Part shown: positions 1 to 64,000 of the stretch, in pieces | Numbering within the stretch: position 1 is the stretch's first letter | How the letters are laid out: each line of letters begins with the position of its first letter | Origin: a virus | Taxonomy: Duplodnaviria > Heunggongvirae > Uroviricota > Caudoviricetes | IMG/VR virus record: IMGVR_UViG_2681813318_000003 | Strand: one strand, 5' to 3' | Length of the DNA stretch: 64,000 nt | Notes under the pieces: model-generated | What the model saw: only the letters and a program-made list of their open reading frames with translations | What the model was told of the DNA's origin: nothing | Database searches by the model: none | Made by a program: the position numbers and the translations under genes

Positions 1-167
1 CCTTCCAACCGAGTTGATGAACTCCTGCCATGGAACGTAGTACTCACCAATAAATAAGCGTCAATACGGTGCTCCGTTGACGCTTACAATCGAGATCGAG
101 TAATTTGGTCATTGGTTAAAATCCTTTTAAAAGAGAGGCCCATCCTGAGCCTCTGCTTAATTACTGA

Positions 168-914
168 TTAATCTGCGGGGTTAATCGTTACTGATTTAGT
201 TGCCTTCTTACCACCGCTATTGCTGGTGAAGGAGATATTTGTAGAACCCTGCGCCACACCACGTACCAGACCCGTTTGATCTACCGTGGCCTTTTCCTGG
301 TCTTCGGATTCCCAAACACCGGTTTTGTCTGCGGCATCAGCTGGAGTGATTTCGGCTGTCAGTTGCACAGTTTCTCCAGCTTTTACGGTTGGAGATTCCG
401 GTGCGATCGACACAGTTTTTACCGGTTTAGGGCCGCTCATTCTTCCCAGAACGCCTTCGTCATCAGGGTATGCGCTGAACTGAACAGAGAACACACGAAC
501 ATCATCAGACTGGTAGGTCATAGTGAAGTTGCCCGCGGTTGCCGCTTTCGGGATGGTCAACACATAGTCGGTGGTGTCCTGCGGAGTCAGAACCAGCTCC
601 TTCGCCACATCAATCAGGTTAACGCCCTGTGCAGATGTGATCGTGACAGAGTTGTCATCTTCGCTCAGAGTAGAACCAGGCATCAGGTCAACCATGTTTT
701 GGAGTACAGACTCAGCCAGAGGCGCGGTGATGGTAATGTTGCGCCCCTGAACTAATTCGGAAATTACGGTCTGCCCCAACTGATCGACGGTGACTTTCAG
801 CGTTTCAGTGGCTACTTCAACCTGAACACCACCTTTGGTGTAACCCAAATCCACACCACCAAACGACACCTTACAGGCACCAAGTTTGATGTTTTTTACA
901 TGGGTATTAGACAT
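168..914 (-). CDS. Major tail protein with C-terminal Ig-like (Big_2-type) domain
   Basis: ORF 168..950; probable start ATG at 914 preceded by AAGGAG. N-terminal tube-like region plus C-terminal Ig-like repeat, same architecture as lambda gpV-type tail proteins. Last gene of the virion operon inside the window. Confidence 0.55.
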   Translation of the reverse strand: MSNTHVKNIKLGACKVSFGGVDLGYTKGGVQVEVATETLKVTVDQLGQTVISELVQGRNITITAPLAESVLQNMVDLMPGSTLSEDDNSVTITSAQGVNLIDVAKELVLTPQDTTDYVLTIPKAATAGNFTMTYQSDDVRVFSVQFSAYPDDEGVLGRMSGPKPVKTVSIAPESPTVKAGETVQLTAEITPADAADKTGVWESEDQEKATVDQTGLVRGVAQGSTNISFTSNSGGKKATKSVTINPAD

Positions 915-988
915 TGATGGAAAACTCCTTTTTCCGTTAATTCTACGCATTCATTGCGCTAATAGTAAGTATATACTTACTAATTGAG

Positions 989-1345
989 TTAATTCAATAA
1001 ATAGCCAGCAAATTCAACAGGAATGCCTGCTTCTATTAATGCCCCATCATTTTTGGGATAAATGATTGGCATCGCCATCGGTCGTACAAGTCGAAAATAA
1101 ACACCACCAGATTCCGTTTCCTCTACTGGAAACATCTCAATGATTTTATTGGCTTTCTCAACCGTCGTAGTAATTGACGAACCACGCACAATGATTGTGA
1201 ATGATTCGAGATAAAAGCCCTGTAGCTCATGATCGATGCTGATACCGGTATTTGGGTTAATAAGCAGGACGCCAGATTTCACATTGGCAGGCAAGTAGTG
1301 ACAGAAAATGTCAGTCCCGACCGTGCCAATCTTTGCCTTCTGCAT
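989..1345 (-). CDS. Tail component (possible tail terminator or completion protein)
   Basis: ORF 989..1495 trimmed to the internal ATG at 1345 so it does not overlap the upstream gene; lies between head-tail genes and the major tail gene. Confidence 0.35.
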   Translation of the reverse strand: MQKAKIGTVGTDIFCHYLPANVKSGVLLINPNTGISIDHELQGFYLESFTIIVRGSSITTTVEKANKIIEMFPVEETESGGVYFRLVRPMAMPIIYPKNDGALIEAGIPVEFAGYLLN

Positions 1346-1373
1346 CAAACTTGCAAACGCTTCAATAAACACA

Positions 1374-1847
1374 TTAACCTCTCGTAAATCCGGCTTTTCT
1401 GGCAGCCTCAAGAATCGCTTCTGAGAACTGCTTCTCGCTAATTTCCACCGCTCTTTCCAGAAAGTGTGGCCCAACACGGGGTTTAACACCGGCAATTGGT
1501 GGGTTTGTCACGTTCTTCATTCGAGAAAGATAACCGAGTCGGTATTTACCCAGCTCCATGTACTTAGCATAGTCACCTACTTCTACGCCCGGATGCCCCT
1601 GACGTGGTTTTGCTCCAGACACAGAAAGCTCAATACGCAGCCCTGAATAACCTTCTTTAATCACCCTGGCAAAGATGGCTGTCTCCAGAGATCCGGTTTC
1701 CAGCGGGGCCATTGCACGGCTGAAACGCTCAACCAAACGCGCCAGCTTTTCCATGTCCCGAATAAGATATCGCTTAAATGCTTTCTGGCTGTTGTTGAGT
1801 CTATTCCCCGCACGTTTGAACTGATGCGCATCGTATTTCAGACCCAT
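1374..1847 (-). CDS. Head-tail joining or tail component (HK97 gp10-like, tentative)
   Basis: 157-aa ORF in the conserved position between head-closure genes and the tail terminator. Confidence 0.35.
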   Translation of the reverse strand: MGLKYDAHQFKRAGNRLNNSQKAFKRYLIRDMEKLARLVERFSRAMAPLETGSLETAIFARVIKEGYSGLRIELSVSGAKPRQGHPGVEVGDYAKYMELGKYRLGYLSRMKNVTNPPIAGVKPRVGPHFLERAVEISEKQFSEAILEAARKAGFTRG

Positions 1848-2182
1848 ATATTCGCCCCTACTTCAAGATGCCCAGGTCTTCCTCGTAGCCCCCAGCGGCG
1901 ATGAACACTGGACACCTTTAATTTTTGACCTTCAAGGATCAGTACATCATCAAGTTGTACAGCCGCTTCCAAAGGGACAACTAACACAGCATCAAACAGC
2001 TCCAGACTCGCCTTACCACGACTACCAGAGCTATCAGCACGAACTGACGATTTCTCATTACTCTGTTCGAACTTAACCACGCCGACATTCGTCTTCCTGA
2101 CGAATTGTAATTGCGCCTCACCGTAAACGTTCTTTGCGCCAAAGCGGTAGATCGCAATTTCTGTTTGCCATGAAATATTCAT
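1838..2182 (-). CDS. Head-tail connector or head closure protein (tentative)
   Basis: ORF 1838..2278 trimmed to ATG 2182 with SD-like CAGGGAGAG upstream; synteny only. Confidence 0.3.
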   Translation of the reverse strand: MNISWQTEIAIYRFGAKNVYGEAQLQFVRKTNVGVVKFEQSNEKSSVRADSSGSRGKASLELFDAVLVVPLEAAVQLDDVLILEGQKLKVSSVHRRWGLRGRPGHLEVGANIWV

Positions 2183-2261
2183 GCTCTCTCCCTGTTGTTG
2201 TCGGTCGCTCTCATTACTGGCCAAAAACCCTTTAGACCAAAAGTAAATAATGCGACTGGCG

Positions 2262-3095
2262 TTACGCACGGCGAACAATCATACGGTTGTTGATGTAACT
2301 GACCAGCAAGCGCCAGGTACTACGAGCCACATGCACGTTTGCAGCTTTACCGGTACGGTACATGTTGGTTGTTTCACCGATGGACTCTGACAAAATGCCA
2401 TCCTCTCGTGCTGCGGCTACATCATTGCCATTTGCGATCTCACACGCTTCGTTGACAACGGCAAGCATCAACGCTTCTTTGAAGTAGTCAGGGAACTCTT
2501 CAAACTTCTCCTGCGTCATCTTTTCCCAATCGACTAAATCATGCCGGTACGCTCCATCTGCTCCCCACGGAATGTCATACACATTCAGCATATTTTGAGG
2601 GCGATCGTATCGGTCAAAGTCGATACGTAGAATTTTGCGGATTGAGAACGGTAAAGTTTTAATACGTCTGGTAGCCTCAATGAGACGCTTGCGCATTAAG
2701 CCTTCACCATCCGACAGCAAAGTGTCCCCATTCAGCATATCGATCGCCTGCATTTGAGCATCAGCGACAGTTGCAAACGACTGTTCTGGTATCGACAGTT
2801 CAAAAGTATTCAGCAGAACATACATTTGACGCTCTTCATGCGTCAGGCCCGATGCAACAGCCTTCACAATGACGTACCGCAGATCTCGCTCTTTCTCAGA
2901 GAGCTGGTTATATTCAGCCGACACGACAACCGGAATCGACATTTGACCGTTGGTAATTTCTAGCGGCTCGCCATCAACGAGAATAGCCCCGGTGCTGTCC
3001 TTTACTGTGTAGGTGGCAGATTCGATATCCAGCACGTTGAAGGCAAATGAAAGAGAAACAGCTTCACCGCTACGATACGAGTCGATCTGCGCCAT
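2262..3095 (-). CDS. Hypothetical virion protein (possible head-tail adaptor)
   Basis: 277-aa ORF within the structural operon, start coupled to the stop of the upstream gene. Confidence 0.3.
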   Translation of the reverse strand: MAQIDSYRSGEAVSLSFAFNVLDIESATYTVKDSTGAILVDGEPLEITNGQMSIPVVVSAEYNQLSEKERDLRYVIVKAVASGLTHEERQMYVLLNTFELSIPEQSFATVADAQMQAIDMLNGDTLLSDGEGLMRKRLIEATRRIKTLPFSIRKILRIDFDRYDRPQNMLNVYDIPWGADGAYRHDLVDWEKMTQEKFEEFPDYFKEALMLAVVNEACEIANGNDVAAAREDGILSESIGETTNMYRTGKAANVHVARSTWRLLVSYINNRMIVRRA

Positions 3096-3529
3096 TACTC
3101 ACCACCTTGTGCTTTCAGGATGCCGTCAATCATTTCGACAATTCCTTTCGCTTTGACACCAACCTGATTACCAATAACTCGTAGACCGGCAATACCTTCG
3201 TTGTCTGCAATTGACTCCAGCTCTTCTCGTGTGAAAGTCTGGATCTGTTTGGCCGGTTCATCTGGTGTCCCACGTTTCATTGGCACAATGTCAGGCGCTG
3301 CTGGCTCGGTAATCAGGTCTGCTGTCAATTCACCACGATCACTGTATGCGGCAGACGGAGAAACATTTTTGCCCTCTACTGTTGACGCTCGCATTGAAGC
3401 ACAAATCCTCTGCTGATCGATAAAAGGCAACTCCGCTACGGATACCCCGTTCTCGAACTGAACGCCACACAGCATTCCCGAATAACCGGAAAATTGCGGT
3501 TCTAATAAAACAATTTTTGCTGGTTTCAT
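3095..3529 (-). CDS. Hypothetical virion protein
   Basis: 144-aa ORF, ATG at 3529 with GAGAGAAAG upstream; position between decoration and head-tail genes. Confidence 0.3.
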   Translation of the reverse strand: MKPAKIVLLEPQFSGYSGMLCGVQFENGVSVAELPFIDQQRICASMRASTVEGKNVSPSAAYSDRGELTADLITEPAAPDIVPMKRGTPDEPAKQIQTFTREELESIADNEGIAGLRVIGNQVGVKAKGIVEMIDGILKAQGGE

Positions 3530-3573
3530 AACGCTTTCTCTCTACATGGGCGGCTTTCGCCGCCCAATATTGA

Positions 3574-4494
3574 TTATTCCTGTGCAGCAGTGACTTCTAC
3601 GGTCGCTGTCGCTTTGTGGCTACCATCTTGGGTAGTAACCTCGATTGTGGCAGTACCAGCCGCAACGCCAGTTACAACACCGGTTTCGCTATCAACCGTT
3701 GCAAACTCGGTATTTTTGGATTCCCAAGTAACGGTTTTATTTGTTGCTCCTGCCGGCTCGACATTTGCGGTCAGCTGAACAGTTTTGTTTGCCTCAACGG
3801 TTGTGCTATTTGGGTCGATTTCGACGCCGGTAACAGCCACAACAGGCGCAGTTACTTCCACCGTTGCAGTTGCCTTTTTGCTGCCATCTTGGGAAACGAT
3901 CTCAATCGTCGCAGTGCCAACTTCTACACCAGTAACGTTCCCGCTCTGGTCTACCGTTGCCTTATCTTCATTTTTTGAAGACCAGGTAACAGCCTTATTC
4001 GTCGCATTTGACGGCTGAACATTCGCTTTCAGACTGACTGATTTCCCTTTCTCAACAGAGGTTGAGTCTGGCGTTACCGTTACGGATTGAACGGCTACCG
4101 GATTTACGGTGACTTCCACTGACGCGGAAAGCTGGGTTTCCTGATCAGTTGCAGTAATTTTTACTTTGCCTGGTGCTACACCAGTTACTAATCCAGTGCC
4201 GTTAACGGCTGCAATTTGATCATTAGCTGACTTCCAAGTGAATGAACTGGCACTCTTACCCATACTAATACCTGCACTAAGTTGAACAGTTTTCCCAACC
4301 AAAACTGACGGTGAAGCCGGGGTTATGTTTACGGATTGGGAGAGGGGAACCGCCTGCAAACAAGCAGATAGCTGACTTTGTTGCCGCTCGGTTAAAGGTT
4401 CATCGGAGATAGAATTGGTAAATCCGGCGCGGCACATATGCCCCGTAAAATCCGAAAATGCCTCTTCCGTAATCTTCATCTTTTGTTCTGGCAT
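3574..4494 (-). CDS. Ig-like domain (three Big_2-type repeats) head decoration protein
   Basis: Three tandem about 80-aa repeats of the type VTVTP..SV..G..V.L.A.V.P..A.NK.VTW.S...ATV; ATG 4494 preceded by AGGAG; directly downstream of the capsid gene. Confidence 0.55.
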   Translation of the reverse strand: MPEQKMKITEEAFSDFTGHMCRAGFTNSISDEPLTERQQSQLSACLQAVPLSQSVNITPASPSVLVGKTVQLSAGISMGKSASSFTWKSANDQIAAVNGTGLVTGVAPGKVKITATDQETQLSASVEVTVNPVAVQSVTVTPDSTSVEKGKSVSLKANVQPSNATNKAVTWSSKNEDKATVDQSGNVTGVEVGTATIEIVSQDGSKKATATVEVTAPVVAVTGVEIDPNSTTVEANKTVQLTANVEPAGATNKTVTWESKNTEFATVDSETGVVTGVAAGTATIEVTTQDGSHKATATVEVTAAQE

Positions 4495-4510
4495 TTCTTG
4501 CTCCTACAAA

Positions 4511-4536
4511 AAGGGTGGGCGTATAGCCCACCCTTA
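4511..4536 (-). terminator. Rho-independent terminator or attenuator after the capsid gene
   Basis: GGGTGGGC..GCCCACCC hairpin followed by a T-run on the minus strand, between capsid and decoration genes. Confidence 0.5.
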
Positions 4537-4567
4537 AACATAGATAATTGCTTATCTACCACACTGA

Positions 4568-5443
4568 TTAAATTTTTACATTGGTCAGTGCAGCGATAGC
4601 CTTATCGTGCTTATTCGCCAGAGAGCAGTACCACTTCACACGGGTACGTACTGCGTCTTTGTTCTGTACAGTACCAATGTTTTCAACAACGATACCTGCG
4701 TTATCGCCGCCATACAGACCAGTAACGCCGTTCTCTTCTGACAGATGCAGGCAATAGATGCTTGCTTTGCCAGCATCGGTCGGGATGAAGTCGTTGATGA
4801 TGAACGGAACGCCGTTATGACACAGCATCGGACGACCAAAGTTCTCCATCATGATTTCAGACGGACCTACGTTTACTGTACGCAGCAGCGCACGATAAGC
4901 ACGCAGGTGCTCTGAACGCATCATGATGCAGTCAGCACCAAGATCTTTCACCGCATCGACCAGTTCGTCGAACATAGAGAAAGTCATAGATGCACCGGCG
5001 ATATCGATCTTCTGATCTGCGTGCATCAGGCGTGGAATGCCGTCAAACGCTTTGTTGTTGGAGCTGGAGTCACCCAAAATCAGGTTGCGGCGGAACGCAC
5101 GAGCCAGACCTTTAACTTTCTGACGAACCTGAATAGCCAACTGGTTATTGGTGTCGGCCATAGTGGTTGCCAGGAATTTATCAACGTCTACGTCACCAGC
5201 CAGAATACGCAGTTTCGCAACGCATTCTTCGAAGGTTGCTGCACCTTCCGGGATGGTGTCGTTAACGTCGATGAAGGTAGCTTCACTCAGCGTTTTTTCA
5301 CGGTTGTACAGATATGCCTTTGAAGTAATTTTCATAAAAGGCAGGATGGCAAACAGGTCATCGCGATCGATGATGGTTTCAATCACGCCCTGTTCAAGTT
5401 CGTTGTTAGACAGCTTTTCAGCTTCTTCACGCAGTAATGGCAT
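4568..5443 (-). CDS. Major capsid protein (HK97 fold)
   Basis: 291-aa ORF with AAAGGGA SD; follows portal and scaffold in canonical order; terminator downstream consistent with high expression. Confidence 0.65.
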   Translation of the reverse strand: MPLLREEAEKLSNNELEQGVIETIIDRDDLFAILPFMKITSKAYLYNREKTLSEATFIDVNDTIPEGAATFEECVAKLRILAGDVDVDKFLATTMADTNNQLAIQVRQKVKGLARAFRRNLILGDSSSNNKAFDGIPRLMHADQKIDIAGASMTFSMFDELVDAVKDLGADCIMMRSEHLRAYRALLRTVNVGPSEIMMENFGRPMLCHNGVPFIINDFIPTDAGKASIYCLHLSEENGVTGLYGGDNAGIVVENIGTVQNKDAVRTRVKWYCSLANKHDKAIAALTNVKI

Positions 5444-5468
5444 CTATCAATTCCCTTTGATTTAGATG

Positions 5469-6356
5469 TTACTTAAGTCCAATTTTCCCCAGACCGGAGG
5501 CCAACTTATCCATAGTCGACTTGTTCTTCGGTTGGGATATTGTGTAGGTCGATTTGGAATGTGAGCCTACACCCTGCTTGGCTTCGCTACGCATCAATGC
5601 GTCAGCTTCCGGATCTGCCCGCACAATGCGTTCAATCGCGGATTCAAACGGCAACGGCTTACCTTCACCGTCAACCAGAACAGCTCGTTCTTTATGACCT
5701 GCCGGTTTGTCATAACCCACTACGCTACCGTCTTCACCCACTTCAAAATGAGAACCGTAGATCACGCGGGCTTTTGCCGGAGTCATCAGAACTTTGTCAC
5801 GTAGGAAGAGAGAGTTACTGAAGGAAGCGCCCACGGTCATCTCGACTAATTGAGATTTCAGTGATGCGTTTTCACTTTCCAGTGCTGCATAACGTTCGTC
5901 ACGCTGTGCCAGCTCTGCCTGGTGTGCTTCGATCATCTGTTTTTTAACAGCATCGAACTCACCACGACGCTCCAGTTCAGCTTGCTCCGCCTCACGACGT
6001 GCGTTTTCTGCGGCCTGTTCAGCTTCTAAAAGCTGGCGAGCACGCGCCGGGTCGATATCACCGTACTGAGCAAGCTGATCGGCCAATGTGCGCTCTTTCT
6101 CTTTGCGCTTCATGTTCTCTTTCAGCAGTTCAGCACCAGCTTTCTTGGTTTTGCGAAGTTCGACCAGTAACTCTTCATGAGTCATGCCAGCGTATTCGTC
6201 ATCACCCTTCGGCTGCTCTTTTTGTTCACCCTGCTTGTCAGGATCTTGTGTACTCTGCTCATTATCAGCAGCTACACCGCCAGCGCCCCCACGCTCATGC
6301 GCTTCAGCAACATCCATCAGACCACGACGGGCCAAAAGCATTTGCCACAGTTTCAT
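5469..6356 (-). CDS. Scaffolding protein
   Basis: 295 aa, strongly charged E/A/Q/R-rich central coiled-coil-like region; located between portal and capsid genes. Confidence 0.5.
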   Translation of the reverse strand: MKLWQMLLARRGLMDVAEAHERGGAGGVAADNEQSTQDPDKQGEQKEQPKGDDEYAGMTHEELLVELRKTKKAGAELLKENMKRKEKERTLADQLAQYGDIDPARARQLLEAEQAAENARREAEQAELERRGEFDAVKKQMIEAHQAELAQRDERYAALESENASLKSQLVEMTVGASFSNSLFLRDKVLMTPAKARVIYGSHFEVGEDGSVVGYDKPAGHKERAVLVDGEGKPLPFESAIERIVRADPEADALMRSEAKQGVGSHSKSTYTISQPKNKSTMDKLASGLGKIGLK

Positions 6357-6377
6357 AAAAATTCCCTTTGTTACTTA

Positions 6378-7952
6378 TCACTCGTTCTCTTGAGTAGATG
6401 AGTCCCCATTCCCTCGGGGTTGATCTTGCCCGCTTTCTTGGGCCACACCACGATCATAAGTAAGTACTGACTTATTTTCAAGGGTATTTAGATCATTTTT
6501 TGGCGGAAAATTCAAGAGATCTTTATCAAATTCCTTTTTCATCGCCTCAGTAATGTTCGGGAAAATCTTCTCAATAAGCATTTCCATCTGGTGACGACGT
6601 ACAGAGTCCGGTGCCTGAAGTAATGACAGTTTCTCGGCAACAGAAAATTCATCTGTAAGGCCACGAATATCGAAACTTTCTGGATACGCAATTAAAGAGT
6701 GGTCTTCGTCCAGATCTACCCCCATCCATTTCGCAACCAGTAGCATGATTTGGCGTTCAGCCCTTTCCAGACGCTCTGCTTTTGTGACAAGCAAGCTATT
6801 TACACGCTGGAAGTCATACATTTTTGCGGCACCAGATGAGTTATCGATTCCCTGTGCGTTGTCCTGCTTCGTTCGCTCACCAGCTACACCAACTGAATGG
6901 TAGATTTCGTTAATCACCGTCTTAATCGTAGTGATGATCATCTGAGCTTGTTTCGGGTCTGGTGACAGATAAAACGGCTGGTTTCCACCTTCAGAATCGT
7001 AGGTGAAGACTCGCTTTGTGCCCATTTCAAGCACTTTAGTGTGGTTTTCATCACCAGGTAAAAGCGACTGTACCGGTATAGCCAACTGGCTAAATGTCTG
7101 ATCCTGAATAATGGCATCAAGGTTTGACAGATAGTTTGCAACCGCACGATCAAGATAAGCGATATCATCGATCAACGATGGGCTGAAATACGGTGATTCA
7201 CTTTCTCCAATACAATCAACAGGAAACACAGGAACTACGCCGAGATTATGCTCACCGCTATCCTCTAAAATAACTTTTGCCTGACGGCGACCTGCTCCAC
7301 CAGCGCCCTTCTTCACTTCCTCACGGAACAGATACCACTCGTTTTGTGTCCACAGACGATAACGTTGGTATTCCTGACCTGTAGAAGTAAAAGGATCTGC
7401 GTCATCACGAGCGACTTCCACAATTAACGCCCACAACATATTCCCGTCGTCGTCCCATGCCACATCCAGCATTTGCTGAGGTGAAATCCAGTAGGCGTAG
7501 GCGCGAGCATCTTTCTTTTTCTCGTCAGCTACTGACTCAACATCACCACTCATCGTGCTATCGACAACAACCCATATGCGACCGTAAATAGACGACTGCA
7601 AATCAATAGCGGCCATAAATAAGTCAATAGAGGCATTCTGGCGAGTCGCACGTTTCCAGAAATTGCGGATCTGCTCTGGTGCCTCTTCGATATTTCTATG
7701 AATGTCTTCTTTAAAGAGATATTTGTTGATGAGGTTTACCACCTCACGAGTGTGGTTGAAGCGATAAGCACGTTCAACTCGCTCCTTAAACTCCTGATCT
7801 CCCTCTTTAAAGTAACGAAAGATATTGTCTGTAAACCAACCACGCCCGCCAGCGTAAGTGCTGGCGAGGAAGTCCCAATGTTCTTTTTTCTTTTCGTATT
7901 CCGGGTGGCGTCGCGCCACCAGATCCTTAATTTGTTTGTCGTTCAATTCCAT
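6378..7952 (-). CDS. Portal protein
   Basis: 524-aa ORF immediately downstream of terminase large subunit; size and position typical of portal. Confidence 0.65.
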   Translation of the reverse strand: MELNDKQIKDLVARRHPEYEKKKEHWDFLASTYAGGRGWFTDNIFRYFKEGDQEFKERVERAYRFNHTREVVNLINKYLFKEDIHRNIEEAPEQIRNFWKRATRQNASIDLFMAAIDLQSSIYGRIWVVVDSTMSGDVESVADEKKKDARAYAYWISPQQMLDVAWDDDGNMLWALIVEVARDDADPFTSTGQEYQRYRLWTQNEWYLFREEVKKGAGGAGRRQAKVILEDSGEHNLGVVPVFPVDCIGESESPYFSPSLIDDIAYLDRAVANYLSNLDAIIQDQTFSQLAIPVQSLLPGDENHTKVLEMGTKRVFTYDSEGGNQPFYLSPDPKQAQMIITTIKTVINEIYHSVGVAGERTKQDNAQGIDNSSGAAKMYDFQRVNSLLVTKAERLERAERQIMLLVAKWMGVDLDEDHSLIAYPESFDIRGLTDEFSVAEKLSLLQAPDSVRRHQMEMLIEKIFPNITEAMKKEFDKDLLNFPPKNDLNTLENKSVLTYDRGVAQESGQDQPRGNGDSSTQENE

Positions 7953-7978
7953 TTGAATAACCTTAGATAATTACTTAC

Positions 7979-9235
7979 CTATCGAGAACCACCAAGAATA
8001 ACACGGTTTTTGACTGGATACCTACGATGTACTGGATAGCCCAATGCGTCTGCACTATGCTCAATGCCACCTGTCTTATCCATATCTCGTGTTCCAGGCT
8101 TGTAGATGACTTTTTCCAGTGAATCAATCAAATGCTTGCACTTCGGATCGATATACAGCCGGATATCTCCAGATGCGGTCATCAGCATTCGGTTAACAGC
8201 ATTAACACGATCCGCAATTGGCGGGTGCTTTTTCGAATAATCGACACGTAAGAATCCCTTCTCTTTGAATATGTCGACGTCAGACTCCCCGCGAGCATGT
8301 TGGCGATAAGCACCTGCCGGATCTGGAAATATCGTTATCTGTGATTTCCAGCGCCAGAAGCGTCTCTCAAGCTCATCACAAACCTCTGCCGTGTTAGAGG
8401 AAAAGAGCACCAATTCATCAATTGCCCATAGTTCACCATTTGGCTGAGGTTGCAAAATTACGGAAGACATCGGGTCAATGTTGAAGTCCTGCCCTACCCA
8501 TATAGGTAACCGAGGGTTGAACTGAAGCGGTTTTACATGCACGTTACGATCGAACGGGTAGTAAACGCGCCCGGACATGTTCTCAAAGCTGGCCAGGTAC
8601 TCCTGAGCGAACGATTTGGGGTCCATATCGTTCTTAGCAGCTTCAATTTCCGCCGTAGGTACAAACGGAGAATCGGCAGTTACAAACTGCCAGCTCTTCC
8701 ACTGTCCCTTTCTTTGCAGCTCTACGTTCTGGCCTATAGTCCACAGTTTGTGAAATTCCGAGAAGCCTTTTGGCGTACCAATGATCAGTGCACCGCCGCG
8801 TGTCGATGAAAGAGTAGGTCGTAACACCTTGTACCAAGTGTCAGCCTTCATATCCTGAAATTCATCAAGCACTACAAAATGCAACGCTACGCCGCGCAGA
8901 GTGTCAGGCTTATCAGCACCTTTGAGGGCGATCTCCGAACCGTTCTTCAACACGATTGTCATCGTGGTGTCGTTCTTTTTCCTAACCCACTTACGAGGCA
9001 GAACTTCCTGTAGATCGTCCCACAAAATCTGGCGAGCCATCTGGTAAGTAGGAGCGACATACCAGACCCTTTGCTTTTTTTCCTTTGCCGCCGCACGAAT
9101 AATAGTGGAGATCGACAACCGGGATTTTCCCCAGCGTCGACCAGCACAAACAACTTTAAATCGATGCGGAGACTGGAAGACTTTCATCTGTCCAGAATGC
9201 AGTTGCACAAGACTGAGCGAGGACGGGATTGCCAT
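7979..9235 (-). CDS. Terminase large subunit
   Basis: N-terminal Walker A-like VVCAGRRWGKS, ATPase plus nuclease size class, start overlapping the stop of the upstream small-subunit gene. Confidence 0.7.
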   Translation of the reverse strand: MAIPSSLSLVQLHSGQMKVFQSPHRFKVVCAGRRWGKSRLSISTIIRAAAKEKKQRVWYVAPTYQMARQILWDDLQEVLPRKWVRKKNDTTMTIVLKNGSEIALKGADKPDTLRGVALHFVVLDEFQDMKADTWYKVLRPTLSSTRGGALIIGTPKGFSEFHKLWTIGQNVELQRKGQWKSWQFVTADSPFVPTAEIEAAKNDMDPKSFAQEYLASFENMSGRVYYPFDRNVHVKPLQFNPRLPIWVGQDFNIDPMSSVILQPQPNGELWAIDELVLFSSNTAEVCDELERRFWRWKSQITIFPDPAGAYRQHARGESDVDIFKEKGFLRVDYSKKHPPIADRVNAVNRMLMTASGDIRLYIDPKCKHLIDSLEKVIYKPGTRDMDKTGGIEHSADALGYPVHRRYPVKNRVILGGSR

Positions 9236-9867
9236 TATTCGTCCTCCCCTTCACTTCCATCATCTGTCGCATCAAATTCGCTTAGAGCTTCTTCTTCCAA
9301 CGTCTCAAGCAATTCGTCATCGATGATTTCAGGCTCGTCGTCTTCCTGACGTAATTTCGCCACCTGGGAAGGCGTAAGCTCACCAAATACCAGATTCGGA
9401 ATTTCTTCCTCGTCATTTTCCGCATGATCCATGCCCAATGCTTTGGACGAAACTTCAAAGCATTTTGCAAGGGTATTACTGGCTCTCTGTAAGCTCTTGA
9501 GAGAATCCTCAATCGCCCCTAAAGGCTTACCCTCACGTTTGGCCGTAGTGACTTCGACCATCACCATCTGCCCCAACGCATACGCCCAGCCGTCATAACG
9601 TGTACGACGTTCTTCTATCTTTTCTGCACGGGCTTTAGCGCGAAGCTCTGCGTCAGATTTAAGAGACTCACGAACCATCTTCCCAACAGAGTCCGCGCCT
9701 TTCTCTAATCCTCGCTTTTTGAAATGTCTGGAGAGTGTTTCACGACGAATGCCGTACTCTTCCTCCAGCTTTGAGAGTGTATATTCGCCTGACGTCCATT
9801 TGGCTTCAGCTTCGGCCCACTCCGCTGGTGTCAGGCGAGTTTTTACCTCGTCTTTTTCGACCGTCAT
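9235..9867 (-). CDS. Terminase small subunit (DNA-binding, acidic C-terminus)
   Basis: 210-aa ORF directly upstream of and translationally coupled to the large subunit; SD AGAGGGA before ATG 9867. Confidence 0.5.
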   Translation of the reverse strand: MTVEKDEVKTRLTPAEWAEAEAKWTSGEYTLSKLEEEYGIRRETLSRHFKKRGLEKGADSVGKMVRESLKSDAELRAKARAEKIEERRTRYDGWAYALGQMVMVEVTTAKREGKPLGAIEDSLKSLQRASNTLAKCFEVSSKALGMDHAENDEEEIPNLVFGELTPSQVAKLRQEDDEPEIIDDELLETLEEEALSEFDATDDGSEGEDE

Positions 9868-9981
9868 AGATCCCTCTAAAACACACAGAGCGCGTCCATG
9901 CGCTCTAAAACAACTTGTTTACTGCATCTGCTAACCAACTTGTTTTCTGGGGTGTTTAATTAGGTCTGGCATGTCTTACGA

Positions 9982-10040
9982 AGCCTGCTTCCGTATATAT
10001 TTAATAAGTTACTTATTATTTATATATACAGATGCAGGTC
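9982..10040. terminator. Long AT-loop hairpin (bidirectional terminator-like)
   Basis: CCTGCTTCCGTATATA..TATATATACAGATGCAGG inverted repeat; a near-identical element recurs at 38654-38710. Confidence 0.45.
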
Positions 10041-10062
10041 TTTAAATAAGCTCCCAGACCGA

Positions 10063-10329
10063 TTACATCACCAGTAACTTCGCTTTGGCTCGACCTAAAG
10101 TGGTTAACCCAAGAGTTCGGCGGTGATAGCGATTGTCACTGCGTTGGCGCGTATGCCCTTTCTCCACCAGCCCCTTTTTTATCAGAGCGCGAATTGAGAA
10201 CTGGATACTTTGCTTGGTTGTCTTGTACGGCAAAACTTCAAGCAATTCGTCCAGGTCAAGTAGATGACCTCGCTCATAACCGAGATTGAGCGTTTTGATG
10301 ATGTCCTTTTGTTTATCGGTTAACGTCAT
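10063..10329 (-). CDS. Small basic DNA-binding protein (winged-helix-like, tentative)
   Basis: 88-aa ORF with SD AAGGA; basic C-terminus; upstream of the packaging genes. Confidence 0.3.
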   Translation of the reverse strand: MTLTDKQKDIIKTLNLGYERGHLLDLDELLEVLPYKTTKQSIQFSIRALIKKGLVEKGHTRQRSDNRYHRRTLGLTTLGRAKAKLLVM

Positions 10330-10338
10330 GGCAAATCC

Positions 10339-11229
10339 TTATGCCGGTAAAGCAATTTCTAACGGTTTATCCAAAGGTTGTTTGTCGAATGCCAGCAGTG
10401 GCAGCGTGTCAGGCAGTCGACGGCCAAAGTCAGGGTTTCGGTACACACCATACAACGGAGACGTAAAGCTCAGGTTGTGAATGTCCTTGAGCAGCTTCAC
10501 AATGCTGGCCTCGTCCACCAGACTGTCGGCAATGTCCTGAATCGTCGTGCCACGATTCCGCCCAGCTTTTGCCAGGGAACTGTTCTTGTGGTAGTCCGCC
10601 ACCAGATCACGCAGTGCACGGCGACGACGAGACTCGCTCATTGCGAACAACTCTTTGACGATCGCCTCGTTATCACCCGGGTCGGAACGGAAATGGCGCT
10701 GGAATACACGCAGTGCACTTTCATAGCTCTTCGGTCGCTCAGGGCGGATGAACTTAAACCCTGCTTTCATGGCGAAGGGATTGTATTTGCTCATCGAGGA
10801 CTGGATCTCAATGATTGGCCGGTCATGCATCCTGCTAACCAGGTTAATCATTCGATAAGAGACGCCTACGCCACGATACTGAGTATCCACAACTGAGCGA
10901 CTGATCACCGCAAAGTTGTTATTCACGTACCGACCCCAGTACTGGTTAGCCACGGTGGTATTAGTGGTTGGTTTCAACTTAGGAAACATGCGGTGGCGAG
11001 GTGCCAGCAGTAGTTTCGGGTAAGCCATAACCACGACGCCCACCAGACGGTCATCAAGTTCGCAGCGATAGTAAGTTGGCGCGAAAGGTTTGCCGTCTGT
11101 TTTGTAGTGAAGCGACTTAAGAGCGTGCCAGTCCTCTACAGTTCCCTTTGTGACAGTCATTCGCTCCAGAAAGTCCAGATGACGCGGAAACTCTTCAGGG
11201 CGGTAGCGTTTAATGATGATGTCCGTCAT
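10339..11229 (-). CDS. GNAT-like acetyltransferase-fold protein (tentative)
   Basis: Contains Q-Y-R-G-V-G-V-S resembling GNAT motif A (R/Q-x-x-G-x-G/A); translationally coupled to the upstream ABC ATPase gene. Confidence 0.35.
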   Translation of the reverse strand: MTDIIIKRYRPEEFPRHLDFLERMTVTKGTVEDWHALKSLHYKTDGKPFAPTYYRCELDDRLVGVVVMAYPKLLLAPRHRMFPKLKPTTNTTVANQYWGRYVNNNFAVISRSVVDTQYRGVGVSYRMINLVSRMHDRPIIEIQSSMSKYNPFAMKAGFKFIRPERPKSYESALRVFQRHFRSDPGDNEAIVKELFAMSESRRRRALRDLVADYHKNSSLAKAGRNRGTTIQDIADSLVDEASIVKLLKDIHNLSFTSPLYGVYRNPDFGRRLPDTLPLLAFDKQPLDKPLEIALPA

Positions 11230-11891
11230 AAATGAACCTCATCATGACTACCATTGTGATATTCCACCTTCACGCGTTCTTTGTAGTGCTTGGTGATCTG
11301 CATATCCGGGCGCAGCGCGTTCTTCAGGTCTTCGTGAGTCGTCGCCACCATTACCGTCGCACCAACCTTTCGAGCGGCACGCTGGAGGTTAGATGCCACA
11401 ACCTGAGCGGTTACACGGTCTAGAACAGCACCGAACTCGTCAGCAGCCCACACTTTAGCGCCTGACTCAATCAGTTTGGCAATCTTGAGACGATATTTCT
11501 GACCGTCTGACATTTCAGAAGGCTTGCGAACAAACAGATATGCATCGTTCAGACCAGCCATAGATAACAACCCAAGCGCATCGCTGGTCGTTTTGCCCAA
11601 CTGATCGATGACGTTAACCTCATTATCGAAGGTAAAATCATCGATGGAGGCTACAGACAGCCCTTCATCCTTCATCTGTCGTTGCAACTCGCGCAGCACA
11701 ACGGATTTGCCGGAACCGGATTGGCCGGTGATGTACACCACATCGCCCTGCTTCACTTCCAGCTCCAGATTGTCGTAAAGCGTCCACTCTTTTTCGTCCA
11801 GGCCAAGCCCGAACGACTCAGCGATTTCCAACGTGCGCGTGGTTTTATTTACGCGTGTCTGAAACGATACGTTGATGATGTATTTGCTCAT
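11226..11891 (-). CDS. Stand-alone ABC-type ATPase (no transmembrane partner)
   Basis: Walker A GQSGSGKS, ABC signature-like MSDGQKYRL, Walker B VWAADEF, H-loop ATTHEDL; 221 aa. Confidence 0.6.
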   Translation of the reverse strand: MSKYIINVSFQTRVNKTTRTLEIAESFGLGLDEKEWTLYDNLELEVKQGDVVYITGQSGSGKSVVLRELQRQMKDEGLSVASIDDFTFDNEVNVIDQLGKTTSDALGLLSMAGLNDAYLFVRKPSEMSDGQKYRLKIAKLIESGAKVWAADEFGAVLDRVTAQVVASNLQRAARKVGATVMVATTHEDLKNALRPDMQITKHYKERVKVEYHNGSHDEVHL

Positions 11892-12589
11892 ACAGCCATC
11901 TCCCCGGAAGAGATCTTCTCCGCATATGCCACAAATGCGTCTACCCCGCTTTCTCCCGTCATTTCTTCCATGTGGGCAAGCAAATCACCAACAACAATGG
12001 CAGAGCCAGCAGGAAGCGTTTTAAAGCCCAATACGTCGACAACACGTACTTCTTCCGCTGCAACTTCACGACTGATCTCGGTGTGTTCATCCTTCTGTCG
12101 TTTAGTTTCTTCGCCAAGATCGATAACTAGCGAGTCGGTGTCCATTTCTTCTGTCATGCTGCCAACGAGAACATTCAACTCACGCTCTTCAAAGCCGAAA
12201 ACCTCGATATCGTCCAGAACAAGCGACTCAAGCTCTTTCTGTAGCTTAATTGCATCGTAATCAATGCTGGCAAGTCGGTTATCTTCAAGGCGCTTCGCAC
12301 GAACCTCATCATCACTGAGATCATCGCGAACAATAACCGGTACGCGCTCAAGTCCAGCAAAAATTGCAGCCTCACGGCGGCCGTGGCCAGTAATAATTAC
12401 GTCGTTCTTATCGACCGTAATTGGCTGGTCAAATCCGCGCTTTTTAATGGCTGCGGCTAGATCTCGGATCTGCTGTTCATCATGCTTTTTGGCATTCATC
12501 TCATAGGGAATAAGATCTGCCGGGTCGCGATATACGATTTCAAACTTTTTGGTCATTACATACGCTCCTTGTAGTAGTCGACCAGCCAC
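11888..12589 (-). CDS. ParB-like nuclease domain protein
   Basis: ParB/Srx-type motif ITGHGRREAA (GxxRxxA) near the N-terminus; acidic C-terminal half. Confidence 0.55.
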   Translation of the reverse strand: MAGRLLQGAYVMTKKFEIVYRDPADLIPYEMNAKKHDEQQIRDLAAAIKKRGFDQPITVDKNDVIITGHGRREAAIFAGLERVPVIVRDDLSDDEVRAKRLEDNRLASIDYDAIKLQKELESLVLDDIEVFGFEERELNVLVGSMTEEMDTDSLVIDLGEETKRQKDEHTEISREVAAEEVRVVDVLGFKTLPAGSAIVVGDLLAHMEEMTGESGVDAFVAYAEKISSGEMAV

Positions 12590-13236
12590 ACCAGAGCCTC
12601 ACCAGCGTTCTCCATTTCATTACCGGTGTTAATAGCCTGCTCTTTGATGATGTTTTTTATGGTTTCTGCAACACGATCTGACGCATCGAAAGTTACTTTG
12701 AAGCGCATGGTCTGATGTTCCGCCCCCACACGTTCGGTTTTCTCTCGTTTGTCGGTATCGACAGGCTCATCACTACCACGAGACAACGCCTCCAGTGCTT
12801 CAAGGTCGATTGCCGCCTCTTTTGCTAAAACCATCGAGATTTCGTCGTCATACGGGGCGATTTCAGACAGTTGATAGTCAAGTTCTGACTGAATTTCTTC
12901 AATGAAGCGTTGCAATGCGATTTGGTCGTCTTCACCGTATCGCTCGTTGTCCACCAGTGACATCTGTTTAGCTACGACATCGCTAATTTTGCCCACAGAA
13001 AGCACTGGAACCGTTGAAATTCCTTGCTCAATAGCGGCACGCCAGCGATGTTCGCCGCCGAGGATTTCAAAAAATCCATCTTCAAGTTCACGAGCCAAAA
13101 TTGGCTTAAAAAAGCCCAATTTTTCGATAGAACCTTTCAGTTTTTCAAAATTCTGCGCACCAACCGAATTGGTGTTCCAGGTATTCGGGCGAAGGTTGGC
13201 AACATCAACCTGCAAAATCGTGATTTTTACATCCAT
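12556..13236 (-). CDS. ParB-like nuclease domain protein (second copy)
   Basis: ParB motif ILGGEHRWRAA; start trimmed to ATG 13236 (MDVKITI); paralogous architecture to the adjacent gene. Confidence 0.55.
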   Translation of the reverse strand: MDVKITILQVDVANLRPNTWNTNSVGAQNFEKLKGSIEKLGFFKPILARELEDGFFEILGGEHRWRAAIEQGISTVPVLSVGKISDVVAKQMSLVDNERYGEDDQIALQRFIEEIQSELDYQLSEIAPYDDEISMVLAKEAAIDLEALEALSRGSDEPVDTDKREKTERVGAEHQTMRFKVTFDASDRVAETIKNIIKEQAINTGNEMENAGEALVWLVDYYKERM

Positions 13237-13318
13237 TTTATTGCTACAATCCACTAAGTAATCACTTACTTATTATAATAGCCAAATAACATACAAAAGG
13301 CACTAAGGAAAGAGGTTT

Positions 13319-14878
13319 ATGACTGTTCGGATTGTATCTAACGCAGTTAATGCGCTTATTTCTGGCGCAGATGACAAGGTAAAGCAACTGGTGCAACAGA
13401 TGTTGAGCTACGAAGTCGAGACTGGCGACTGGAAGGGCACAAGCACAATGTTCAACTGGAGTAAAAACTCGTTCCCTGCAGGCTTTGCCAAGCCTGTAGC
13501 GGCGAACTTGAACAAGGCGGGCATCAAATGTGTTCATATCCGCAAAGACAAAGCCCCGGCGCTTGGAAAACCAAATCCGGCGGTTAACCCATTCCCATAC
13601 AATCCTGATTATGCGTATCAGGATCAGACTGTGGAAACACTGGTTCGAGAGGGAATGATGATTGCGCAGATCGCTACTGGTGGCGGGAAATCTAATGTTG
13701 CCTGCAAAGCAGCTGCACGTATCGCTCGAATGACATTATTTTTAACAACCCGCTCTGTTCTGATGTTTCAAATGGCCGAAAACTTCCAGAGATCCATCGA
13801 CTACCGCGCCAAAAATGGCGAACCGTGGTTAAAAGACCAAAAGGTTGGAGTCATTGGCTCGGGTGAGTTCCAGGTATCACGACATATCAACGTCGCTACA
13901 GTTCAAACTCTTGCAAGTTTCCTCGAAGAACCACCACGCGATGCAACACCAGATAAGAAAAGCTACCACCTCAAACGTCGGGAGTTGGTGAAACGCTTCC
14001 TTTCAAGTGTCTCTCTTCTTATTCTGGAAGAGGCGCATGAGTCTTCAGGCTCAAATTTCTATGACATCGCCAGATTATGTGTGAACGCAGACTATCGTCT
14101 GGCGCTTACAGCCACGCCGTTCATGAAGGATTCGACGGAAGCCAACATGCGCCTGATGGCGGTGGCCGGGCGAATTGAAATTAAAGTCACAGAAAAGTAC
14201 CTGATTGATCGAGGCATTCTGGCAAAGCCGTACTTCCTTTATCATAAAGTTGCCTACAAGCCAGACGAGGCCAGAATCAAGGCCGAACTTGCCAACAAAC
14301 ATCTCAATTTTAGAGTTGGTATGAGCACCGCCTACCAAAAGGCTTATCAGTTGGGGATCGTGTATAATTTGGGACGTAACGAGGCCATAGTGCGCGAGGC
14401 ATTGCTTTATAAGCAACATTCACTCAACTGCATGACTCTGGTTCGTCTTAAACGCCACGGGCAAATCCTGATGGAGATGATGAAGGAGTCAGGTCTTAGA
14501 GTTGATTTCATCTATGGGGAATCTAACCAGACGACAAGGCAAGCAAAGCTGAACAGTTTAGCGTCTGGTGAAATAGATGTTTTAATAGGCTCGACTATTC
14601 TGGATGTTGGTGTTGATGTGCCAAGCGTTGGTGCGGTCATTCTTGCTGGTGGTGGGAAAGCAGAAGTTGAAATGAGACAGCGTGTCGGTCGTGGCTTACG
14701 AGCCAAAAAAAATCAGGCAAACGTGTGTTTTATCACTGATTTCATTGACATTAGCAACAAATACCTGTTGTCTCACTCTTATGAGCGAAAACACATCATC
14801 GACACCACACCTGGCTTTGCAGAAGGTGTATTGCCTATTGATGGAGCATTCGATTTTGGAGTTCTGAAACGAGATTAG
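13319..14878 (+). CDS. Superfamily 2 DNA helicase (DEAH-like, UvsW or type III res-like)
   Basis: Motif I ATGGGKS, motif II LEEAHE, motif III TATP, motif VI QRVGRGLR; SD AAGGAAAGAGG before ATG. Confidence 0.7.
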   Translation: MTVRIVSNAVNALISGADDKVKQLVQQMLSYEVETGDWKGTSTMFNWSKNSFPAGFAKPVAANLNKAGIKCVHIRKDKAPALGKPNPAVNPFPYNPDYAYQDQTVETLVREGMMIAQIATGGGKSNVACKAAARIARMTLFLTTRSVLMFQMAENFQRSIDYRAKNGEPWLKDQKVGVIGSGEFQVSRHINVATVQTLASFLEEPPRDATPDKKSYHLKRRELVKRFLSSVSLLILEEAHESSGSNFYDIARLCVNADYRLALTATPFMKDSTEANMRLMAVAGRIEIKVTEKYLIDRGILAKPYFLYHKVAYKPDEARIKAELANKHLNFRVGMSTAYQKAYQLGIVYNLGRNEAIVREALLYKQHSLNCMTLVRLKRHGQILMEMMKESGLRVDFIYGESNQTTRQAKLNSLASGEIDVLIGSTILDVGVDVPSVGAVILAGGGKAEVEMRQRVGRGLRAKKNQANVCFITDFIDISNKYLLSHSYERKHIIDTTPGFAEGVLPIDGAFDFGVLKRD

Positions 14879-14880
14879 TT

Positions 14881-15159
14881 ATGAGTGAAAAGAAAACAAC
14901 TTACTGTCAGGTAGCATTGTCTGATAAGGCCAATGACAAACTTGGAAAGTTTCAAGTGAAACTAAAAGAAAAAAATATCAAAATGTCTAAGGCTGAAGTC
15001 ATTAATACCATTCTGGAACAATTGACAATGGCCGACTTTGACAAGGTTATATCTTCTGTCGGGGCTTCCGCTAAGACTCGTGAGAAAATCATGCGTATCT
15101 ATGAGAACTCTAATATGACAAAGGAAGATCTCGAAACGCTATTAAGCAGATTAAAATAA
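14881..15159 (+). CDS. Hypothetical small protein
   Basis: 92-aa ORF immediately after the helicase stop; Lys-rich. Confidence 0.35.
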   Translation: MSEKKTTYCQVALSDKANDKLGKFQVKLKEKNIKMSKAEVINTILEQLTMADFDKVISSVGASAKTREKIMRIYENSNMTKEDLETLLSRLK

Positions 15160-15185
15160 TCACGCTATCAATTAGGGAGACAAAG

Positions 15186-15650
15186 ATGAAGTCTCCCATA
15201 CTGTTCACTTTCTGTTCTAAAACTAACATGAAATACTCGCTTCTCCCTCTACTAACGTTACCAGTGTTGATGCTTACCGCGTGCCAATCACGTCCAATAT
15301 CAATCCATGACGCCAAACCAGCACCGCAGGCCAAAGTGTTCAAGTATCAAAGCGCAGCGCCAGCTACGTTGGTGGTAATGAGAGACACAGGTTTTGTAGG
15401 AGCTGGATGTGATGCTTCCATTTTCATCAATGGCGAAACTGTCGCAAAACTGGCTACAGGCGAAAAAGCGACTTTCCATTTCAATGCCGGAGAATTAATT
15501 GTGGGTGCATCTCTTGAAGGTGCAGGTTTATGTGCTCTAAACCCCGCTCGTCAAGAGCGAGAAACGACTCTGAAGAATGGAGACACAAAAGCGTTCAGGG
15601 TGTTCACCAGCAATTCTGGTAACATCGACATTCTGCCAACAACTCTGTGA
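15186..15650 (+). CDS. Lipoprotein (lipobox LTAC), possible superinfection-exclusion factor
   Basis: Signal peptide LLPLLTLPVLMLTAC with Cys lipobox; SD AGGGAGA before ATG 15186. Confidence 0.5.
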   Translation: MKSPILFTFCSKTNMKYSLLPLLTLPVLMLTACQSRPISIHDAKPAPQAKVFKYQSAAPATLVVMRDTGFVGAGCDASIFINGETVAKLATGEKATFHFNAGELIVGASLEGAGLCALNPARQERETTLKNGDTKAFRVFTSNSGNIDILPTTL

Positions 15651-15654
15651 TGAC

Positions 15655-16179
15655 ATGACAACCAAAGATATTACCTACGGTATCCAAGCTGAACTCTTGC
15701 CGCGAGATTACACTAACGTTGAAAAACTACTGATGTTCTGGCGCAGAGAACAAATTCCTGTAAGGGTCACTCTCGAAGATGGTCAGGCGTTTTGCATGTA
15801 CGTTTATGGCCTCATGCCATCTCGCAACAAAGTTGACCTTTGCCCAGCCCCTTTTGACAAAGAAAATCGTATAAGGCTCCCACTTGAACGCATTAGTACA
15901 ATTGAATCAGGTGTGGTTGACAGTATCGCTCACGATTTCAAAGGTCGATTAACAGTTCACCCTGATTATGTCGATAATCGGCCATCACGCCGCGATTTTT
16001 TTGCAATTTGCAACCAAGCCTACAAAGCAAACAAATCTATAAGGGTGTACATGGCGGATGGCCGTGAAATTGAGGGGGTGTCAGCAGGCGCAGATGCTTG
16101 TCAGGTTACACTACGTGTCGAGAACGGTAGAAAAATAGTTGTTTTGTTCGATTGGGTTGAACGAATTTTGCCTTTTTGA
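15655..16179 (+). CDS. Hypothetical protein
   Basis: ORF 15577..16179 trimmed to ATG 15655 (MTTKDITYG), which is coupled to the preceding stop TGA. Confidence 0.4.
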   Translation: MTTKDITYGIQAELLPRDYTNVEKLLMFWRREQIPVRVTLEDGQAFCMYVYGLMPSRNKVDLCPAPFDKENRIRLPLERISTIESGVVDSIAHDFKGRLTVHPDYVDNRPSRRDFFAICNQAYKANKSIRVYMADGREIEGVSAGADACQVTLRVENGRKIVVLFDWVERILPF

Positions 16180-16182
16180 GTT

Positions 16183-16491
16183 ATGAAATCGATATTGTTA
16201 CCACCATTATTTTTACTTTGCTCAGTTGCGGCAAATGCAATGGACTATAAGCCTGTCATTCAGTCGCTGATGAATGACGTGTGCTCAACGTCTCAGAATG
16301 TATCAGTTTGCATGTATCAATTTTCGGCAGCCGTAAAAGCAGGAAAAGCGATAGGTGAGAATGTGGAACTGTGTAAGAAAGTGGCAAATGAAGAACGGGC
16401 AATGTTGGATTGCGAATCTAGCGAGTCATCGGCACAGTTCGTTGATGCGCTATTTGACACCAATCGTAAGGCTGTAGAGTCTGTTCAATAA
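16183..16491 (+). CDS. Small secreted or periplasmic protein
   Basis: N-terminal signal peptide MKSILLPPLFLLCSVAANA followed by a Cys-containing mature region. Confidence 0.45.
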   Translation: MKSILLPPLFLLCSVAANAMDYKPVIQSLMNDVCSTSQNVSVCMYQFSAAVKAGKAIGENVELCKKVANEERAMLDCESSESSAQFVDALFDTNRKAVESVQ

Positions 16492-16506
16492 ATCTATAAG
16501 GTTAAT

Positions 16507-16534
16507 AACCGGCTAAGTCCGGTTATTATTTTTC
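16507..16534 (+). terminator. Rho-independent terminator
   Basis: AACCGGCTAAGTCCGGTT hairpin followed by ATTATTTTT. Confidence 0.55.
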
Positions 16535-16682
16535 ACATCACTTCTTTATATCTACAAATCAAATAACCTAAATATATATAAGGTCGAAAGCCGGAATCGA
16601 TTATTTATTTAGGGAACACCTTCGACGATCTCGCTTTTATTTCTAGGACTTTCATCCCTGCAAAAAATTTAAAAAAAATACT

Positions 16683-16730
16683 TGCAATCTTTTTTCGCGT
16701 ATCGATAATTGAACTCGTCGAAAGCGAAGA
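16683..16730 (+). promoter_or_regulatory. Strong sigma70-type promoter with upstream A-tract
   Basis: TTGCAA, 17-bp spacer, GATAAT-like -10, preceded by an AAAAAATTTAAAAAAAA tract (UP-element-like); drives the AT-rich three-gene cassette. Confidence 0.45.
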
Positions 16731-16774
16731 CGCTAACGACAATAAATTTTAAATTTACATAAGGAAAAATTATC

Positions 16775-17425
16775 ATGGCTAACATTATCATTTCTAAAAA
16801 ATCCATCATTGAAGCTGCTTCCATTGTATCCGATGAACTGCGCGAAAAAGCAGATCTGGCAACTCAAACATATAACGAACATTATAAAAATGGTACGCAC
16901 ACTAAAGCAGACAAAGCAAATATGCAAGCTGCGTCCACTAAACTTGCTTACTTCATCAACAACGTCGTAAACGCTGTAGAAGACGAAAAATTATGCTCTG
17001 TTTTCTACTATGCGATTAAAGCAAGCAAACAAGCGCCAGAAGTATTTTTCCGTGATGCTATGACTAATAGTTATTCACTGGAAAAACTGGTTTATCTGGT
17101 TAAATCCATTAAAGCTGGTAAATGCGTTTATTCCGTCGCTGATATGTCAGGATCTCGTGTATTTGCTTTAATCGATATGATTAACGACGAGATCGACACG
17201 TTCACTAATGGCGCTGTTTTCGATTTAATGAATGAAGCTAAAAAAGCGTGCGAAATTAAATTGGACGCTGGCTATACTCAAGCCAACCAGTTGATCAATC
17301 TTTGCGAACGTCTTGGACTTGTTGAAAAAGTCAAAGGAGCTGGGAGCGCAAAAGCTGGTACTCAGCAATATCGCTTCATTAAAAATGATTTCTACAATTA
17401 TTTAGCTGATGCTTTCAAAGCGTAA
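16775..17425 (+). CDS. Hypothetical protein (first gene of AT-rich cassette)
   Basis: 216-aa ORF with SD AAGGAAAAA; codon usage biased to GCT/AAA/GAA/CGT/CTG, unlike neighbouring genes. Confidence 0.5.
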   Translation: MANIIISKKSIIEAASIVSDELREKADLATQTYNEHYKNGTHTKADKANMQAASTKLAYFINNVVNAVEDEKLCSVFYYAIKASKQAPEVFFRDAMTNSYSLEKLVYLVKSIKAGKCVYSVADMSGSRVFALIDMINDEIDTFTNGAVFDLMNEAKKACEIKLDAGYTQANQLINLCERLGLVEKVKGAGSAKAGTQQYRFIKNDFYNYLADAFKA

Positions 17426-17473
17426 TTAATGGAATCAAGCGCCCACTATGGGCGCTTTAAAGGAGCTTTAAAA

Positions 17474-17677
17474 ATGGTCAGCTATGACAAGATCCGCGCA
17501 GAATATCGCGCAAAGTATCGCGCTTATAAACTGGAATTAATCGATGATTTGATCGCGCAACGCGACCAATTAAATTTTACGTTTTCTGATTTGCTTAACA
17601 GCAAGCGAGATTGCAAGCGCAAACGTGAATACTTACGTTTAAGCGCATTAATCGGAAAACTTCAAAATTCTATTTAA
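17474..17677 (+). CDS. Small basic coiled-coil protein
   Basis: ORF 17429..17677 trimmed to ATG 17474 (MVSYDK) with SD AAAGGAG; the upstream in-frame codons run through the GCGCCCACTATGGGCGC hairpin. Confidence 0.4.
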   Translation: MVSYDKIRAEYRAKYRAYKLELIDDLIAQRDQLNFTFSDLLNSKRDCKRKREYLRLSALIGKLQNSI

Positions 17678-17698
17678 TTTTTTTTAAGGAGCTTAATC

Positions 17699-17929
17699 AT
17701 GTTTGTTCTTATCGCTGGCGTTAACGTCCATAACGAATATTATGTTAATCGCATCGCTGGGATCGCTGGTTACGCTGGGCGCGCAGTCGAGCTTATAGAT
17801 GAAACGACGCGCAAAATTGACTTATTGAGCGACCAGGAGCGAAAAAAAGCAGACGTGAACGACGCTGATATATTTTTAATGTTAAAAGCGTTTGTAGAAA
17901 TGGGATTTGAAATCAGTCTACATAAATAA
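17699..17929 (+). CDS. Hypothetical small protein
   Basis: 76-aa ORF with SD TAAGGAG. Confidence 0.45.
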   Translation: MFVLIAGVNVHNEYYVNRIAGIAGYAGRAVELIDETTRKIDLLSDQERKKADVNDADIFLMLKAFVEMGFEISLHK

Positions 17930-17980
17930 AATCGAGCGCTCACTATGGGCGTTTTTTTCGTTTCCAATACTTCCACCATA

Positions 17981-18010
17981 ACGCGCCAATGATGGCGCTT
18001 TTTTTATTGT
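17981..18010 (+). terminator. Rho-independent terminator
   Basis: GCGCCAATGATGGCGC hairpin followed by T8; a related hairpin with a T7 run sits at 17933-17958. Confidence 0.6.
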
Positions 18011-18384
18011 CTTTGACTCAAGCCAACAACATAAAAATAAGCGCCAAAATAACGCCATAGACGCACTTTTATATCCTTACCAGTACATACCCATTACTTA
18101 GCGCATTAACGCACTTAAATCGCGTTATATTGCGTTATGGTGTATGGTTAATCATTGGCTTTTATTCTTGCTATGTGATCCGCGTTTAATTGTCGGCGCG
18201 GATCGGCATTTTGTTTTGTTCCGTATCCGCTCGCGTATTATGTGCGCGTGATTTTTCACATAATCACACCACTTAATCACGTATGTGATTACGCTACGAA
18301 AGAAATCTGGATGTCTCAGGCGACGAAAGTCATCATAATTTTCCCCGCTCACCTGTCCGACAACCGCTGGTTGGATTCCACCAG

Positions 18385-18535
18385 CTTCCCGATGTTTTTT
18401 CTATATAAAGGCGAATGCAGCCGTTTCCCGAAAAAATCCTGGCCGTTCCCCGTCGGCTCATGAATACGTTCCTCGCCGTTTCTGAAAATTTCCCTGCGGC
18501 AGCTGGTGGCTATATAGAAAGGGCCGTTTCTGGCC
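18385..18535. repeat. Cluster of about five degenerate direct repeats CCGTT(T)CC(C)nGAAA
   Basis: CCGTTTCCCGAAAAAA, CCGTTCCCCG, CCGTTTCTGAAAATTTCCCTG, CCGTTTCTGG seen in tandem; second cluster at 21550-21690 in the same orientation. Confidence 0.5.
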
Positions 18536-18545
18536 CTCTTCTCAG

Positions 18546-19028
18546 TTACACGCCATCAAGGATGTGGATGCGGTTGCTGGCGTATACATTCAGCATAAAG
18601 TTAGCGCAAAACAGTTTCCATGTATCAACGCCAGCGGTATACGTAATGTTTTTGCATTTAATCGCATTGTTGGCGATCCGCATCCCCTGCGATACTGCTT
18701 CATCGTCGGAAAATTTGAACGACGATTGAGTTTTAATCCAGACAGAAATCTGCGTAGCAAACTCAATCAGCTTGGACTGGCAGAATCGCCCGGAGCGTAC
18801 CGGGAAGACGAACGTTCCGAATCCAGAATTTACCACATACGCTTTCTCAAATACCCGCGAGTAACGACGATTACCAATGATGTCACGTGCAATAATGCAT
18901 TTTTCTTGTGCTGACAGTTCTACCGTCTCATTGTCGCGCCATGCACCAAGTACTCGTTTTTCAATGTCAGAGAACGTTACAGCGATATTGCCATGTGCGG
19001 GTGCGTTTACAGTAGCGATAAAATTCAT
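18546..19028 (-). CDS. Hypothetical early protein
   Basis: 160-aa ORF; class A promoter/leader motif immediately upstream (19045-19086). Confidence 0.4.
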   Translation of the reverse strand: MNFIATVNAPAHGNIAVTFSDIEKRVLGAWRDNETVELSAQEKCIIARDIIGNRRYSRVFEKAYVVNSGFGTFVFPVRSGRFCQSKLIEFATQISVWIKTQSSFKFSDDEAVSQGMRIANNAIKCKNITYTAGVDTWKLFCANFMLNVYASNRIHILDGV

Positions 19029-19378
19029 GATTAATTCCTTATCGTAAATAACAAATTGTTTTCTTGTTGGTGTTAATTATCGTTGTACGAATAAGGCGTC
19101 AAAGTGGAAAGTTGCGGTAGCCGGACGGGAACAGGTGTGTTTGTCGGTTGCCTGGAGGTAAGAGGTTGGTGTTTTTAGCCTGCGGGAAACAGGATGGTCA
19201 TTTAAGACCACCAATGGTGATGGCCTTAATAATTATCGCCCGATTACGCTAAGGATCTTTTCCTCAACTGATTTGTTGTTGCGACTAAACTGCCTTGCGT
19301 ATCTGATGACAGCAGAGGCGTTTTGCTTTCTGACCATCTCGGCTCTTTCCTTCTGGCGTTTCTTGAAATCGCCCATAT

Positions 19379-19753
19379 TTACCACCAGGCGCAGAAGGTC
19401 AGTCTGTTATTGTGAAAGTCGTGGTTCCTGATCAGGTCTTCCACAAGTTTTTTCAGCTTATCCACGTCATGCCAGTAACCTTCGTCGTACTCCTGACTGC
19501 CGAAGAAAAAACCTTCCCGAGTAGGCAAGTACTCTTCGCAATTGCTTTCGTTTATGTGCATCAAATGAGCCTTCAGAAAACAAATGTCATTCATCGTTAA
19601 TTCTAAAAGCTCACAATTTTCGACTTCACCTACGTTGCGCTCCATCCACCCAACGAGCGCATTGAACTTACGGAAGTAAGCAACCTGCTTTCTGGATGCC
19701 TCGTTATTCAGATCGTTTTTAGGCTGTGTCTCGATATAGATATCAAGTCCCAT
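19379..19753 (-). CDS. Hypothetical early protein
   Basis: ORF trimmed to ATG 19753 (MGLDIY) with SD AAGGAAACC; class A-like motif at 19807-19827. Confidence 0.4.
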   Translation of the reverse strand: MGLDIYIETQPKNDLNNEASRKQVAYFRKFNALVGWMERNVGEVENCELLELTMNDICFLKAHLMHINESNCEEYLPTREGFFFGSQEYDEGYWHDVDKLKKLVEDLIRNHDFHNNRLTFCAWW

Positions 19754-19836
19754 GATGGTTTCCTTATTAAGTTGCTTCAGTGAAATCATTTTCACAAATC
19801 AGATAAGGCAGAAAACAAATTGTTATCGGGCATAAT

Positions 19837-19862
19837 AAAATGGCGCGGTTTGCGCGCCATTT
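19837..19862 (-). terminator. Rho-independent terminator
   Basis: GGCGCGCAAACCGCGCC hairpin followed by ATTTTATT on the minus strand, downstream of gene 19871..20266. Confidence 0.55.
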
Positions 19863-19870
19863 AAAGAGGA

Positions 19871-20266
19871 TTAAGCGAATACGCTTTCAGGGATTAAGGT
19901 GTCGGCAGGAATGCCAGAGGTAATGCGCAGACCGTACTGGCCAATCCAGGTGGTGCTGGTGTTCAGGCTGGAGGCGAATACGGTGTTAACCATATTCATC
20001 ATGGTTTCAAACACCTCTTCATCAACCTGGCGGAAGTAGTTCTCGATTTTCAGCAGCAGCGGGTCAGTTGCATCGAGAATGGACTGGTATTGAGTCGCGT
20101 ACTCGCCGCCGGAGGCATCACCTTTACGCACGATCGTACTGGCCTGTACTTCGGCACCAGTTTCGGTGTTGTACGTAACAACGGTGATTTTTGCCACATT
20201 CTTACCTTCGGCGGTTTCAGAGGCATAGTAAACATCAACTGTCAGTTTTTCGCGTTTAACGGTCAT
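19871..20266 (-). CDS. Hypothetical early protein
   Basis: 131-aa ORF with SD GGAGAG; class B palindrome and a terminator lie upstream. Confidence 0.4.
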   Translation of the reverse strand: MTVKREKLTVDVYYASETAEGKNVAKITVVTYNTETGAEVQASTIVRKGDASGGEYATQYQSILDATDPLLLKIENYFRQVDEEVFETMMNMVNTVFASSLNTSTTWIGQYGLRITSGIPADTLIPESVFA

Positions 20267-20330
20267 TTCACTCTCCGTAGTGTCTTGATTATTTTTCTAT
20301 TTTATAATCGTAGGTATGTACTTACAATAC

Positions 20331-20358
20331 AAAAAAGCCCCGTAAGGATGGCGGGGCT
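20331..20358 (-). terminator. Rho-independent terminator
   Basis: AGCCCCGCCATCCTTACGGGGCT hairpin followed by TTTTTTG on the minus strand. Confidence 0.6.
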
Positions 20359-20392
20359 GTCGTACTGTCGACTAATTACCACTTGCACATTA

Positions 20393-20704
20393 TCAGGCTA
20401 TTGCCATCACTGATGCTCTCTGAATTTCTTGCTGGGCCACGCGGTTAACTTCCATCAAGGCCAGTTCGAGCTGATGTTCCGGCCACATTCTTTGAAATGC
20501 CACCCATCCTTTTCCACGCTGGCGACGAACATTCATTACATAACGAGTAAAGGTGTTTTTATCGAAAGACACCGCTGTTTCACGGAACAGACGAATAGAA
20601 GTTCCATTGGCAACGATGTCTAGCAAAGTTAATTGAGCAACCAGTGCAGGCTTCTCTTTTCTCTTCTGGTCTTTGTCCAGACCAAGAACCAATGATTTTT
20701 TCAT
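20393..20704 (-). CDS. Hypothetical early protein
   Basis: ORF trimmed to ATG 20704 (MKKSLVLG) with SD ACGGAG; class A motif overlaps the leader. Confidence 0.4.
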   Translation of the reverse strand: MKKSLVLGLDKDQKRKEKPALVAQLTLLDIVANGTSIRLFRETAVSFDKNTFTRYVMNVRRQRGKGWVAFQRMWPEHQLELALMEVNRVAQQEIQRASVMAIA

Positions 20705-20857
20705 CACAACTCCGTAAACAACTTGTTTTCTCAATGGCGTAAATAATACCAGTAAGAAAACGGCTACAAAGCATAATGATCAGGTGCATGATCGATATGC
20801 AGGTTCCTCCCTGCGGCTATAGAGAAATTAAGCCAGCATTGCTGGCTTTGGTTGGGG

Positions 20858-21187
20858 TTACTCGAATACTTCAAGAAACTCCTGAACGTCCCAATGCTGG
20901 ACGAGGTGAAGATAGACCTTAGAAATCACGTCATTTTCGCTATCGCATGTGAAGTAGTACTTCTGGCTGCGGTTGTATGTGTCCACACAAAATTCGCTCA
21001 TATCCATAAAGTCAGCATCTTCACCCATGTCGCAAATCATCAAAGCAGGTGCGTCATCACGAGTCATCAGCTCAAGCACCCACCGCGAATTGATCAGAGT
21101 GGAAGACCAACCTTCTAACTCATAAAACTGATCAAACTCTTTTTGAGTTAATTTCTTGATTTGGTTGATGTCGATATTTGCAAACAT
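20858..21187 (-). CDS. Small acidic protein (candidate anti-restriction or DNA-mimic type)
   Basis: ORF trimmed to ATG 21187 (MFANIDI) with SD AAGGA; D/E-rich, about 109 aa; class A motif upstream. Confidence 0.4.
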   Translation of the reverse strand: MFANIDINQIKKLTQKEFDQFYELEGWSSTLINSRWVLELMTRDDAPALMICDMGEDADFMDMSEFCVDTYNRSQKYYFTCDSENDVISKVYLHLVQHWDVQEFLEVFE

Positions 21188-21198
21188 AAAGCAATCCT

Positions 21199-21236
21199 TA
21201 AACAACTTGTTTTCTCGTTGGTGTTATTATCGCAAT
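21199..21236 (-). promoter_or_regulatory. Class A promoter/leader motif (representative copy)
   Basis: Minus-strand reading TTGCGATAATAACACCAACGAGAAAACAAGTTGTTTAA: extended -10-like TGnGATAAT followed by palindrome AAACAAnTTGTTT 10-30 nt before the ATG. Related copies near 19045-19086, 19807-19827, 20714-20750, 24007-24075 (two), 31872-31892 (inverted), 34786-34820, 35501-35537, 36230-36268, 46450-46492 (two), 58371-58408. Confidence 0.5.
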
Positions 21237-21549
21237 AACGCACAGGCGAAAAAGGATTTTATTCCGGTGAATGTTGTTTTGGCAGTGAGTTTTCAGGTTC
21301 AGTATCGAGTACACTTTTTACATTATTCTGATTTAGTGGCCGAAGGTGGCTGGTGGGCAGAATAATCCTCTCCCCGAAAACCTACTGAAATCGATTGTGA
21401 CCCGTTGGCTGTCTGGCACAATTACGCTGTAGCTGGGCATTCAGAGGGAATCCAGCGGTAAGTAAGTTCGCCTGCACGTGAGCGCCTCTCTTCTTCCCGC
21501 ACATTACAGGTGGGTAGCCGCAACTCTCCCTCACGCTATACCGGTACGC

Positions 21550-21690
21550 CGCCGTTCCTGAACCGGCATCGAGCCTTTTCCCGAAATCCACACAGGCAAC
21601 TCGACCGTTTCCCTGAAAACCTCCAGCCGTTCCCCGAAGGCAACCCAGCCGTTTCTGTAGCGGGATGCAACCTTTTCCCTGTATGGACCG
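21550..21690. repeat. Second cluster of CCGTT(T)CC(C)nGAA(A) direct repeats
   Basis: CCGTTCCTGAACC, TTTTCCCGAAATCC, CCGTTTCCCTGAAAACC, CCGTTCCCCGAAGG, CCGTTTCTGTAGC, TTTTCCCTGTATGG; same orientation as cluster 18385-18535. Confidence 0.5.
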
Positions 21691-21699
21691 AAGGCTGAC

Positions 21700-22750
21700 C
21701 GTAGGGGTGTTACGGGGGATAAAATCAGGAGTTGAATAAATACGAAAAAGGAGGCGACACCCCTCCTTCCCTCCCCACTTATACATACCTGGCTTCTTCG
21801 CTATACACGTTGTGTTTTCTGCGTGTTTTATCTGTCTCAACCTCTCTATGGGCGTTAATGCACACTCCTTCCAGAACGTTCTATACGGCGACTATTTCTG
21901 TTGGTGAATTGGGTGTGTTGTTTTCTCTGTCGGTGTATGTGGTTTCGTTAGTTTTGCGGTGGTTCTTCTATGGGGTGTTCTCGTCGTTTTGGTGATTGTT
22001 CTTCTCCGTCTATGGAGTAATGGCAGGTGGGCGATTCCTTTCGTTATTGTGTTTGAGTTGTTTGTCTGGAGTGCGTGAAGGGCTTTTGTAGTTATTCGTG
22101 TATTGGGTAATGGCGTTTCCCGTGATTGTTATGTTTCGTGTCTTTTGGGATTGAGAGAAACCTTGCGGTTACAGGCTTCGTTGGGGTTTCAGTGATTCTG
22201 ATGTTTCTTCGCTGTTTGGGTAATGGCGTGTCGTGGGTATCGCGCGTATGAATGTTTTCGGATTGCCTGTGAAAGTTAGGTTGGTTCTCCGGTAGCCTGG
22301 GAAGAAGAGGTGGGTCTTTTCGGTAGCCTGCCATAAAGAGGTTGGTTGTTTTGGGAATGGCATATGTGTTATTTAGTTGTTTTGTTATGCCTGAAAATAA
22401 GTTGTTTATATGGTTATGTAACGCAACGGGAACGATTTTGAGCGTGTGTTTTTGTTGGTAGTGTGTTGGGTCGTCTGTGGTGAAAATTGGACGCTGTGGC
22501 GCTGTCTGCTGCGTAGAATTACGGGTATAAGCAGTGATGTGTGAAAACGTCAATTTTTTAGACCAAATCGGGTGAAAGCGTTGATGTTTCGTTGATCTGT
22601 TATTCAGTTGTTTTCTTGATTGTATAAACAACTATAACTTATTGATATTTAAGGATGTGATTGCGGGTATGGAAGGGGAGTAGTGGCGATCAACGGATTC
22701 TTATAGAAAAGAATCAAATTGTGACCGCCATTATCAATGAGTTGCAACCG
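21700..22750. other. About 1-kb non-coding tract with strong G+T skew on the plus strand
   Basis: No credible ORF; recurring GGTAATGGCG-type units at roughly 100-bp spacing (about 22010, 22095, 22215) and CGGTAGCCTG..AGAGGTGG duplicated. Confidence 0.4.
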
Positions 22751-23320
22751 TTAGTTGTTCAGATAAACATTTGGAACACGGACGTAGAAGTTCCTGTCGC
22801 CGGTAAGTTCCAGAGTAATGTTAATGTCATTACCATTGTCTAGTGTAGCCGTTGCTCTATAGAACTTATCCGTCACCTTGTCCTCTATTGTCACCTTCAT
22901 ACATTTTGGTGCAGTCGAACCGTTATTCTCTTTCAGAATAGTTGTCACGAGAGGGCAGGCTGCTTCTTCAAGAGCAACCTCGTCCTTGTGTGGGATGCCG
23001 ATGAAGATAACCCAAGCCAGCGACGCAACGATTATGATAAATGGCACTCTGCTGCCTTTTGTAATAGTCGCGCGCTTCCAGAGATAGACAGGCAGGAGGA
23101 ATACCCCCCATAGAATTGAAGGTGGTTCACAGCCAGACTCCGATAGAGCCATTCTGTCAGCTACTAACAAACCGATGGTAGTTACACCCCCAATTATAAT
23201 AGCGTAATTGGTATACTCTTCCGGCGATACTCCAAAGAAGAAAGGCATGAACGCTAGAATCCACGCATAAATGTTATTCAGAGGTTTTGTTTGTTGGTTC
23301 TGGGTTTCCATCACATCCAT
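22751..23320 (-). CDS. Membrane protein (about three TM helices plus C-terminal soluble domain)
   Basis: 189-aa ORF with hydrophobic segments IYAWILAFMPFFFGV, AIIIGGVTTIGLLV, FIIIVASLAWVIFIGI. Confidence 0.45.
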   Translation of the reverse strand: MDVMETQNQQTKPLNNIYAWILAFMPFFFGVSPEEYTNYAIIIGGVTTIGLLVADRMALSESGCEPPSILWGVFLLPVYLWKRATITKGSRVPFIIIVASLAWVIFIGIPHKDEVALEEAACPLVTTILKENNGSTAPKCMKVTIEDKVTDKFYRATATLDNGNDINITLELTGDRNFYVRVPNVYLNN

Positions 23321-23472
23321 TCCATCACATAAAAATCGCGTTTATATATTATCAATTTTCTCACTTGTATAACCTAAATACGCATCCGTTTATCAATCCA
23401 CCTTCCACAAACATCAGCTTTAGCTATGAAAAATAACAATCTCAAAGTGAAAACCATTATCATAGGAAACGA

Positions 23473-23658
23473 TTAGATGAGATGGTCTAATTCATCATCT
23501 ATCATTGCTTTAACACTTGAGTCATTAACCCCGTATTGATTTATGAACCGTTTCAGCTCCGGTGAAAACTGAAGGTAGATATCGTGAGCGTTTTTCACTG
23601 TAGGTTCAACGCCACGCATTTCAAGCGCCTTTAGTAGATATGAGTCTTCTTTAAGCAT
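23473..23658 (-). CDS. Hypothetical small protein
   Basis: 61-aa ORF with ATG at 23658. Confidence 0.3.
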   Translation of the reverse strand: MLKEDSYLLKALEMRGVEPTVKNAHDIYLQFSPELKRFINQYGVNDSSVKAMIDDELDHLI

Positions 23659-23694
23659 AAATTCTCCGTTGTCTAGTATGAAGCGATTGCCGGA

Positions 23695-23994
23695 TTACCA
23701 TTGCCAGCACTCTAGCCCTTCAACGACCGGTGCACCACAATCAAAATGTACAGAGTCAAAGCCTACATCAAGTACTTTCTGAATGTTCGCAATCGCGCCC
23801 TCGGATATACCATATCGACGCAACTCATCTTTCCAGTCATCGTCCTGTAACCCGGCGTGGACAATGCAACCGTACTCAATTTGTGAAACCCAATCCAGCT
23901 CATTGCTTGCGATCATGAATCGGCGAGCATCTTCCTCTGATGTATGAGATGAGCTGATCAATGCCACCTGGTAGGCTTGGGTAATGTTCAACAT
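23695..23994 (-). CDS. Hypothetical early protein
   Basis: ORF trimmed to ATG 23994 (MLNIT) with SD GGAGTGG; two class A motif copies upstream. Confidence 0.4.
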   Translation of the reverse strand: MLNITQAYQVALISSSHTSEEDARRFMIASNELDWVSQIEYGCIVHAGLQDDDWKDELRRYGISEGAIANIQKVLDVGFDSVHFDCGAPVVEGLECWQW

Positions 23995-24006
23995 TTCAAC
24001 CACTCC

Positions 24007-24075
24007 AAAACAAGTTGTTTTCTTATGTGGTTTATTATCTCCATCAACAAAAGGCAGAAAACAAATTGTTTTAGG
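24007..24075 (-). promoter_or_regulatory. Two tandem class A motif copies next to the host-like block
   Basis: AGAAAACAACTTGTTTTGG and AAAACAATTTGTTTTCTGCC on the minus strand, ending about 35 bp from the metG terminator. Confidence 0.45.
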
Positions 24076-24109
24076 TACTGTGTAAATCAGAAGGGATTGT
24101 GTCTATATG

Positions 24110-24136
24110 AAAATGCCCGGCGTGTTGCCGGGCATT
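24110..24136 (-). terminator. metG rho-independent terminator
   Basis: AATGCCCGGCAACACGCCGGGCATT hairpin followed by TTTCAT on the minus strand, about 20 nt after the metG stop. Confidence 0.6.
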
Positions 24137-24155
24137 GCGAAGAGAGGTTGTTTAA

Positions 24156-26189
24156 TTACTTAACCTGGTGGCCAGGTTTAGCACCAGCATCCGGGCTTAA
24201 CAGGAAGATATCTTTCCCGCCGGGGCCAGCAGCCATCACCATGCCTTCAGAGATACCGAAGCGCATTTTACGCGGAGCCAGGTTAGCCACCATAATTGTG
24301 TGACGACCAATCAGTGCCTGTGGGTCTGGATAAGCAGAACGGATGCCTGAGAAGACATTACGCTTTTCACCACCGAGATCCAGCGTCAGGCGCAGCAGCT
24401 TGTCAGAACCTTCAACAAACTCTGCGTTTTCAATCAGCGCCACGCGCAGGTCAACTTTAGCGAAGTCGTCAAAGGTGATGGTTTCCTGAATCGGGTCGTC
24501 TGCCAGTGGGCCAGTTACCGGTGCGGCTGTGGCTTTCACTTCTTCTTTGGATGCTTCCACCAGTGCTTCCACCTGTTTCATATCGATACGGTTATACAAT
24601 GCCTTGAACGGATTCACTTTATGGCCCAGCAGCGGTTGCTGGATACCATCCCAGGTCAGTTCTGTATTCAGGAATGCTTCTGCACGTTCAGTCAGTTTCG
24701 GCAGTACCGGTTTCAAGTACGTCATCAGCACGCGGAACAGGTTAATGCCCATAGAGCAAATCGCCTGCAGATCGGCATCGCGTCCTTCCTGCTTCGCCAC
24801 CACCCACGGAGCCTGTTCATCAACATAGCGGTTAGCCAGGTCAGCCAGTGCCATGATTTCACGGATAGCTTTACCAAATTCGCGGCTTTCCCATGCTTCG
24901 CCAATCACTTCAGCGGCATCAGTAAAGGTTTTGTACAGTTGCGGGTCAGCCAGTTCGCTTGCCAGCACGCCGTCAAAACGCTTGTTGATAAAGCCTGCAT
25001 TACGGGAGGCCAGGTTAACCACTTTGTTCACGATATCGGCATTCACGCGCTGAACGAAATCCTCCAGGTTGAGATCGATATCATCAATGCGCGAAGAGAG
25101 TTTCGCAGTGTAGTAGTAACGCAGGCTGTCGGCGTCAAAATGATTCAGCCAGGTGCTGGCTTTAATAAAGGTGCCGCGAGACTTGGACATCTTCGCGCCG
25201 TTCACCGTCACATAGCCGTGAACAAACAGGTTGGTCGGCTTGCGGAAGTTGCTGCCTTCCAGCATGGCAGGCCAGAACAGGCTGTGGAAGTAAACAATAT
25301 CTTTACCGATGAAGTGGTACAGCTCGGCGGTGGAGTCTTTCTTCCAGTATTCATCGAAGCTGGTGGTATCGCCGCGCTTGTCGCACAGATTCTTGAAGGA
25401 ACCCATGTAGCCAATCGGCGCGTCCAGCCAGACGTAGAAATATTTGCCCGGCGCGTTCGGAATTTCAAAACCGAAGTAAGGCGCATCGCGGGAGATATCC
25501 CACTGTTGCAGGCCGGATTCAAACCATTCCTGCATTTTGTTCGCCACCTGCTCCTGCAACGCGCCGCTGCGGGTCCATGCCTGCAACATTTCGCTGAAAG
25601 AAGGCAGATCAAAGAAGAAGTGTTCGGAATCACGCATTACCGGGGTAGCGCCAGAAACCACCGATTTCGGCTCGATCAATTCAGTCGGGCTATATGTTGC
25701 GCCGCAGACTTCACAGTTATCGCCGTATTGATCTGGCGCTTTACATTTCGGGCAGGTGCCTTTTACAAAACGATCCGGCAGGAACATGCCTTTTTCCGGG
25801 TCGTACAACTGAGAGATAGTGCGGTTTTTAATAAAACCGTTCTCTTTCAGGCGAGTATAGATAAGCTCAGACAACTGACGGTTCTCTTCGCTGTGCGTCG
25901 AGTGATAGTTGTCATAGCTGATGTTAAAGCCTGCGAAATCAGTCTGATGCTCATGACTCATTTCGCCAATCATCTGCTCCGGTGTGATACCAAGCTGCTG
26001 TGCTTTCAGCATGATCGGCGTACCGTGGGCATCGTCGGCACAGATGAAATTAACCTCGTGGCCGCGCATTCGCTGGTAACGAACCCAGACATCAGCCTGG
26101 ATGTGCTCCAGCATATGGCCGAGGTGGATTGAGCCGTTAGCGTACGGCAGCGCGCACGTCACCAGAATTTTCTTCGCGACTTGGGTCAT
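24156..26189 (-). CDS. metG: Methionine--tRNA ligase (host-type)
   Basis: 677-aa protein starting [31 protein letters not shown], class I HIGH motif, zinc knuckles CPKC/CEVC, KMSKS motif. Near-identical (a handful of substitutions) to Escherichia coli MetG as recalled from memory, not from a database search. The longer ORF to 26318 is an upstream read-through. Confidence 0.95.
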
Positions 26190-26346
26190 AGTAGGCATTA
26201 CTTCTTTGTAGTGAAAAGGGGCTTGATAGTAACAAAATGGCCTTATGTCTGCCATGTGATAACAGCATTTCTCATAAATGATTAAATGTCGTAGCTGGAG
26301 TACACTACAAGGCGACAATTGCGCAAATTAAAATAAAGGAGACGGG

Positions 26347-27447
26347 ATGAGCGAGTCCAAATCGCCGGATGCCCTGAGAGCAATGGTAGCCGGTACGCTG
26401 GCTAATTTTCAGCACCCAACCCTGAAACACAACCTGACTACGCTTAAAGCGTTACACCATGTTGCGTTGATGGATGACACACTGCATGTCGAACTAATCA
26501 TGCCTTTCGTGTGGAATAAGCCTTTTGAAGACCTGAAAGAGCAATGTAGTGGTGATCTGCTCCGTATCACTGGCGCAAAGGCTATTGACTGGAAGCTGTC
26601 GTACAACATTGCCACGCTTAAGCGCGTCAAAAACCAACCAGGCATTAATGGCGTTAAGAACATTATCGCCGTCAGCTCAGGCAAGGGCGGCGTGGGTAAA
26701 TCCTCCACGGCGGTAAACCTGGCACTGGCGTTGGCTGCTGAAGGTGCGAAAGTTGGTATTTTGGATGCCGATATCTATGGTCCATCAATTCCAACCATGC
26801 TGGGCGCGGAAAACCAACGTCCAACCTCACCTGACGGTACTCACATGGCACCTATCATGTCTCATGGCCTGGCAACCAACTCTATTGGTTATCTGGTCAC
26901 CGACGACAATGCAATGGTGTGGCGTGGACCGATGGCCAGCAAGGCGCTGATGCAGATGTTGCAGGAAACTCTATGGCCTGATCTGGACTATCTCGTTCTC
27001 GATATGCCGCCGGGCACTGGTGATATTCAGTTGACGCTGGCGCAGAACATTCCTGTAACTGGTGCGGTTGTGGTAACTACGCCGCAAGACATCGCGCTGA
27101 TCGATGCGAAGAAAGGCATTGTGATGTTCGAAAAAGTCGAAGTGCCGGTACTGGGTATCGTCGAAAACATGAGTGTGCATATTTGCAGTAACTGCGGTCA
27201 TCACGAGCCAATTTTTGGCACCGGTGGCGCACAGAAACTGGCCGAGAAATACAACACGCAGTTGTTAGGCCAAATGCCACTTCATATCTCTCTTCGTGAA
27301 GATCTGGATAACGGAACACCAACCGTTATTAGTCGTCCAGATAGCGAATTTACGGCTATTTATCGTGACCTCGCAGATCGCGTTGCTGCCCAAATGTATT
27401 GGCAAGGTGAAGTAATACCTGGCGAAATCGCATTCCGCGCAGTGTGA
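26347..27447 (+). CDS. apbC: Fe-S cluster carrier ATPase Mrp/ApbC (host-type)
   Basis: 366 aa, P-loop SGKGGVGKS, CxxC motif ICSNCGHHEP; divergent from metG with a 157-bp intergenic region as in the enterobacterial chromosome. Confidence 0.95.
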   Translation: MSESKSPDALRAMVAGTLANFQHPTLKHNLTTLKALHHVALMDDTLHVELIMPFVWNKPFEDLKEQCSGDLLRITGAKAIDWKLSYNIATLKRVKNQPGINGVKNIIAVSSGKGGVGKSSTAVNLALALAAEGAKVGILDADIYGPSIPTMLGAENQRPTSPDGTHMAPIMSHGLATNSIGYLVTDDNAMVWRGPMASKALMQMLQETLWPDLDYLVLDMPPGTGDIQLTLAQNIPVTGAVVVTTPQDIALIDAKKGIVMFEKVEVPVLGIVENMSVHICSNCGHHEPIFGTGGAQKLAEKYNTQLLGQMPLHISLREDLDNGTPTVISRPDSEFTAIYRDLADRVAAQMYWQGEVIPGEIAFRAV

Positions 27448-27452
27448 TAAAA

Positions 27453-27478
27453 AGGCGGTGCATTGCACCGCCTAATCA
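27453..27478. terminator. Bidirectional terminator shared by mrp and the UmuD'-like gene
   Basis: GGCGGTGCATTGCACCGCC hairpin flanked by AAAAA on the plus side (T-run on the minus strand). Confidence 0.55.
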
Positions 27479-27484
27479 GTTCTC

Positions 27485-27874
27485 CTACATCACGGGACAA
27501 TCATCAAACTCGCCACTTCTTGCGTCGTTGATAATGTGAGTGATCACACCAAACACGGCATTGCTGCCCGTGCATCCATCGTCATCCTTTGGCAATGCTT
27601 CCTTCTTACCGGTTCTTAAATCCTCCAGATGCTGACGTGGGTACTTCCGGTATCTTTTTACGCGATATTCCCCACCCAGAGCGCATACAAGCAGAGAACC
27701 ATCAACCGGGGTAAGTGAGGAATCGACCACCAGCAATGCACCCTGTAATATTCCCTCACGATGATGACTATCAGCTGCCCTCATGAAGTAGGTCGCTGAA
27801 GGATGTCTAATTATCTGCTGATCAAGAGAAATACGGCTCTCAGCATAATCCGCCGCAGGAGAAGGGAAGCCCAT
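27485..27874 (-). CDS. UmuD'-like peptidase S24 protein encoded in pre-processed form (HumD-like)
   Basis: Starts MGFPSPAADY, corresponding to UmuD residues just after the Cys24-Gly25 autocleavage site; HPSATYF motif; Ser (ADSH) and Lys (RVKRYRK) of the catalytic dyad present; in-frame TAA five codons upstream excludes a longer N-terminus. Confidence 0.8.
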   Translation of the reverse strand: MGFPSPAADYAESRISLDQQIIRHPSATYFMRAADSHHREGILQGALLVVDSSLTPVDGSLLVCALGGEYRVKRYRKYPRQHLEDLRTGKKEALPKDDDGCTGSNAVFGVITHIINDARSGEFDDCPVM

Positions 27875-27890
27875 AATACTCGCCTCTTAA

Positions 27891-27910
27891 TACTGTATAT
27901 ACATACAGTA
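27891..27910. promoter_or_regulatory. LexA (SOS) box
   Basis: TACTGTATATACATACAGTA, a CTGT-N8-ACAG match to the SOS-box consensus, 17 nt upstream of the UmuD'-like ATG and overlapping a TTCAAA-17-TATACT promoter on the minus strand. Confidence 0.75.
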
Positions 27911-27964
27911 TATGTTGAAGCTATATATTTTTGAACTCTATCTCTTAAAAAAGATGTTAATAAG

Positions 27965-28207
27965 ATGCTAACTATTGAAAGGCATAAATATATACAATTC
28001 CATCAAACGTTATTTTTAACAAATTTTTTCTCTCCGTTGACTTTTGCGAAAGCCTTGTCTGGCCTAAATTGCGCGGAAGATACTTTTTCCTTCCTGAGTT
28101 ATCCACAGAGTTATGCACTTGCATGCATAACCTATACACACTATCTTAATTCGCAAGACACTGATGTTGCGGTATTGAAGGTTCATTGGGTTAAAAATAG
28201 ACATTAA
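27965..28207 (+). CDS. Hypothetical small hydrophobic protein (low confidence)
   Basis: 80-aa ORF divergent from the SOS-controlled gene, followed immediately by a terminator; weak SD. Confidence 0.25.
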   Translation: MLTIERHKYIQFHQTLFLTNFFSPLTFAKALSGLNCAEDTFSFLSYPQSYALACITYTHYLNSQDTDVAVLKVHWVKNRH

Positions 28208-28236
28208 AAAGCCCAGTTGACTAGGCTGGGCTTTTT
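28206..28236. terminator. Bidirectional rho-independent terminator
   Basis: AAAAAGCCCAGTTGACTAGGCTGGGCTTTTT. Confidence 0.6.
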
Positions 28237-28271
28237 AAAAGGAAACAGAGTTTGCGCCTCTGTTCCTGAGC

Positions 28272-28572
28272 CATAAGTATCTGGCGACTGAGCTAAGATT
28301 AACCGAATGTACTGGATTCATCAAGAAACGTTGAGCCGTCATGCTAGGTAATAATGACCATTTACCAAACATCGTTGTTCTCAAAGAAGATTTAAGTCCA
28401 GGTTTTTGGTGACTCTAAAACCTTACCTTAACTCGAAATCGTGCCGTAAGTATCTGGCGACTACAGATATTGCAACTGCAAAGGCAAGCTCAAAGGTATT
28501 TGCAGCTAGGTGCGATAAAACTAAGTGAGGCCTATAGTGCTTAACTTACTTTTCAAAATCGTGCCGCCTATG
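28272..28572. repeat. Two tandem imperfect repeat units in a non-coding region
   Basis: Both units begin with TAAGTATCTGGCGACT (28276 and 28449) and end with AAATCGTGCCG (28437 and 28555); no ORF. Confidence 0.45.
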
Positions 28573-28630
28573 TTCGCAATCATCGAAGCGATCATTGAGT
28601 ACGTCAACCAGCGCCCATAATGCTAGTTGT

Positions 28631-28660
28631 TACCGGCCCCATCCAAATGGGGCCATTTTA
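28631..28660 (+). terminator. Rho-independent terminator
   Basis: CCGGCCCCATCCAAATGGGGCC followed by ATTTTATT. Confidence 0.55.
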
Positions 28661-28669
28661 TTGTATTGA

Positions 28670-29341
28670 CTACATACTTTCTGATCTAATTGAGTTGTTC
28701 ACTGCTCTGGCAATTTTCTCCCGCAATTGCTGCGTTCCGTGGTACTGAACCGCAATATCCCGCAACTCGTTCACCAGTTCTCTAATCTGGTGATCTTTAA
28801 GCTCATTATTTGGGTGATGGGTAACAACTCTGGTTAATTCACCCTTGTCTTTTGCCCTTACGTATGCAGCTCTTGTGCATTCGACCCATGTATTACCGCC
28901 TACATTAACTTCGTAGATTAGGCTAGACTTATCTGTCAATTCGGAACAAATACGGGCCGTGGTCTGGCAACTAGAGCATTCGCAGTTATCGCGGAAACCG
29001 TGGTCTACTGGCTTCGGTTTCACATCATCAACTTTTTCTACCCTATTGGAATTTAAATACTTCGAAGCCTTGCTATGCCAATCGCTGGTTTTAGGATCTT
29101 GTCCATCCATCAAACGCCAGGCTTCAGCGATTAACTCATAACTAGTGACTGTAGCTTCCTGCGCATCACCAATAAGTCGTGTAATCTCTCTTTCAAGCCG
29201 ACCGCCTAGCTCTGTTTTAGTGCAATGTTCTGACCAATCGCCAGCCTCAAGCAGCGCGAGAATGCTTAAAATATCGTCCAATAGATCAGTGGTATTATCG
29301 ACTTCCTTCTGAAGCTCACCGGCTACTGATTTATGCATCAT
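28670..29341 (-). CDS. Hypothetical protein
   Basis: 223-aa ORF, first of a run of small minus-strand accessory genes. Confidence 0.4.
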   Translation of the reverse strand: MMHKSVAGELQKEVDNTTDLLDDILSILALLEAGDWSEHCTKTELGGRLEREITRLIGDAQEATVTSYELIAEAWRLMDGQDPKTSDWHSKASKYLNSNRVEKVDDVKPKPVDHGFRDNCECSSCQTTARICSELTDKSSLIYEVNVGGNTWVECTRAAYVRAKDKGELTRVVTHHPNNELKDHQIRELVNELRDIAVQYHGTQQLREKIARAVNNSIRSESM

Positions 29342-29559
29342 TCGTCATCCTCATCCGAGTCATCCTCATCACAGAATGAAAGTAGTGGGTTAGTCATTCG
29401 CCCTACCTGAGTAGCGTAGCCACGCCGACAGAGATTGCGCAGCACACTGTATATTTCGAACATCTCGGTTCGTTCACCGCCAACATCAAGCTCAGATGCT
29501 ATAGCGTGACATTCAGTCGCGAGAGCCGATATTTTCTGAAATAACTCTGCTTTATTCAC
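29338..29559 (-). CDS. Hypothetical small acidic protein
   Basis: 73 aa with poly-acidic C-terminus DEDDSDEDDE; translationally coupled to neighbours. Confidence 0.35.
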   Translation of the reverse strand: MNKAELFQKISALATECHAIASELDVGGERTEMFEIYSVLRNLCRRGYATQVGRMTNPLLSFCDEDDSDEDDE

Positions 29560-30256
29560 TCTGCGACTCCTGCGGAGGTTCTGGTAGCGGCATCCAATGG
29601 GTTACGTTGCTAATCAGTCCATATTCATTAGTTTGAGGATGGCCGCCGCGATCGTCTCCGTATTTAAAACTTTCCATAAAACCATAATGCTTACCCCCAT
29701 TAACGCTCACAAAGCCGTAATAAGCTGGTATAACGCCGATCTCACACGTAATCAGCAAAGGAAAACCAGTTCTCCAATTTAGCTCGCCGATTACAGGCAT
29801 TCGCTCACTACAGCTTATCCAGCTATCCTTAATGCCACTATCTTGACTCTGAAGCATGGCGGCACGACAGGCGTTCCAGCCTCTCACCTCTGCAATAGCG
29901 GCAACAGCATCGACCGCGTACATTTTAAGAGGGTTAGGCATTGGTTTTTCTTCAGGTACTACTGGAATGGGTGGGGCGGCGTAGACCTCAATAATTCCAT
30001 TATCAATAGGCCATTCTCCATCCTTGAGGTAGTCACTTGTGCCGTCAACTTGCTGTTCTGCAATGTGGAATGCACCTATTGGTTTTGCCTCAAGCGAGGC
30101 CAGTGCAATTCGTGCCAGTTCTAGATCTCGTTCAACCATCTCAAGAACAACTTTGCAGTCCGCACCTTCTTTGCTAACACGTCCTTTCAAGTTTTCCAGA
30201 TAACTAACGCTTTCGCGTGCATGGGAGATTAACTGTTCTTTGGTAAAGGTGGTCAT
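29552..30256 (-). CDS. DUF551-like phage protein (tentative)
   Basis: C-terminal GDDRGGHPQTNEYGLISNVTHWMPLPEPP resembles the conserved C-terminal motif of DUF551 proteins common in enterobacterial prophages. Confidence 0.35.
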   Translation of the reverse strand: MTTFTKEQLISHARESVSYLENLKGRVSKEGADCKVVLEMVERDLELARIALASLEAKPIGAFHIAEQQVDGTSDYLKDGEWPIDNGIIEVYAAPPIPVVPEEKPMPNPLKMYAVDAVAAIAEVRGWNACRAAMLQSQDSGIKDSWISCSERMPVIGELNWRTGFPLLITCEIGVIPAYYGFVSVNGGKHYGFMESFKYGDDRGGHPQTNEYGLISNVTHWMPLPEPPQESQSE

Positions 30257-30444
30257 TAGGCAGCTCTCTCAACAACAAGCAATTCGTCGTAGTCATAATC
30301 AGTTTCGGAGCCATCCGTACCGAACAGAGTCACTTTGTCACCGTCCATCCAGAAAGATTTAACCGCACATTGTTGACCTTTAGATGTTATGACCACATCA
30401 CCAGGTATTACGTCCTCAGCGCGAACTTCTATAGTTCTCATCAT
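30256..30444 (-). CDS. Hypothetical small protein
   Basis: ORF 30256..30570 trimmed to the internal ATG (MMRTIEV) that abuts the upstream stop. Confidence 0.3.
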
Positions 30445-30764
30445 GCTGATCCCTCTTTCTCTCCCCGGATAATTCTGTTGCACACATCCACGCACTCGTC
30501 GCAGATAAAAACGGCGTCCCCAGCAATTAACTTTTTGACGGCGTGCTGGGATTTGTTGCAGAAGCTGCAATAAAGCGTTCGCCTAACGGATACGGATGGT
30601 GCGCCAGATGTCAGCCGCGCCATATCGTTCTTGCGGCGCAACATCACACGGCTGAACTCAACCAGTTTCTCTGGGGATATCTCCTCCTCCGTAGCTAGCG
30701 TCTCTAGTCGTTCGAGTATGTGGAAGGCTTTTTCCTGGGTAATTGCAGAATGCGATGTGGTCAT
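30441..30764 (-). CDS. Small protein with ClpX-type C4 zinc-binding domain
   Basis: [36 protein letters not shown] closely parallels the ClpX N-terminal zinc-binding domain ([36 protein letters not shown]); no AAA+ module follows. Confidence 0.55.
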
Positions 30765-31106
30765 CTTCTTTCACCTTAATTTTCGACACGATCATGATTT
30801 AGCCAAAATCCACCATCCCGAAATGAGTGCATAATCTGACCAACATGAGTGAACAATCCCGTTCTCCTGTTGCTGATTCTTGTCCATTGCAAGACTCGAG
30901 GGTCGTTTCTACGAACTAATAGAATCTTTGCTTTACGGTTTTTCATCGTTTTGCTCTCCTGCGTTTCTTTGCTGCACGCCGAGCCGCCGCGATACCAGTA
31001 CGACGCTTTGATGCAGGAATACCGGTTCCATCAGAAAAGACATGCGACTTTATGAGTGATGTTGACGCCCAAAGGCGAATTGGGTGTGGAAGCAAGCCGA
31101 AGAACA

Positions 31107-31352
31107 CTATCTGCATTTCACACCACCATTTGTATTCGGTGAGCTATTTACTTCTTTCGCGTTAGCTTTGCGCTTAACTTCTCGAACGGTATAAGAAAGG
31201 TCATTAAGCATGATGACCGACGCCATAATATTGCAATGCAGTTGCTCTTCGACACGGTTAAGCATTATTCGCAAATCCGGGTGTTCCGCTTCAAATCTTG
31301 CACGCTCAATCTGCCATAAGTTGGCGGCTTCTAACGTTTTATTGGTTGCCAT
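31107..31352 (-). CDS. Hypothetical small protein
   Basis: 81-aa ORF with ATG at 31352. Confidence 0.3.
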   Translation of the reverse strand: MATNKTLEAANLWQIERARFEAEHPDLRIMLNRVEEQLHCNIMASVIMLNDLSYTVREVKRKANAKEVNSSPNTNGGVKCR

Positions 31353-31353
31353 A

Positions 31354-31803
31354 TCAAACTCCTTTGCGAAGCTCAGCGGCGAAGGCTACTGCGTGATCAT
31401 GATGTTCAAGTGTGTATGCATACTCCGCAAACATCTCCACGCCCTGCGCACGTACTTCAGCCAGAAAAGCATCGGTGGCTGGAGTCTCCGTCAATTCGCT
31501 AACCCAATTATCTCCGTGTTCCTCGGCACACATCGCATCGAATGCTCGCTCAGATTCTTTCAGGGCTGCATTCTCCGCCGCTAATGCGTCTCTTTGCGCC
31601 CGCAACTTCTCAATTTCGGCAGCCATGTAGTAACCAACCATAGCGAAGACGGCAAAAGAGTTGTCTGCCTCATCAGGCGACACTGAGGCCATTAGCAGGC
31701 CATCGTAAAAATCGTGACTCCCATTGGTGATCGCCACCGCATAGGAGTCGTGGTTCTCGCGCTTGTGAATGAGAACTACGGGATTTTCGATTTTGTTACT
31801 CAT
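31354..31803 (-). CDS. Hypothetical protein
   Basis: 149-aa ORF; conserved start context AGAGAAAAACACATG; inverted class A motif about 70 nt upstream. Confidence 0.4.
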   Translation of the reverse strand: MSNKIENPVVLIHKRENHDSYAVAITNGSHDFYDGLLMASVSPDEADNSFAVFAMVGYYMAAEIEKLRAQRDALAAENAALKESERAFDAMCAEEHGDNWVSELTETPATDAFLAEVRAQGVEMFAEYAYTLEHHDHAVAFAAELRKGV

Positions 31804-31941
31804 GTGTTTTTCTCTTCTTTGCTGTTACATAAGCACTACCAAGTGCTGGTTTATTTTCACAAATAAGAAAATGTAGAAAACAATTTATTTAAGGCCATAA
31901 GTTATGGCCTTTATTTATTCATGCAGAAGGATTTGTAGCGC

Positions 31942-32322
31942 CTAATTGCCGGATAAAATGGGTTGAGGTGCTTGCCAGTAAGCTCCACCGTCCCATGTGA
32001 ACCCCATGCGAATAAGAGTGTTTATTGCGGCTTTGGTAGACTCTGATTCGACGCTGACTTTTCGAAACTCTTGAACCTCTTTCGCCAACTTGTATGTAAT
32101 TGTGCAGGGGACGATTGCAGCCCAGCCTTTCTCATGACTGTTAATGACCATCTGGATGTGACCATCCAGAATAGGTTGATTAGGCATGTTATTGAAAACG
32201 TCTGCCTGTTTTTGAATGTGAAGAAAAAGCCTTGCCAGCGCCATTTGCTCACTACGAGACAAGGGATTATCAAGAGGACTTTTTGCAAAAGCTGCTATAC
32301 GCTGTGCATCAATGCCAAACAT
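31942..32322 (-). CDS. Hypothetical protein
   Basis: 126-aa ORF, start coupled to the stop of the upstream gene. Confidence 0.35.
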   Translation of the reverse strand: MFGIDAQRIAAFAKSPLDNPLSRSEQMALARLFLHIQKQADVFNNMPNQPILDGHIQMVINSHEKGWAAIVPCTITYKLAKEVQEFRKVSVESESTKAAINTLIRMGFTWDGGAYWQAPQPILSGN

Positions 32323-33026
32323 CAGCGCACCTCACCATCTTTATGGCTGGAGTTAACTTCCGCCATTAAATGTCTGACGTAATCGACAAGAGAGCCATCT
32401 GGTGGAATCTGGCATTCCTCAACTAACTGGAAGTAGATATCCGCTGCATTACGTGTATTACTACCCGCGCATATTCTTTCTTCCCGAAGTGCATGAAGCT
32501 CGTTGATCAAACGGTCACACTCTCCGTTACGCTGATCCACAACGGCCTCAAGCTCTGCGACGCGTTCACCTGGCGTCTTACCTTCTTTGCGTTGGATGGT
32601 AACGACGAAATCGCCAATTGCAGGGACGTTGTAATCCAGCTCAAGGTAGTTTTTGGCACCGCTGCGGACGAACTCACCCGCGAACATGGTGGCGAACATC
32701 GCAGAGGCCACTTCGCCGTTGAAAAGTGACTCCAGATCTAACGGAGTCCCGGCAGCAAGAGCCTCTTTTGCTGTATCCATTGCATCCATGAACCGATCAA
32801 ACTCACTAGCGCGCTTTTCCAGGTCTTTCCATTGCTCGCTCCAACGTTTGGCAACGAAGTCTATGAATGTTTTCGCGGATTCATCAAAATCCCCCTCAAA
32901 CTTAACGATGCCTTTATCAATAATGATCTGGCCTACCGCATCCTCTGCATAACCTTTCAATGTAAACTTGAAAGGAAAATCAGAATGGCCTGTGACGTTA
33001 AAATGCTCTAACTGGAGGTTGTTCAT
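32322..33026 (-). CDS. Hypothetical protein
   Basis: 234-aa ORF; start context GAGAAAAACACATG. Confidence 0.4.
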   Translation of the reverse strand: MNNLQLEHFNVTGHSDFPFKFTLKGYAEDAVGQIIIDKGIVKFEGDFDESAKTFIDFVAKRWSEQWKDLEKRASEFDRFMDAMDTAKEALAAGTPLDLESLFNGEVASAMFATMFAGEFVRSGAKNYLELDYNVPAIGDFVVTIQRKEGKTPGERVAELEAVVDQRNGECDRLINELHALREERICAGSNTRNAADIYFQLVEECQIPPDGSLVDYVRHLMAEVNSSHKDGEVR

Positions 33027-33087
33027 GTGTTTTTCTCTTATCGTTTAGTTATTACATTCTTACACAAATTAAGTAAGTATTTACCTA

Positions 33088-34773
33088 TCATTTAACGCAT
33101 TTGAAAACGTATACGCTGACTGTGATCCCTGTGTCTTCAAACTCGTTGGTAAACGACTTCCCTCTGGCATAAACGTAATTATCCATCGTCATCCAGTCCA
33201 GTATTGGCGCAGTGCCCGGCAATACTGCTACAAGACGCCCGCCGACTTTCAGATGCCCCAGCGCAGCCAGCGTGTGCTCTCTATGACGACCAAGCGAGTA
33301 CGGCGGGTTCATAACGATTTTGTCGAACTGATAACCTGCGTTGTCCTCAGACCACTTTATGAAGTCGCAGCAAATCGTGTTCGTATACCCTTTTCCACGC
33401 AGGATATCAGCGAAGAGAGGTGCGATTTCTATGCAGGTAACATCTTCCAGATCGGCGTTAATATAGGCCAGAAGATCCCCACGTCCGGCTTGAGGCTCCA
33501 ACAGCTTCTCACCAGGCTTCAATTCAGTGGCTCTGGCAACGTACTCAGCAATCAAGCGTGGGGTAGGGTAGAACTGGTGTGATTTTGTATCCGGTATTAA
33601 ACCGGTAGCCACAATCGTATTTAGCGTATGGCCGATCTCATACGGGAACTGCCAGTGCTTTTTCTCCTGCACGCCGCCAATGAAGCTCAGTGTGCGCTCA
33701 AGCTCTTCCACCTGCGACTTCTGGAGAGCTGAATCAGAGAAGTACCATACGCCTTTGTCTTTGCTCAATCGCCCGTCACGAAGCGCAGTGCGAACCGGCA
33801 TGGAGATCGTCTTCTGGATTAACCCGAACTGCTTTGGTGCCCGTGTTTTTGGCGCAGTTCGGCATGGCGCGGGAATTGCAGCAGGCATACTGTAAGCCAG
33901 CACCTCATTCAACTTCCAGGCCACGTCAGGATGTATTTCAAAGTGAACGTTGCCGTTCTTGAACATCTTCACGCGCATCAGATTTCCATCGACGTTCATC
34001 CAGTCACCGGTCTGGCAGTCGTTTGCCCGATACGCAGCTGATAGCACCTCAGCAGTGCGGTTGATGGTAATAAATTCTTTGTGCGCGAAGAAATGAAGCA
34101 AGACACGCAGATCGTCGATGTAGTCCTCTTTGCGATAGTTCACGCTAACGCTGTCCCGCCAGAAATCAGAAATGCAGTCAGCGATTATCAGACGCTCGCT
34201 GAAACCGTTTGTCTTATTTGTCTTGTGCGCAGGACTCAGCGCCTTAAACAAGCCATACACGCGCTCAGAGAGATATTTGTGCCTGTCATTCAGCAAATTA
34301 AGCATCGTGGGTATGACCGTTTCTGCTTTGAACTCCGGTACACCAACGAACTCTTTAACCTTCATCTGGTAGCCGGTTCTGTCAGTTTTGATGACTTCCT
34401 GTTTGCCCTCTATAAACTGCTCGCGCCACTCATCTCGACGGGAAGCTGGCATGATCAGCAAAACGTTAGTCATATCCGTGACCTTCCTCCAGTACTCGGC
34501 CCAAATATTCTGTTTCACCCATTCCAGATCGACTTTATCCAACCAACCTCGATTTAAACGCGAGCGATCTTCATCTGGTCGATGGTTTAGTCGCAGCAGG
34601 CGATTAATCATGTTGTGGCGTTCGTCGCCATAAACGAAGTCGTGTACCTGATACATGAAGGCGATCTCTTTCTCGCACTCGGCCACGATTTCGTGGATGA
34701 CATTCATTTCCTGACGATAGTCGATAGCCGTGTTTGAGCTGGCATCGTCGATGATGGAAAGGGCTGTATTCAT
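33088..34773 (-). CDS. DNA N6-adenine (or N4-cytosine) methyltransferase with large N-terminal domain, orphan
   Basis: C-terminal SAM-binding LLEPQAGRGDL and catalytic IVMNPPY; 561 aa; no restriction endonuclease partner nearby. Confidence 0.6.
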   Translation of the reverse strand: MNTALSIIDDASSNTAIDYRQEMNVIHEIVAECEKEIAFMYQVHDFVYGDERHNMINRLLRLNHRPDEDRSRLNRGWLDKVDLEWVKQNIWAEYWRKVTDMTNVLLIMPASRRDEWREQFIEGKQEVIKTDRTGYQMKVKEFVGVPEFKAETVIPTMLNLLNDRHKYLSERVYGLFKALSPAHKTNKTNGFSERLIIADCISDFWRDSVSVNYRKEDYIDDLRVLLHFFAHKEFITINRTAEVLSAAYRANDCQTGDWMNVDGNLMRVKMFKNGNVHFEIHPDVAWKLNEVLAYSMPAAIPAPCRTAPKTRAPKQFGLIQKTISMPVRTALRDGRLSKDKGVWYFSDSALQKSQVEELERTLSFIGGVQEKKHWQFPYEIGHTLNTIVATGLIPDTKSHQFYPTPRLIAEYVARATELKPGEKLLEPQAGRGDLLAYINADLEDVTCIEIAPLFADILRGKGYTNTICCDFIKWSEDNAGYQFDKIVMNPPYSLGRHREHTLAALGHLKVGGRLVAVLPGTAPILDWMTMDNYVYARGKSFTNEFEDTGITVSVYVFKCVK

Positions 34774-34920
34774 AATTACACCATTAAATAATTTGTTTTC
34801 TTATTGGTGTAATTATCGCAAACTTGAAAAGGCATAAAAGCTGCATTCATAGGCGTTACAGCAGATTTAAGGCGTAAAAATGGGGGCTTTCGCCCCCTGT
34901 CGACTTGTGCGGTATTAGAA

Positions 34921-35484
34921 TTATGCGTATTGCGTTTTGTGCGGTTGCTTATTCAAGTCGTGGCGATGCGTAAGCTCCCGCATCATGTCTTCAAGCCGAC
35001 TTTTCGTATCATCAAGCTGGTCGGCCATTGCTCCCAAAAGCTGGCGAACGGCCATTGGATCGTCACTGTTTAGTGATGGCATTTTATATCCCGCTTTAGA
35101 AGACATAAGATTGATTGCAGACATCAACATCGTTAGAGAAGACTTAAGTCCGGCAATTTCACGATCTTTGCTGGCAATAATCGTCTCACTATTGTTACCG
35201 TCATGGGTTCCTTGAGTCTCGCTCACCATATCCAAAGTCGCCTGCAACTTATTAGCGCGCTCTTTTTCAGCAAGATAATGAACACCGAAATGGTGTGCCA
35301 AAGCTACAACCTGAGTTGGCTCTTCAAAGGTGGAATTAAAATTAAGTACTGTAAACAGTCTCTCAAATATAGAAACGTCTTCTGTTCCCCGAACAATGCC
35401 TAACATTTTGACAAGTTCATTAGCATCCATTTCTTCGAATAGGGCGTTTTGTTCATCAGCTATTGCTTTGCATTTCTCGCACAT
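34921..35484 (-). CDS. Hypothetical protein
   Basis: 187-aa ORF with start context AAGGAAAACACATG and a class A motif upstream. Confidence 0.4.
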   Translation of the reverse strand: MCEKCKAIADEQNALFEEMDANELVKMLGIVRGTEDVSIFERLFTVLNFNSTFEEPTQVVALAHHFGVHYLAEKERANKLQATLDMVSETQGTHDGNNSETIIASKDREIAGLKSSLTMLMSAINLMSSKAGYKMPSLNSDDPMAVRQLLGAMADQLDDTKSRLEDMMRELTHRHDLNKQPHKTQYA

Positions 35485-35781
35485 GTGTTTTCCTTAATGC
35501 TTAAACAAGTTGTTTTCTAATTGGATTTATTGTGATGTGGCATAAAAGGGGAGCAAGCTAAACGTAAAGGTGCAAACTCTCTATTTCGGTCAACGAAACA
35601 CAAGGGCCATTTGGCCCTTGTCATTAACACGTTGCTTTACGGACTAGCGGATAAGCGAAGTAGATCGCCAGGCCAATGAGGACGCCATCAGAAATGACAG
35701 ACATCATCTTTCCCGTAAAATCCACCAACACCGCCATCACCAGAAGAGCAATGACGGTCACAAGCCGGAATCTCTCAAGCA

Positions 35782-36207
35782 TTAGAGATAAGCATCCAGT
35801 GACAACTGAAGCGCCTGGGCTATCTTTTTCAGCGCCTGCTCTTCTTGTTCTCCAATACCGTCTTGGTCGGCAATATCAAGGCACAGACACAGAACATCGA
35901 CCGCCTCTGGAGTACCCGCAATATCAGACAGCTCACGAATAGCCTGTGCATTAGCAGAACGAGGGGACGCTTCGTAACGAGCACGGATATTGGCGCTCAT
36001 TTGGGCAATTTCACCAGCAAACGGAGAAAACGCAGGCAGAGCTGCAATTGTCTTCTCAAGAATGGCAATTTCTTTTGCGTCACATGTGCCGTCGGCATAG
36101 GAGATCATGTACGCGCCCCACACGGTGGCCTCAACCGCATCACGGTTCTCCATTTTTTTGACTTCAATAACAGCTTTACGAGTTTTCTTTTTGAAGAAAC
36201 CTAACAT
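35782..36207 (-). CDS. TerB-like domain protein (tentative)
   Basis: YADGTCDAKEIAILEKTIAALPA segment resembles the TerB fold signature; class A motif upstream. Confidence 0.35.
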   Translation of the reverse strand: MLGFFKKKTRKAVIEVKKMENRDAVEATVWGAYMISYADGTCDAKEIAILEKTIAALPAFSPFAGEIAQMSANIRARYEASPRSANAQAIRELSDIAGTPEAVDVLCLCLDIADQDGIGEQEEQALKKIAQALQLSLDAYL

Positions 36208-36300
36208 GTGTTTTCCTTTTATTATTTGTCAGAACAAGTTGTTTTCTAGTTTCATAAATTGCTTGCGCAAAGATGGTCAATGCATATGCACTAACAACCG

Positions 36301-36489
36301 TCAGAAATAACCAAGTACCGAACCAACTGGAAAAACAAAAATCCCAACTACACGAGCCAAGGTCATGCCAGCCTGAAACTGGAGATCACCAGAGCAAACA
36401 AGTTTTATAATGTTCGATACCCAACCGGCGGCCATGAGGGCCAGAATTGCCAGCCAAATTTTTCCAAAGTGATTTGAAAACCAGTTCAT
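36301..36489 (-). CDS. Small two-TM membrane protein
   Basis: 62 aa with hydrophobic stretches IWLAILALMAAGWV and VVGIFVFPVGSVLGYF. Confidence 0.4.
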   Translation of the reverse strand: MNWFSNHFGKIWLAILALMAAGWVSNIIKLVCSGDLQFQAGMTLARVVGIFVFPVGSVLGYF

Positions 36490-36737
36490 ACAACCGCCTT
36501 AGTCACAACATGATCCTGAGTAACTGGATGAACTTGAGGTATCGCATCCACCGTCATCCCATCCAGAGTGACAGGACGCTCTACTGGAGTGGTGGTAATT
36601 GTCGTCGACGGAGGTGTGGTGATGGATGAATCCGGCATCAAAAGGCTCTGGCCGGCTGGAACAGCTACCGTCGCCAGTGAAACTATAATGAGAACGTAGG
36701 CCATTGGTTTCAGCCTCTTTCTTTGAAAATTTTCCAT
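36486..36737 (-). CDS. Small signal-anchored Pro/Thr-rich protein
   Basis: 83 aa, TM segment MAYVLIIVSLATVAVPAG, SD AAGGA before ATG 36737; lies in a different frame inside the longer ORF 36499..36993. Confidence 0.4.
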   Translation of the reverse strand: MENFQRKRLKPMAYVLIIVSLATVAVPAGQSLLMPDSSITTPPSTTITTTPVERPVTLDGMTVDAIPQVHPVTQDHVVTKAVV

Positions 36738-36993
36738 TCGAACTGTCCTTGTTGTTTTTCTCCTTCACTAAAGGCCGTGCATTTTTCGCTTGGTGTGAAG
36801 AACCAGAGGTAACAATCGCCCCCACGTTCGCAACAACTGACGCTTGCTTATCTAAACGTTCATTCAGCAACCGAACGGTAGTCTCCAGTTCATCAAGACG
36901 TGACAGAACACGACCGCTAAATAATTCGGCCAAAATTTGACGTAGTGAACGAGGACGTTTAGTTGCAGAAGTGAAATAGGTTTGACGTGCCAT
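36499..36993 (-). CDS. Hypothetical protein (extent uncertain; overlaps the 83-aa gene out of frame)
   Basis: 164-aa ORF with SD GGAG before ATG 36993; C-terminal half is low complexity, so either the real gene ends early or this is an embedded-gene arrangement. Confidence 0.25.
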   Translation of the reverse strand: MARQTYFTSATKRPRSLRQILAELFSGRVLSRLDELETTVRLLNERLDKQASVVANVGAIVTSGSSHQAKNARPLVKEKNNKDSSNGKFSKKEAETNGLRSHYSFTGDGSCSSRPEPFDAGFIHHHTSVDDNYHHSSRASCHSGWDDGGCDTSSSSSYSGSCCD

Positions 36994-37138
36994 GTGGACT
37001 CCATCCAGTGTCAGAAAGAGTTGCGGCTGGCGATTGCCAGCCGCCTTTCTCGTTCCATCCTGGAACTGTGTCTTACCGACACATTGTCATCCTGACGCCG
37101 ATAAGATACATGATTTAATATGATAGGTAAACACTTAC

Positions 37139-37732
37139 TTACCACTTGTTGTAAATAAAACCAATGTCTTTCTTGTGAGGCGTATCGGCTGCGGAAAAAG
37201 CTGCGATCTTCGCGAGTCGATCACATATTTCATTTTCACGATGCCCGGCGTGACCTTTAACCCACTTCCAGCGAACATTATGTCGACTTGCGGCCTCATC
37301 CAGACGTTTCCACAGATCAACATTCTTTACCGGTTTTTTATCAGAAGTCATCCATCCATTACGTTTCCACCATTTCATCCACTGTGTCATGCCGTTTTTC
37401 AGATACTGGCTATCAGAGTACAAAATAACGTTGCATGGATATTTCAAACGCTCCAGCCCGATAAGTGCGCCCATCATCTCCATGCGGTTATTGGTGGTGC
37501 TATGAAAACCATCTGAGAACTCGCGTTCCTCACCACGATACTGGAGAACGATACCGTAACCGCCCGGGCCACCCGGATTTTTAAGGCAAGAGCCATCACT
37601 AAAGATTTTCACGGTTTTGAGCTGGGGATTGAACTCTACGACAGGCGTTGTGGGATTGGTGCGGGGAGAATTTTTGTTTTTGTCTTTTTTGCGAGTTTTT
37701 GCTTGCGATCGGGCTGGTGTCTTCGTCGTCAT
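37139..37732 (-). CDS. Ribonuclease HI with basic N-terminal extension
   Basis: [58 protein letters not shown] align to E. coli RnhA catalytic motifs; start at ATG 37732 with SD CAGGAG. Confidence 0.85.
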
Positions 37733-38316
37733 ATAAACTCCTGAATCAATCGCCGCGCCGATTTTTTTTCCTCGCGCGTGCGCACACGCGTGCGTGTTAA
37801 TAATTATTAAAATAAACAAATTACTTCCCAGAACAGGTTTTTATAAACCTGAACTGAACGAACGAAGTGAGTGAAGTTCACCTCGAACGAAGTGAGAGGT
37901 TGTCTTTTCAGGTAATACTCTCCCAGGGAGGTGAGTATAAAATTCCTCACCAACCTGGTCGTTTCATAACCTGAAAAGCTATGGTCTAAGTCTACTGCCA
38001 GCTTAGACTTGGGAAGTTATGGATGACAGCACCCCAGAACCGAGATCTTCCCACACTTTATGAAGGGGAGTACTGGATTCAACCTCTCGAAACACCCCAG
38101 ACTCGACAATCATAAAGTGACCCTTGTCTCTGCTCACTTTGGTTCCCCCTTCCCCGACACCTATACGGCACCGGTTCTACGCTGGTAGTGAGCTTTTTTA
38201 AACCTGACGCCAGTGACGCTTACCCCCACCCATCAGGTCGAGCCTCCAGTCTACGACTGGAAACTATCATATCTTAGCACTTACAATTCACTTTATGAAT
38301 AGTTTGTACTTATCTA
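37733..38316. other. About 580-bp non-coding region with multiple inverted repeats (candidate structured RNA or cis element)
   Basis: No ORF; alternating GC tract CGCGCGTGCGCACACGCGTGCG, GAACGAAGTGAG direct repeats, CTCCCAGGGAG and TAAGTCTA..TAGACTT palindromes. Confidence 0.3.
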
Positions 38317-38547
38317 TCATTGTGATTGATTATTTTCTCGACCATGTAGTTGAACATTCAAGGCAAACACCTCATTGATCAACTCACCTAAAAGCTGTTC
38401 AACAAGTTCGCGATGCTCGCCAAGATGCAAGCACTTAATTGCCCACTCGTACAAGTTGAAAGCCTGCTCACGATCTTTCATCATTTCACGAGCCTGGGCC
38501 AGAAAATCGCTCTCTACGAGCGCAACGACATTAGTCGGGTATGACAT
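38317..38547 (-). CDS. Hypothetical small protein
   Basis: ORF 38317..38571 trimmed to ATG 38547 (MSYPTNV) with SD AAGGA. Confidence 0.35.
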   Translation of the reverse strand: MSYPTNVVALVESDFLAQAREMMKDREQAFNLYEWAIKCLHLGEHRELVEQLLGELINEVFALNVQLHGRENNQSQ

Positions 38548-38653
38548 GTTGGTTTCCTTAAAGTGGTTCATAAAATCGATTTTAAAGCGTCTGGGAAGGG
38601 GTTCTAGTGGATTCTGTAGTGATGTTCAGGTCTGGAGTCTCTGATACAAAACA

Positions 38654-38710
38654 GCCTGCTTCCGTATATTAATAATTAATATGTAGTTATTTATATATAC
38701 AGAAGCAGGC
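38654..38710. terminator. Long AT-loop hairpin (bidirectional terminator-like), paralog of 9982-10040
   Basis: GCCTGCTTCCGTATATT..TTATATATACAGAAGCAGGC. Confidence 0.45.
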
Positions 38711-38732
38711 TAATTACAGACGCCAGAACAAA

Positions 38733-39326
38733 CTAAGCAGCCTTCTTTGATGGTCTTTTTTTCCTGATCACATTCGCAGGATCATACCCTCCCAGACTTT
38801 TCATGACGTCCAAAGGGATCTTGCTTATAGAGTGCCCAGCGTCCTGACAGAATCCTCGAAAAACAACGAGCATACTGCCACCGGGGTTGATGTTTACTTC
38901 TACCTGACCCAAATTGACGTCAGGCTCGACAAACGCTACGCGGCCACCAGACAGAATAATCGTCTCATTCGCACACTCTGTTGCACGCTCATACCACTTT
39001 GTATCGAGGGATTGAGGAATTAGCATCACTGTTGTAACTCCGCGAGCCTGCTCACGTATAGCCGCATCAATCCAGGGGGAGATTTTGGAGTAGGGTGGAT
39101 TGAGGAAGGCAATTGTACCTGGCTGTCCCCATTCAGATTTCAAAGCATCACGCTCAACGCCTATGAAAATAGGCAGCTTTGCGTTGTCCTTGTTGCAGGC
39201 AACGTCAACATCAAATGTCACTCCAAGATAACGTTGAATGGCAGAAAACAGCCAATCAGGTGTTCTCCAGAGGTCACGAAGAGAGTTGTCGCGCTTTCGC
39301 TGTTTGATTTTTTCGGCTGCAATCAT
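38733..39326 (-). CDS. Phage-type Dam-like DNA N6-adenine methyltransferase, orphan
   Basis: 197 aa with FLNPPYSK catalytic motif; size and layout of the small phage Dam family. Confidence 0.6.
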   Translation of the reverse strand: MIAAEKIKQRKRDNSLRDLWRTPDWLFSAIQRYLGVTFDVDVACNKDNAKLPIFIGVERDALKSEWGQPGTIAFLNPPYSKISPWIDAAIREQARGVTTVMLIPQSLDTKWYERATECANETIILSGGRVAFVEPDVNLGQVEVNINPGGSMLVVFRGFCQDAGHSISKIPLDVMKSLGGYDPANVIRKKRPSKKAA

Positions 39327-39336
39327 CTTCTTTCTC

Positions 39337-39357
39337 GATAGGTAAGTGATTACCTAT
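39337..39357. promoter_or_regulatory. Class B palindromic motif (representative copy)
   Basis: GATAGGTAAGTGATTACCTAT, 8-bp arms ATAGGTAA/TTACCTAT, about 12 nt upstream of the Dam ATG. Related copies near 963-982 (perfect 20-bp palindrome TAGTAAGTATATACTTACTA), 4542-4559, 7964-7983, 10003-10017, 13253-13274, 20309-20331, 33070-33089, 37121-37145, 44177-44198, 48890-48913, 53571-53593, 59511-59535, 63035-63062. Confidence 0.5.
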
Positions 39358-39509
39358 TTTTGCATTTGATTTTATGTCTGGCAATCAAATAAAACGCGCC
39401 AGAAATGCAAACGAGAAGCTCTCTGGCGCGTTTTTGTGGTGCTGGGTATGTGATTGGCTTACCCAGCACTATAAAGCTCTCTATGGGCTTTATTTTCAGT
39501 AGGGGGACG

Positions 39510-40319
39510 TCATCCAATAGTGTACTCCGCTACAAACTTCTTAACGATCGGTGATTCTTCGTTCAATGTTAGATTTCCACCGTCTCTAACGGCAATTCCT
39601 GTCGCTGGAAATACAGCCATCATTTGCCCAGCCTGAGTTGACGCAGTGTTAAGCGGATACGGTTTTTCTGGATTGCTCATTAAAGCAATCTTAATACTAT
39701 TACTTGTAGCCTTCTTTTCTGTGAGAAGGTGTCTCATGGAAATTACCGTGTAAACACTAATATCTGGACCTCCGCTAAACCAATTAAGAAGGTTTAATAT
39801 CTTATCCTTTGCTTTGACAGGCGCGTTTTCGTAAGTGTCTAAGAAAATATCTTTTTCTAAGCCTGCTTTATTGAAAAACAAATCATCTTTATCACTTAAA
39901 GTAAAACGAGGACCTCTTGCAGTACGAGCTTTTTTATTTGTATTGCTATCATTTGACTGTTGAACTTTTAATTCATCATTAACCTCAACACACTCTTCAA
40001 CCTCAATAAACCCCAATTGTTCTGGCTCGTTTTCGGCAGATTCAACACTTTCAGCCTTAATTACGTTTATAGGCTCATGAGCTAACTCCAACTCATTTAA
40101 AGCGGAGCTGAAATCACCTGCTTTTTCTTCATTGAACAGTTCTTCGGCAACATCATCAGAACTCATGGCTACGCCAGCATCGAGGCCGAGAAGCAGATCG
40201 TCAATATCATCAGTATTTTCAACCTGTGCAGCTTTTTTTACTGGTTCATCAAGTGATTGCAACATGGCTGTCAGCTCATCCAGATCATCATTTGTCATTA
40301 CATTTTCAACCGAACTCAT
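39510..40319 (-). CDS. Hypothetical protein with highly acidic N-terminal half
   Basis: 269-aa ORF with SD AAGGAG; N-terminal 120 aa rich in D/E. Confidence 0.4.
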   Translation of the reverse strand: MSSVENVMTNDDLDELTAMLQSLDEPVKKAAQVENTDDIDDLLLGLDAGVAMSSDDVAEELFNEEKAGDFSSALNELELAHEPINVIKAESVESAENEPEQLGFIEVEECVEVNDELKVQQSNDSNTNKKARTARGPRFTLSDKDDLFFNKAGLEKDIFLDTYENAPVKAKDKILNLLNWFSGGPDISVYTVISMRHLLTEKKATSNSIKIALMSNPEKPYPLNTASTQAGQMMAVFPATGIAVRDGGNLTLNEESPIVKKFVAEYTIG

Positions 40320-40440
40320 GTAAGTCTCCTTCTGTTTAGTTGCATTTGCGTTTCGATGGCTACATTTTGACTAAACCTATCAGGCGGAAAAGTATTAAAT
40401 ACAGGCAGGAAATGATTGAAAGGCGACTGTTCTTTAAAAG

Positions 40441-40482
40441 AAAGCCTGCTTCAAACTCTCTTTAAAGCAGGCTTTTGTTTTA
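40441..40482. terminator. Hairpin terminator (bidirectional)
   Basis: AAAGCCTGCTT..AAGCAGGCTTTTGTTTT. Confidence 0.5.
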
Positions 40483-41037
40483 CACAATTTCAGAGGGTAA
40501 TTTAAAAAATCCGTATTTATTACGTGCCTTAAAGAAGCATTGCATCATTAAGTTTGTGTCATATAAGGCACTATGTGCTTTGGCATGATCGTATATAAAG
40601 CCAAGAGAGAAGGCCAATTCTTCAAGGCGAGGACGTTTACCGTCTTCTGTGGCCCACAATCCCGATAACATAGTATCTATAACAGGAACTTCTGGCAGTC
40701 TTACTCCATACCCTGAAAACTCGTGTCGAATAAATGGTATATCAAACGCTTCGCCGTTATGAGCAATCCACGCACTACATGCCCCCATATAAGCGCCAAT
40801 TTCGCTGGCATGATTTGACAACAAAGGTTCAGCTGCGAGCTGTTCTAATGAAATGCCATGAACGGCTTGAGCTTTCGGATCTATGTTTCTGCGAGGGTTA
40901 AAACGCATCTCCAGACTATCAATATGTCTCTGTGTCTCCAGTTCATAGCGGGTAATTGCGATTTCAATAATTTTATGACCAGCAAGGAAATCCAGTCCCG
41001 TAGACTCGATATCGATGCCTGCAACAATCGTTGTCAT
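40480..41037 (-). CDS. DnaQ-like 3'-5' exonuclease (DEDD family)
   Basis: Exo I GIDIESTGL, Exo II HNGEAFDIPF, Exo III HSALYDT motifs; SD AAGGAG. Confidence 0.7.
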   Translation of the reverse strand: MTTIVAGIDIESTGLDFLAGHKIIEIAITRYELETQRHIDSLEMRFNPRRNIDPKAQAVHGISLEQLAAEPLLSNHASEIGAYMGACSAWIAHNGEAFDIPFIRHEFSGYGVRLPEVPVIDTMLSGLWATEDGKRPRLEELAFSLGFIYDHAKAHSALYDTNLMMQCFFKARNKYGFFKLPSEIV

Positions 41038-41046
41038 CAGAACTCC

Positions 41047-41466
41047 TTACAACTTCTTAGCGCCCTTAAGTAGGGCGCTACGTACAAATTGAGCCGCTTT
41101 TTTCAAAGTTTCTTCACTGGTTTCACAGACAATCGGATCTTTCCACTTACCTGACGCAGTGTTGAGAATATTGATTTGGTTGCTATCCAGACAAATAGAG
41201 ATATAAAGCACCGTGCCACCAGCCAGCATCAAATGCATAGGAAACAGAGGCTTTTTACTGTCTTCACTGAACTGAGACATGGCGATGTTAATGGCTTCAC
41301 CTACTTGTGCGCCAACAAGCCCCTGCGCAGTTTCGAATATGGCACGAATAGCCAGACGAGCCTCTCGATCGCTCATAAGCGACCGGGAATGTTCGTCCGC
41401 TACACGAATCAAAGCCTCTGTTGTTTTCCGATCCAGTTCATCTTCAAGCAACATTTCACTAAACAT
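41047..41466 (-). CDS. Hypothetical protein
   Basis: 139-aa ORF with SD TAAGGA. Confidence 0.4.
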   Translation of the reverse strand: MFSEMLLEDELDRKTTEALIRVADEHSRSLMSDREARLAIRAIFETAQGLVGAQVGEAINIAMSQFSEDSKKPLFPMHLMLAGGTVLYISICLDSNQINILNTASGKWKDPIVCETSEETLKKAAQFVRSALLKGAKKL

Positions 41467-41527
41467 TTTTTATCCTTAACCCATTTTGAGAGTTTTATTG
41501 TCGCAATGTCGAAGAGGCGAACAATTT

Positions 41528-42172
41528 CTAATGAACGGTTACTCGGCCACAGAACCGGTTTTCTATCTTTTCTACAGCGTTATCTAGCATTCTCATCACT
41601 GATCTGGCTCTTGCTTCAACCGTGCGATATCGGTTGGAAACGACGAAGGTTTGCAGATCTCCCCTTTGCGGATGCAGGTGAATTTTTGTCAGTTCCCCGC
41701 ACATCAACGCATCAATACGAGCGACATACAGACGGTCTAATGATGCTCGTTGTGATCGCAAGTAATCTCGCTCTGAGAGAGCGACTCCCGGGCGTAAGCC
41801 AGCAATGGCGTTAAAGTTTGAAATAGCAGTTTTGTGGCAAAACTTTTCGATATCGAGGGCTAACTCAATACATCGATCTTCATTGGTATGGCCGACCAAA
41901 TCCAACGTGTAGGCCATAACATCAGCAGGTGTGCGATCGATAACAAAGCCTTCAACACCACGCGTAAGTAGCTCTATATGCTTTGCTATTTCCATTTGAA
42001 TCTGAAGCCGCTCATATAGAGGCATAGACTCACCTACTCGAACACCGAGGCGGCTCATCAAACTTCCGACACCAGCATCCACGTAAGGGATTCCGTAATG
42101 TTTGTCGATATATTTAGCCAGGGTTGTTTTCCCACTGCCCTGAGCACCAGTGATCCCAATCCGGTAATCCAT
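41528..42172 (-). CDS. P-loop nucleotide kinase (putative dNMP kinase)
   Basis: Walker A GITGAQGSGKTT at the N-terminus, 214 aa, start coupled to the DHFR stop within a nucleotide-metabolism operon. Confidence 0.5.
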   Translation of the reverse strand: MDYRIGITGAQGSGKTTLAKYIDKHYGIPYVDAGVGSLMSRLGVRVGESMPLYERLQIQMEIAKHIELLTRGVEGFVIDRTPADVMAYTLDLVGHTNEDRCIELALDIEKFCHKTAISNFNAIAGLRPGVALSERDYLRSQRASLDRLYVARIDALMCGELTKIHLHPQRGDLQTFVVSNRYRTVEARARSVMRMLDNAVEKIENRFCGRVTVH

Positions 42173-42648
42173 TACGACCTTCTGTATACGATCTGCGAAA
42201 AGCCAGGCTCTTCCTCGCTGGCTCGTTGGGTATAAGCTGTTTCAACAGGCACAAAGCCTAAGTTACGCATCATGCTTGCCGGGAAGAATGCATCGGCGTT
42301 TGGTACATCAACGCCGATGTGGGAGAGCCAAATCTCTTCAACATGCGGCATGAATAGCGAGTAAATTTGTTCCCCGCCAATCACCCACACAGGCTCTGGT
42401 AATCGCAACACATCATCCACACCAGCAGGGTAGAATCCATTTGGTACAAAGCCATGAGAGCGCGTCAAAACGAGGTTATGACGCTCTGGAAGAGGGCGTT
42501 TGAGACTTTCCATCGTTTTACGCCCCATAACAACAGTGGCGTTTTTGGTGAGTCTCTTAAATAGCTTCAGATCGGTAGAACAACGCCAGGGCAGTTCGTT
42601 CGCTATGCCGATCTCATAGTTACGGCCAACAGCAGCTATCATCTTCAT
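42172..42648 (-). CDS. Dihydrofolate reductase
   Basis: 158 aa, MIAAVGRNYEIG..LPW N-terminus and VVMGRKTMESL motif typical of DHFR; adjacent to thymidylate synthase. Confidence 0.75.
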   Translation of the reverse strand: MKMIAAVGRNYEIGIANELPWRCSTDLKLFKRLTKNATVVMGRKTMESLKRPLPERHNLVLTRSHGFVPNGFYPAGVDDVLRLPEPVWVIGGEQIYSLFMPHVEEIWLSHIGVDVPNADAFFPASMMRNLGFVPVETAYTQRASEEEPGFSQIVYRRS

Positions 42649-43058
42649 TTGCTCACCTCATAGATGACCGGTCTATGATGAGAGTCAGCTAAAGCGGCAC
42701 GGAGTCGAGGATCGTGCACCAGCGCAGCGATAAGCAGATCGCCTTTATGCTCCGCTAATGTGCGCTTAATATGCTTCTCATAACTGGTGCCATTCGGTAC
42801 GAGATGAAGCCAGTCGTAATCAACGCCAAAATCTTTCAGCCATCGTTTAGTGGGCGCTTCAAGAGTTTCAGAGCGGCTACTGATAAGCACCACTTCAGCC
42901 CCTGAGCGAGCAAAACCACGCAACATACGGCTGGTGGGGAAAATGAGTTCATCACCGGCAATGAGCTGGCCTGCATCCGCGTCAGATACAGATTTACGAT
43001 GACTGGTATTTGCCAGCACACCTTCAATTTCGCATAAGACATACATACCTCTTGCCAT
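42645..43058 (-). CDS. Hypothetical protein
   Basis: ORF 42645..43106 trimmed to ATG 43058, which is coupled to the thymidylate synthase stop. Confidence 0.3.
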   Translation of the reverse strand: MARGMYVLCEIEGVLANTSHRKSVSDADAGQLIAGDELIFPTSRMLRGFARSGAEVVLISSRSETLEAPTKRWLKDFGVDYDWLHLVPNGTSYEKHIKRTLAEHKGDLLIAALVHDPRLRAALADSHHRPVIYEVSK

Positions 43059-43059
43059 A

Positions 43060-44163
43060 TCACACCGCCACTGGAACCTTGATCCACGGTAGAGGGTCAT
43101 AGCCAAGAATTAAAACCTCGTCCCATTTGAAATCATCCAACTCTGACCATTCATGAGGGAAAATAACGACCGGATCTGAATGCTCTGGAGCCTGTCGTTT
43201 CATTAGCTCACACACACCTTCCATTTGGTTGTTGTACAAATGCACGTCAAAGCCAAAATGTACAAATGCACCGGCCATGTGACCCGTAATCTTCGCGAGA
43301 AAATGAGTGAGAATGCCATAGCCAGCAATATTGAATGGCATACCAACAAAAGTGTCTACGCTACGCTGTACGAGGCAGGAGTTGAGGATGCGTTTGGGGA
43401 TTCCAAGTTCATCCAGTTCAGCTTCAGTAACACTGCCGTCCATCTCCAGATCGTATAGCATCTTGGTGTAGATAGACTCATAACCGAGGCGACTGTGTTG
43501 AAGACCAATGTCAGTTGCCATCGTTAAACGGGTTTCAAAATCAAGCTCACGACTCCACAAAGAGAAGACAAAGTGGCAAGGTGGCAGTTTCATATCCTCA
43601 AGCTCGCCTACGTTCCATGCGTTAAGCATGATACGACGATCGGTGGGGTTCGTGCGCAGTGTATCGACAATACGCTGTAGCTGATCGATTTCACGGGACA
43701 GCACTACGCGATCTTCACTGATACCCAGGTATCCCTCGACTTTGTACCCGCGTTCACGGAAAGTATCGATCTTGCTCAGATATTCACTATGGCTCACGAT
43801 GCGGGTATCTTCCCATCGACGCCACTGCTTACCGTAAACCGGCCCCAAATCGCCATTCTCATCGGCCCATGCATCCCAAATCTTAACGCCGTTATCCTTG
43901 AGAAATTGGATGTTGCCCGTGCCTTTCAGATACCACTCAAGTTCGACAAGCAGTGGCTTAAGATTTACCGCCTTTCCAGAAATAAGCGGCACAGTCCCAC
44001 CAGTAAGCATGTAGTAAGAGGGAACGTAGCAGGTGCTTAAAGTACCAGTGCCTGTGCGATCATCAGCCTGCACGCCGCTTTTAAGCACCGTCTCAATAAC
44101 TTTTGCATACGATGCGTTTGTTACCTGACCGTTCGTATGCTCACGATTCAAAAGGAGTGACAC
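43060..44163 (-). CDS. thyA: Thymidylate synthase (ThyA family) with two internal insertions
   Basis: DRTGTGT, WADENGDLGPVYGKQWR, NPTDRRIMLNAWNVGEL, catalytic LPPCHFVF, QRSVDTFVGMPFNIAGY, GYDPLPWIKVPVAV; probable GTG start at 44163 with SD GAGG; about 100 extra residues relative to E. coli ThyA. Confidence 0.8.
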   Translation of the reverse strand: MSLLLNREHTNGQVTNASYAKVIETVLKSGVQADDRTGTGTLSTCYVPSYYMLTGGTVPLISGKAVNLKPLLVELEWYLKGTGNIQFLKDNGVKIWDAWADENGDLGPVYGKQWRRWEDTRIVSHSEYLSKIDTFRERGYKVEGYLGISEDRVVLSREIDQLQRIVDTLRTNPTDRRIMLNAWNVGELEDMKLPPCHFVFSLWSRELDFETRLTMATDIGLQHSRLGYESIYTKMLYDLEMDGSVTEAELDELGIPKRILNSCLVQRSVDTFVGMPFNIAGYGILTHFLAKITGHMAGAFVHFGFDVHLYNNQMEGVCELMKRQAPEHSDPVVIFPHEWSELDDFKWDEVLILGYDPLPWIKVPVAV

Positions 44164-44334
44164 AAAAACCTCACAAAGATAAGTAACCACTTATTCCTTA
44201 AGTGAGTTTACATTTATTGAGGGAACAAGGCCAGATAGATAAAAAAATGGTGGCCATAGGCCACCAAAAACGAATAGTTGTTTCAGAAATTTAACGCGCC
44301 AACGCAATATACACAGATAGATAACTACCTACAA

Positions 44335-45204
44335 TTATTTTTTGATCATTCCGTACATTGCTGAGGCTTTAGCTTGCTCAACAAAGGAGGATAAATCGAC
44401 ATCACTATAGGTTGGAGACTTCAGAATCTTTCCATCGGAAATTCGAAAACCGATCATCTTATCGGTGCCATCAGCATGGCGAAATCCCAGGTCAGAAGAG
44501 TCGTATTTGCAGTTGGCCACAGCATGGCGACGCTCTTCGGCATCTGCAGGCCATAATTTTGTCATGTTGGACCGATGAATTTCGCCAACCAGCTCGACGA
44601 CATTGATACCGAGGAAATCAGCCAGTCGATAGGTCATCATGCACGCCACATAGATTTTGTTCATTACACGGCGCAGTTCCTGAATCAGCTCAGAATCCTT
44701 AACAGTCTTGTTCTCAAGTTTATCTGCCAGCTCTTCGAGCATACATGACGCCTCACGAGCTTCCTGAAATGGCATTGCCATATCATCGAAAACAGTGTTA
44801 CCAGGCACAAAAATTGTCTGCATAAAGCGATCAATGCTCTGTTCCTGCGTGTAATAGGTCATGCCGGTAGAAATACCACCTTTGATGGCGACCATCGTAC
44901 CAACACCAACGTATAAAAAGTCGGCCATTGCATCCAGCAGTTGCTCAATATCCCCATTCATTGCGGCTGGAATACCTTCCACTACAGCTTCTTCATGAAT
45001 CAGGCTTGCACGGAGACGAAGCAGCTCTGGTGTCGGCATAACGCGTCTCGGATGCTGGAAGAGTTCATGAAACTGATCGACCATCTTGTAAATACTTTCA
45101 GTAGCTACACCATGACCTTCATGCAACTCATATGGTTCTGGCTTAAATCCAATGAGTCGATCGGTGGCAAGTTTCAGGTGGTCAGTCAGTTTGGTAAAGT
45201 TCAT
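44335..45204 (-). CDS. Hypothetical protein in nucleotide-metabolism operon
   Basis: 289-aa ORF with SD AAGGA; no confident motif recognised. Confidence 0.4.
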   Translation of the reverse strand: MNFTKLTDHLKLATDRLIGFKPEPYELHEGHGVATESIYKMVDQFHELFQHPRRVMPTPELLRLRASLIHEEAVVEGIPAAMNGDIEQLLDAMADFLYVGVGTMVAIKGGISTGMTYYTQEQSIDRFMQTIFVPGNTVFDDMAMPFQEAREASCMLEELADKLENKTVKDSELIQELRRVMNKIYVACMMTYRLADFLGINVVELVGEIHRSNMTKLWPADAEERRHAVANCKYDSSDLGFRHADGTDKMIGFRISDGKILKSPTYSDVDLSSFVEQAKASAMYGMIKK

Positions 45205-45281
45205 GCTAGTTTTGTTCCTTCTTAATTCTTGTGATCCATTGTGGCCCAGCGTTGCCAGGCCACATAATGCTTTGTATCGGT

Positions 45282-46424
45282 TTACAGGTCTGCAAACTGG
45301 CTTAGAGAAGCCTTATCCACGGTAGAATCGATCTGACCTACCAGATATGTGCTTTGCTCTGCCTCTTGTGGTGCAATTTGCAGTGTGTCGGTTAACAACC
45401 ACTTGTTCATCCAGACCAGCGGATCTGTGGTAACTTCTGGAAATAAAGCCTTCAGGCCAAGACGATTCATAGCCAGATTGGTGCGGTATTTTACATAGGT
45501 CTTCAGAATATCCGCGTTTAAACCAATCATCGAACCGTCTTTGAAGAGATAGTCTGCCCAGTTCATTTCTTGTTCGGCGACTGATTTCATGGTGTCGTAA
45601 ATGACGTTTTCTTCATCAGCAGCAATCTCTTTCCACAATAAACCTTCGCGACCGGTACGCATGAAGCGGATCATGCGTTCAGTTCCTTCGCAATGCAGAG
45701 CTTCATCACGGGCAATAAAGCGCATAATTTTGGTGTTGCCCTCAAGCAACTTCCGTTCGCCAAAGGCAAACGTACATGCAAAACTTACATAGAAACGGAT
45801 CGCCTCAAGCGCATTAATGGACACCAACGTGCGGAAAAGCTGACGGTGCAAAGGGTATGGCTCCCAGCCATATTCATTTACGTACAGACGTTCAAACTCT
45901 TTCTCACCTAACGACTGGCGCTCGCAGGTCATCCCATAAAGCCTGTCATATTCAGCAGAGATACTGATCGCTCGGTTGATGATTTCTTCATCCGTAACAA
46001 TACCGTTAAAAACAATGCTCGGATCGTCCACCATGCCACGAATAATGTGGGTGTAGCTGCGGCTATGGATAGTCTCAGAGAAAGACCATGTTTCAACCCA
46101 CGTTTCCAGTTCAGGAATAGAGATAAGCGGCAGCAGCGTTGCATTTGGGCTACGTCCCTGAACTGAATCGAGTAACGTTTGATAACGGAGATTGCTCAGA
46201 AAAATGTGACGTTCGTGGTCCCGCAGCTTCGTGTTGAAGTCGATACGATCGCTCGAAATATCAACTTCTTCCGGCCGCCAGAAGAAAGACAATTGACGTT
46301 CAATCAACTTTTCAAAATCACGGTATTTTTGCTGATCGTAACGTGCCACGTTGACAGATTGTCCGAGGAACATAGGCTCTTTGGTTGCATCATTAGCACC
46401 CAAACGGAACGTTGAATATGACAT
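45282..46424 (-). CDS. nrdB: Ribonucleotide reductase class Ia small subunit
   Basis: 380 aa, co-linear with E. coli NrdB ([39 protein letters not shown], iron ligand region EALH..GT, C-terminal SYLVGQIDS). Confidence 0.9.
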
Positions 46425-46504
46425 GTGTTTTCCTTTTGCTTATTGATGTGTTTAAACAAGTTGTTATCTTATTTGTTTAAACAAGGTTTACAAATCAAAG
46501 AGAA

Positions 46505-46523
46505 GGTGGGGATATCCCCCACC
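46505..46523 (-). terminator. Rho-independent terminator after nrdA
   Basis: GGTGGGGGATATCCCCACC perfect hairpin followed by TTCTCTTTGATTTG on the minus strand. Confidence 0.55.
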
Positions 46524-46528
46524 ATATG

Positions 46529-48844
46529 TCAGATTTTGCAGGCTCCGTCGCACTCATCTTCTGGCTCGACGGCTACAGCTTGCGTCAGTGGATTCTGCGG
46601 TTCGTCGTCATCACGCTTTCCTGCCCCATCTCTGGTGTTGTGGTAGTAAAGCGTTTTAACTCCCATCTTGTAGGCGAGAAGCAAATCTGACAGTAGCGTC
46701 ATCATTGGGACTTTATCGCCTTCAAAGCGAGAAGGGTCATAGTTGGTATTGGCTGAAATAGCCTGGTCAAAGAACTTCTGGATGATCGCCACCTTTGTCA
46801 GATAGCCGCGGTTGTCCGGCATATCCCACAGGTATTCATACTGTTCCTTCAGTTTTTCAAACTCAGGCACGACCATCTTAACGATGCCGTCCTTAGAAGA
46901 TTTCACCGACACCGGGCCACGAGGCGGTTCGATGCCGTTGGTGGAATTAGTGATCTGGCTGGAAGTCTCGCATGGCATTTGTGCCGTCAGTGTGGAGTTG
47001 CGAAGGCCGTATTTTGCAATACGTTCACGCAGTTCTTCCCACGGCATCTTTAACTCAAAGTTGGTTTCGCCACTTTCGTCTAATGAAGAACGGTAATGGT
47101 CGATCGGCAACTGACCAATTGCGTACTTGGTCTGCTCAAACCAGTCACACTCACCTTTTGCTTCAGCAAGTCGGCAGCTGGCATCAAGAAGGTAATACTG
47201 GATAGCTTCGAACGTTTCATGCACCAGTTTATTGCCAGCGGTATCAGAATAACGAACGCCATTCTTTGCCAGGTAATAAGCAAAGTTGGTTACACCAATT
47301 CCCAAGCTACGACGAGCTTTGGCAGGCACTGCGGCTGCCTCCATCGGATAGTCTTGATAATCCAGTAACGAATCCAGTGCAGCAACGGCATAGAACGCCA
47401 CCTCTTTAAGAGACTCCAGTGAACGGATGGCTCCGAGGTTAAAAGCGGATAAAGTGCATAGCGCGATCTCACCGTTCGGGTCGTCGGTAAATGCCAGTGG
47501 ACGAGTGGGTAGAGTGATCTCCATGCACAGGTTTGACTGGCGGACAGGTGCAAGAGCAGGAATGAAAGCGCCATGCTCATTAATATGATCGACGTTCGCA
47601 ATATAAATTCGGCCCGTGGACGCTCGTTCCTGCATCAGAGATGAGAACAGCTCAATGGCAGACACTGACTTCTTGCGAATTGAATCATCGGCTTCGTATT
47701 TATGGTACAGCTTTTCAAACAGATCCTGGTCTGTGAAGAAGGCTTCGTACATATCAGGCACATCATGCGGGCTGAACAGAGTGATGTTCTCGCTTCTGAC
47801 GAGTCGACGGTACATTAGACGGTTACTCATGACGCCGTAATCAAGATGGCGAACGCGGTTTTCATCAATACCACGGTTATTTTTCACCACCAGCAGACTT
47901 TCAACTTCAAGATGCCAGATCGGGTAAAACGCTGTTGCTGCGCCACCACGAACACCACCTTGCGAACAAGATTTAACAGCCGTCTGGAAATGCTTCAGGA
48001 ATGGAATAACTCCGGTATGGGTGGCTTCACCATTGCGGATCTCGCTGCCCAGCGCACGGATACGGCCAAAACCAATACCAATTCCAGCACGACGTGAAAC
48101 GTAGTCGATAATTGCGGCTGAAGCTGCACTAATCCCTTTCAGACTATCGCCAGACTCAATCAGCACACAACTGGAGAACTGACGGGTTGGAGTACGGACG
48201 CCGGCCATGATTGGTGTGGGCAGAGACAGTTTGAACGTACTTGTAACGTCATAGAAACCTTTGACCATCTCCATACGTGTTTTACCAGCGCAGTCGTCTT
48301 CCCAATTCTGGAACAGACACATGCCTACCAGCATATAGATATGTTGCGGCCCCTCATGAATCTCACCAGTAACACGGTTTTGAACGAGGTATTTGCTTTG
48401 CAACTGCACCGTAGCTGCATAGCCAAAAAGATCGTCACGTTTCGGCTTAATGTAATTGCCGAGTTCTTCGATCTCTTCAAACGAATAATGTGTCAGCAAA
48501 TCCTTGTCATAAACGCCCTTGTTAACGTTCTTGACAATGTGTTGGTAGAAGTTCGGATAGTCGTAACGACCGAAGGCATCTTTGCGGATTTTAAAAATGT
48601 TCAGGCGGGCAGCCACCTGTGAGTAATTTGGTGCTTCTGGTGAGATCAAATCAGCGGCAGATTTAACCAAAGCCTCATGCAACTGGCTGGTGGTAATCCC
48701 ATCAAAAATGCTGGCCGCAGCTCCCATTGCTACAGCGGATGCGCTTACACCACGAATGCCTTCTACGCCATACATTACGACGCGGTTGTATTTTTCTTCG
48801 GATAACGGCTCTGTTTGGCCGTTACGTTTTACGATGCTTATCAT
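46529..48844 (-). CDS. nrdA: Ribonucleotide reductase class Ia large subunit
   Basis: 771 aa, N-terminal ATP-cone region and active-site region NLCMEI, C-terminal Cys pair; directly upstream of nrdB. Confidence 0.9.
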   Translation of the reverse strand: MISIVKRNGQTEPLSEEKYNRVVMYGVEGIRGVSASAVAMGAAASIFDGITTSQLHEALVKSAADLISPEAPNYSQVAARLNIFKIRKDAFGRYDYPNFYQHIVKNVNKGVYDKDLLTHYSFEEIEELGNYIKPKRDDLFGYAATVQLQSKYLVQNRVTGEIHEGPQHIYMLVGMCLFQNWEDDCAGKTRMEMVKGFYDVTSTFKLSLPTPIMAGVRTPTRQFSSCVLIESGDSLKGISAASAAIIDYVSRRAGIGIGFGRIRALGSEIRNGEATHTGVIPFLKHFQTAVKSCSQGGVRGGAATAFYPIWHLEVESLLVVKNNRGIDENRVRHLDYGVMSNRLMYRRLVRSENITLFSPHDVPDMYEAFFTDQDLFEKLYHKYEADDSIRKKSVSAIELFSSLMQERASTGRIYIANVDHINEHGAFIPALAPVRQSNLCMEITLPTRPLAFTDDPNGEIALCTLSAFNLGAIRSLESLKEVAFYAVAALDSLLDYQDYPMEAAAVPAKARRSLGIGVTNFAYYLAKNGVRYSDTAGNKLVHETFEAIQYYLLDASCRLAEAKGECDWFEQTKYAIGQLPIDHYRSSLDESGETNFELKMPWEELRERIAKYGLRNSTLTAQMPCETSSQITNSTNGIEPPRGPVSVKSSKDGIVKMVVPEFEKLKEQYEYLWDMPDNRGYLTKVAIIQKFFDQAISANTNYDPSRFEGDKVPMMTLLSDLLLAYKMGVKTLYYHNTRDGAGKRDDDEPQNPLTQAVAVEPEDECDGACKI

Positions 48845-48917
48845 GTATCACCAAATAAAGAGGGCCACTAAATATAGTGGCCCATGTTAATAGATAAGCA
48901 CTTACCTATCAACGAGA

Positions 48918-49487
48918 TCAAATGAGAGACTTGAGAACATCGCGCACCTGGCGAAACTGATCTGTTTGCATACCGGTATGGATGGCAGCCACCGCATCAG
49001 CCAAATGTTCGTTTTTGTTCACGAGAACATCCTGTCCAGATTGCTTACGACGCAGCCACGGTGCTTTAGGGTGTTTTTTCGTAGCCCACTGGATAATCTC
49101 TTCTTTCGATGTAGTAAGTTTATTGCCGACAAAATGCTTGATTTCGTTTGGAGTAACCTGGATCAATGGCTTATCCACACACGCAAGTACACCGATACAA
49201 ATACCGTAAGACGTCTGCGAACGAGAGTTTTGGCTCCCAACCGGTAGCTCACAAAAAACCATATTTGCCTTATCAATGATTGGCTTCGCAACACGCCATA
49301 TTTCACTGGCTCGGCGCAGATCGTCACTGTTCACACGAACGGTCTTTTTGTTACTCCCCGCTTTAGTCTCAACAAGAGTAAGGCCGTGAATCTCAAGTTC
49401 GTCCGTCTCAAGGTCTAAAGTGCCCACAGCAAGCCCAAAGTTGCTCATTGAGGGATCAACACCAACTACGCTGATTTTTTTACTCAT
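48918..49487 (-). CDS. RuvC-like Holliday junction resolvase
   Basis: N-terminal VVGVDPSMSNFGLAVG resembles the RuvC/YqgF catalytic Asp motif; 189 aa; SD AAGGAG. Confidence 0.5.
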   Translation of the reverse strand: MSKKISVVGVDPSMSNFGLAVGTLDLETDELEIHGLTLVETKAGSNKKTVRVNSDDLRRASEIWRVAKPIIDKANMVFCELPVGSQNSRSQTSYGICIGVLACVDKPLIQVTPNEIKHFVGNKLTTSKEEIIQWATKKHPKAPWLRRKQSGQDVLVNKNEHLADAVAAIHTGMQTDQFRQVRDVLKSLI

Positions 49488-49496
49488 ATAGTCTCC

Positions 49497-50240
49497 TTAC
49501 CATGTTCCCCATATAGGGTTTTCCAATAATCTCGCCTCCAACGAATTGGCTACTATTGCCGTTTGCAACGTTGGTTGGGGATAGTTTGCAAAGTCTGAAT
49601 ACTCATTTTCCTGCGTGACACGTTTATCTGCGGCATGTTTAACACCACTTGCTATGAAATGACGCATGATGCCCAACAGCCTCCGACTGTCTGCACTATC
49701 GTTTGCTAAAACATGAGGGAGCTGAAGTTCGATTTCTACCATTTCTCCATACTTACCAACAAACTGTAGTTTGTCCGCACTGTACTTTTTATCCCTCCTT
49801 TGGATAAGGAAACCAGTAAAAGCATCACCTGGCGATGCCAAACTATCCGCCCGCTTATTGGCAAGTCGAATAAGGTTCGTGAAAGCCATACAGAGATGCG
49901 CATCCATTGCCCCAAAGAACCCTTCGCTATTAATGTTAAGATCTTCAGTTTCATGGGTTGCGATAAACCCAGGTCCGACGTTGGGAAGATATCCCCCCTC
50001 AACAAAAGGATTAATCAAGATCGGCGCAATACATCCAGACGGCAGTGATTCCAAACTTTGCATCAATGGTGTCTCGGATATTAGACCAAGCAACGGGGCG
50101 AATTGTGCTTTGTCAATATTATTGCTGCCCCACAGAATACGTGGAGCCGCACTATTGGAAGTATGCCCATTGATCAGTTTTATCGACTGCATCACTGCAA
50201 ACACCTGCAAAAACTGCGAGCGGCTTAATTTAAACGACAT
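49497..50240 (-). CDS. Hypothetical protein co-transcribed with SbcCD
   Basis: 247-aa ORF with SD GAGGGG; start overlaps the SbcC stop region. Confidence 0.4.
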   Translation of the reverse strand: MSFKLSRSQFLQVFAVMQSIKLINGHTSNSAAPRILWGSNNIDKAQFAPLLGLISETPLMQSLESLPSGCIAPILINPFVEGGYLPNVGPGFIATHETEDLNINSEGFFGAMDAHLCMAFTNLIRLANKRADSLASPGDAFTGFLIQRRDKKYSADKLQFVGKYGEMVEIELQLPHVLANDSADSRRLLGIMRHFIASGVKHAADKRVTQENEYSDFANYPQPTLQTAIVANSLEARLLENPIWGTW

Positions 50241-52146
50241 AGCTGCGCCCCTCTTTAACTTCCAGCGTAATAGTTTCGCGGAACCATGACTTCATCTCTT
50301 TATGGGAGATAATCAGCACAGTGCCCCGTTCGCGAGCTTTGGACTCCAGAATACCCATGAGGCGTTCAAGACCGGCTGTATCGAGTGCATCGTCAATTTC
50401 GTCGCCGATAAACAAATCGATGTTTTTACTCGCCCGGTTACTAACCAGATCCTGCAATGCCAAAGAACACGCAATGCGAACCTTCCGCTTCTCACCACCA
50501 GAGAGGGTCTGGAACGACTTACTTGAACCTTTCTTCTGCACACTAATGTTGAATTTGTCGCGATACTCACCTTTTTTAGTGACATCCATCGTCGACCACT
50601 CAGCAGTAATATTCCCGTCAGACAACGTATTGAGATACTCGGCTGTGCGTGTATTCAGGAAAGGCGTAACAGACGTCAAAATATGAGAACGCACCCCGGC
50701 AGGAGAGTAGACCTGACGAGCTTTTTCCAATAGCAACGTTTGTTCCTGAATAGCCTTCAACTCATCTTTTAAGGACTTGAAGGTAGACTTACTGGATACC
50801 AGGTTATCTTCGTGTCTGGCGATAAGAGCAATAAACGGATTAATCTCTTTTGATATACGATCGACCTCAGTACGAGCACGAGTAACAAGAGACTCAATAG
50901 CAACAACCTCCTTCTCACGATGACGCAAAGATGAGAGTTGTTTAGTAAGTTCTTCAATCCGGGCAATGATAGCCGTTACATCAGGTGTCGTTTTAACAAG
51001 GGCAGACTCAATGCTTAACGCCTTCTCAAGATTCGTTTTGTGTTTAGCCATTGCCTCTGCAAGTGTCTTCGCCTGACCAATTTCCTGACGTGCTTGTTCA
51101 ATGAAATTCTCCTTCACCGTTGATAGATCTTTTTCGCAGTAGGCTTTGCCACAAGTAGGGCATGGTGATCCTACTTTAGTACCAACCTCTTCTGCTTTGG
51201 TCTTAAAATTGCGCGCGCGGCTCATTGCATCAGCCTGACTATTTTCTGTAGCTTTGATGCTTGCCCGAATATCAGTTATCGCTCCACGCACTTTGAGCAA
51301 CTTGGCGTCATGTTCTTCTTTTGAGGCTAACTTTTTGCGCTCACTTTCGATTGCCTTCTCGGTATCACAGATCTGTTCGGGAAGAGTGCGGATCTCAAGT
51401 TCAACTTCTGTTAACTCAACTTCGGCACTTGCCAGCCCAGCCAGGGCATCGTCATAACGTTTAGAACGCTCTTGTTCCCATGATTCAGAGGAGGCTTTCG
51501 CGGACTCAATTTCTGACTGTGTTGCCTCAATGGTCGAGATTGTCGACTCCAATTTGGTTTTAACCACGTCCATACGTGCGGCAGCTGCGTTAGCTCGTTC
51601 ACGAGCAATAGCGTAGGCGCGTGTCAGTCTGTCAACGCCAGCGGCTTCTTCTACGATGGTTTTGAGGTTTTTGTCGGACATTCCAGGTAGATCTGGCATA
51701 GCTTCTTGGCTTGCATAGATGGAAGCCATGAAAACCTCTTTAGATGCACCGATCAGACGTTCGACGAACTCTTGCGTCAGCGCATCTTTGCCTTTCGTCA
51801 TATCGCCGTCTTCACCACGAACGATAAGCCGATTTTTGAACTCTTTGTGTTTACGGTGACGAATGATCGCATATCTCTTGCCTTCATCCTCGATGGTTAC
51901 TGCAACACGACAGTTCTTTTCATGGTCGGTAGACAACACATCGTCCCCCTTCACACCATGAGCTGTTTCACCATAAAGACACCACATCAGGCTATTCATT
52001 AGAGTTGACTTTCCAGAGCCATTACTTGATGCGGAACTATCATCACTATTAACGCCCTGAATTAACACTAAACCACGCTGATCTAACTCGACCTCCGCGC
52101 TGGCGATAGCCATAAAATTCTCAACCTGGAGTTTTAAAAACTTCAT
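50230..52146 (-). CDS. SbcC/Rad50-like recombination ATPase
   Basis: Walker A NGSGKST, long coiled coil with central CPTCGK zinc hook, C-terminal signature LSGGEKRK and Walker B LFIGDEID. Confidence 0.8.
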   Translation of the reverse strand: MKFLKLQVENFMAIASAEVELDQRGLVLIQGVNSDDSSASSNGSGKSTLMNSLMWCLYGETAHGVKGDDVLSTDHEKNCRVAVTIEDEGKRYAIIRHRKHKEFKNRLIVRGEDGDMTKGKDALTQEFVERLIGASKEVFMASIYASQEAMPDLPGMSDKNLKTIVEEAAGVDRLTRAYAIARERANAAAARMDVVKTKLESTISTIEATQSEIESAKASSESWEQERSKRYDDALAGLASAEVELTEVELEIRTLPEQICDTEKAIESERKKLASKEEHDAKLLKVRGAITDIRASIKATENSQADAMSRARNFKTKAEEVGTKVGSPCPTCGKAYCEKDLSTVKENFIEQARQEIGQAKTLAEAMAKHKTNLEKALSIESALVKTTPDVTAIIARIEELTKQLSSLRHREKEVVAIESLVTRARTEVDRISKEINPFIALIARHEDNLVSSKSTFKSLKDELKAIQEQTLLLEKARQVYSPAGVRSHILTSVTPFLNTRTAEYLNTLSDGNITAEWSTMDVTKKGEYRDKFNISVQKKGSSKSFQTLSGGEKRKVRIACSLALQDLVSNRASKNIDLFIGDEIDDALDTAGLERLMGILESKARERGTVLIISHKEMKSWFRETITLEVKEGRSYVV

Positions 52147-52375
52147 ATAACACCTTTGATACCGTGTGTTAGCTTTTGACCTTCTTTCAATCTGAACTCC
52201 GTATGCGCCGGGAAGGATCTGCGCCTCAATACGCCTTTTCTGGTTAACCTTCCAAGATAAAACGCTACGGGATTTCCTTGTGGCGGGTAGGGCTTGTGAA
52301 ACATCACCGTCTGGCCTCGTTCAAGTCTTTTCATCGTGATGGCAAAGTCTCGAAAGCTCCCATAACGACTTTGCC

Positions 52376-53461
52376 TCACACAGCCTCCGAACTCTCCGCT
52401 TCGGTGAGGATTTCCTGACACAAAATATCCAACTTGCTCAGATCAAATCCGCCGTCAGTATCGTGGACAATCTTGCAATAAGCAGATACCGACTCTCCCA
52501 GGCTATCGATTTTGCTGGTTTCCGTTGTGCTTGCTGTCCCTTCCATCATTGATGACTTACGGATGAAGTTGCACACAACACCTTTTGCACCCATTGTTTT
52601 GAGGATGTTCTGGTACTTAATGCCTTCTTCGTCGTTCTCGATTACGGCGCGGAAACGCACGTAGTTGCCGCGAATTTGGTCATCAGCAACATAATCTTCC
52701 AGGTTAATGAATTTAGGCGCACTGGTTTCGTAGTGACTGAAACTGCCGTCCGGGTTTACGATCATGTAACCAGCCAGAGATCCAACATCTCCCCAATTTT
52801 GATGGGTCAGTGCACCGACACTGATAACTCCAGGAATGACCTCTTTGTGGTTGTGGTAATGCCCACTAAGCACGAGACGAAAGCCGATATCCTTTAACTC
52901 CTGCGCATCGATACCGACGTCAGGCATTGTTGGAATGGCTTTGTTAATGGATGTATGGATAACAACATCATGATTATCACCTTCTACGCTCTTACGTAAT
53001 GCTTTCAGATCGCTGATAAGCTCTGCATGATTGTTACGCCAGCTAATCAGGTGGACAGTCACATCACCAATTTTTATTGAGTGTGGGCGCTTGCCACATA
53101 CGATTACCACGCCGATAGAACTCAGCGATGCTGCTGCGTTGGCGCTATATACTGAATCGTTGGTTTCAAGATCGTGATTACCGGCCAGCATTACTACTGT
53201 CAGATCAAGCTCGTTGATAATCCACTTGTACGTTTCAGTTACGTAATGCAAAACAGAAGGGGACACAGTTCCTCGGACGTGAAATGTATCACCGGCAACC
53301 AACATGTACTTACAACCGGCCTTCTTCATGGCGATGGCTGCTTCTTTCGTTGCTTCCAACTGTATTTCAAGTCTGGAGTTAAGCCCCTCAGCGTTCGTCG
53401 TGGAGAACGCATCCCATTTGTGGTAGTGGCAGTCAGAAATGACGCCGTATGGCAAAGTCAT
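52376..53461 (-). CDS. SbcD/Mre11-like nuclease (calcineurin-like phosphoesterase)
   Basis: Phosphoesterase motifs LVAGDTFH, LAGNHD, LSGHYH; start at ATG 53461 with context AAAGGAAAAACACATG. Confidence 0.8.
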   Translation of the reverse strand: MTLPYGVISDCHYHKWDAFSTTNAEGLNSRLEIQLEATKEAAIAMKKAGCKYMLVAGDTFHVRGTVSPSVLHYVTETYKWIINELDLTVVMLAGNHDLETNDSVYSANAAASLSSIGVVIVCGKRPHSIKIGDVTVHLISWRNNHAELISDLKALRKSVEGDNHDVVIHTSINKAIPTMPDVGIDAQELKDIGFRLVLSGHYHNHKEVIPGVISVGALTHQNWGDVGSLAGYMIVNPDGSFSHYETSAPKFINLEDYVADDQIRGNYVRFRAVIENDEEGIKYQNILKTMGAKGVVCNFIRKSSMMEGTASTTETSKIDSLGESVSAYCKIVHDTDGGFDLSKLDILCQEILTEAESSEAV

Positions 53462-53782
53462 GTGTTTTTCCTTTGTGGTTATTTGATACAAATCTTAAGC
53501 TTGCTCGAGAGGTGAGCAACCAAGACAGCACGGCACAGAAGAACATCAACAGGCATAGTATTACAAAATAAATAGGTAAGTGAATACCTACCAAAATTGT
53601 TGAATGGATTGCTTACAAGGCGGCTAGAGTTTCATTGAAGTGCTTAGATGTATATGGTAGGCAAAAGTCTCATCGTTACATATGAATGAACTATCTCATG
53701 GGTCATGTATCATTTGATATTTTTATTATCAACAATTACTGTATAAGAGGAATTTTCCAAATTGAAAAAGGATTGATTATCA

Positions 53783-54040
53783 ATGGCTATTGATGAAAGA
53801 AATATTGTTGTTGGTGGATTGTACAAGACCCATACGAATCAAGAACGGGTCGTTCTAGAAATAAAAGATGATGAAGTGAAATACGCTCCTCGAGGTGGAA
53901 ATGTAGAAAATAAATTTGACCATATGCAAAAAGCCAAATTGATCACATTTGCAGGAGCATGTTCAGAAAAAATTAAAGATTTACCCTCCGATGAATTTAA
54001 TAAAATTCGACAACTATTTGTGGATAGAAAACTTATTTAA
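53783..54040 (+). CDS. Hypothetical small protein in AT-rich moron
   Basis: 85-aa plus-strand ORF in a low-GC island between minus-strand operons, followed by a T-run terminator near 54132-54165. Confidence 0.4.
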   Translation: MAIDERNIVVGGLYKTHTNQERVVLEIKDDEVKYAPRGGNVENKFDHMQKAKLITFAGACSEKIKDLPSDEFNKIRQLFVDRKLI

Positions 54041-54187
54041 ATAGTTGTATTAGTTTTGAGGGTTTGTCTCTTAAAGGATTACCATTACTTGGATGAGTAA
54101 ATTTTAAACAGGAAAAGTTCTAAAAGCCAATGAGCGCCTATGTAACGAGCGCTCTTTTTTTGTTTGTGGATGGGCCTACTAAACCAT

Positions 54188-54841
54188 TTAAATCGTGTCG
54201 GAGGGCTTTTTACGCGCGTTACGCGCTGCGTTTATGCTTATGACGCCAGCTTTTGGACGTGGGTCAACAAGGTTAAGCTCTTCTTCACTGTGGTATTCGA
54301 GGTCGAACTCACGTTTTACATGTCTGATGTAGATTGCGGTGAGCAGGCTATCTTTGGTTAGGAAGTGTCCGTAGGATTTGCGGATCACTTCTTCTACCTT
54401 CTCGATTTTCTCACCCCCCATACAGAGATGATTAAACCGGCTGTGTTTTCGCAACATTTCGTCTACTGGACCTGAGTAAACCTTGTCTACTTTCCCAAAA
54501 CGGATGATTTTCCCTGTGTCTGCGGATACAAGGCAAATCAGCTTGTCTGGTGATAAACGATCTCGCCACGTCACACCTGAACGGAGTGTGTTGAAGTAGG
54601 GGGCATCCAATCCGATGATCGGTTTACGAAATGCGAGCAATGGAACGTACCTGATGCAACTGTTTAAATGAAAATTCACACCAGCCTTATCAAGTTTAAT
54701 TCTGGTTTCGTAGATCGGGCACTTCGCCGCTATACCGCAGATGTCACAAAGCAACTTCTGCTTATTCAGGTTGGAATTTGATTCGATAGTGTAGGAGCCG
54801 TCTTCAAGACGACGAACCCAGCGCGTGCGTTTTAGATCCAT
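54188..54841 (-). CDS. Hypothetical protein adjacent to the replication origin
   Basis: 217-aa ORF with CxxC (LCDICG) and further Cys residues; divergent from repA. Confidence 0.4.
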   Translation of the reverse strand: MDLKRTRWVRRLEDGSYTIESNSNLNKQKLLCDICGIAAKCPIYETRIKLDKAGVNFHLNSCIRYVPLLAFRKPIIGLDAPYFNTLRSGVTWRDRLSPDKLICLVSADTGKIIRFGKVDKVYSGPVDEMLRKHSRFNHLCMGGEKIEKVEEVIRKSYGHFLTKDSLLTAIYIRHVKREFDLEYHSEEELNLVDPRPKAGVISINAARNARKKPSDTI

Positions 54842-54918
54842 ATGTCATTTTTCTGTGATTGTTAGCCGAGGCAACGATAACCCACCAGGTGCGCCGAAGG
54901 TAGTAAATGCCTGTTTTA

Positions 54919-55145
54919 ATTATTCACATATCCACAGGATAGATCCTAATAAAGAGATCCATAGATAGATCCTTGTATAGATCAAATAAGATCCCCGATC
55001 GCTGTAAGCCGCGCCACGACTGGTCTGAAGCCATGTTCATGTATGCTACCAGCGGTAATTGATAGTCTGTCAACGGTTCGCCGTATGCTGCCAACTGTTT
55101 TTGGTATGCTGCCAGCGGCAAATCAAGTATGCTGTCAGCGGTTGA
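54919..55145. promoter_or_regulatory. Plasmid-type replication origin: tandem DnaA boxes, GATC-rich repeats, upstream iterons
   Basis: TTATTCACATATCCACA (two overlapping DnaA-box matches), six GATC sites within about 60 bp in AGATCC units, then four iteron copies GTATGCT(G/A)(C/T)CAGCGG at about 55041, 55083, 55104, 55127. Confidence 0.7.
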
Positions 55146-55162
55146 ATGACAAAGGTGTCCAC

Positions 55163-56257
55163 ATGTCCACAAAAAATAAAAAAGGTAAAAATAACAAAGA
55201 AGTAGAAGATAATCTCGACAACTTTGAAGAAGGTTCCCTTGAATTGTACACAGGGGAACTTGTCCCTAATAGCAACAATACAGTCCAACCAATTGCGTTG
55301 ATGCGGCTGGGGTTGTTCGTGCCCACGCTCAAGGGGACAAAATACAGCAAGCGTAACAAGCCAAATGAGATCGATGCTTCAAAGGAGCTTGTTCAGCTCG
55401 AAGTAGCCCGTTCTGAAGGTTATTCCGATATCAAGATAACCGGTCCTCGTCTCGACATGGATCATGATTTCAAAACGTGGGTGGGCGTTGTGCGTTCGCT
55501 GGCAGAATACGGCGAACCTAACGGTCGTGTCGAGTTAAGCATCACGAAATTTGCGAAGTTTTGTGGCTATCCATCGTCACAGATCCGCAAAACACTCCGC
55601 GACCGGCTTACAAACAGTCTTTTGAAGATCATGCGTACAACTCTGTCTTTTCAGAGAACGTATGAAGAAAAGAACGTCGACGGCTCTAACAAGATCTCGC
55701 TTCTGATGGTGCACCTCATCAATAGCGTGGACTACAACGAGCAGAAAGATACGGTGGTGTTCTATGCAGAACCGAAGCTGGCCGAACTATATCGCTTTGA
55801 CCATAAGGTTCTTTTGCAGTTAAAGGTTATCAATAAGCTACCACGCAAAGAAACAGCACAGGCTCTGTACACCTTCATCGAAAGTCTTCCAACCAAGCCT
55901 GCGCCGGTATCGCTTGCTCGATTACGTGCGCGACTCAATTTGAGTAGCAGGAATGTCAGCTCGCAGAATCAGACTATACGTAACGGCTTAAAAGCTCTCC
56001 AAGATTTGGGCTATCTCGAATACAGCGAGATTAAGCGAGGGCGGTCGATCTATATCCAGATTCACAGCCGCAATCCAAAACTCAAAGTCGCACCGCCAAA
56101 ACCTGAAGACATCGAACCCAAAAAACCAGATGAGAAAGCTGGGGAAATTGATGCCAAACAGAACATTATCAACAAGATAACCGAACTTTCGCAGAATTTG
56201 ACGCCTGAAAATATCAAGATGATTGAGATCCTTTCCAATAGTCTCAAACTGCTTTGA
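55163..56257 (+). CDS. repA: Iteron-binding replication initiator (RepA-like)
   Basis: 364-aa ORF flanked on both sides by same-orientation iterons; start taken at ATG 55163 (MSTKNKKGK) after SD AAGG; architecture matches P1-type incC-repA-incA replicons. Confidence 0.7.
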   Translation: MSTKNKKGKNNKEVEDNLDNFEEGSLELYTGELVPNSNNTVQPIALMRLGLFVPTLKGTKYSKRNKPNEIDASKELVQLEVARSEGYSDIKITGPRLDMDHDFKTWVGVVRSLAEYGEPNGRVELSITKFAKFCGYPSSQIRKTLRDRLTNSLLKIMRTTLSFQRTYEEKNVDGSNKISLLMVHLINSVDYNEQKDTVVFYAEPKLAELYRFDHKVLLQLKVINKLPRKETAQALYTFIESLPTKPAPVSLARLRARLNLSSRNVSSQNQTIRNGLKALQDLGYLEYSEIKRGRSIYIQIHSRNPKLKVAPPKPEDIEPKKPDEKAGEIDAKQNIINKITELSQNLTPENIKMIEILSNSLKLL

Positions 56258-56792
56258 TATGCTGTCAGCGGTGAAATGTATGCTATCAGCGGCTATTTTT
56301 CTGAAAAGTATGCTGTGAACGGTTAAAGATATGCTACCAGCGGTATAGTGAGATAAACGTATGCTGTGAGCGGTAAATCATCTATCACCACTCAATGCTC
56401 TGGCATACCTCCCCAGTGGTTACTAACCTCGAAGAGTGCATTCCATATAGGTTTGCGCTCACTAACATTCTATTGCCGTTGCGCTGATTGCTTGTAGTGA
56501 AAGGCATTTATTGCCTGCTGCTCCCTGATAGAACGTATGCTGTCAGCGGTGTTTTATTGAGGAATTTTTGTTTGGATATGCTATCAGCGGTAATTAATGG
56601 TATATGTCAGACCTTCGTATGCTGCCAGCGGTAATTTTGTTCTGGTTATAACCATACCGGTACACATTATTCATGCAATGTCTTAAGTATGCTGTCAGCG
56701 GTAAAAAATCGAGTAAAGTATGCTGTGAGCGGTGAGATAAACTCTCGATATGCTATCAGCGGTAATTGATTGTGTATGCTGTCAGCGGTGAC
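56258..56792 (+). repeat. Downstream iteron arrays (incA-like), about 12 copies
   Basis: 19-bp units (G)TATGCTGTCAGCGGT(A/G)A at about 56258, 56279, 56308, 56329, 56359, then after a 150-bp spacer at 56535, 56576, 56617, 56687, 56718, 56748, 56774; irregular spacing. Confidence 0.8.
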
Positions 56793-56836
56793 GACTATGA
56801 AATATGACTGCGGCACGTGCCGCAGTCAGTTTGCAT

Positions 56837-57049
56837 TTAGTGTATTTTCTTTAACAGACCCCAAAGTGTTCCGGCTTTTGTAGTCAGTTTTCCTGTTTCT
56901 GGATCGTACATACGCCATTCACGCCGCTGGTGGACGATATACCCATCTTCACGTTCCAGACGCTCAAGAATGCCAGGCTGCTTGAAACCCTTAGCACGCC
57001 AGTAGCCGCTTGTTTTCTCGATTTCCAGACCTGCCAGTGTTAATGCCAT
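56837..57049 (-). CDS. Hypothetical small protein
   Basis: 70-aa ORF, start overlapping the stop of the upstream gene. Confidence 0.35.
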   Translation of the reverse strand: MALTLAGLEIEKTSGYWRAKGFKQPGILERLEREDGYIVHQRREWRMYDPETGKLTTKAGTLWGLLKKIH

Positions 57050-57384
57050 TATCCAACCTCCTTGCAGTCATCGAAAAGGTAGCTTTGCTGAGAAGCGTGA
57101 ACGCCATAGAAGCCCTTGTATTTGTTGTATACGAAGTGGTCTTCTCCGACGCCGGTTAATTTGCCATTACGGTTTGTGAGATATGGGGATGACAATACTC
57201 GATCGTCACGCACTACATAGAACTGGTCGCCGCTGTCTACGACCATCGCGCCATATGGTGCTTTTATGACGTCGGTAAAAGCGCCATTCTTAATGTCGGC
57301 TACAGACATTTCACACTGATAAACAGTGGTGTCGGCCACAACGATCGAAGAAAGGAACAACAAAGCGAATGGGATGGCCTTCAT
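57049..57384 (-). CDS. Secreted or periplasmic protein
   Basis: 111 aa with signal peptide MKAIPFALLFLSSIVVA. Confidence 0.45.
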   Translation of the reverse strand: MKAIPFALLFLSSIVVADTTVYQCEMSVADIKNGAFTDVIKAPYGAMVVDSGDQFYVVRDDRVLSSPYLTNRNGKLTGVGEDHFVYNKYKGFYGVHASQQSYLFDDCKEVG

Positions 57385-57560
57385 GCTGCCACCTCTTTGA
57401 TTACATCAAATGCTGAATTAAATACGAGCACGATAGCCAAAGCGTTTATGACTACTTCGTTCACCGGGGAAAATACTTTACGAATGACACCAGTGAAAAT
57501 GCAGTCGATGACAAAAGCTATTGACACGATGAGTAACAAGTATTCAATAAAAATCTTCAT
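57381..57560 (-). CDS. Small membrane protein (below the ORF-track size cutoff)
   Basis: 59-aa ORF read manually (MKIFIEYLLLIVSIAFVIDCIFTGV...); its stop overlaps the next start as ATGA; two hydrophobic segments. Confidence 0.3.
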   Translation of the reverse strand: MKIFIEYLLLIVSIAFVIDCIFTGVIRKVFSPVNEVVINALAIVLVFNSAFDVIKEVAA

Positions 57561-57599
57561 GATAGGTAGATACTAACTTATATAAATTTTACTGTAAAC

Positions 57600-57875
57600 T
57601 CACTCAAAAGTGCTGATGCTTAAAATACGCTCAAGATGTGCGGCATCTTCATCACTGATTTGTTGAGTCTCTTCTACGTACCAACAGTTGCCGTTATGCC
57701 AACAAACACCATCATCATCAACCATCACTGAATCAGCGTCATGACCTGTATATTCAACGAGAATGTGCTGGATCAGCGCGTCAGTTTCTTCGTCGTTAAG
57801 GCCATCGGCTTTGACCATAAAAAGCGGAAACACGTCATAGACAGTGCTGGTAACGATTCGAACTAAAACTCTCAT
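57600..57875 (-). CDS. Hypothetical small acidic protein
   Basis: 91-aa ORF with start context AAAGGAAAAACACATG. Confidence 0.4.
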   Translation of the reverse strand: MRVLVRIVTSTVYDVFPLFMVKADGLNDEETDALIQHILVEYTGHDADSVMVDDDGVCWHNGNCWYVEETQQISDEDAAHLERILSISTFE

Positions 57876-57930
57876 GTGTTTTTCCTTTTGTGGTTAGTGT
57901 TTACTTATTTTGTTAGTTATGAATAGGCGA

Positions 57931-58356
57931 TCAATCTTCTTGTTTAGGGAAAAACTGTTCAATAACTCTGTCAACGGCTGTGTCTATATGGAGTAGATGC
58001 CACACAACCATATCTTTGCTTCCCATGCCTTGTGTGAATATCACGTCATACTTACGCCATGCGCAGTGGAACCAATATGCTGAGTCATCAATTGGTAAAT
58101 CCTCTCCCGCCTCTTTGAAGTATTTCAGCAGCATTGCCTGCTCTGCCGTTGGCGTTGGACCTATTTCCTGAGCGTACATACGGATGAATCGCTGCCAGTC
58201 TGTCTCGTCGGGGGTTGGATCTGGTGGGGTCATTTCTGCGATAGCGTTTCGTAGCTGATGCGCCCAATCAGGTTCAGGAAAGCCTTTTGCTACTTCATCA
58301 TCAATAACATCCAGAGCCACGTTTGCGGCATCGTAGAGTTTCTTAATAGCTGTCAT
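57931..58356 (-). CDS. Hypothetical protein
   Basis: 141-aa ORF; class A motif upstream. Confidence 0.4.
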   Translation of the reverse strand: MTAIKKLYDAANVALDVIDDEVAKGFPEPDWAHQLRNAIAEMTPPDPTPDETDWQRFIRMYAQEIGPTPTAEQAMLLKYFKEAGEDLPIDDSAYWFHCAWRKYDVIFTQGMGSKDMVVWHLLHIDTAVDRVIEQFFPKQED

Positions 58357-58404
58357 GTTTTCTTATCCTTTTAAACAAATTGTTTTCTTAATAAGATAAT
58401 TGCG

Positions 58405-58432
58405 ATAAAAAAGGCGTCCAACTGGACGCCTG
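58405..58432 (-). terminator. Rho-independent terminator (GGCGTCC hairpin family)
   Basis: AGGCGTCCAGTTGGACGCCT followed by TTTTTT on the minus strand; same stem family at 59545-59570 and 61877-61906. Confidence 0.65.
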
Positions 58433-58447
58433 AACTTTTTAGGGGAG

Positions 58448-59278
58448 TTATTTCACTGTAATGAAAGGAGTGTTAGCCCCTTGAGTCATGTACTGCGGTA
58501 ACTGGCCATTCCATTTATTGATGGCTTCCAGTTCCATAACGTTCGGGTTTTGACGCAGAGCTTCACCGCGCAGACGAATGGCGTCTGCTTCTGCTTGCGC
58601 ACGAGCACGGATAGCATCAGCTTCACCATTAGCCTGTTCACGTAGCATATTCGCCTCAGCTTTACGTTGTTCAACTTCCTGCTGACGTTGCAGAGTACGC
58701 TGGTTAGCCGTTACTTTGGCGTTAATAGATTCAATGACAGTTTTTGGGTAATCAGGCTTTCCAACCCATGACAGGCTCAGTACCTCAATACCAACCGGAG
58801 ACATCTCTTTCTGAATATCTTTCAGTGCGTTGTCCAGCAATTGTGCCTTACCACCGTCGATAAATGAGTCAGTGGTCATACGGCTGGCCAAACGGTTTAG
58901 AGAGTCGGCAATTTTCTGACGCAGATCTGATTCGGTGATATCGTCTACGCCTTTGCGATAGGTCTGGAACACCGTCGTTACCTTGTCACGATTAACCAGA
59001 TACGCAACGCCAATTTTGTGACCAATAGCAGTACCGTCACTCATCTGGAATGTGAACGGCTCGTCGTAGGTCTTCATTTGTTTGAAGGTCGGGAATACGT
59101 AAAGTTCGGTGTTAAGACCTGTCCATTGGCGACCAACGCCAACCACTTCACCAATCCCTTTGTCTTCACCTAATTTGTTTACTTTGATGCCAACGTATCC
59201 AGGCTCCACGCGATCGCAGCCAGTAAGACCCATTGTGCAAATAGCCGCCAGAGCAACTGCAAGTAAACCTTTCTTCAT
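58448..59278 (-). CDS. SPFH (band 7/prohibitin-like) domain lipoprotein
   Basis: Lipobox LTGC after a signal peptide, followed by an SPFH-like domain and an A/E/R/Q-rich coiled-coil C-terminus. Confidence 0.55.
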   Translation of the reverse strand: MKKGLLAVALAAICTMGLTGCDRVEPGYVGIKVNKLGEDKGIGEVVGVGRQWTGLNTELYVFPTFKQMKTYDEPFTFQMSDGTAIGHKIGVAYLVNRDKVTTVFQTYRKGVDDITESDLRQKIADSLNRLASRMTTDSFIDGGKAQLLDNALKDIQKEMSPVGIEVLSLSWVGKPDYPKTVIESINAKVTANQRTLQRQQEVEQRKAEANMLREQANGEADAIRARAQAEADAIRLRGEALRQNPNVMELEAINKWNGQLPQYMTQGANTPFITVK

Positions 59279-59281
59279 TAC

Positions 59282-59482
59282 TTATTTCCCCTTTGCTTTG
59301 ATTAATGAGTTGATAAACTTACGACCAGCAATAAGACCGATTACAGGAGCACCAAAACCAACGATAACTCCAAACATGACGGCTAAATCACTCTTGGTAG
59401 AAATCAGCGACGGAACCAGTAAACCGTAGATGAGAGCCACTGAAAGGCCTGTGGCTACTGCCAATAGATAGATTTTGATCAT
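59282..59482 (-). CDS. Small two-TM membrane protein upstream of the SPFH gene
   Basis: 66 aa, hydrophobic helices LLAVATGLSVALIYGLLV and VMFGVIVGFGAPVIGLIAG. Confidence 0.45.
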   Translation of the reverse strand: MIKIYLLAVATGLSVALIYGLLVPSLISTKSDLAVMFGVIVGFGAPVIGLIAGRKFINSLIKAKGK

Positions 59483-59544
59483 GTGTTTTCCTATGTGGTT
59501 GTTATGCGAAAATAATAAGTAAGTACTTATATATTTTCAAGAGA

Positions 59545-59570
59545 TAAAAAAGGCGTCCTGTGGACGCCTT
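59545..59570 (-). terminator. Rho-independent terminator (GGCGTCC hairpin family)
   Basis: AGGCGTCCACAGGACGCCT followed by TTTTTT on the minus strand, after the RecA-like gene. Confidence 0.65.
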
Positions 59571-59574
59571 GTGT

Positions 59575-60648
59575 TTACTCTTCTACTGACTCGGTGGGGT
59601 TGTCTTTTGCTCTTCGGTCGTCGATTGCCTGCAAAGCCGCAATGATTTCAGCCAGTGGCTTCTCCCGATACATCTCGACGATCTGCGATTTGGTGTATTT
59701 CTTGTCACCAATTTCAACTCGCCCGCTGGCGTTCTTTGGCAGGTATCCTTCTTCCAGCATGTACTCGACGAGCGATTCGATAACGTCGAGGCCACGAGTA
59801 GGATCGAAGTAGAATTTCCAGGTGCATTTGCCATACGGTGGTGCAACTTTGTTTTTGATGCATTCTGCGCCTACGTCCTGGCCGATCTTCTCTTTACCAT
59901 CCTTCATTACCGATGCACCAAGACGGATACGTACAGAAGCGTAGAACTTCGGTGAATCTCCACCTGGCGACGTAGTAGGGTCGCCAAACATTACACCGAT
60001 TTTTGTGCGAACCTGATTCAAGAAGATGATGCAGGCGTTGTATTTGCGTGCCCACAAAGCCAGAGTAGGGAAGTTCGCACTTGTCGCACGAGCCAGTGCC
60101 GTATTGTCGTTCATGTTTAGCTGATCTTTGTCTTTGGCAGTGCCTTCAGCCATCTTTTCGAACTTCTCGGCTTTGGTGTTCGGAACCATAGACGCAAGTG
60201 AGTCAGCCACGATACAGATAGGTGCTGATTCAGGGATAAGCTCTTCATCACGTACCAATTTAAGTATTGTGCCGATCAACTCTACAGAGTCTTCGAAGGT
60301 GTCAGGCTGCTTGTATACCCACTGACCGTCATCCTCATCTGCGTTCAGGCCATTGGCTACAGCCAGGCCAACGTCAAAACTGTTTTCATGATCGAGGAAT
60401 ACCGCCAGACCATCTTGTTTTTGAGCGGAGATCATCGCTGCTGTCGCAAGGAACGTTTTCCCTGCACTTGGAGGACCGAATACTTCGACGATACGACCAC
60501 ATGGGAAGCCGCCATCGTAACGACCGGAAATAGCTTTGTTTAACGGTGGAAAGCCTGTATCAATCCAATGAGTTACTTTCTGAATTTCGTCGTTGCTACC
60601 GATTTTCTTTTTCAGAGCAAGTGCCAGTGCGGATTTTCCTTTTGCCAT
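59575..60648 (-). CDS. RecA/UvsX-like recombinase
   Basis: Walker A GPPSAGKT in a RecA-type core, 357 aa, SD AAGGAG. Confidence 0.7.
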   Translation of the reverse strand: MAKGKSALALALKKKIGSNDEIQKVTHWIDTGFPPLNKAISGRYDGGFPCGRIVEVFGPPSAGKTFLATAAMISAQKQDGLAVFLDHENSFDVGLAVANGLNADEDDGQWVYKQPDTFEDSVELIGTILKLVRDEELIPESAPICIVADSLASMVPNTKAEKFEKMAEGTAKDKDQLNMNDNTALARATSANFPTLALWARKYNACIIFLNQVRTKIGVMFGDPTTSPGGDSPKFYASVRIRLGASVMKDGKEKIGQDVGAECIKNKVAPPYGKCTWKFYFDPTRGLDVIESLVEYMLEEGYLPKNASGRVEIGDKKYTKSQIVEMYREKPLAEIIAALQAIDDRRAKDNPTESVEE

Positions 60649-60650
60649 GA

Positions 60651-60923
60651 TCAGGCTCCTTTTGTTTCGTTGATTCGTTTTAAAGCGGCGGATTCGTCGA
60701 ATACAATCGCATCGTGATTAAGGAGTCTGGATACACGAGCGAGGATTTTTACGACCTGCTCGCTGACTAATCCAAACTCGCGATCTGTCGCTTTCATTCC
60801 GGCAGCGCCCAGAATTGACGGCAGTGCGATGACAGCGTACTCACCGTGATAAAAGACAATCTCTTTTGCCAGTTGGGTGGGGGTGGTTGTAGCGCCATTA
60901 ATAATCGATTTAAGCATTAGCAA
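60651..60923 (-). CDS. Hypothetical small protein
   Basis: 90-aa ORF between the flap endonuclease and recombinase genes. Confidence 0.35.
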   Translation of the reverse strand: MLMLKSIINGATTTPTQLAKEIVFYHGEYAVIALPSILGAAGMKATDREFGLVSEQVVKILARVSRLLNHDAIVFDESAALKRINETKGA

Positions 60924-61861
60924 TACCTTTCGAATGGAAGAACAAACACTTCAAGGTCTTCAAGGAACGAACGGAAATTCAGCTCGTAGCACAGTTGCTC
61001 GAATGCTTTCACGTCACGATTGCCTTTGATTGTTTCGATTTCGGTAGGCGGAAACTTCGTCTCAATCAGGTTCATTAGCGTGATGTTTCTCTTGAACGCT
61101 TCGAGCATTCGACAGCCTGTTTTCTCGTTGAAGGCATTCTTCGCTAGTTTGTTGAAGGCGGTCTTATGGCGTCCTTTGTCAACCACGATTGAGCCGTCGT
61201 TGATGCCGCGTACCATCGTTGCGACACTTCCCCATTCATGCAGCAGCTCTTTCGCACCGCCAGCACCAATGCCACCAACACCGCTAATGTTGTCCGATTT
61301 ATCGCCTTGTAATGCTTTTGCTTCCAAAAATGCGCGAGGAGTAGCGAATCCTGTCAGCTCCGCAAATTGCTCAAAATTAACCTGCTTGTTTTTGGCGTCT
61401 TCGCGCAGGCTTACCCAGCTTACGTTTTCGCGAACTAACTGAAGCCAGTCGCTATCGCCTGTTAACAGATAGATGTGTTCAACGGTTGGCTGCGCTGCCA
61501 TGCGGGATACCAGCAGCCCGGCCAGATCATCCGCTTCTGCATCTTTTGCAATGAGTTGGGTAACTCCAAGCGCGGTCATCATTTTGAGGATGTATGGCTT
61601 CTGGATAGCAAAGCCTTCCTTCATCTTTTTCATATCAGGATCGTCGTCGCGATTTGCTTTGTAGTCCGGGTAAAAGTCGCGACGCTTGTCACTAAATCCA
61701 TCCCAAAGAATCATAGGTCGGGCATGGAGGATGGAGGCATAACGACGGACGTTCTTAACAAAGCCGAAAGCAGCCTGTACTTCCATTTCGCCGTTGTGCA
61801 ATTTGTCAGATTGTTGGTGGTAATAACCCAGGCTATTGCCATCTACGAAGAGATAATTCAC
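60917..61861 (-). CDS. 5'-3' exonuclease / flap endonuclease (FEN family)
   Basis: N-terminal LFVDGNSLGYY PIN-like motif and H3TH motif GDKSDNISGVGGIGAGGAKELL; start taken at GTG 61861 after SD GGAAGGA. Confidence 0.75.
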   Translation of the reverse strand: MNYLFVDGNSLGYYHQQSDKLHNGEMEVQAAFGFVKNVRRYASILHARPMILWDGFSDKRRDFYPDYKANRDDDPDMKKMKEGFAIQKPYILKMMTALGVTQLIAKDAEADDLAGLLVSRMAAQPTVEHIYLLTGDSDWLQLVRENVSWVSLREDAKNKQVNFEQFAELTGFATPRAFLEAKALQGDKSDNISGVGGIGAGGAKELLHEWGSVATMVRGINDGSIVVDKGRHKTAFNKLAKNAFNEKTGCRMLEAFKRNITLMNLIETKFPPTEIETIKGNRDVKAFEQLCYELNFRSFLEDLEVFVLPFERYC

Positions 61862-61876
61862 CGGTACATTCCTTCC

Positions 61877-61906
61877 AAAAAGTAAGGCGTCCGTAGACGC
61901 CTTACT
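61877..61906 (-). terminator. Rho-independent terminator (GGCGTCC hairpin family)
   Basis: AGTAAGGCGTCTACGGACGCCTTACT followed by TTTTTGG on the minus strand, after the SSB-like gene. Confidence 0.6.
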
Positions 61907-61921
61907 GGTCACGTAATGGGA

Positions 61922-62950
61922 TTACAGAGAGTCCAGCTCTCTCAGTAGGTCATCCAGACCTTCATCTTCCGTCGCAGATGCGGTTGCTACAGATGTCGCT
62001 GCGACTGCTTCAGACTCTTTGACTGATACGGCAACGGCAGCGGAACTTGCCTCTGGTTTAAATTCAGTTTCAACGGCACGGAGGATTTCTTCATCAACCA
62101 GACTGGTTGGTTCAGAAGCCGGTGTGTGCGCGGTTGCTACAGCCGTCGCTCCTTCTGTATGACCAGTGACAGAGCCAAATCCAGGTAGTGCCGCAGCCGA
62201 TGTTTTCGCGGTTGAGGAAATTGCTGGTGCAGATGCTGCGGCAGTTGGTGCAGCGATGCCAATCAGACGACCCATAGTGCGAACTGTCGACAGAAGACGA
62301 GTTTCATCAGCCTGATTTGCGTATGCGATCAGATCATGCTGAGTGTTCCAGAATTTATCTTCGATATCGCCTTTGTAGACTTTACGCTTAGGCGAGACGT
62401 CATATTTGGTATCGCGACCAGAGCCAGTACGTTTAATCAGGAATGCGTAGCCTTCCTCTTTGCTCAGTGGATTGCCGATATCATCAGCGATGTCTTCGGT
62501 GATTGCTTTGCAGATATCATCGAATACAGTAGACGGCAGCTCGATTAACTGGCATTTCTCAGCATCTGCGAAATCCTCACGAGCAGAAAGAATGCCGTTG
62601 ACCAGGTAGCGAGGAGTGGCACGCATTTGACCGATGCGTTCTTCCATTGCTTTGTTACCCTTGTGACGAGCGCGACCTTCCATCACCATTTCGCATAGCT
62701 GACAAGCGCGACCGTGAGTATGTTGCTCACAAATATAAGCGTTGGTTGCTTCTTTACCTTCCTCGTTCTGATACTTAACGTAGTGCATACCGAAAGTCTG
62801 GAAGAACTTACCGTTTGGGTCGTCTTTATTCGGGAAGATGCGGATATAGTTGACGCCGTCTTTTAAGCGAGTCAGATCAACGTTGTTACCACGTTTGGCG
62901 GCAATGTCTTCACGAGTTTTGTTAAGCAAATCAAGTAATGTCTTAGACAT
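61922..62950 (-). CDS. Single-stranded DNA-binding protein (T4 gp32-like, tentative)
   Basis: Cys/His cluster YICEQHTHGRACQLCE, Ala/Ser-rich linker, acidic C-terminal tail DEGLDDLLRELDSL; sits with recombinase and FEN genes. Confidence 0.5.
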   Translation of the reverse strand: MSKTLLDLLNKTREDIAAKRGNNVDLTRLKDGVNYIRIFPNKDDPNGKFFQTFGMHYVKYQNEEGKEATNAYICEQHTHGRACQLCEMVMEGRARHKGNKAMEERIGQMRATPRYLVNGILSAREDFADAEKCQLIELPSTVFDDICKAITEDIADDIGNPLSKEEGYAFLIKRTGSGRDTKYDVSPKRKVYKGDIEDKFWNTQHDLIAYANQADETRLLSTVRTMGRLIGIAAPTAAASAPAISSTAKTSAAALPGFGSVTGHTEGATAVATAHTPASEPTSLVDEEILRAVETEFKPEASSAAVAVSVKESEAVAATSVATASATEDEGLDDLLRELDSL

Positions 62951-63067
62951 GTGTTTCTCCTTGTTGTGATTTGGCCGATGGCGCTATGCGCGTTGGGCTT
63001 TCGTTCATTCGTGGCTCTTTCGAGCTGTTAAATGATAGATCAGTACTTACTTATTATCTATCAAAAA

Positions 63068-63499
63068 TCAACGGGGAGTAATAAAGCGTTCAGAGCCTAA
63101 TCGCTCTAATTCAACGATGGCCATCTTTGACGCCTGAACGATCATGTCTCGGCGATGCGAAAAGGCGGCGACAGCATGTTTGTATATGTCTGCGATGTGC
63201 CGTGCTTCATCCAACTTCTGCCGTTTAGACAGATACTGTGGGTTTGTTTTAACCTTAGCGTCCAGTACAGATTCGTTGAACTTAATGCCGTTCATACTCA
63301 AGTTCTTACGCTCTGTGTCGTATAGCTTTGCTTCAACAGCTTCAAGGTTAAGTTTTGCTTCTGCGACACTTCTTTCTGCATGGGCGAGTTTTGAGCCATA
63401 TTCCATCAACAGGCGGGGTTGTCTACGCCAGACTTCTTCCAGATTGTCTCGGTCAAACTCGAGATCAGACATTATTTTCTCGTAAATATCGGCGATCAT
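63068..63499 (-). CDS. Hypothetical protein
   Basis: ORF 63068..63523 trimmed to ATG 63499 with SD AAGGAA. Confidence 0.35.
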   Translation of the reverse strand: MIADIYEKIMSDLEFDRDNLEEVWRRQPRLLMEYGSKLAHAERSVAEAKLNLEAVEAKLYDTERKNLSMNGIKFNESVLDAKVKTNPQYLSKRQKLDEARHIADIYKHAVAAFSHRRDMIVQASKMAIVELERLGSERFITPR

Positions 63500-63626
63500 G
63501 CACATTTCCTTATCACTTATCATTTTGTATTGATTATATCATTGTAATGATGAGGCAATGAGCTTGAAGATAGGGGGGGGTGAGGGGATAAGGGAAAACA
63601 TGGCCTTTATGGCCATGTTTATTGGA

Positions 63627-64000
63627 TCACGTCTTAATAGTTTCTGCTACGTCGGCTAATATCGCTTCTAGTCGTTCTCCCTCTTCAGGTCTGAAGTAAA
63701 GAATGTTGGGGTTAAACCCGTAAAAGACAGTAACGTCAAGGTCTGGAAGATACTCCTTCCTGCCGACCAAATCGGATGGCTTGTTTTTGTTGTTAAACAA
63801 TGCCGTTGCCCGGCTGCCACACGTCAGCACATAGGTCGGACGCACCAGATTGATCTCTTCACGTATAAAGTCGGTGAACTGGCCGATCTCGTCTTTGGTG
63901 TAGTCTTTTTCTTTGTCTTTAACCTTCTTGCAAACGCCTGTGACATAGAGATCGCCCATTCGTAAATCTCCAGCCGTCAATAGCTTGGCCTTAAAGTCGT
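63627..64000 (-). CDS. Hypothetical protein, 5' end probably beyond the window
   Basis: Minus-strand reading frame stays open to the window edge; the first in-window ATG is at 63959. Confidence 0.3.
   Translation of the reverse strand, partial: DFKAKLLTAGDLRMGDLYVTGVCKKVKDKEKDYTKDEIGQFTDFIREEINLVRPTYVLTCGSRATALFNNKNKPSDLVGRKEYLPDLDVTVFYGFNPNILYFRPEEGERLEAILADVAETIKT

Follow-up and report, generated by a model that had tools for sequence, protein, structure and literature searches.

A probable iteron-controlled replicon of the P1/RepFIB family in an SSU5-type phage-plasmid

The locus made up of repA, a putative origin and putative control iterons, at positions 54920-56792 of the 64,000-nt stretch of viral DNA analysed here (the window), is very probably the theta-type, iteron-controlled plasmid replicon of an SSU5-family phage-plasmid of the pECOH89/p09EL50 type, maintained as a low-copy extrachromosomal prophage. 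In its sequence, the replicon follows the plan of the classic phage P1 oriR and of the RepFIB origins of the F plasmid. The anatomy of the locus, the homology of its protein and of its origin DNA, the pattern of conservation and the exclusively plasmid location are all directly observed. The replicon is not new: it is already present in the plasmid-typing databases, as IncFIB(H89-PhagePlasmid) and as rep_cluster_488 of MOB-suite, and the family of its host element is well described.

The left edge of the origin is formed by two tandem DnaA boxes (54920-54936, + strand), as had been recognized in the sequence-only reading. The first box, TTATTCACA at 54920-54928, is perfect and the second, ATATCCACA at 54928-54936, has one mismatch; both lie on the same strand, have one base in common and correspond in position, by homology, to the DnaA-binding site annotated in P1 oriR. 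Single DnaA boxes occur in the window at chance frequency (64 observed vs 62 expected), so that only the tandem arrangement and the position are informative. This tandem is kept in the Klebsiella, Cronobacter, SSU5, pMT1, JK004 and F RepFIB origins.

Next to the boxes, heptamer-like units contain six GATC (Dam) sites (54942-55000), at positions 54942, 54956, 54968, 54980, 54990, and 54997, a cluster that aligns with the five Dam sites annotated in P1 oriR. Nowhere else in the 64 kb are GATC sites so dense: 60 bp hold 6 here and 3 in the runner-up, and the Poisson expectation for a 60-bp segment with at least six, taken over the whole window, is about 0.02. All six had been read as AGATCC units; the number stands, but only four are AGATCC, one being AGATCA and one CGATCG. 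The cluster sits in an A+T-rich segment (30% G+C at 54900-54992), and a G+C-rich stretch (54992-55036, 62% G+C), whose GCCGCGCCACG-CTGG is common to P1 and to the Klebsiella and Cronobacter relatives, separates the GATC repeats from the iterons. The succession of tandem DnaA boxes, GATC heptamer repeats and G+C-rich stretch is the one characteristic of the family. The core can be aligned at the nucleotide level with P1 oriR, including AGATCCCCGATCG and GCCGCGCCACG-CTGG, as well as with JK004, SSU5, pMT1 and relatives, and the same core sequence, with DnaA boxes and GATC heptamers, is seen 5' of the F RepFIB repA.

Iterons were searched for in the whole window with the pattern TATGCTGTCAGCGGT, allowing up to 3 mismatches. 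We obtained 19 matches vs 1.45 expected, a number reached in 0 of 100 shuffles, and 17 of the 19 fall in the replicon locus, all on the + strand. The incC-like origin set, 5' of repA (55042-55146, + strand; consensus GTATGCTGTCAGCGGTAA), comprises five iterons and not four, as had first been counted; they start at 55042, 55063, 55084, 55105, and 55128, with a spacing of 21-21-21-23 bp, vs 21-21-21-22 in P1 incC. Of these, iterons 2 and 3 are degenerate and carry 3 mismatches apiece. Five direct iterons of ~19 bp, phased at ~21 bp and placed between the core and repA, are again the arrangement characteristic of the family. The same five slots and spacing occur in all relatives examined, some slots being degenerate, and the iteron sequence is specific to each RepA clade while the slots and the phasing of about 21 bp are kept, as expected if initiator and sites co-evolve.

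The gene that follows the origin, repA (55163-56257, + strand), encodes a 364-aa initiator of the P1/RepFIB family; the gene itself had been recognized as repA in the sequence-only reading. The protein matches Pfam Rep3_N (WH1; E 3.9e-9, above the gathering score) and PHROG 775 (E 5e-133), and shows 46% identity to P1 RepA (E 4e-86; E 2e-64 in another search) and 52% identity to the RepFIB RepA of F over residues 30-339 (E 2e-110). An alignment of nine members of the RepA family has 75 invariant columns. RepA and the ORF upstream of it had no match in NCBIfam, and RepA had none among the sequences of PDB chains at E up to 1. Many assemblies are rotated so that the sequence begins exactly at the repA ATG. 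Just 5' of this codon, a Shine-Dalgarno sequence, AAGGTG, overlaps a weak DnaA-box-like GTGTCCACA with 2 mismatches (55152-55163, + strand). AAAGGT-TC-ACATG is kept in the Klebsiella and Cronobacter relatives, the DnaA-type box at the repA start has 1 mismatch in the Klebsiella relative, and P1 and JK004 have a DnaA-type box at -27/-28. In the P1/RepFIB family the repA promoter lies within the origin iterons, which allows autoregulation. A scan of the + strand for consensus sigma-70 promoters found none for repA; the sole candidate seen by eye, TTGATA-19 bp-TATGCT at 55059-55089, is not kept in the Klebsiella relative.

The promoter result, the two degenerate origin iterons of this copy and the many replication genes of the element itself, including those for Pol III alpha, primase and helicase, could suggest that the replicon has decayed or fallen silent and that the plasmid is maintained from another origin. 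We nevertheless regard this as very unlikely, given that the repA gene is intact, with 98-99% conservation in over 100 plasmids, and that the iteron slots and their phasing are kept out to the Klebsiella, Cronobacter, Salmonella, and Enterobacter relatives. Moreover, this is the sole replicon typed in p09EL50, in pEC881_2 and even in the reduced, IS-riddled 62-64-kb E. albertii derivatives.

Twelve further iterons, the number approximately estimated beforehand, occur 3' of repA at 56258-56789 and form a putative copy-control or incompatibility locus resembling incA. The proximal array contains five direct iterons (56258-56378, + strand; spacing 21-30-21-30) and begins one base past the repA stop codon, and the distal array contains seven (56536-56793, + strand; spacing 41-41-70-31-30-26), giving a bipartite layout in which all control iterons are direct. 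Their number ranges from 8 to 12 among relatives, PhiR41_1 being without the last three iterons of the distal array. Constant origin slots together with variable control iterons fit an essential origin combined with a tunable control locus.

Repeats in such a position could also be attachment or recombination sites, or a partition centromere, instead of RepA control sites: direct-repeat arrays are common among centromeres, and the record of the Klebsiella phage pJN2-26 labels two 20-bp repeats there attR and attL. These two labels, however, cover two of 13 iteron copies, and the 3' repeats share their sequence with the origin iterons beside the DnaA boxes. The same layout is found in P1, whose incA iterons were experimentally defined as RepA-binding, the par locus is about 30 kb off, and the replicon is never chromosomal in complete E. 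coli genomes, all of which makes the attachment-site or centromere reading highly improbable.

PhiR41_1, a phage isolate grown on MG1655, is collinear with the window at 89-99% identity, several short segments being without alignment. Plasmids of ~110 kb such as p09EL50, which is 98.4% identical to the window across the replicon, are collinear with it as well. The window contains virion genes (terminase, portal, scaffold, and major head protein, from PHROGs) and an S24 UmuD/HumD-like gene with a LexA box in front. The RepA of pECOH89 is reported to be identical to that of p09EL50 (PMC3999498), and this chain of identities indicates that the window carries the H89 subtype. pECOH89 and p09EL50 are grouped in the literature with SSU5 and pHCM2 (PMC3999498, PMC7969092), and the gene content and sequence of the window place it among the SSU5-supergroup phage-plasmids (SSU5_pHCM2 group, pECOH89/p09EL50 type). 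Assignment to the P1-like phage-plasmids (Punavirus) was rejected, as the backbone is SSU5-like and parAB is not directly 3' of the control iterons.

At the level of the family, the lysogen is extrachromosomal. The full locus is found in 118 PLSDB plasmids, the origin core is matched in 1,647 plasmids, and the replicon is present in 115 of 5,426 complete E. coli genomes, always on a plasmid and never on a chromosome (363 of 363 matches on plasmid records, 0 chromosomal). The phage-plasmid lifestyle proposed in the sequence-only reading is thereby upheld, through the collinearity with PhiR41_1, the virion and HumD-like genes and the plasmid location of every match. Both ends of the window lie inside the element, whose own topology is not visible in it, which would leave room for an integrated or co-integrated copy carrying the replicon as a passive passenger, but this is highly improbable since, several short segments apart, the 64 kb align broadly and in order to a circular phage-plasmid genome, nothing in them was recognized as a chromosomal flank and none of the 363 matches is chromosomal.

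The earlier statement that the window has no partition genes was essentially right. The parA gene of PhiR41_1, annotated as encoding a 222-aa ParA and succeeded by a 119-aa ORF, maps outside the window, with the par locus ~30 kb from the replicon. Two ORFs with a ParB_N domain and one Mrp/NUBPL ATPase do occur in the window and are probably not partition genes. Rfam gave no match, either for the locus with E up to 1 or for the whole 64-kb window at gathering scores, and no tRNA was found in a scan of the window. Some members of this phage-plasmid family carry CTX-M-15.

Four observations count against a functional iteron-controlled replicon, namely the lack of a consensus repA promoter, the two degenerate origin iterons, the all-direct control iterons and the distant par operon. 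If the locus does work in this way, its mechanism can be predicted from its homology to P1 oriR and RepFIB; for P1 we rely on the annotated record and on established knowledge. RepA monomers would bind the five phased origin iterons, host DnaA would occupy the tandem pair of boxes on the far side of the origin, and together they would open the intervening A+T-rich segment with its GATC heptamers. Initiation would need fully methylated GATC sites; after firing, the hemimethylated sites would be sequestered by SeqA, which would prevent immediate re-initiation. The twelve 3' iterons would not be an origin: they are expected to titrate RepA and to pair with the origin iterons (handcuffing), holding the copy number down, and RepA bound to the origin iterons would probably also repress its own promoter. 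The dependence on DnaA, Dam and SeqA, handcuffing, autoregulation and low copy number are all, in this sense, predictions from P1 and RepFIB, and as a member of the family the replicon would likewise be expected to depend on DnaK-DnaJ-GrpE.

One possible trans-acting partner of the GATC cluster, suggested by sequence, is the element's own Dam-family N6-adenine methyltransferase (38733-39326, - strand; Pfam PF05869 Dam, E 1.7e-37). A dam gene was also reported for pECOH89 (PMC3999498).

Between the two control arrays, an iteron-free spacer (56379-56535) holds a conserved block of ~55 bp at about 56408-56466 (CCCAGTGGTTACTAACC ... GTTTGCGCTCACTAAC). The block is kept in the Cronobacter, Salmonella, and Enterobacter relatives, with flanks diverged beyond alignment, and is absent from the Klebsiella relative. 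It has no Rfam match, and its motifs have no further copies in the 64-kb window. Its derivation from an SSU5-type iteron, as a relic, was rejected, since no match was found within 3 mismatches, as were operators repeated on the element, since there is no second copy in the window. It is conceivable, if rather unlikely, that the block is a regulatory site of its own, so far undescribed, within the copy-control locus. Such a site might be recognized by a factor of the host or the phage, or by RepA dimers, and might thereby tune handcuffing or couple plasmid copy number to whether the phage is lysogenic or lytic. Beyond the distal array, a perfect hairpin with a 10-bp stem, TGACTGCGGCACGTGCCGCAGTCA (56805-56828), terminator-like on both strands, separates the replicon from a convergent 70-aa ORF at 56837-57049.

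The practical value of this analysis lies in annotation. The anatomy of the origin is mostly missing from records, automatic pipelines over-extend RepA into the iterons, and at least one record wrongly presents iterons as att sites.

Compared to P1 (oriR/incC-repA-incA; IncY), the annotated order is the same, with two DnaA boxes, five AGATCC-type Dam sites, five incC iterons, repA and incA; P1 also has a G+C-rich stretch between Dam repeats and iterons, and its first incA iteron adjoins the end of repA. P1 encodes a UmuD/HumD-like protein and an adenine methylase, as does the element studied here, both being phage-plasmids. Nevertheless, there are several differences. The iteron is GTATGCTGTCAGCGGT here and ATGTGTGCTGGAGGGA in P1, the TGCTG core alone being in common, so that the earlier impression of a non-P1 iteron was correct. 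Six GATC sites replace five. Instead of 9 control iterons (3 forward and 6 reverse) there are 12, all direct and split into two arrays, which suggests that the geometry of pairing may differ. RepA is longer than its P1 counterpart, by about 30 residues at the N-terminus and 55 at the C-terminus. In P1, parAB lies directly 3' of incA, whereas here par is about 30 kb off, and the ParA and 119-aa ORF of PhiR41_1 are not a P1-type ParA/ParB pair. Finally, the virion is SSU5-like. The incC-repA-incA logic of P1 proposed at first holds for RepA homology, the order of parts and the alignable core, but the nearest characterized relative is RepFIB.

Indeed, the RepA of RepFIB of F/P307 (IncFIB), at 52% identity, is closer than that of P1 (46%), and its alignment reaches part of the C-terminal extension missing from P1 RepA. 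RepFIB of F differs in iteron sequence and in belonging to a conjugative plasmid, compared to a siphovirus-like phage-plasmid here. IncFIB(H89-PhagePlasmid) is a PlasmidFinder subtype of IncFIB, defined on pECOH89. Plasmids of this type and IncFIB(AP001918) plasmids coexist in the same strains (PMC12838234), which points to a functionally separate incompatibility type; this coexistence, together with the separate type rep_cluster_488 and the iteron that has little in common with that of P1, bears out the suggestion of a distinct incompatibility group. A 2026 preprint on RepA-linked copy-number heteroresistance concerns the unrelated p-p47 family.

The SSU5/pHCM2/pMT1/pLF82 (Cyrano) elements share the gene order metallophosphoesterase, 645-nt ORF, repA and 213-nt ORF, and SSU5-supergroup replicons share the origin core; the phage backbone of the supergroup is common to this element (PMC7969092). 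In contrast, RepA identity is only 48%, the value also given vs pLF82 (PMC3999498), the SSU5 iteron is AACCACTGTAGAGAGTA, and SSU5 and pMT1 have a duplicated origin core and iteron set as well as control iterons in both orientations. Within a backbone that is otherwise conserved, the specificity module, consisting of the iterons and repA, was exchanged or diverged. The supergroup keeps one origin core and swaps the module that sets specificity, which is likely the basis for the coexistence of compatible subtypes (H89, pHCM2/pLF82, and pKpn-like) in Enterobacteriaceae.

The locus at 54920-56793 is read here as the P1-type replicon of a phage-plasmid. Direct reading of 54500-57500 finds every feature listed in the sequence-only reading, with the DnaA boxes, GATC cluster, iterons and repA where it had placed them, and its interpretation stands with minor corrections. 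The first DnaA box (54920-54928, + strand), TTATTCACA, is a perfect match to TTATNCACA, and the second (54928-54936, + strand), ATATCCACA, has one mismatch and shares one base with the first. Single DnaA boxes occur in the window at chance level (64 observed, 61.9 expected), so what is informative is solely that the two boxes stand in tandem and where they lie. Six GATC sites follow at 54942-55000, four as AGATCC, one as AGATCA, and one as CGATCG. This is the highest GATC density within the 64 kb, the runner-up having three per 60 bp, and a Poisson model predicts only about 0.02 occurrences of at least six per 60 bp across the window. The segment with boxes and GATC sites has 30% G+C, against a window average of 46%, and is followed by a G+C-rich stretch (54992-55036, 62% G+C).

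We searched the whole window for the iteron pattern TATGCTGTCAGCGGT, allowing up to 3 mismatches, with 100 shuffles as control. There were 19 matches, compared to 1.45 expected, and no shuffle reached 19; 17 of the 19 fall within the locus, all on the + strand. Upstream of repA there are five origin iterons (55042-55142, + strand, spacing 21-21-21-23 bp) rather than the four counted previously, numbers 2 and 3 being degenerate. Downstream, a proximal control array of five iterons (56258-56374, + strand) starts one base past the repA stop, a distal array of seven pattern matches occupies 56536-56789 (+ strand), and a hairpin with a perfect 10-bp stem (56805-56828) ends the locus, facing a convergent gene.

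The repA gene (55163-56257, + strand) encodes 364 residues and is preceded by the Shine-Dalgarno sequence AAGGTG. RefSeq/PGAP annotates a protein of 404 residues from an ATG within iteron 1, which adds 55043-55162 to the gene. The shorter form, starting at ATG 55163, is supported by the Shine-Dalgarno and start-codon context, which is kept in the Klebsiella and Cronobacter relatives, by alignment with the P1 and RepFIB RepA proteins, and by the agreement of phage records. RepA passes the gathering score of Pfam Rep3_N (WH1) and matches PHROG 775 (5e-133), whereas NCBIfam and PDB sequence searches gave nothing additional. By tblastn against phage genomes, Escherichia phages PhiR41_1 and CMS-2020a encode RepA at 99.5-99.7% identity and Klebsiella SSU5-like phage-plasmids at 85-88%, with SSU5 and Cyrano at 48% and P1 and P7 at 43.5% (E 2e-64). 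In pairwise BLASTP, RepA is 46% identical to its P1 counterpart (E 4e-86) and 52% identical to RepFIB RepA of plasmid F (E 2e-110). An alignment of nine members has 75 invariant columns and a C-terminal extension that is common to the H89, SSU5, pMT1, and F-RepFIB proteins and missing from P1 RepA.

Both the replicon and the element that carries it are known already, and typing covers them as a matter of routine. In PLSDB, 118 plasmids have the 2.1-kb locus at 98-99.4% identity, the majority of those listed measuring about 100-115 kb and being non-mobilizable; the 118 include p09EL50 (E. coli O104:H4) and pEC881_2, with rep_cluster_488 as the only MOB-suite type. According to the pECOH89 announcement, pECOH89 and p09EL50 have the same RepA, with 48% identity to the pLF82 protein, and these plasmids were grouped with pHCM2 and SSU5 (PMC3999498), the latter giving its name to the supergroup defined by Pfeifer et al. 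(PMC7969092). In PlasmidFinder the replicon is named IncFIB(H89-PhagePlasmid), and the same strains harbour plasmids of this type and of IncFIB(AP001918) together (PMC12838234), which supports the separate incompatibility type suggested from the sequence.

Over its whole length the window is collinear, in reverse orientation, with 95448-107998 and 1-54629 of PhiR41_1, a phage propagated on MG1655, and encodes the terminase large subunit, portal, scaffold, major head, and Ig-domain structural proteins, as well as a PF05869 Dam-family methylase. A LexA-box-like palindrome (CTGTATATACATACAG, 27890-27912) immediately upstream of the S24 UmuD/HumD-like gene (27485-27874, minus strand) suggests that this gene may be under SOS control.

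An integrated state is improbable for this individual copy and is contradicted for the family: of 5,426 complete E. coli genomes, 210 show a match and 115 the full locus, and all 363 matching places are on plasmids, with none on a chromosome. A silent relic replicon is unlikely, given that repA is intact and conserved, that the iteron phasing is conserved, and that the locus is the sole typed replicon. The repeats flanking repA could also be taken for att sites, since the GenBank record of Klebsiella phage pJN2-26 labels two of them attR and attL (2378-2397 and 3648-3667), but these are 2 of 13 iteron copies, and the labels almost certainly arose as an artefact when prophage boundaries were predicted automatically from direct repeats.

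The phage-plasmid also has reduced, IS-interrupted derivatives of 62-64 kb, namely E. albertii p2014C-4015-1 (63.8 kb) and six more plasmids of about 62 kb, in which the replicon is 99.2% identical and the only one typed. Where a source is recorded, they come mostly from wild birds. The nucleotide-metabolism block beside the replicon is absent from the approximately 42 kb of the record that were covered.

The parA gene of PhiR41_1 (73152-73820) maps beyond the window, about 30 kb from repA. Inside it, two adjacent ParB_N-domain ORFs and an ABC-type ATPase (11226-13254, minus strand) are separated by a few kb from the terminase gene, and elsewhere an Mrp/NUBPL-type P-loop ATPase (26347-27447, + strand) matches the Pfam model called 'ParA'; they probably do not form the partition system, whose PhiR41_1 annotation falls outside the window. 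A noncoding A+T-rich region of about 800 bp (27875-28670), mostly unannotated apart from a hypothetical protein placed there in a few records, contains three DnaA-box-like motifs within 42 bp (28099-28140). Inspection by eye adds two terminator-like hairpins (about 28210-28236 and 28636-28660) as well as short direct repeats, with AAGTATCTGGCGACT occurring twice. The region lacks a counterpart in the PhiR41_1 alignment, is found in 83 plasmids of the same phage-plasmid family, and gave no Rfam or tRNA match.

By homology, RepA would bind the five phased iterons as a monomer and DnaA the two boxes, and together they would open the intervening A+T-rich segment with its GATC sites. Initiation would be licensed by full Dam methylation, and hemimethylation with SeqA would delay re-initiation. 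The downstream iterons would limit copy number through RepA titration and origin handcuffing, and RepA probably regulates its own synthesis. These steps are established for P1, from the annotated P1 record and the work of Abeles, Austin, Brendler, Chattoraj, and Wickner. This account is weakest at the repA promoter: a consensus scan found none on the + strand, and the sole candidate seen by eye, TTGATA-19 bp-TATGCT (55059-55089), is not kept in the Klebsiella relative.

Comparative support for this mechanism comes from the five origin slots and their spacing, which are constant in all relatives examined even if some slots are degenerate, while the number of control iterons varies. There are 12 in the window, p09EL50, pEC881_2, and Cronobacter pGK1025B, 11 in Salmonella AnCo3, 9 in PhiR41_1 and Enterobacter, and 8 in Klebsiella pJN2-26. 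PhiR41_1 (about 4061-4100, against 56688-56793 in the window) lacks the last three distal iterons, a polymorphism among close relatives. The iteron-free spacer between the arrays (56379-56535, 157 bp) contains a conserved block of about 55 bp (about 56408-56466) with YYACTAAC twice, 38 bp apart. The block is kept in the Cronobacter, Salmonella, and Enterobacter relatives, where its flanks have diverged beyond alignment, is absent from the Klebsiella lineage, and is confined to this replicon lineage; it has no Rfam match and no further copy in the window. Its two sub-blocks show a loose resemblance to the 3' halves of iterons, and the block may thus be two iterons that have decayed. A relic of the SSU5-type iteron was rejected, as the block has no match to it within 3 mismatches.

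The origin cores of nine replicons are homologous at the nucleotide level (MAFFT), sharing the DnaA boxes, GATC heptamers, AGATCCCCGATCG, and GCCGCGCCACG-CTGG, and F RepFIB has the same core as the window. As query in a distant blastn search, the 266-bp origin matched 1,647 plasmids, most by the core only (query 21-130, about 83%), including P1-like plasmids and Yersinia pestis pMT1. The 172-kb E. coli plasmid NZ_CP182375.1 (171.7 kb) has origin and repA in a version of 81% identity, and Acinetobacter venetianus plasmid CP060163.1 has a core match of 78% over 110 bp. SSU5 (1771-1990 and 2155-2375) and pMT1 (2600-2840 and 3110-3265) have the core and iteron set duplicated upstream of repA; the distal copy still has its DnaA boxes intact, with six GATC sites, whereas the proximal copy retains one box and decayed GATC sites in SSU5 and is visible only as a second iteron set in pMT1.

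In the annotated P1 record, an 18-bp DnaA site is followed by five Dam sites, then by five incC iterons within which PrepA is embedded, and then by repA; nine incA iterons start at the repA stop, and parA and parB come after them. In a feature scan, P1, SSU5, pJN2-26, and Cronobacter JK004 have the same layout as the window at nearly equal distances from the repA start, and the GATC units of P1 are likewise AGATCC. Unlike in P1, par does not adjoin the replicon, the control iterons are divided into two arrays, and all 12 are direct, compared to three forward and six reverse in P1. The iteron sequence is specific to each RepA clade, being GTATGCTGTCAGCGGT in the window and its Klebsiella and Cronobacter relatives, AACCACTGTAGAGAGTA in SSU5 and pMT1, ATGTGTGCTGGAGGGA in P1 and JK004, and TGTTGACTATACGCGA in the P1-like plasmid pMS6198C, and the five origin slots with their phasing of about 21 bp are retained across all four types.

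Follow-up and report, generated by a model that had tools for sequence, protein, structure and literature searches.

Why does a phage-plasmid encode a lipoprotein of the SPFH superfamily, and what might the small membrane protein encoded next to it contribute? SPFH proteins are universal membrane organizers whose cage structures have been solved only recently and, to our knowledge, the bacterial SPFH proteins with known partners use either NfeD or FtsH. We addressed this question in a 64,000-nucleotide stretch of DNA (the window) from an SSU5-like phage-plasmid of E. coli. Members of the pair are currently annotated variously as "lipoprotein," "stomatin-like," "serine protease," and "transposase." The last two names are misleading, and the pairing, fusions, and cellular origin described below are not noted in the existing annotations. 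Genome papers have called the role of phage SPFH proteins unclear (PMC13239085, PMC8540360, PMC10269572), and the literature on a tested function of these proteins yielded annotation-level remarks only, except for PM0222 of Pasteurella.

Results

The two genes form an insulated transcription unit

The first-pass annotation described an SPFH lipoprotein gene directly following the gene for a 66-aa membrane protein, in a two-gene operon with its own class B site and terminator. Both ORFs were found where it had placed them, on the minus strand at 58448–59482. The upstream ORF (59282–59482, minus strand) encodes a 66-aa protein predicted to be a two-transmembrane (TM) hairpin of the inner membrane, and the downstream ORF (58448–59278, minus strand) encodes the 276-aa SPFH/Band-7 lipoprotein. 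The TAA stop codon of the former is followed by only 3 nt (GTA) and then by the ATG of the latter, and a Shine–Dalgarno-like purine run precedes each of the two ORFs. The pair is flanked by a recA-like gene, which belongs to the upstream unit, and by a DUF7238 gene.

The regulatory elements of the unit, also confirming this description, were located just outside the interval 58448–59482. An intrinsic terminator at 59550–59570 (minus strand; 9-bp stem with 6 GC, 3-nt loop, and T-run) ends the recA-like unit and insulates the pair from it, and a second one at 58412–58431 (minus strand; 8-bp stem with 6 GC, 4-nt loop, and T-run) closes the two-gene unit. Between the first terminator and the upstream ORF lies a sigma-70-type promoter (59512–59540, minus strand) consisting of a −35 element TTGAAA (59540–59535), a 17-nt spacer, and a −10 element TATTAT (59517–59512); it matches the consensus at 10 of 12 positions and was the best promoter within 57000–61000. 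The class B site, a 20-bp quasi-palindrome without strand (59515–59534; consensus ATAgGTAAGT.ACTTACcTAT), occupies the spacer between the two promoter elements and extends into the −10 element; it is presumed to be an operator. The window contains 10 class B sites with at most four mismatches, compared with 0 in 30 shuffles. LexA was rejected as the factor binding the palindrome, since the site is unlike CTGT-N8-ACAG.

The promoter was almost invariant across 14 distinct upstream regions of SSU5-like elements, in which synonymous sites of the adjacent genes were near saturation, and the class B palindrome was also conserved in these relatives. Judging from these alignments, the promoter and putative operator are conserved beyond neutral expectation. 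The upstream terminator hairpin was likewise kept among the SSU5-like relatives, with changes mostly confined to the loop.

The 276-aa protein is a predicted inner-membrane lipoprotein with an SPFH fold

The assignment of the 276-aa protein as a band-7/SPFH lipoprotein held in a domain search: residues 23–209 matched Pfam Band_7 (PF01145; 106.2 bits, E = 2.6e-30; curated gathering score 23.6), and the protein also matched PHROG 200, "lipoprotein" (3e-108). Its N-terminus, MKKGLLAVALAAICTMGLTG-C21-DR, reads as a lipoprotein signal peptide with the lipobox LTGC; MKK-GLLAVALAAICTMG-LTG-C21 comprises a basic n-region, a hydrophobic core, and a lipobox of the pattern [LVI][ASTVI][GAS]C. Of 120 close homologues, 100 had a lipobox, as did 103 of 150 cluster representatives and all but one of 31 profile hits; some relatives possess an uncleaved N-terminal TM segment in its place. 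Asp at position +2 (Cys21-Asp22-Arg23) is the inner-membrane retention signal of Enterobacteriaceae, and among the 100 close enterobacterial homologues in which a lipobox was detected, 95 carried Cys-Asp-Arg. The Arg that follows at +3 may weaken this signal, judging from the Lol-avoidance literature. From these motifs, the protein would be lipid-modified at Cys21 and retained in the inner membrane. Distant homologues mostly have Ser or Thr at +2, and judging from this residue, an outer-membrane location of SPFH homologues in other hosts is possible.

The AlphaFold2 model of the monomer (pLDDT 80.9) contained strands at residues 21–95 and 164–176, helices at 97–159, a long helix at 179–243, and a short helix at 245–254. 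The SPFH domain spans approximately residues 21–176, and a conserved motif, W256-x-G-x-x-P, is located near the C-terminus. This is the architecture of the SPFH superfamily, as in cage-forming protomers: an alpha/beta domain with a long coiled-coil helix C-terminal to it. Foldseek searches with the model retrieved full-length matches to protomers of HflK, prohibitin, erlin, stomatin, flotillin, and QmcA with probability 1.00 and E values down to 2.4e-14. HflK, prohibitin, and erlin were the top matches, with HflK first (7vhq_E, E = 2.4e-14) and FtsH–HflK/C entries next. Sequence searches of the PDB, with either the single protein or a profile, returned remote and partial matches only. A role in membrane remodeling, one of the two functions proposed in the first-pass annotation, or in scaffolding would be consistent with this modeled fold.

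The 66-aa protein is a dedicated partner without an NfeD domain

The 66-aa protein matched PHROG 1130, "membrane protein" (2e-25). It has two hydrophobic stretches separated by a 9-residue turn and followed by a basic C-terminal tail (RKFINSLIKAKGK), which suggests an N-in/C-in topology. Conservation resides in the predicted periplasmic turn, with the motif P-x-L-I-S-x-x-S/D (LLVPSLISTKSD), and not in a glycine pattern of the TM segments. The protein of the window had no Pfam match at E ≤ 0.01, and when six diverse partner proteins were compared with Pfam at E ≤ 10, NfeD (PF01957) was absent and only sub-threshold noise was seen. The locus had been assigned to the known type of SPFH proteins with small membrane partners; the pairing itself stands, but the partner is not the classical one, as it has neither an NfeD domain nor a Pfam family.

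The pairing was also supported by adjacency across phyla. We searched genome loci using an alignment of eight SPFH sequences, a 31-sequence alignment being too diverse for this purpose. In 50 of 73 diverse bacterial loci, the small-protein profile matched the same-strand ORF that immediately precedes the SPFH gene, with four further weak hits; a single weak non-adjacent hit was found among 12,081 ORFs. Moreover, natural in-frame fusions of both parts occurred in 6 of the 73 genomes and, in the order 2-TM segment, lipobox, and SPFH domain, in 13 of the 150 cluster representatives (~9%, counted by lipobox position, with a few more recognized by eye); one natural fusion was found in a P1-type copy. 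Clustering of neighbor proteins across the 73 loci revealed no conserved neighbor other than the hairpin ORF, and thus neither a candidate third component nor a linked protease gene.

Compared with SSU5-like relatives, dN/dS was approximately 0.03 for the SPFH gene and 0.11–0.34 for the small gene. By these ratios, both genes are under purifying selection and are hence real genes. Although the small gene evolves fast, we obtained no sign of diversifying selection on it (dN/dS 0.11–0.34). The contrast between the small gene and the SPFH gene in the phage-plasmid Cyrano reflects a recombination breakpoint, which ruled out positive selection as its source.

In the relative Cyrano, the pair is off in carrier cells and comes on inside macrophages

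Published RNA-seq data are available for Cyrano, a 95%-identical phage-plasmid (PMC9928086 Table 1, S1 Table) whose SPFH protein is 100% identical to that of the window. In the carrier state (LB, overnight), normalized counts were 5.0 for CYRAN_56 and 13.9 for CYRAN_57, where the median was 9.8 and the cut-off 49, and neither gene is among the 13 listed morons of Cyrano (PMC9928086). According to these counts, the pair does not behave as a prophage moron, that is, as a gene whose carrier-state transcription clearly exceeds that of the prophage as a whole. At the 6-h time point in macrophages, CYRAN_56/57 rose to log2 values of 7.3–7.7, and the flanking recA gene and CYRAN_58 stayed near 4 (PMC9928086). 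This corresponds to an approximately 10- to 40-fold induction, and two other class B units (SSB and RNR) barely responded. The induction could stem from a small induced subpopulation instead of a stress response. The macrophage data come from an adherent-invasive strain of E. coli and may point to a connection with host-associated stress.

The module occurs in unrelated phages and in chromosomal housekeeping contexts

The pair was present in 377 of 50,697 phage records, both temperate and virulent. SSU5_062/SSU5_061, P88 gp12/gp11, and Cyrano CYRAN_57/56 are the same genes as the pair of the window, and the SPFH proteins are 94–100% identical to that of the window in SSU5-like elements and 77% identical in P88. 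At least four unrelated temperate E. coli lineages carry the pair, namely SSU5-like, P1-like, P2-like, and Stx/phiP27-like elements, and plasmids in 195 of the 5,426 complete E. coli genomes carried the SSU5-type allele, O104:H4 among them. In P1-like plasmids, the pair alternates with TerB-family TciA/TciB cargo at one variable locus, and in the P2-like phage P88, it lies inside the early operon. Among virulent phages, where the pair is located among early or middle DNA-metabolism genes, the partner match was clear in N4-like, rV5-like, and LUZ24-like phages and weak in a FelixO1-like phage (E = 0.0017). A second scan of viral contigs with the eight-sequence alignment returned close relatives only and added no diversity.

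The pair also resides on bacterial chromosomes: between recF and gyrB in Sphingomonas, adjoining sdhCAB in Leptospira, and in a non-phage context in Dyella. It is widespread in environmental, non-pathogenic bacteria as well. The pair is not specific to phages, a correction to the first-pass annotation; it is a cellular module that is also kept in housekeeping chromosomal contexts.

The pair differs from known SPFH systems

HflK and HflC of E. coli form a cage around FtsH (PDB 7vhp/7wi3/9cz2). The 276-aa protein, for which HflK/C gave the best fold match, resembles them in its predicted periplasm-facing SPFH domain and N-terminal inner-membrane anchor, its long helix, and its C-terminal segment. 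However, HflK and HflC are a pair of SPFH proteins each with an N-terminal TM helix, whereas the window has one SPFH gene with a cleavable lipoprotein signal and, as its partner, an upstream-encoded 66-aa 2-TM hairpin devoid of an SPFH domain. HflC and HflK were the only NCBIfam models to come up, both below threshold: identity with HflK (NCBIfam TIGR01933) was rejected at 18.7 bits against a cut-off of 159.4, and identity with HflC (NCBIfam TIGR01932) at 30.2 bits against 134.4. Prohibitins (PHB1/2) and erlins (erlin1/2) share the overall architecture of an N-anchored SPFH protomer facing the lumen or intermembrane space, but the sequence similarity is remote (E 2e-4 to 8e-3, partial). By description, the SPFH4 "p-prohibitins" are also comparable; they lack an NfeD partner, were predicted to face the periplasm, and none of their bacterial representatives had been investigated by 2009 (Hinderhofer et al. 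2009, PMC2636767). SPFH4 and the small families SPFH6–12 are candidate placements for the 276-aa protein. Unlike the pair of the window, prohibitins, erlins, and SPFH4 proteins have no described 2-TM partner or lipoprotein anchor.

The QmcA–YbbJ and stomatin/flotillin–NfeD operons (PDB 8z5g) are similar in combining a small membrane protein with an SPFH protein in two genes, the former sitting within or beneath the cage built by the latter. In contrast, the partner in the window lacks an NfeD domain and is encoded upstream, and the SPFH domain is predicted to face the periplasm, whereas theirs is cytoplasmic. FliL is a single-TM protein that forms a periplasmic SPFH-like ring around flagellar stator units; such a ring around a small integral-membrane complex served as our working analogy for the hairpin as an enclosed client. 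FliL gave no sequence or fold match in our searches, and no flagellar context was seen at the pair.

Discussion

We tentatively favor the view that the pair is a periplasm-facing envelope module that becomes active after derepression and keeps the host inner membrane organized. The two helices of the 66-aa protein would cross the inner membrane as a hairpin, leaving both termini cytoplasmic and exposing the short conserved turn to the periplasm. Its lipoprotein partner of 276 aa would be exported and lipidated at Cys21, and Asp at +2 would most likely retain it at the periplasmic surface of that membrane. By analogy with HflK/C, prohibitin, and erlin, it probably assembles into a cage or a homo-oligomeric ring that would fence an inner-membrane patch; by the same analogy, we infer that it contacts the hairpin protein, which would be the integral-membrane anchor or the enclosed client of the ring. 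The module is ancient and cellular in origin, and unrelated phages have taken it up repeatedly. Driven by the sigma-70 promoter with its embedded putative operator, the insulated unit is off in the quiet plasmid state and comes on along with some other operator-bearing units, as judged from Cyrano. As to its physiological role, we propose that the pair acts after derepression, during early lytic development or envelope stress, and keeps the host inner membrane organized, intact, and energized during phage replication.

A function in superinfection exclusion or defense, the other possibility raised by the first-pass annotation, appears rather unlikely, although several observations fit it. Made early after infection or induction, the pair would, like T4 Imm/Sp or HK97 gp15, block the entry of other phages' genomes at the inner membrane, for example by enclosing an entry factor located there or otherwise occluding it. 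Consistent with this idea, the pair resembles accessory cargo in having its own promoter and terminator, was acquired independently by the four or more temperate lineages, and alternates with TciA/TciB in P1-like plasmids. T4 imm/sp and T5 llp are lytic-cycle exclusion genes; placement of the pair in the early region of virulent phages matches the known timing of such genes, and an exclusion factor of this kind would likewise be expected to be an envelope lipoprotein expressed early. The idea is weakened, however, by the lack of any PADLOC-DB v2 match for either protein (0 families at E ≤ 1) and by the background expression in the Cyrano carrier state in LB. In addition, both genes are under strong purifying selection and show no trace of the diversification that arms-race genes often undergo, and conservation of the module in chromosomal, non-phage housekeeping neighborhoods suggests that its membrane function is generic and not aimed at phages. 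Silence in the carrier state together with induction in macrophages argues specifically against a constitutive prophage exclusion factor, which we do not favor.

Three further roles would make the ring act on a protease, on the animal host, or on lysis. Given that HflK is the top fold match with FtsH–HflK/C entries next, that the weak sequence matches are HflC and HflK, and that the topology judged from the lipobox places the SPFH domain in the periplasm as in HflK/C, the ring could capture FtsH or another inner-membrane protease, and the altered turnover of membrane and regulatory proteins of phage or host would bias the lysis–lysogeny decision or lytic development; authors of phage genome papers have suggested such a protease modulator (PMC10269572, PMC8540360). 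We consider it improbable, as the HflK and HflC family models failed by a wide margin, there is a single SPFH gene in which a lipid anchor replaces the N-terminal TM helix, and strictly virulent phages, which make no lysogeny decision, carry the pair; the dedicated 2-TM partner, fused in some lineages, suggests that this partner and not FtsH is the client. Lysogenic conversion, in which the lipoprotein would be made inside host cells, reach the surface or outer-membrane vesicles, and affect an animal host either by stimulating TLR2 or by way of an envelope change, has a precedent in PM0222 of Pasteurella multocida, an HflK/C-like SPFH protein of a prophage island reported as a virulence factor in outer-membrane vesicles with TLR1/2 signaling (PMC9872710). 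The macrophage induction of CYRAN_56/57 and the plasmid carriage in E. coli, including O104:H4, would agree with it. Nevertheless, PM0222 is likened to this subfamily by description and not by sequence, in enterobacteria the conserved Asp+2 is expected to hold the protein in the inner membrane, and the wide occurrence of the pair in virulent phages and environmental non-pathogens means that a host-directed role cannot be its general function; we regard this role as very unlikely. Least credible is a role in lysis timing, in which the 66-aa protein would be a hairpin similar to a class II holin or pinholin whose oligomerization is restrained or organized by the SPFH ring. Its size, two TM segments, N-in/C-in topology, and basic C-terminal tail do resemble class II holins, for which S21-type holins are the reference shape, but such proteins are encoded beside an endolysin in a lysis cassette, whereas the pair adjoins the recA-like and DUF7238 genes and no endolysin. 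Cyrano has its holin/endolysin/spanin cassette elsewhere (CYRAN_22–25), the pair is kept chromosomally in a housekeeping context, and the small protein is conserved in its periplasmic turn instead of a TM glycine pattern.

Beyond the envelope module that we favor, a bolder extension, which we hold to be doubtful, is that the hairpin is an unrecognized, phylum-spanning periplasmic counterpart of NfeD, with fused precursors cut by lipoprotein signal peptidase into hairpin and lipoprotein and a lipid-anchored cage enclosing a hairpin oligomer, and that at least 10 unrelated phage groups use the module to keep the inner membrane of the infected cell sealed and energized. If this were true, the cage would guard, for example, against premature depolarization or membrane-attacking abortive-infection effectors. 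The pair of the window represents a third arrangement among bacterial SPFH systems, in which a dedicated two-helix protein accompanies an SPFH protein that is lipid-anchored and faces the periplasm. Being small, insulated, and easy to delete or express, it may offer a tractable route to the function of periplasmic SPFH cages.

Results

The hairpin ORF (66 aa; 59282..59482, minus strand) and the SPFH ORF (276 aa; 58448..59278, minus strand) each follow a purine-rich ribosome-binding stretch, and the TAA stop of the hairpin gene is separated by only 3 bases from the ATG of the SPFH gene. The large protein contains a Band_7/SPFH domain at residues 23-209 (PF01145, E=2.6e-30; Pfam) and matches PHROG 200 ‘lipoprotein’. 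Its N-terminus, MKKGLLAVALAAICTMGLTG-C21-DRVEPG, has the features of a lipoprotein signal peptide with the lipobox LTGC and Asp at +2, so the domain search and the lipobox both confirmed the SPFH lipoprotein proposed in the first-pass annotation. The two-TM partner proposed alongside it was likewise recognized: the 66-aa protein has two hydrophobic helices, a connecting turn (PSLISTKSD), and a basic C-terminal tail, and matches PHROG 1130 ‘membrane protein’, while a Pfam search of it returned no family match. By the positive-inside rule, both of its termini are predicted to be cytoplasmic. The dN/dS values (~0.03 for the SPFH gene and 0.11-0.34 for the hairpin gene) indicate purifying selection on both genes. 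In Cyrano, a related phage-plasmid in E. coli LF82, the SPFH gene is nucleotide-identical to that of the window, whereas 43% of synonymous sites differ in the hairpin gene, which places a recombination breakpoint between the two genes; one SPFH allele works with different hairpin alleles.

Our main result is that this pairing is meaningful. Scanning one genome per species yielded 73 loci, spanning Enterobacterales, Xenorhabdus, Morganella, Sutterella, Leptospira, Sphingomonas, cyanobacteria, Bacteroidales, Saprospirales, Dependentiae, and others. A hairpin profile built from 22 sequences matched a same-strand ORF immediately 5′ of the SPFH gene in 45/73 loci and, one iteration later, in 50/73 at E<0.01, with four more weak matches; among 12,081 ORFs, a single weak match lay away from the adjacent position. 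Most other loci had an unscored two-TM ORF upstream or an in-frame fusion (L109, L113, L116, L118, L145, and L152), and the hairpin was clearly missing upstream at a few of the 73 (e.g. L099, L134, L136, L139, L149-151, and L155). The SPFH subfamily comprised 2,816 cluster representatives (50% identity) at E<=1e-3, 195 of which also passed E<=1e-30; most members are ~280 aa with an N-terminal lipobox. By lipobox position, 13 of the 150 best representatives (a few more by eye) carried an N-terminal extension, which is the hairpin protein joined in frame before the lipobox; it can be aligned to the 66-aa protein of the window at the conserved turn P-x-[LM]-[ILV]-S-x-x-[ST/D]. In addition, the P1-type copy P0021 is naturally fused, the junction having formed where the two genes overlap. 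Thus, the earlier suggestion of pairing with a small membrane protein holds well beyond the window.

The lipobox is retained after the two TM helices in fused forms (database proteins P0157, P0167, P0176, P0178, P0198, P0201, etc.; loci L109, L116, L145, and L152), so signal peptidase II may split the precursor into a hairpin peptide and a lipoprotein; such an internal lipobox would be unusual. In chromosomal prophage copies from Shigella flexneri and E. coli (L088 and L089), a ~770-bp IS1-like insertion (~4233-5000) parts the hairpin from the SPFH gene. Several records leave the hairpin ORF unannotated, including pAVS0578-B (L159 5073-5321, PGAP) and phiP27 (L167 2756-3004), and the SPFH protein is frequently mislabeled ‘serine protease’ or ‘transposase’ (P0023, P0099, and P0318), domains that are absent from it.

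An AlphaFold2 model of the SPFH protein (37-sequence alignment; mean pLDDT 80.9) predicted an SPFH alpha/beta domain followed by a 65-residue helix, a short helix, and a flexible tail. A Foldseek search against the PDB aligned the model over its full length to protomers of solved SPFH cages, with HflK ranked first (E=2.4e-14), then prohibitin, erlin, and HflK/C-FtsH, and then stomatin, flotillin, and QmcA; the three best matches are exactly the N-anchored SPFH proteins with the domain outside the cytoplasm. By sequence, every solved SPFH family is only distantly related to the protein (best profile E=2.2e-7, partial), which represents a distinct SPFH subfamily. HflK or HflC identity was rejected, as the protein falls >100 bits short of both family models. 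A 2009 survey of prokaryotic SPFH proteins described ‘p-prohibitins’ (SPFH4), which face the periplasm, along with several small families that had not been studied, all without an NfeD partner (PMC2636767).

An extracytoplasmic location of the SPFH domain follows from the signal peptide and lipobox. In enterobacterial lipoproteins, Asp at +2 is the signal for inner-membrane retention, and Cys-Asp-Arg is conserved in 95/100 close homologues. An uncleaved N-terminal TM helix replaces the lipobox in some distant relatives, and the fused forms link the SPFH domain to an inner-membrane hairpin; both features argue for the periplasmic face of that membrane. Retention may be weakened by Arg at +3, and the location may differ in other hosts, since Ser or Thr occupies +2 in most distant homologues.

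A separate transcription unit, also claimed earlier, was borne out. The intrinsic terminator upstream of the pair (59570..59550, minus) ends the recA-like gene, and another just 3′ of the SPFH gene (58431..58412, minus) closes the pair. The pair's promoter, the top sigma-70-like candidate in the neighborhood (TTGAAA-17-TATTAT; 59540..59512, minus), contains in its spacer and first -10 bases a 20-bp quasi-palindrome at 59515, which must be the class B site of the first-pass annotation. Searching the window for the consensus ATAAGTAAGTACTTACTTAT with <=4 mismatches found 10 sites (20-mers at 965, 6456, 13254, 33069, 37123, 39338, 48890, 57562, 59515, and 63035), compared with 0 in 30 shuffles. 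The dispersed class (ATAgGTAAGT.ACTTACcTAT) lies at or beside the promoters of many units, e.g. those of the major tail, scaffold/capsid, UvsW/ParB, RNR, and SSB genes, and has the look of a putative operator set under a phage regulator, much like the C1 operators scattered over P1. The -35, palindrome, and -10 are near-invariant in 14 distinct SSU5-like upstream regions, from relatives in which the adjacent genes are close to saturated at synonymous sites (pS ~0.65-0.75), indicating that the element is under selection. A second class B unit 2 kb downstream (56837-57560, minus) encodes a 59-aa two-TM protein, a 111-aa signal-peptide protein, and a 70-aa Cra-like protein, none of which matched a Pfam family.

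Expression was examined using published RNA-seq of E. coli LF82 carrying Cyrano, which encodes an SPFH protein 100% identical to that of the window and has nearly the same promoter and operator (PMC9928086). In LB overnight cultures (two replicates), the hairpin gene CYRAN_56 was at the detection floor (log2 2.32/2.32) and the SPFH gene CYRAN_57 at local background (4.3/3.0); after 6 h in macrophages, they reached 7.61/7.70 and 7.25/7.42. The flanking genes CYRAN_55 (recA; 3.56/3.12 in LB) and CYRAN_58 (2.69/2.32) stayed at ~4.1 in macrophages, indicating that the pair's promoter is active and independent of its neighbors. Both genes are absent from the 13 Cyrano ‘morons’, genes expressed autonomously in the carrier state (PMC9928086). 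When the window's class B sites were mapped onto Cyrano genes, units just 3′ of four sites rose strongly (CYRAN_60-62, CYRAN_56-57, CYRAN_12-13, and CYRAN_4-5; log2 ~+2.6 to +6.3), others modestly (Ead-Ea22, ParB, CYRAN_83, and UvsW; ~+1.8 to +2.9), and the SSB, RNR, and methyltransferase units by +1.4 to +1.6, barely above unlinked genes. CYRAN_60-62, homologous to the 56837-57560 unit, rose from log2 2.3-3.8 to 8.3-9.0, among Cyrano's most macrophage-induced genes. This mixed picture suggests that class B sites may mark a co-regulated promoter class; alternatively, the macrophage pattern could stem from a small induced fraction of the cells, with the most strongly expressed lytic genes standing out. 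On both readings, the pair is silent in quiet carrier cells and switched on after derepression or stress, in agreement with its early-operon site in P2-like phages and early/middle site in virulent phages.

The window is 99.3%, 95%, and 79% identical to Escherichia phage CMS-2020a, Cyrano, and Salmonella phage SSU5, respectively, and is therefore an SSU5-like phage-plasmid; the pair is already annotated in relatives (CYRAN_56/57 and SSU5_061/062). The SSU5-type allele occurs in 195/5,426 complete E. coli genomes, every time on a ~106-111 kb plasmid. The window's recA-like gene (59575-60648, minus) is an intein-free allele; its Cyrano homologue (L001 5677-8016, minus; 779 aa) has a 422-aa insertion exactly after the P-loop (GPPSAGK|C...), with flanks 86-97% identical. 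A DUF7238 protein (E=5e-38; 57931-58356, minus) lies 3′ of the pair's terminator, and in database protein P0018 a deletion has apparently joined SPFH and DUF7238 into a chimera.

In E. coli, at least four unrelated lineages of temperate phages carry the pair: SSU5-like phage-plasmids; P1-like phage-plasmids, where it lies between the tRNA cluster and tRNA-Ile/ban; P2-like phages, P88 among them, where it is part of the early operon; and Stx phage phiP27, where it adjoins int/xis. The P1-like locus holds as alternative cargo either the pair (L159 5073-6129) or TerB-family TciA with DUF3927 TciB (p1-HYM1, L161 3085-3674); Cyrano has TciA/B-like genes elsewhere (CYRAN_85/86). A protein search found the SPFH protein in 377/50,697 phage records, including strictly virulent N4-like (Schitoviridae), rV5-like (Vequintavirinae), FelixO1-like (Ounavirinae), LUZ24-like Pseudomonas podovirus, phiCbK-like Caulobacter, jumbo Salmonella, crAss-like, and Lak phages. 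Among phages checked, the hairpin gene was immediately 5′ in an N4-like phage and phiP27, one gene upstream in an rV5-like phage, two in a LUZ24-like phage, and one, by a weak match only (E=0.0017), in a FelixO1-like phage; it was not detected in CcrSwift. In these phages, the pair sits amid early/middle DNA-metabolism genes and in none within a structural or lysis module. Non-phage settings include the chromosomes of Sphingomonas (between a RecF-like gene and gyrB), Leptospira (adjoining sdhCAB), and Dyella (between BlaI-type regulator and hemerythrin genes). Across the surveyed loci, the pair had no conserved neighbors. In our reading, it is a self-sufficient module of cellular origin, captured many times by phages.

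Discussion

At the molecular level, we are fairly confident that the hairpin protein would insert into the inner membrane, that the SPFH lipoprotein would anchor on the periplasmic leaflet and oligomerize, and that the two would work jointly, the conserved periplasmic turn of the hairpin being the obvious candidate contact point. To our knowledge, oligomerization is common to every structurally characterized full-length SPFH protein.

The physiological role is much less certain. We favor organization or stabilization of the membrane during phage development or envelope stress because the pair also occurs in housekeeping contexts on chromosomes, is carried by both virulent and temperate phages, is under strong purifying selection, and is not expressed in the Cyrano carrier state. 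Against this stand, in order of decreasing likelihood, the possibilities that the pair is an exclusion factor during lytic growth, that it captures FtsH or another protease, that the lipoprotein acts on the host animal, a host-directed effect having been reported for Pasteurella PM0222 (PMC9872710), and that the SPFH protein controls a holin-like hairpin.

Existing annotations of the pair stop at PHROG 200/1130 and ‘SPFH domain-containing protein’, and several genome papers mentioning the SPFH gene call its role unclear (PMC13239085, PMC8540360, PMC10269572). Our literature search found no description of a dedicated non-NfeD hairpin partner of an SPFH protein, of near-universal hairpin-SPFH adjacency, of lipobox-retaining fusions, or of the cellular origin or regulatory behavior of the pair. 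We rate the pair as an SPFH scaffold module that differs from known SPFH modules in its anchor, orientation, and partner.
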